Below are positions 1 through 19,183 of a DNA stretch of 19,183 bases, one piece after another. The stretch lies in assembly GCF_006345805.1 (NCBI RefSeq), contig NW_021824320.1, forward strand, positions 1-19,183, in the 5' to 3' direction. The DNA is from Octopus sinensis. Lineage: Eukaryota. Positions within the stretch are counted from its first letter, which is position 1, and each line of letters begins with the position of its first letter. Made by a program: the position numbers and the translations under genes. Below the pieces are notes generated by a model. That model ran no database searches, was not told the origin of the DNA, and saw only the letters and a program-made list of their open reading frames with translations.

Positions 1-79
1 AAAGGGTTGAGCACCTATTGAATGCTAGATGCGATGGTACCAGTGGCGAAACTAGGCGGCGGTAGGGGGCATTTGCCGG

Positions 80-895
80 GCACTTGGTGTTGATGATTGA
101 GGGAGTGTTGGTGGTAGTGATGGTTTAGGTGCTGACGCTCTTGGTTGTAATGGTGTGGTTTTGGTGGTAGCGGTGACTGTGGTGGTGGTGGTGGTGGTGG
201 TAGTAGTGGTAGTGGTGGCGTAAATGGCATTTGTGGGGTTGGTGGTTGTAGTGATAGCGGTGGCAATGATGCCGTTTGTGGTAGCGATGGCTGTGGTGAT
301 GATAATGGTGGTGGTAGTAGTAGTGGTACTGGTGGCATTGATAGAGTATGAGATGTTGGTGGTTGCGGTGGTTTTGGTTGTTGCTTTGGTGTAGTGTTGT
401 TGTTGTCGTTAGTGGTGTGTAGCGTTTCAGGTGGTGGAGACGTTGATGATGGCTGTGATGTTAGTAGTGATGGTGCTGGTGTATAGGTGGTAGTACTGCT
501 AGTGGTTAAGTTGGTGGTGATCATCTTGGTTGTATTGGTATTGACATGATAGAGGTGGTGGTGGTGGTGGTGATGGAGGTAGTTGCAAGTGCTGGGGTAA
601 TGATGGTAGTGGTGGAGGTATATGTAGCTGCAGGTGGTGGTTGGTGTGATGGTAGGGAAGGTGGCGTTGTCGTTGGTGATGTCGGCGGCGGTTCGATGTG
701 GGTATTGAAGGGGGTTGTCGTGGGTGAGTAGGCGGTGGGGTGGACTTCTTTTGAAACTAGTGGGGGTAAGGTGGGATAAGATGGGTGTGGTTTAGGGTAG
801 GCGAAGGGTTCTGTTTGGTGTGAAGGTGATGGTGGTGTGATGGGGTGGTGGTGGGGTGGTGGTGGTAGTGTAGGGGTGGTTGTGGCAGTGGGTGT
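80..895. repeat. Degenerate (GGT/GAT/GTT)n trinucleotide low-complexity tract
   Basis: Continuous GGT-type triplets. The Pro/Thr- and Val/Gly-rich ORFs (15..524, 521..1195, 546..731) are its translations. Confidence 0.9.
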
Positions 896-964
896 GAGCC
901 AACAATTGGCACCGTTCCCGCCGCCTGATCTTTTGGCTCTGATTTCACTCAATGATTCAGGGAC

Positions 965-1351
965 ACACGGACAGACAGACAGACAGACCAGCAGGCAGAC
1001 AAACAGACAGGCAGGCAGGCAGACAGACAGACAGACAAACAGACAGGCAAGCAGACAGACAGGCAAGCAGACAGACAGGCTGTCTGACATGTTGTGGAAC
1101 AGTAAGAGAGAAGAGATGCATTTATGTATGTCTCTCTCTCTCTTTCTCTCTCTCTCTCTATATATATATGTAGGTATATACACACATATATACATATATT
1201 TAATATAGACATGTAGCTAAGTAAGTATGTATATATATATATATATATAATATATATATATATATATGCACACACTAACACCATATAACCATTATGTAAA
1301 TGTATTTGTGTATATATATATATATATATGTATTTACATATATATATATAT

Positions 1352-1398
<47 letters not shown>

Positions 1399-1957
1399 AT
1401 TATATATATATAATGCATGTATGCATGTATGCATGTATGTATGCATGTATGAATGTATGTGTGTATAAATGTGTGTATACATTATTGTATACACTCTCGC
1501 AAACATGCAATTGTATTAAAGAAAAGGAAAGAGACACTGAAATAAAGAGCAGGAAAGAAGATAAAGAGATAGAGAGAGAGACAGACAGACAGACAGATAG
1601 ACAGAGAGAAAGAGAGAGGGAAACAGGGAGAGAGAGAGAGAGAGGGAAGAAAGAAAGACAGGAAAATAGAGAGAAAGAGGGGGAGAGTAAGAAGGGGAGT
1701 AGGGGTTGAATAGATTGGACAAAATTGGCCAAGGCTGGAATTCGTAAAGTTCGTCTGCTCGGTTTGTAGTGAGTCGCTTGCCAAATTAGAGATATATTTT
1801 TATAATCATATACATGTATGTATGTATGTATGTATGTATGTATGTATCTATGTATGTATGTATGTATATACACACATATTTTACACACACTATATATATA
1901 TATATACATTTATGTACGTCTGTAAATAAATAGGTATGTGTGCGAGTGCGGGTCTGT

Positions 1958-2029
<72 letters not shown>

Positions 2030-2046
2030 ACATATATATATGTATG

Positions 2047-2098
<52 letters not shown>

Positions 2099-2194
2099 AT
2101 ATTATATATATATATATATATACATACAAACATACATATATTTACACATATAGATAAGTAGATAAGTGTGAGCGTATATATAAACATATATTAT

Positions 2195-2240
<46 letters not shown>

Positions 2241-2450
2241 TGTATGTATGTATCATAAATAGATATTGTGAACTATATTTTGAATATATGCGCATATATA
2301 TATATATACAACATATACAAACGGAGACCAATATGTGCCACAAAGAATAACTGCATATACACACACATTCATACACCCACATATACATACACACATCCTC
2401 ACCATAGACGTGCACATATGCATACCAATATATACATGTGTGTGTGGGGG
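965..2450. repeat. Compound microsatellite field: (GACA/GGCA)n, (TC)n, (TA)n, (TATG)n, (GA)n purine tract, (CA)n
   Basis: Directly visible. Only a short complex island at ~1705-1790 interrupts it. Confidence 0.95.
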
Positions 2451-2860
2451 GGATGTTAGGGGGTGTACGTGTGTAGGCCTTTCCGGCAGAAAGTAATTCA
2501 TAAATTAAGGTGGAGGGGATTACTTCATTGTAAAGTTAACATATAGAATGTATGATAACAGTCTGACTGTAATGGCAACCCCGCACGGGAATATTATCGA
2601 AAGAAACAAACAAACAAACGAAAACAAAAGAAAAGAAAAGAAAGAAAAGACAGAAGAAAGAAACGAAGAAGTCAGTTACATAAATATATATATATATACA
2701 AGTACGCTAAAATGGCTGACTTTGTGTTTCGAGAATGTTCCGCCGTGATTTAAATCCAATGAGTGCAAGAAGGCTGTGATTTTGAAGGGGAATTTGCTCA
2801 TTTTATTTTGTAGCAGGTCGAACAAGGAACTTCAGGCCCTTTTTGCTCGTTCGTTATGAT

Positions 2861-3092
2861 GACGGGCGAGCTGGCAGAAACGTTAGCACGCCGGGCGAAA
2901 TGCGTAGCCGCATTTCGTCTGCCGTTACGTTCTGAGTTCAATCTCTGCCGAGGTCGACTTTGCCTTTCATCCTTTCGGGGTCGATTAAATAAGTACCAGT
3001 TACGCACTGGGGTCGATATAATCGACTTAATCCGTTTGTCTGTCCTTGTTTGTCCCCTCTGTGATTAGCCCCTTGTGGGTAGTAAAGAAATA
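2861..3092 (+). mobile_element. tRNA-headed SINE, family B, monomer, followed by a (TTA)n tail (3093-3141)
   Basis: A-box-like TGGCAGAAACGTTAG and B-box-like GAGTTCAATCTC. The body is the near-exact reverse complement of the array unit at 10532-12297 and is homologous to 7150-7369. Confidence 0.85.
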
Positions 3093-3093
3093 A

Positions 3094-3142
<49 letters not shown>

Positions 3143-3500
3143 TTGCTGCGGAGTGCATCGGACGTGTTTTCGGACGTTCCAAGTAAGTTCAGTTTAAAAC
3201 ACCAGTTTACACCAGTTTGGTGCCGTTTTACATTTTGTTTACATTTTGTTTCAAGTCGTTACTAGAAACACCAGGAACTTCCCACTGATCTTTCTGTGGT
3301 TGTTCGGCTCCTCGCGGGACCCCATATTCGGCCTACCAAATAAGTTCGGTGGAGTTTTAATCACGTACAATTCAACAAGAGGGCGACAAGACAAAACAAT
3401 GTACATGATAACACCTCCAATTAGTTAAGGTAAGAAGCCATGAGAGCCATTGCCTCATCAGGGCATCATTATTAGTATTATTATTACACTCTCTCTCTCT

Positions 3501-3698
3501 CTTTTACTCTTTTACTTGTTTCAGTCATTTGACTGCAGCCATGCTGGAGCACCGCCTTTAGTCGACCAAATCGACCCCGGGACTTATTCTTTGTAAGACT
3601 TATTCTATCGGTCTCTTTTGCCGAACCACTAAGTAACGGAGACGTAAACACACCATCATCGGTTGTCAAGCAATGCTAGGGGGACAAACACAAACACA

Positions 3699-3742
<44 letters not shown>

Positions 3743-3931
3743 CATATATACATATATACATATATACGACAGGCTTCTTTCAGTTTCCGTCTACCAAATC
3801 CACTCACAAGGCATTGGTCGGCCCGGGGCTATAGCAGAAGACACTTGCCCAAGATGCCACGCAGTGGGGCTGAACCCGGAACCATGTGGCTGGTTAGCAA
3901 GCTACTTACCACACTGCCACTCCTGCGCCTA
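3501..3931 (-). mobile_element. tRNA-headed CORE-like SINE, family A, with an internal (CA)/(TA) microsatellite
   Basis: The reverse complement matches 9171-9571 over its length. Minus-strand head GGCGCAGGAGTGGCAGTGTGGTAAG, B-box GGTTCAGCCCC, and CTTGGGCAAGTG resembling the MIR/CORE motif. Confidence 0.85.
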
Positions 3932-4167
3932 CACTGGTCTACAAGGTTTTTAGTGTTTAGGAAATAGACATCATTCCTATACAAAATCGGTCTCCTGAAT
4001 CCAAATATAACCTTTTTGATCTATCAGATCTAGTTATTAAGTTATTGAACATCCCTATAGTCACTATGTATGTGTGCACGTCTAGTATGCGGTATTCGTT
4101 TCTTTATTCTAAGTTTTTTTTTCTTTTCCATACTTTTTAGATGTTGTGGTGAACTAAGCAATAGAAA

Positions 4168-6150
4168 ATGAGCAAGACGTCCTCTTCAAGAAAGTGTTGC
4201 GTTAATTCTCCAAACGTGCTTTGTTATGTTTCTGGAGAATACACATTACCTGAAAATCGAAAAAAAAACATCACTGATTTTGCTGAAAGAAAGTAAATGA
4301 CATATTTTGGGGGTCAAACTGGGAAACCAAGATAAATATTGGGCACCGCATAGTGTCTGCAAACAATGCACAGAACATTCGCAACAATGGACTAAAGGGA
4401 CAGGGAAAAGTATGAGGTTTGCTACACCAATGGTATGGCAGGAGCCCTTTAGTCACGTGGACGACTGCTATTTTTGTAACCTAAATTTGAAAGGTATTAA
4501 CCGGAAAAATCGATAAACACTTGTCTATCCTAAACTTGCCTCTTCTATTAGACCGGTTCCAATCAGTGGAGAGCTTCCTGTTCCTGTCTTCAATGTCTTG
4601 CCTCAGATAACTTCACCCTCAACTGAAGAAATTTCATCACCTGAAGATGACATTAGATAGAGATCAAGACTTTTCAGTTGAGACTTTACCTCAAGTATTC
4701 TCCCAGGTAGATCTGAATGATCCAGTTCATGACTTGAACCGTCAAAAAAATTGTACTGAACCTTTGGATTCTCGACTGAAAGAGAAGAAAGAGAAGAATA
4801 TTCTAGAGAATGGTGTCCTTGTAATATTTTATCGGAGTCAGTATGAAGAGTTCCTTTCTTTTTTTATAAAAGAGGAAGAATTGGTTTACTGCAGGGATGT
4901 CAGTGGACTTCTTAATAAATTTGGCATTGAGGAATACAAATCAGAGGAATGTCGTCTTTTCAGAGACGGCTCTAAGCGTAGTTTAAAATATCTATTGTTG
5001 CACAATGGAAATGTGTATGGATCTGTCTCATTTGGCCACTCAACAACTCTGAAGAAAAATATGAAAAAGTTAAGTTGGCTATAAATGGGTCATCTGCGTT
5101 GACTTAAAGATGGTGAAGTTTCTCATGGGACAGTGATCTGGTTATACCAAATACCCATGCTTTCTTTGCATGTTGGACAGTTGAGACCGAGTAAACCACT
5201 ATGTTAAGAAAGACTGGCCGCCTCGAACAAATATGGCTCCTGTATATTGGAAGAACCTTTAGCTGAGCGAGATAAGATAATTTCCCCCCACCCTTTGCAC
5301 GTCAAACTCGGATTGATCAAGCAATTCGTCAAAGCTCTTGATGAAAATGGGGAGTGCTTCAAGTATATATGCGGTGTATTTCCAGACTTGACGATTGAAA
5401 AACTTAAAGCAGGAATTTTTGATGGGCCACAGATCCGTAAGCTCTTGAAGGACACAAATTTCGTGAAAGTAATGAACGAAAATGAAGCATCAGCTTGGCT
5501 AACCTTTACAGAAGCAGTGCAAAATTTCCTTGGGAAACACCAAAGTGAAAACTATAAAGACCTTGTTACCAACTTGATATCAACTTTTCGTGAGATTGGC
5601 GCGGGACACAGGTTCGTTCCAGGGTTACAGCCCAGCAATTTTTAGAGGAAGGGACAGGACAAATTAATTGCGTCGACCCCAGTACATGACTGGTATTTTA
5701 TTTTATGTTGTGCATACTATAAATTCCTCGATTTTGTTTTTATATTTAACTCGATGTGGCGTGATGCAGAATTGTTTGCGCGTCGGACAAAATGCTCAGC
5801 CACATCTCTTCCGGCTCTTTACGTTCTAAATTCAAATTTCACCGAAGTCAGCTTTGTCTTTCATCATTTCAGAGTCGATAGAATAAAGTACCAGTCATGC
5901 ACTGGGGTCACTGCAAGACTAACCTCTTCAATCAAAATGCATTATGTTTTTAGTCATCTTGATTGTTTTCCTGAAAATCTCGGAGATGTTAGCGATGAAG
6001 AAGATGAACAATTCCATCAAGGAGATGGAAACTCGGTACCAAGGACGTTGGGATGCTGTGATGATAGCAGACTATTGCTGGTGTTTAGAATGGGATATTC
6101 CTGTTGCTCAACATTCATGGTGCACAAAGAAATGTCAATTTATTCCTTGA
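4168..6150 (+). pseudogene. Chapaev3-like DDE transposase pseudogene (multiple stops and frameshifts, one 330-bp insertion)
   Basis: Motifs occur in order across frames: ATG 4168 ..KCCVNSPNVLCYVSGEY; GVKLGNQDKYWAPHSVCKQC; PMVWQEPFSHVDDCYFC (N-terminal Zn finger); LFRDGSKRSLK (D 4965); WVICVDLKMV (D 5101); YTKYPCFLC; LHVKLGLIKQFVKALD; KAGIFDGPQIR; SIKMHYVFSH; SDEEDEQFHQ (E 6006); METRYQGRW..ADYCW; stop at 6150. The CxxC and HxxxxH motifs are those shared by CMC and Transib/RAG1-type transposases. Premature TAA at 4294. Confidence 0.9.
5602..5931 (+). repeat. Templated insertion: copy of 9072-9794 without the SINE at 9171-9571
   Basis: Near-identical to 9072-9172 plus 9572-9794. It interrupts the transposase between FREIGA and SIKMH. 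Confidence 0.92.
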
Positions 6151-6263
6151 ATTTTCTGCCAAAAGTCTTAACCAATGTGCATTTTCAATTTTCAATTTTT
6201 ATTTGTACTTGGTATTGTTTTGTGTTACGCTCTCTTTATTGATTCATACTATATACCTTTTGT

Positions 6264-6647
6264 GGAGGCGCAATGGCCCAGTGGTTAGGGCAGCGGACTC
6301 GCGGTCGTAGGATCGTGGTTTCGATTCCCAGACCGGGCGTTGTGAGTGTTTATTGAGCGAAAACACCTAAAGCTCCACGAGGCTCCGGCAGGGATGGTGG
6401 TGATCCCTGCTGTACTCTTTCACCACAACTTTCTCTCACTCTTACTTCCTGTTTCTGTTGTACCTGTATTTCAAAGGGCCGGCCTTGTCACTCTCTGTGT
6501 CACGCTGAATATCCCCGAGAACTACGTTAAGGGTACACGTGTCTGTGGAGTGCTCAGCCACTTACACGTTAATTTCTCGAGCAGGCTGTTCCGTTGATCG
6601 GATCAACCGGAACCCTCGTCGTCGTAACCGACGGAGTGCTTCCATCC
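6264..6647 (+). mobile_element. tRNA-derived SINE, family C, with an 11-bp target-site duplication
   Basis: Head GGAGGCGCAATGGCCCAGTGGTTAGGGCAGCGGACTCG with B box GGTTTCGATTCCC. TSD ATACCTTTTGT at 6253-6263 and 6648-6658. A second copy lies at 12578-12948 (-). Confidence 0.92.
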
Positions 6648-6994
6648 ATACCTTTTGTATGAATAAAATACTTTATCAGGTTCAGTCAGAAAACTAGACC
6701 TGATAGAGAAAATCTGAAGTTATTTTTAACCTTAGCAGGTAAAATCACTTTAGAATTCGTTGAAATATTCAAGGCACCAGACAAAAAGAAAATAAATAAA
6801 ATAAAATAATAATTTGTTGTCCAATGTTATATGCCTCTTGTATAAATAAAATACTTACTCTATCAGGTTCAGTCAGAAAACTTGACTTGACAGAGAAAAA
6901 CTGAAGTTATTTTTGAATTTAGCAGGTAAAATCACTTAAGAATTCACTGAAATATTCCAGGCACCAAAAAAATAATTTTTTTTGTTGCCCAGTG
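6648..6994 (+). repeat. Diverged tandem duplication of the transposon right end (two copies of ~165-180 bp)
   Basis: 6648-6826 and 6831-6994 share AATAAAATACTT..TATCAGGTTCAGTCAGAAAACT..CTGAAGTTATTTTT..TAGCAGGTAAAATCACTT..GAAATATTC..GGCACCA..TTTGTTG. Confidence 0.9.
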
Positions 6995-7146
<152 letters not shown>

Positions 7147-7149
7147 GTG

Positions 7150-7368
7150 AAGGCGGTCTGCTGGCAGAATCGTTAGCACGCTGGACGACATGGTTAGCGG
7201 CATTTCGTCTGTCTCTACGTTCTGAGTTCAAATGCTGCCGTGGTTCGACTTTGCCTTTCATCCTTTGGGGGGTCGATAAAATAGTACCAGTTGAGATATT
7301 GAGATCGATGTAATCGACTATACCCCGCCTCCCGAAAATTTCAGGCCTTGTGCCTATAGTTGAAAAGA

Positions 7369-7369
<1 letters not shown>
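7150..7369 (+). mobile_element. SINE family B, older copy with a different 3' tail
   Basis: Aligns to 2861-3030 (TGGCAGAATCGTTAGCACG..CATTTCGTCTG..TACGTTCTGAGTTCAAAT..GACTTTGCCTTTCATCCTTT). It then ends CCCCGCCTCCCGAAAATTTCAGGCCTTGTGCC followed by (ATT)n. Confidence 0.85.
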
Positions 7370-7370
<1 letters not shown>

Positions 7371-7464
<94 letters not shown>

Positions 7465-7488
7465 GTAATAGTAATAGTAATAATGATA

Positions 7489-7549
<61 letters not shown>

Positions 7550-7570
7550 TAATAACAATAATAATAATAT
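7371..7570. repeat. (ATT)n switching directly to (AAT)n: a palindromic microsatellite
   Basis: ATT run 7371-7427 followed immediately by an AAT run. Confidence 0.95.
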
Positions 7571-7884
7571 TCCGTGGTCTTATTTTAATTGCGTGTTGTT
7601 TTCATTGCGTAACAAGGCGCAGTTTTATGAATTTTTAGATGGCGTCATTTTCATTTGGTTCTGCGCTTTTTTTAGTATTGTGAAAGCACTCCAAGTAATA
7701 TCTGTGATCTGGCCAGCAGTTTAAAATTTAGTGTGATTATTATTATTATTATTATTATTATTATGATAATTCTGTTGTTTTTTTTAATAACTGGAATCTC
7801 GGTTACATATTTTTAAAAATCATTCTCAAGGCACATATTTTGTATATTTCCGCTTTATTGCGACTAACATCTGTGCGAACTCGA

Positions 7885-8605
<721 letters not shown>

Positions 8606-8759
8606 TATTGCGGGAGGGTGAAGAGAGGAATGTTACTTCTCATGAACTCCGAGCATACTGACATACATAAAAGCCAGACACGGGATAAAAATCTATGAAG
8701 TATGTAGCACTTGTTAAAGTACATAGATAAATCATAGATAGCAGTAAATATATATATGT

Positions 8760-9060
8760 TGTCAAGACGCAGAAGTCTCGTAATTTGATGTAGGACAATT
8801 CAGAATTCGTAACAATCATAATACGCCCAAGGGCACCGACTCAGTAAGAACTGGCTTCGAGCAAGGATCGAGTCTGCATCGCAGGCTCTGTTCACAGGGT
8901 ATTTGCTGTAGAGTTCAAAAGCCCTTTGGCACCACCGACACTTCCTCGAAACGTAATACCTGTGGTGCAGTGCTTATAAATTCTATTTTACATATACTTT
9001 TCTTGAAGCCGAGGACTCGGCTGGTTATTTGGTGCCCGTGGCGACATCAAGATCTCGACA
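8760..9060. mobile_element. Possible solo LTR (301 bp, TG...CA)
   Basis: Complex island bounded by TGTCAAGA and TCTCGACA (7/8 inverted match), with an internal TATAAA. No TSD is recognisable. Confidence 0.3.
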
Positions 9061-9170
9061 TTCTCCCTGCACGGGACACAGGTTCGATGCAGGGTTACAG
9101 CCCAGCAATTTTTAGAGGAAGAGACAGGACAAATTAATTGCGTCGACCCCAGTATTTTATTTTATGTTGT

Positions 9171-9571
9171 GCAGGAGTGGCTGTGTGGTAAGTAGCTTGC
9201 TTACCAACCTCATGGTTCCGGGTTCAGTCCCACTGCGTGGCATCTTGGGCAAGTGTCTTCTACTATAGCCTCGGGCCAACCAAAGTCTTGTGAGTGGATT
9301 TGGTAGACGAAAACTGAAAGAAGCCCGTCGTATATATGTATGTATATATATATATGTGTGTGTGTATGTTTGTGTATCTGTGTTTGTTCCCCTAGCATTG
9401 CTTGACAACCGATGCTGGTGTGTTTACGTCCCCGTCACTTAGCGGTTCGGCAAAAGAGACCGATAGAATAAGTACTGGGCTTACAAAGAATATGTCCTGG
9501 GGTCGATTTGCTCGACTAAAGGCGGTGCTCCAGCATGGCCGCAGTCAAATGACTGAAACAAGTAAAAGAGT
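9171..9571 (+). mobile_element. SINE family A, inserted without a TSD
   Basis: Homologous to 3501-3931. The empty site TTGTGC|ATACTAT is preserved at ~5708-5720. Confidence 0.9.
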
Positions 9572-9613
9572 ATACTATAAATTCCTCGATTTTGTTTTTC
9601 TATTTAACTCGAT

Positions 9614-9815
9614 GTGGCGTGATGCAGAATTGTTTGCGCGTTGGACAAAATGCTCAGCCACATCTCTTCCGGCTCTTTACGTTCTAAATTCAAATTTCAC
9701 CGAAGTCAGCTTTGTCTTTCATCATTTCAGAGTCGATAGAATAAAGTACCAGTCATGCACTGGGGTCACTGCAAGACTAACCCCTTCTCTTCAAAACAAC
9801 TGATCTTAAGCCCTA
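9614..9815 (+). mobile_element. Highly diverged SINE family B copy, with an inverted 3' fragment of the same family at ~9095-9165
   Basis: TACGTTCTAAATTCAAATTTCACCGAAGTCAGCTTTGTCTTTCATCATTTCAGAGTCGAT..AAGTACCAGT..CACTGGGGTC aligns to the family B body. Confidence 0.75.
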
Positions 9816-10048
9816 ATCCTGCAACAGACAAGCGTCCCTTCTAGGAGAAAGGTTGTGATCTCGGTCATTTACATACTATGGAAACCTAGAGTTCAAGAAA
9901 AGAAGAAAAAAAACAAACTATTATGTTTTTGTATATAGATTTATTATTTGTCTATTTAAATCCTACATTTAATAGTATGAACTCTCACAGCAGAGATTCA
10001 GAGGAATATACAGGCAGTGAAAATGAGATGCTACCGCAATGTGTATGT

Positions 10049-10104
10049 GTCGTTTTGGCGCTGCCGTTTTGGCGCAGCTGTTTTGGCGCAGCCGTTTTGG
10101 CGTT
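10049..10104. repeat. 14-bp tandem repeat x4 (GCCGTTTTGGCGCA)
   Basis: Units start at 10049, 10063, 10077 and 10091. An inverted remnant GTCGCCAAAA lies at ~10505-10514. Confidence 0.85.
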
Positions 10105-10277
10105 GCTTATTCCATGCTGATTTATTTGACATCAGACATTTTAATGTTTCTCGCATTCTCCGTTTTTGTCTCTCCCCTACTTCTATCTGTTTACATATGT
10201 GAGCATATTTGTCATATGTGTGTATGAGAAGAGGAGAAAGAGGAGAAAGTGCTTGAGTTCAATTAATAAAATGTAAG

Positions 10278-10470
10278 GTCTCTCTCTCTCCTCTTATCTA
10301 TCCCTTTCCCTTCTCTCTCCCTCTCTATTCCCTCATTCTCGCTTCCCTCTCCTACTATCCCCTCCATCTCCCTTTCCCAATCTCTCCCTTTCTCCCCTCC
10401 TCTCCACTACCTCTCCATTTCTCTTCCCTCTCCATCTCCCCACCTTTCCATTCCCTCTACATTTATCCCC
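10278..10470. repeat. Polypyrimidine (CT-rich) low-complexity tract
   Basis: About 190 bp of mostly C/T on the + strand. Confidence 0.9.
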
Positions 10471-10531
10471 TACGGCACCCGCATTTCCAGTTCCCAAAAG
10501 TTCTGTCGCCAAAAATAAAACAGGTTGAATG

Positions 10532-12347
10532 GATTATATCGACCCCAGTGCGTCACTGGTACTTATTTAATCGACCTCGAAAGGATGAAAGGCAAAGTCG
10601 ACCTCGGCGGAATTTGAACTCAGAACGTAGCGGCAGACGAAATACCTATTGCTTTACTACCCACAAGGGGCTAAACACAGAGGGGACAAACAAGGACAGA
10701 CAAACGGATTAAGTCGATTATATCGACACCAGTGCGTAACTGGTACTTATTTAATCGACCCCGAAAGGATGAAAGGCAAAGTCGACCTCGGCGGAATTTG
10801 AACTCAGAACGTAGCGGCAGACGAAATACCTATTGCTTTACTACCCACAAGGGGCTAAACACAGAGAGGGGACAAACAAGGACAGGCAAACGGATTAAGT
10901 CGATTATATCGACACCAGTGCGTAACTGGTACTTATTTAATCGACCCCGAAAGGATGAAAGGCAAAGTCGACCTCGGCGGAATTTGAACTCAGGACGTAA
11001 CGGCAGACGAAATACCTATTCTTTACTACCCCAAGGGGCTAAACACAGAGGGGACAAACAAGGACAGACAAACGGATTAAGTCGATTATATCGACACCAG
11101 TGCGTAACTGGTACTTATTTAATCGACCCCGAAAGGATGAAAGGCAAAGTCGACCTCGGCGGAATTTGAACTCAGAACGTAGCGGCAGACGAAATACCTA
11201 TTGCTTTACTACCCACAAGGGGCTAAACACAGAGGGGACAAACAAGGACAGACAAACGGATAAGTCGATTATATCGACACCAGTGCGTAACTGGTACTTA
11301 TTTAATCGACCCCGAAAGGATGAAAGGCAAAGTCGACCTCGGCGGAATTTGAACTCAGAACGTAGCGGCAGACGAAATACCTATTGCTTTACTACCCACA
11401 AGGGGCTAAACACAGAGGGGACAAACAAGGACAGACAAACGGATTAAGTCGATTATATCGACACCAGTGCGTAACTGGTACTTATTTAATCGACCCCGAA
11501 AGGACGAAAGGCAAAGTCGACCTCGGCGGAATTTGAACTCAGAACGTAGCGGCAGACGAAATACCTATTGCTTTACTACCCACAAGGGGCTAAACACAGA
11601 GGGGACAAACAAGGACAGACAAACGGATTAAGTCGATTATATCGACACCAGTGCGTAACTGGTACTTATTTAATCGACCCCGAAAGGATGAAAGGCAAAG
11701 TCGACCTCGGCGGAATTTGAACTCAGAACGTAGCGGCAGACGAAATACCTATTTCTTTACTACCCACAAGGGGCTAAACACAGAGGGGACAAACAAGGAC
11801 AGACAAACGGATTAAGTCGATTATATCGACACCAGTGCGCGTAACTGGTACTTATTAATCGACCCCGAAAGGATGAAAGGCAAAGTCGACCTCGGCGGAA
11901 TTTGAACTCAGAACGTAGCGGCAGACGAAATACTATTGCTTACTACCCACAAGGGGCTAAACACAGAGGGGACAAACAAGGACAGACAAACGGATTAAGT
12001 CGATTATATCGACACCAGTGCGTAACTGGTACTTATTTAATCGACCCCGAAAGGATGAAAGGCAAAGTCGACCTCGGCGGAATTTGAACTCAGAACGTAG
12101 CGGCAGACGAAATACCTATTCTTTACTACCCCAAGGGGCTAAACACAGAGGGGACAAACAAGGACAGACAAACGGATTAAGTCGATTATATCGACACCAG
12201 TGCGTAACTGGTACTTATTTAATCGACCCCGAAAGGATGAAAGGCAAAGTCGACCTCGGCGGAATTTGAACTCAGAACGTAGCGGCAGACGAAATACTGC
12301 TAAGCATTTCGCCCGGCGTTGCTAACGTTTCTGCCAACTCGCCGCCT
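10532..12347 (-). repeat. SINE-B concatemer: one tRNA-like head (12298-12347) plus ~9.6 head-to-tail units of 182-186 bp
   Basis: GATTATATCGAC recurs at 10532, 10716, 10902, 11084, 11267, 11451, 11635, 11819, 12002 and 12184. The unit equals the 2861-3092 monomer minus its first ~50 nt. Confidence 0.97.
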
Positions 12348-12465
12348 TTTTTTATTTTGTTTCTCACACAGTCACTTGCGTAGGTTTGCACCAGCGCCCT
12401 CTGAGAGGATGTGTTTCTGCAATCAGAAGCTAAATCAACTTTAGTGCTTATTTTCTATTTTTAAA

Positions 12466-13106
12466 CGTCGGTGTCTTTTGCTGAACCCCTGGTTACAGGG
12501 GCGTAAACAAAACAGTACCGATTCTCAAACGGTAGAGTAAGAGCAAACATACATGCACACATACACACACATCTTTTGAAGCACTCCGTCGGTTACGACG
12601 ACGAGGGTTCCGGTTGATCCGAATCAACGGAACAGCCTGCTCGTGAAATTAACGTGTAAGTGGCTGAACACTCCACAGACACGTGTACCCTTAACGTAGT
12701 TCTCAGGGATATTCAGCGTGACACAAGGCCGGCTCTTTGAAATACAGGTACAACAGAAACAGGAAGTAAGAGTGAGAGAAAGTTGTGGTGAAAGAGTACA
12801 GCAGGGATCACTACCATCCCTGCCGGAGCCTCGTGGAGCTTTTAGGTGTTTTCGCTCAATAAACACTCACAACGCCCGGTCTGGGAATCGAAACCGCGAT
12901 CCTACGACCGCGAGTCCGCTGCCCTAACCACTGGGCCATTGCGCCTCCACACACACACATACACATGCACACACACAACTGTCTTCAGTACAGTTTGCAC
13001 TCTCAAATTAAACTCACAAACCATTGGTCGGTCCGTGGCAGCTGCAGCAGAAGACATATACTCGAGGTTCCGTGAAGCGGGACAGAACTTTGAACCTCAG
13101 GGTTGC
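12466..13106 (-). mobile_element. Old diverged SINE family A copy, split by a SINE C insertion
   Basis: The left part TCGGTGTCTTTTGCTGAACC..GCGTAAACA aligns to ~3608-3650. The right part ACTCACAAACCATTGGTCGGTCCG..GCAGAAGACA aligns to ~3802-3843. Confidence 0.75.
12578..12948 (-). mobile_element. SINE family C, second copy
   Basis: Reverse complement of 6264-6643 with few substitutions and one ~12-bp deletion. Possible TSD ACACACACAT lies within the host microsatellite. Confidence 0.92.
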
Positions 13107-13209
13107 AAAAAAAAAAAGAAGCTAAGCTTTAAAAACAATCTGGGCATGTTCATAGCTAGCACGTCTTTGATTATCGATCTGCCAGATCTGGAATGATCTG
13201 GAATTAAAA

Positions 13210-14149
13210 CACCACCACCACCACCACCACCACCACGTTCTCCATCACCACCACGTTCTCCATCACCACCACCACAACTAACGCGTTCTCGATCACCACC
13301 ACCACTACCGCGTTCTCCATCACCATCACCACCACCACCACCACTACCACCACCACCACCGCCGCCACCACCACCACCACTACCACTACCACCAACATCA
13401 CCACCACGACCGCATTCTCCATCACCACCAACCACCACCACCATCATCACCACCACCGCCGCCACCACCATCATTACCATCACTACCACTACCATCACTA
13501 TCACCACCATTACCGCTGTCACTACACTCACCACGACCACCACTATGACAGCCGACGCCACCGCCACCGCCACCGCCACCGCCACCGCCACCGCCACCAC
13601 CACCACCACCACCACCACCACCATTATCAGCACCACCACCACCACCTCCAACACACCATCTCACAACTATCACAAAAATAATAACAATGACAACAACAAC
13701 AGCAACAACAACAACAGCAACAACAACAGCAACAACAACAGCAACAACAACAGCAACAACAACAGCAACAGCAACAACAACAGCAACTGCTCGTTACAGA
13801 AAACAACAACATTAACAACGAACGACACAAAAGAAAGGAGAGAACCGACCGCAACGAATTCTAAGACTAGAATAGCTTCAAAAAAACGATAGAAAGCCGG
13901 CAGCAACAATCACATCAACATCAACAATAATAGCGACGACAGCAGCAGCAGCAGCATCTAGAACAGCAGCAACTGCATCAACAACAACAACAGCAGCAGC
14001 AGTAGTAGCAACAGCAGCAGCAGCAAGCATGTCAATATACAAAGATTATAATTGAAAAAAGACAAAGCCTCCCCCTTTAAAAGACCAAAGCCAAATGTTT
14101 TCGCGGGCAATAGACAAGAAAACAATTCTATTGCTGTTTGCTGTTGTTG

Positions 14150-14188
<39 letters not shown>

Positions 14189-14830
14189 TTTTTGCTGTTG
14201 TTGTTGTTGTTGTTGTTGTTTTTGTTGTTGGTGGTGGTGGTGTTTTTGCTGTTGTTGTTGTTGTTGTTGTTGTTGCTACTATGCCTGTTGATCTCTAAGT
14301 TCATCCCTTATCTAACAACAACCATCCATCAAAGGAAAGAAGAAAACGACAACAACAAAAAAAACAGGAAAAAAAAAGCCAAAAAGAAACTACGGTTACC
14401 ATCCACATGATGACGACGACGACGACAACCACCACCACCACCATCACCACCACCACCTCCACCACCACCACCACCATCACCACCACAAACACCAACACCA
14501 CCACCACTACCAATAACAACATCAACAACAACAACAACAACAATAAGCACCACAGCCCTCGAGGCCGCCGCCGCCACCACGACCACCACGACCACCACCA
14601 CCATCGATGACAATACTCCCGCCACGAATACCACAACTACAACAACGATCAGGAAGACAACCATCACGACCACCACTACCACTTCCACCACCACCACCAC
14701 CACCACCACCACCACCACCACCAAAGACAACAACAACAACAACAACAAAACACCACCCCCTTTTCTCCAACGGTAACAGCCAGAACCGCCGCAAAGATCG
14801 TCGACGCCACCGCCAACAGCAACAACAATA
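13210..14830. repeat. (CAC)n/(CAA)n/(CAG)n low-complexity field with an oppositely oriented (TGT/TGG)n block at ~14130-14280
   Basis: Directly visible. It includes a recurring CGTTCTCCATCACCACCA motif (~5 copies, 13235-13430) and (GCCACC)n at ~13557-13598. Confidence 0.9.
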
Positions 14831-14953
14831 GTACAACCATAAGAACAAATGTTTAAGTAAAACAGACGCGACGCGTTCTGATAATCCGACAGCGCGTGGC
14901 TGGCTAATCTAATCTAATCTAATCCTCGTATTAATAGGGGAAGACAACAGGAA

Positions 14954-15066
14954 ATATATATACATATATATATATATACACATATATATATATATATTAT
15001 ATAACATATATATATATACATATATATACATATATATATATATATAATATATATATATACATATAT

Positions 15067-15165
<99 letters not shown>

Positions 15166-15235
15166 GTACTTACGAATATGTATATATTTATGCGGGAATG
15201 TATAAATATATATGTGTATCTGTTCATACGCGTGT

Positions 15236-15266
<31 letters not shown>

Positions 15267-15530
15267 GAAACAAATTTACACACACATACACACACTCGCG
15301 CGTGAGCAGGGGTTCACACCTATGCATGTACGTGTGCACATACATACACACATGTATGAGATCTACAAGTGTGATTGCAGAAAACGGAAGATATTCCGCC
15401 ACTATGTGCGTCTGTGTGTGTCTGCTTACTTACTTACACACACTCTCTCTCTCTCACACACACACACCACATACACGCTCACACATACAAACACACACAC
15501 ATTTATTCACATACATACCATATATATATC

Positions 15531-15563
<33 letters not shown>

Positions 15564-15857
15564 GATATATGTAGGTATGTATGTATGTATGTATGTATGT
15601 ATATATATATATGTATTCATGTGTATATGTGTTTTTGTGCGTGTGCACGTGTGTGATTATCTGCTTGTGTGTACACATAACAGAACTCACACTCATATAA
15701 ATGGAATAACAAAAACAAAATCCCGTGAAACGATATAGCGTGGAAGAAAGAGCAGAAGAACGAAAGATGAGAAAGGAAAAAAATACGAAACGTATGCTAA
15801 AAAAGGAATGAAGAAATTGAAGGAAAAATGAAGAAACACAAAAAGGAAGGAAGGAGA

Positions 15858-15888
<31 letters not shown>

Positions 15889-15965
15889 CAAACAAACACT
15901 CAACAGAAAGGAGAAAAGAACGAAGGTTATGAAGGATGGAAGACAGATTAACAGAAGAAACGAAA
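14954..15965. repeat. (TA)n, (CA)n, (TATG)n and (GAAA)n/purine-rich microsatellite field
   Basis: Directly visible. Confidence 0.9.
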
Positions 15966-16044
15966 AGGGTTATACAACCGCTGGGAAGTTACACATAATG
16001 AGCGGCCATATTTAAATTTACAATCTCGTTGTTTTATATATCAA

Positions 16045-16487
16045 CTAGCAGCATAGACCGGCATTGCCCGGGTATGTAAGAGCCCCTAGTAGGCAACGGC
16101 TAATCCCAATCGGGTCCTTTCTCTCTAGGGAACGAAGGCGCATGTGTAGGTTGTAATGTCTTCTCTTCACTCGAATACTTCTGTGTGTACGATGTTCCTA
16201 GCTGTCCCTTTGGGCGATAAAAAGGTCGAGTTGTGTCCCCTAGACAGAAAATGTGTTGCATATAAAAAGCTTAGATTCTCGACCCCATGTCGAATTTATC
16301 GATTTTTTCAGAACTGGGGGAACTTTTCAAAATTTTCGCTGCGTCAGTTTTGAATTATGACATTGGGCTATATGTGTGTCAAGTTTCATCAGAATCGGTT
16401 GAAAGCCGTGGTCAGGGTGAGGGTACAACCTGACAGACACACAGACACACAGACACACAGACAAACTGCCGTTTATATATAGAGAGA
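16045..16487 (-). mobile_element. Complete non-autonomous Helitron, 443 bp
   Basis: Minus strand reads A|TCTCTCTATATATAAACGGCAG, then a (TCTGTGTG)n microsatellite, then the 3' hairpin CCGGGCAATGCCGG 9 nt before CTAG|T. It has TC...CTAG termini, an A|T target and no TSD. Confidence 0.9.
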
Positions 16488-16926
16488 TATACAATTGCTT
16501 TGTTATATGAAAGACATAATTCATACGTTCATGTAATAAAATTCCGGATTTTATTATTTCTAGCAATAAAAATAAGCAAAGCATGGTTAAAACGGTGATT
16601 AGGGGGCAAAACATTAGTTAACTAACGCAACGTTATTGGTTGATCGAGCAAGACTGGGAGATAACTCTGCATATTTCTTTGTGCTGTTGTTGTTGATGTT
16701 AAGCAACAAGACGAGTAAGGGTGATTAGGTGATGGTCTAGGGCTTAGGGGGGCAGGAGACCCCAGACCTTGGAAAAAAAAAACAAACTTTGGTCGTCTTG
16801 CTGTAGTCAAGGGCTCTTCGCTGACACCACAGGGAGGTGGCCCTCGAAGTCGCTGGAAATGGAGATCTCCAGGTCCAAATTCTCGAACGGTTTTTTGTGC
16901 TGTTTTGGTTTCGGTGTTGTGGTGTT

Positions 16927-17041
16927 GTGGATGTGTGGCTTAGACGCTCGCTTTGCGACCATATAGTTTCGGGTTCAGTCCCACTGCATGGCGCCTTGTG
17001 AGTGAATTTCGTAGACGGAAACTCTGTGGGAGCCCGTCGTA
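16927..17041 (+). mobile_element. SINE family A 5' fragment with an internal deletion, followed by (TATC)n at 17043-17213
   Basis: CGGGTTCAGTCCCACTGC..GGCG is joined directly to CCTTGTGAGTGAATTTCGTAGACGGAAACT..AGCCCGTCGTA. About 45 bp present in the 9171 copy, between two CTTG motifs, are missing. Confidence 0.8.
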
Positions 17042-17062
17042 CATCTACCTACCTACCTACCC

Positions 17063-17214
<152 letters not shown>

Positions 17215-17262
17215 CCCGCTCCCTCTCCCTCTCTGTCTCTCTCCCTAATATATACATACATA

Positions 17263-17700
17263 CGTGACGAAAAGGAATCTATATTTCTGTCCATTTCCTT
17301 CCTAAAGACAAGACGTGCTTATACCTGTCTCCTCTCGTACATAGCTCGTCCTCCTAGCGTTCATAATAATTTTTCTATCTTGGCTTAACAACCCTCACCG
17401 TTTGTGTTTACTGTCTTGTTCTCACTGTCCTGTTCTTGTTACTAAAAAAACCCCCAAAATTTTATTTAATTTGCTTTGCGGGAAGGACTGTTTGAACGAA
17501 GTCGCATATTGTCCTTACCTTTGCAACGCGGAGTAGATGAAACAGGGACAACTGATGAAGGAGAATATTCTTTATGTTGAATGTCTCGTTCCTCTGTTTG
17601 TTTTCTTTTTTCGTTGTTCGAAAAAAAGCTCGTTTACTATGTTTTAGTTTTTATGTTTTCATTTCTCATTGTGTTCAACGTTTTTTTGATGTCCTGTACC
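17263..17700 (+). mobile_element. Probable Penelope-like retroelement 3' end / pseudo-LTR relic (copy A)
   Basis: Starts RDEKESIFLSI then, after a frameshift, (F)LPK. This resembles the GIY-YIG endonuclease C-terminal R-x2-KE-x2-FI-x2-F-x-P pattern. A T-rich 3' region homologous to 18840-19030 follows. Confidence 0.45.
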
Positions 17701-17714
17701 CATATGCATGTATA

Positions 17715-17798
<84 letters not shown>

Positions 17799-17900
17799 AT
17801 TTCGGAATGGTCACTTTGCCAATAAAACACACGCACTATATATTTGGTGTTACTTTGCTTCAGTGTTATTTATTTTTTACATTAAACTTAATCTTATTTC

Positions 17901-17944
17901 GGCCAGAGTTCTTTCGTCACACTCCTGTGACCGCATCATTGTCC
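17901..17944 (-). ncRNA. Degenerate minimal type I hammerhead ribozyme (Penelope-type), probably inactive
   Basis: Minus strand: GGACA aUGAUGc G GUCACA ggag UGUGAC GAAA GAAC UC UGGCC. Stem II is a perfect 6 bp, GAAA is intact, stem I pairs 4/5, and the core CUGANGA is mutated at two positions. Confidence 0.55.
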
Positions 17945-18001
17945 TTTGCTTTCTTCTTTCTTATTTGTGTCTCTCCTTACTAACCGTCAGCCATTTTGTA
18001 T

Positions 18002-18056
<55 letters not shown>

Positions 18057-18074
18057 CTTATATGATGGACTGTC

Positions 18075-18323
18075 CCGTCGAACGACGTGCACAAATGATT
18101 TGTTTATAGTGATCAAATATTCGTGTTGCACATTAGTTCATTCCCTCCGTCAAATCGACGTTGTCTGAACGGGTGAATGTGTACCACGCGTCAGGTGTCG
18201 AAGTGGTCGCAGACCAACGTAAGATGAAGTAGTTTGCTCAAGAACAAAGCGCACCACCTGGTCTAGGAACTGAAATCATGATCGTGTATGCAACACCCCA
18301 ACCTCTAAGCCTTGTGCCCTCAC
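18075..18323 (-). mobile_element. Diverged tRNA-headed CORE-like SINE (family D)
   Basis: Minus strand head GTGAGGGCACAAGGCTTAGAGGTTGGGG, decayed B box GATTTCAGTTCCTAGACC, then TTCTTGAGCAAACTACTTCAT. The 3' boundary is approximate. Confidence 0.65.
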
Positions 18324-18563
18324 TATATATATATATATATATTACTTATTACTTATTATATATTGATCATTCATTTTATACTTTTTGAGATCTAGTTATA
18401 TGTTTTATAAAAATATATATAATTTGTTATTTATGTTTTGGTTTATGTCTATCACTGTTTGAGTTGCATAATAGTGGTTTCATCTCTAATTTATATCTAT
18501 AATAAATATATATATACTTATACATACATACATATATCTATCTATCTATCTATTATCTATCTA

Positions 18564-18621
<58 letters not shown>

Positions 18622-18624
18622 ATA

Positions 18625-19110
18625 TGCCAGAACCTCCTCGTCTAAGCCAGAAAAAGGCCTTTTCGTTTGTTTTTTTTCTTGTTTGTTTTCTTTTTATTTT
18701 TTATTTCTCGGTTGTATTTCCTGTACATGTATTTTTTATCTTGTATTTTTTTTGTAGTTTTATTTGTATCGTTTTTTACGGTCCTGTTTGGTGTTACATT
18801 TTTTTCCTGTTTGTTTTTTACCCCTCTGCGAGGTAATTTTATTTTAATTCTCCTCGCAGGAAGGATTAGTTTGGCGAGTCGTGTTCTGTCTTGCCTTCGA
18901 AACACGCTAGAGTCGAACTAGTGACAGCTGATGAGGGGATTTTTCCTTGTGTATGTCCTGTACTCTGTTTTCCTGTTGTAAAAAAATTGGTTTTTCCGTT
19001 TTCGTTTCTCGTTGAGTTCTACGTCTCTGTTTATGTTTGTAAAAAATGTTTTTTTCCGTTTTCGTTTCTCATTGAGTTCTACGTCTAGTTGTGGTGTCTT
19101 GTAGTACTTC
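18625..19110 (+). mobile_element. Second diverged copy (B) of the T-rich Penelope-like 3' relic
   Basis: GGAAGGA..GTTTG..AGTCG..TGTC..CCTT..AAC.CG..GAGT.GA..GACA.CTGATGA.G..ATGTC..CTCTG..GTTGT..AAAAAA is collinear with 17480-17625. The homology is solid; the family assignment is tentative. Confidence 0.5.
18977..19086. repeat. 60-bp-period tandem duplication
   Basis: TTTTTCCGTTTTCGTTTCTC(G/A)TTGAGTTCTACGTCT at 18991 and 19051. Confidence 0.92.
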
Positions 19111-19183
19111 ACGTATAATTATTTATATATGCATGTATATATACATTGTAATGTAGGTACGTACATATTTTTGTATGTATGCA

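Follow-up and report, generated by a model that had tools for sequence, protein, structure and literature searches.

On a contig of the octopus Octopus sinensis (the window, i.e. the complete stretch of 19,183 bp analysed here), the body of a SINE is repeated in tandem on the minus strand behind a single head. The locus raises the question of how an interspersed retroposon turns into a regular tandem array, and why the joints lie at one internal base of the element. A preliminary description, made from the letters of the window, had suggested that the units were copied from a circle in which the 3' end of the SINE is joined to the loop of a hairpin in its head. In this work we analysed the array together with its relatives in 2.72 Gb of genome sequence.

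The array was confirmed on the assembled contig. Behind the SINE head come nine full units of 182-186 bp and a truncated tenth (Table 1), as described before, and TRF found a period of 184 with 9.6 copies and 97% matches. SINE positions are numbered on the 233-nt majority sequence of 33 monomers. The units start at position 50, where they had been said to start, but their end had to be moved: the last bases of the SINE are AAAGAAATA, and the junction's GG represents positions 50-51 of the next unit. The self-complementary junction GAAATA-GG-TATTTC exists as claimed, with a predicted 5-bp stem and 4-nt loop, at the corrected position given in Table 1. Six of the nine full units end in GCAATA, which the preliminary description had given for most of them, and six have C229 in common, while unit 3 retains the family base. 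All nine share T at position 152 (GACACCAGT on the plus strand), whereas unit 10 and the monomer of the window have G, the allelic difference pointed out earlier. That monomer is indeed the same SINE, although its strand is plus, opposite to the array. Unit 10 is marked by private variants at 119 and 142 and by an end short of the tail, two features already recognised; private changes are present both in it and in the array head, and it is likely to be the resident SINE copy. No partner was found for the 16-mer that precedes the head, and the array has no downstream target duplication. The flank of the array is single-copy in the assembly; public contigs matching the locus at 100% identity cover next to none of the GA-rich flank and are uninformative on its presence.

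Table 1. Coordinates of the array and of other features (positions in the window unless a locus is named)
Feature	Position	Strand	Basis or remark
16 bases preceding the head, starting AGAAA	12349..12364	-	candidate upstream copy of the target duplication around the resident
SINE head, positions 1-49 (A-box region and 5' arm of head hairpin)	12299..12348	-	substitution at 12, 1-bp insertion
Predicted 13-bp head hairpin, SINE 33-62	12286..12315	-	fold of family majority, pair counts
Unit 1, SINE 50-233	12117..12298	-
Unit 2	11934..12116	-
Unit 3, family-type tail GAAATA	11750..11933	-
Junction GAAATA-GG-TATTTC, units 3/4	11742..11755	-	predicted fold
Unit 4	11566..11749	-
Unit 5	11382..11565	-
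Unit 6	11199..11381	-
Unit 7, two 1-bp deletions in common with unit 1	11017..11198	-
Unit 8, three substitutions and CT insertion	10831..11016	-
Unit 9	10647..10830	-
Unit 10, SINE 50-164, without tail and without downstream target duplication	10532..10646	-
Tail-A monomer of this SINE with G45/C50 head variant; AAT microsatellite after it	2861..3092	+
Older relative with other tail (tail B)	7151..7428	+
216-bp duplication (98.6%) bearing old SINE fragment	5714-5929 and 9572-9787
Dispersed repeat family, two copies in opposite orientations	6261-6642 and 12578-12951		common in fetched loci
Second dispersed repeat family, two opposite copies	3505-3926 and 9171-9572		common in fetched loci
Two open stretches, 157 and 145 codons	4611-5642	+	possibly a decayed transposase
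Young site-specific L1/Tx1-like LINE, example from L352-L371, where several copies have intact ORF1 and ORF2	L357:3901-9326		inside SINE at position 50

The copies of this SINE are dispersed and carry target duplications, as in tRNA-derived SINEs, and the element may resemble the Deu- or Nin-domain SINEs or the octopus OR1/OR2/OK families. As to the description of the head as tRNA-like, motifs resembling the A and B boxes were recognised by eye at about 12-24 and 77-87, so that the putative B box lies inside the unit and the head would be only one part of a tRNA-like region. ARAGORN called no tRNA, and the ends of the SINE pair in the predicted fold. The hairpin noted earlier at the unit start was refined to a predicted stem of 13 bp (33-45 with 50-62, loop TAGC); the site 49|50 falls on the boundary between loop and 3' arm, and the unit begins with the first base of that arm. 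A two-sided change of the hairpin, from a T45-G50 wobble to G45-C50, was seen in 48 of 177 heads, with loss of the target GG. Two different tails, A and B, end the arrays; the tail-A majority sequence contains no run of four T. Exact tails number 79,244. The tandem unit is shorter than the SINE and there are eight middle units, the definition of a SINE-derived satellite (sSat) being at least four. Rfam gave no match at E<=10 over 11600-12400, and the hammerhead core CTGANGA is found on neither strand of a unit dimer, in agreement with the earlier remark that no ribozyme is recognisable.

The search for the junction that had been proposed as a check showed it to be fixed and recurrent at thousands of unlinked loci: a 28-base junction sequence had 19,737 exact matches genome-wide and a control had 0. 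Set against the number of exact tails, this means that a quarter of them run into position 50. Arrays make up 19 of 66 loci chosen by head alone (about three in ten). Most loci were sampled from one contig (C1) and many were chosen by exact patterns; elements close to locus edges were left out of the counts, and divergence at positions 51-62 was excluded because these bases are fixed by the search patterns. The parse of 543 elements yielded 298 internal tail-A ends, of which 234 continue at position 50, 40 at 16-17 and 10 at 44. The tail-B family is joined to position 50 in 4 places versus 3,059 exact tails. A second fixed junction, at position 17, is used by the C221 tail subfamily (L173-L192); it has 2,528 exact matches, with the downstream unit older in 20, younger in 8 and tied in 6.

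The 3' end of a LINE adjoining SINE position 50-51 was seen at one of these loci (L173). Its best 40 matches are 98-100% alike, and in 29 of the 30 fetched among them the SINE follows directly 3' of the LINE from position 50, the other one having no detectable tail. Base 50 after the LINE is G at 19 and C at 10 of the 29 loci. All 20 copies fetched whole are about 5.4 kb long and have a uniform 16-bp target duplication, with SINE 1-65 upstream (17-65 in one) and SINE 50 onward downstream. Several keep open frames for a 520-aa ORF1 and a 1134-aa ORF2; the latter contains endonuclease, RT and zf-RVT domains (Pfam) and is closest to the L1 ORF2 among solved structures. ORF1 and an L1-like ORF2 with APE endonuclease, RT and zinc finger, together with a sequence-specific target, are traits of the Tx1 clade, and on this architecture and targeting we call the LINE Tx1-like. 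Of its last 35 bases 28 are identical to the SINE tail, the SINE therefore having its 3' end in common with a LINE. The common tail, site and duplication length suggest that the SINE is mobilised by this LINE or by one closely related to it. With 99-100% identity to one another, the LINE copies are younger than the majority of SINE copies, which are about 3% diverged; the true partner may therefore be an ancestral or a sister element.

The two elements leave different traces at this base. The LINE, which has no homology to the head, always leaves a head and a duplication, whereas the SINE nearly never leaves a second head (54 versus 19,737 matches, with patterns of unequal stringency). The G45-C50 head variant is entered by the LINE but absent from SINE junctions: unselected SINE junctions have GG in 78 of 83 and CG in none, while C50 occurs in 24 of 85 monomer heads and at 10 of the 29 LINE loci. 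The SINE is therefore not simply copying the choice of the LINE. For a sister LINE with a related tail (L287-L311), almost every copy in which the tail was detected runs into TATC repeats; because it sits in these repeats and has 0 matches with GGT after the tail, this LINE was discarded as the origin of the position-50 junction. LINEs from a generic RT search were discarded as lacking the SINE tail, and an RTE LINE, which had been expected as the partner, was dropped.

Insertion takes place at SINE position 49|50 and duplicates 16 bp. Monomers and arrays alike lie between target duplications of 12-22 bp (mode 16), which were detected for 65 of the 131 elements that have both ends. The bases after a terminal tail A are GGTAT in 34 of 155 cases, TATAT in 19 and AGAAA in 11; since the upstream copy repeats the first four of them in 26 of 31 GGT cases, they represent target DNA. 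At internal joints C221 goes with AGAA (33/41) and T221 with GGT (221/254), and this association between tail allele and target class is present in unique DNA and inside SINEs alike. Of the 458 GGTATTT sites in 1 Mb of SINE-enriched sequence, 217 are followed by the rest of the SINE. At L022 and L071, arrays have inserted into a different family of short repeats, at an AGAAG site.

A full SINE nested behind a head piece of 62-71 nt was matched 54 times, at 32 loci. Thirteen of the 20 nested loci examined consist of head 1-62/68, a full copy and then the resident from position 50; the resident is often older (83% and 84% versus 96%), and at L156 and L095 private resident bases are duplicated by the nested insertion. 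Public contigs mapped to one young-in-old array were mostly repeat copies and gave no empty site either way. Tandem head pieces of 65-67 bp, up to about a dozen, occur at L146, L158, L172 and G000:C3430:1375-2203, some of them 100% identical and within one target duplication.

The preliminary description had offered microhomology-mediated duplication followed by unequal crossing-over as the ordinary alternative. Such chance duplications at each locus, without targeted insertion, would account for the stepwise sharing of variants in long arrays, and unequal exchange likely explains their growth. They leave the fixed junction unexplained: a single junction dominates, the first and last units frequently belong to different subfamilies, and LINE and nested SINE copies use the identical base. 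As the origin of the junction this explanation is exceedingly improbable and already contradicted, and it stands only for expansion.

The remaining 7 of the 20 nested loci have no resident body after the insertion, which indicates that composites are also copied whole; composites within one target duplication and without resident body were found at L143, L146, L166 and L170. Pol III read-through at a small number of composite master loci could have spread one ancestral junction, and the lack of a four-T run in tail A is compatible with this. Young tail-B last units also have the A allele at 63 in 16 of 38 cases versus 2 of 20 monomers, while retaining B alleles at 143-159. Both this allele and the GG bias fit a donor RNA running past the tail and templating the junction, and whole-composite copying fits too. 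On the other hand, each last unit has diverged in its own way (of the 51 in tail-B arrays, even the two most similar are 4% apart), and nested copies duplicate private resident bases. Master loci are therefore unlikely as the general explanation, and their copying is likely a contributor, not the main source. Two further candidates were rejected. Cleavage at position 50 with template jumping does not agree with the starts of young clusters, 245 of 287 of which lie at 1-10; 11 of 287 start at 41-60, some of these being alignment breaks, and there is no headless peak at 50. The idea that the target provides a Pol III terminator found no support, with T at target position 8 in 10 of 64.

The ages of the units bear on the order of events. 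The last unit is more diverged than the first in 35 versus 4 of 41 tail-A arrays (5.1% versus 2.9%, monomers 3.1%) and in 44 versus 5 of 51 tail-B arrays; by nearest-neighbour distance it is the older one in 25 versus 7 and 45 versus 3, respectively. The age gap measured by CpG decay is clear in tail-B arrays (p 8e-7) and not significant in tail-A arrays (p 0.13). In arrays of 2-4 units, neighbouring units differ by 9.4-9.9% (medians, 127 pairs) versus 9.8% between loci. Since last units are older and neighbours are as unlike as random pairs, short arrays represent separate insertions into older residents. The array heads are mosaics, resident-like at 21 and incoming at 45/50: those of tail-B arrays have the B-type T21 in 19 of 51 versus 7 of 85 A monomers, and the A-specific G45/C50 in 12 of 51 versus 0 of 86 B monomers. 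A test for hidden duplication was negative, with matching non-majority alleles at 63-66 of first and last units in 18 of 84 (0.21) versus 0.18 after shuffling, and head divergence was not correlated with that of the last unit (p 0.10 and 0.24). These two results speak against the reading by targeted insertion, as do the CpG outcome in tail-A arrays, the unit ages at position-17 junctions and the youth of the LINE copies.

Arrays of 5 or more units are more uniform, neighbours differing by 2.3% (47 pairs). Within the fetched loci, long arrays show variants common to subsets of units, chimeric units and two-block arrangements, and the 65-bp head duplications likewise expand into arrays. The nine units of the window multiplied locally, because their own haplotype occupies 5 junctions in this array and 14 single sites in other places, so the earlier view that they come from one template was upheld. 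The pattern likely reflects a young insertion, in a resident whose tail was lost, that was duplicated locally step by step.

That this template was a circle is a different matter. Rolling-circle reverse transcription of a 184-nt circular SINE RNA (or a DNA circle) would add nine units to a resident SINE in one event. It would agree with the local haplotype, including T152 in nine units and not in unit 10, with the homogeneity of arrays of 5 or more units and with the capacity of the junction to fold into a small hairpin. Reads spanning the junction would be expected from linear arrays as well. The short arrays, however, are heterogeneous and made of unrelated copies with older last units; their heads contain alleles of the incoming element, which a headless circle would lack, and family-type and derived tails lie side by side in the window. 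Head duplications form arrays as well, no starts accumulate at position 50, and the same base is used with a 16-bp duplication by a LINE that has no SINE head. Besides the absence of Rfam matches and of a hammerhead core, fold prediction gives the circular form a lower stability (-35.3 kcal/mol) than the linear form (-41.6 kcal/mol). A circular template is thus very unlikely. At this one locus some differences between units may be assembly errors, which would leave room for a one-step origin, a disfavoured reading. A related concern is that assembly inflated the copy number and that the true allele has fewer units, since the contig is small (19 kb) and several single-base indels seem to resemble long-read errors. 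Substitutions common to subsets of units, and comparable long arrays on chromosome-scale contigs, make this most improbable.

The array is thus quite probably composed of SINE bodies joined at the site of the LINE, the enzymes of which (or of its sister) inserted the SINE into a resident, followed by local expansion. After nicking at position 49|50, the SINE, which has a LINE-type 3' end, would be reverse-transcribed at that nick. The 5' part of the cDNA may then pair with the matching head of the resident, as in R2, resulting in one chimeric head followed by the new body and the old body, with no second head. Two 65-bp heads that were later reduced to one by deletion would lead to an identical structure. 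Each junction would restore the target, and read-through RNA extending into GGUAUUU likely aids priming. Finally, adjacent 184-bp repeats would expand by unequal exchange or slippage into nine near-identical units. We lean, on balance, towards a closed loop, in which an active LINE lands in the SINE that depends on it, the SINE targets its own copies through R2-like homologous joining and rebuilds the target each time, and read-through RNA of the arrays steers and overwrites the junction, so that a dispersed SINE becomes thousands of satellite seeds.

This provides a concrete and testable path by which an interspersed retroposon could become a tandem repeat, a connection described as thinly evidenced in the sSat paper (PMC10702118). 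It also provides a compact LINE with intact frames, a site-specific footprint of 16 bp and a target in tens of thousands of copies, as well as a natural case for the open question of homology-based joining of non-LTR 5' junctions. The share of head-selected copies found in arrays (about three in ten) affects how repeats are annotated and dated in this group of animals. Our literature survey, which covered few subscription journals and had Repbase/Dfam entries and supplements outside its scope, did not find the system, and the accessible portions of PMC13282606, PMC6007223, PMC4758252, PMC3531059 and PMC4824008 contain no description of these arrays.

Several known systems resemble it in part, as judged from the available text of the reports. 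With crocodilian SINEU and Tx1-Mar, and with target-specific Tx1 LINEs (Tx1 in Tx1D, Keno, Kibi, Koshi), it has in common a LINE and its SINE that use one target in another repeat, duplications of about 16 bp and sequential insertion resulting in tandems (PMC4494074); in the octopus, the target is the SINE itself and the inserts are homologous to it, mostly without second head or visible duplication. R2 RNA containing upstream target sequence yields uniform, precise 5' junctions and a minority of tandem duplications (PMC3774820), and the octopus pattern parallels this annealing of cDNA and target, except that the homology of R2 comes from ribozyme-cut 28S co-transcripts and here from the SINE's own head, with no ribozyme seen. 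The squamate SINE-derived satellites likewise have units shorter than the SINE and more uniform longer arrays, but their seeding is attributed to unequal recombination or same-locus insertion, with no targeting LINE named in the text available (PMC10702118). The TSD1-(SINE)n-TSD1 elements of the blood clam share a headed first unit, head-truncated later units and one flanking duplication (PMC11481361); their inner units lack the 3' tail and 64 elements are reported, compared with full inner tails and about 20,000 junctions here. Rodent Dip/B2 multimers also hold a large share of the copies, with up to eight units, but consist of entire SINEs arranged head to tail, for which the authors do not settle on an origin, while the octopus joint is internal and fixed (PMC8466645). 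The likeness to non-LTR retrozymes put forward earlier extends to tandem units of 170-400 nt (PMC7229834, 10.64898/2026.07.22.740005), 184 bp here, and ends with the absence of a hammerhead, the Pol III-type head, the LINE-like tail and the target duplications, so that the SINE of the array is not a retrozyme. By analogy, the system appears to work like SINEU/Tx1-Mar targeting combined with R2-type 5' joining, yielding sSat-like arrays.
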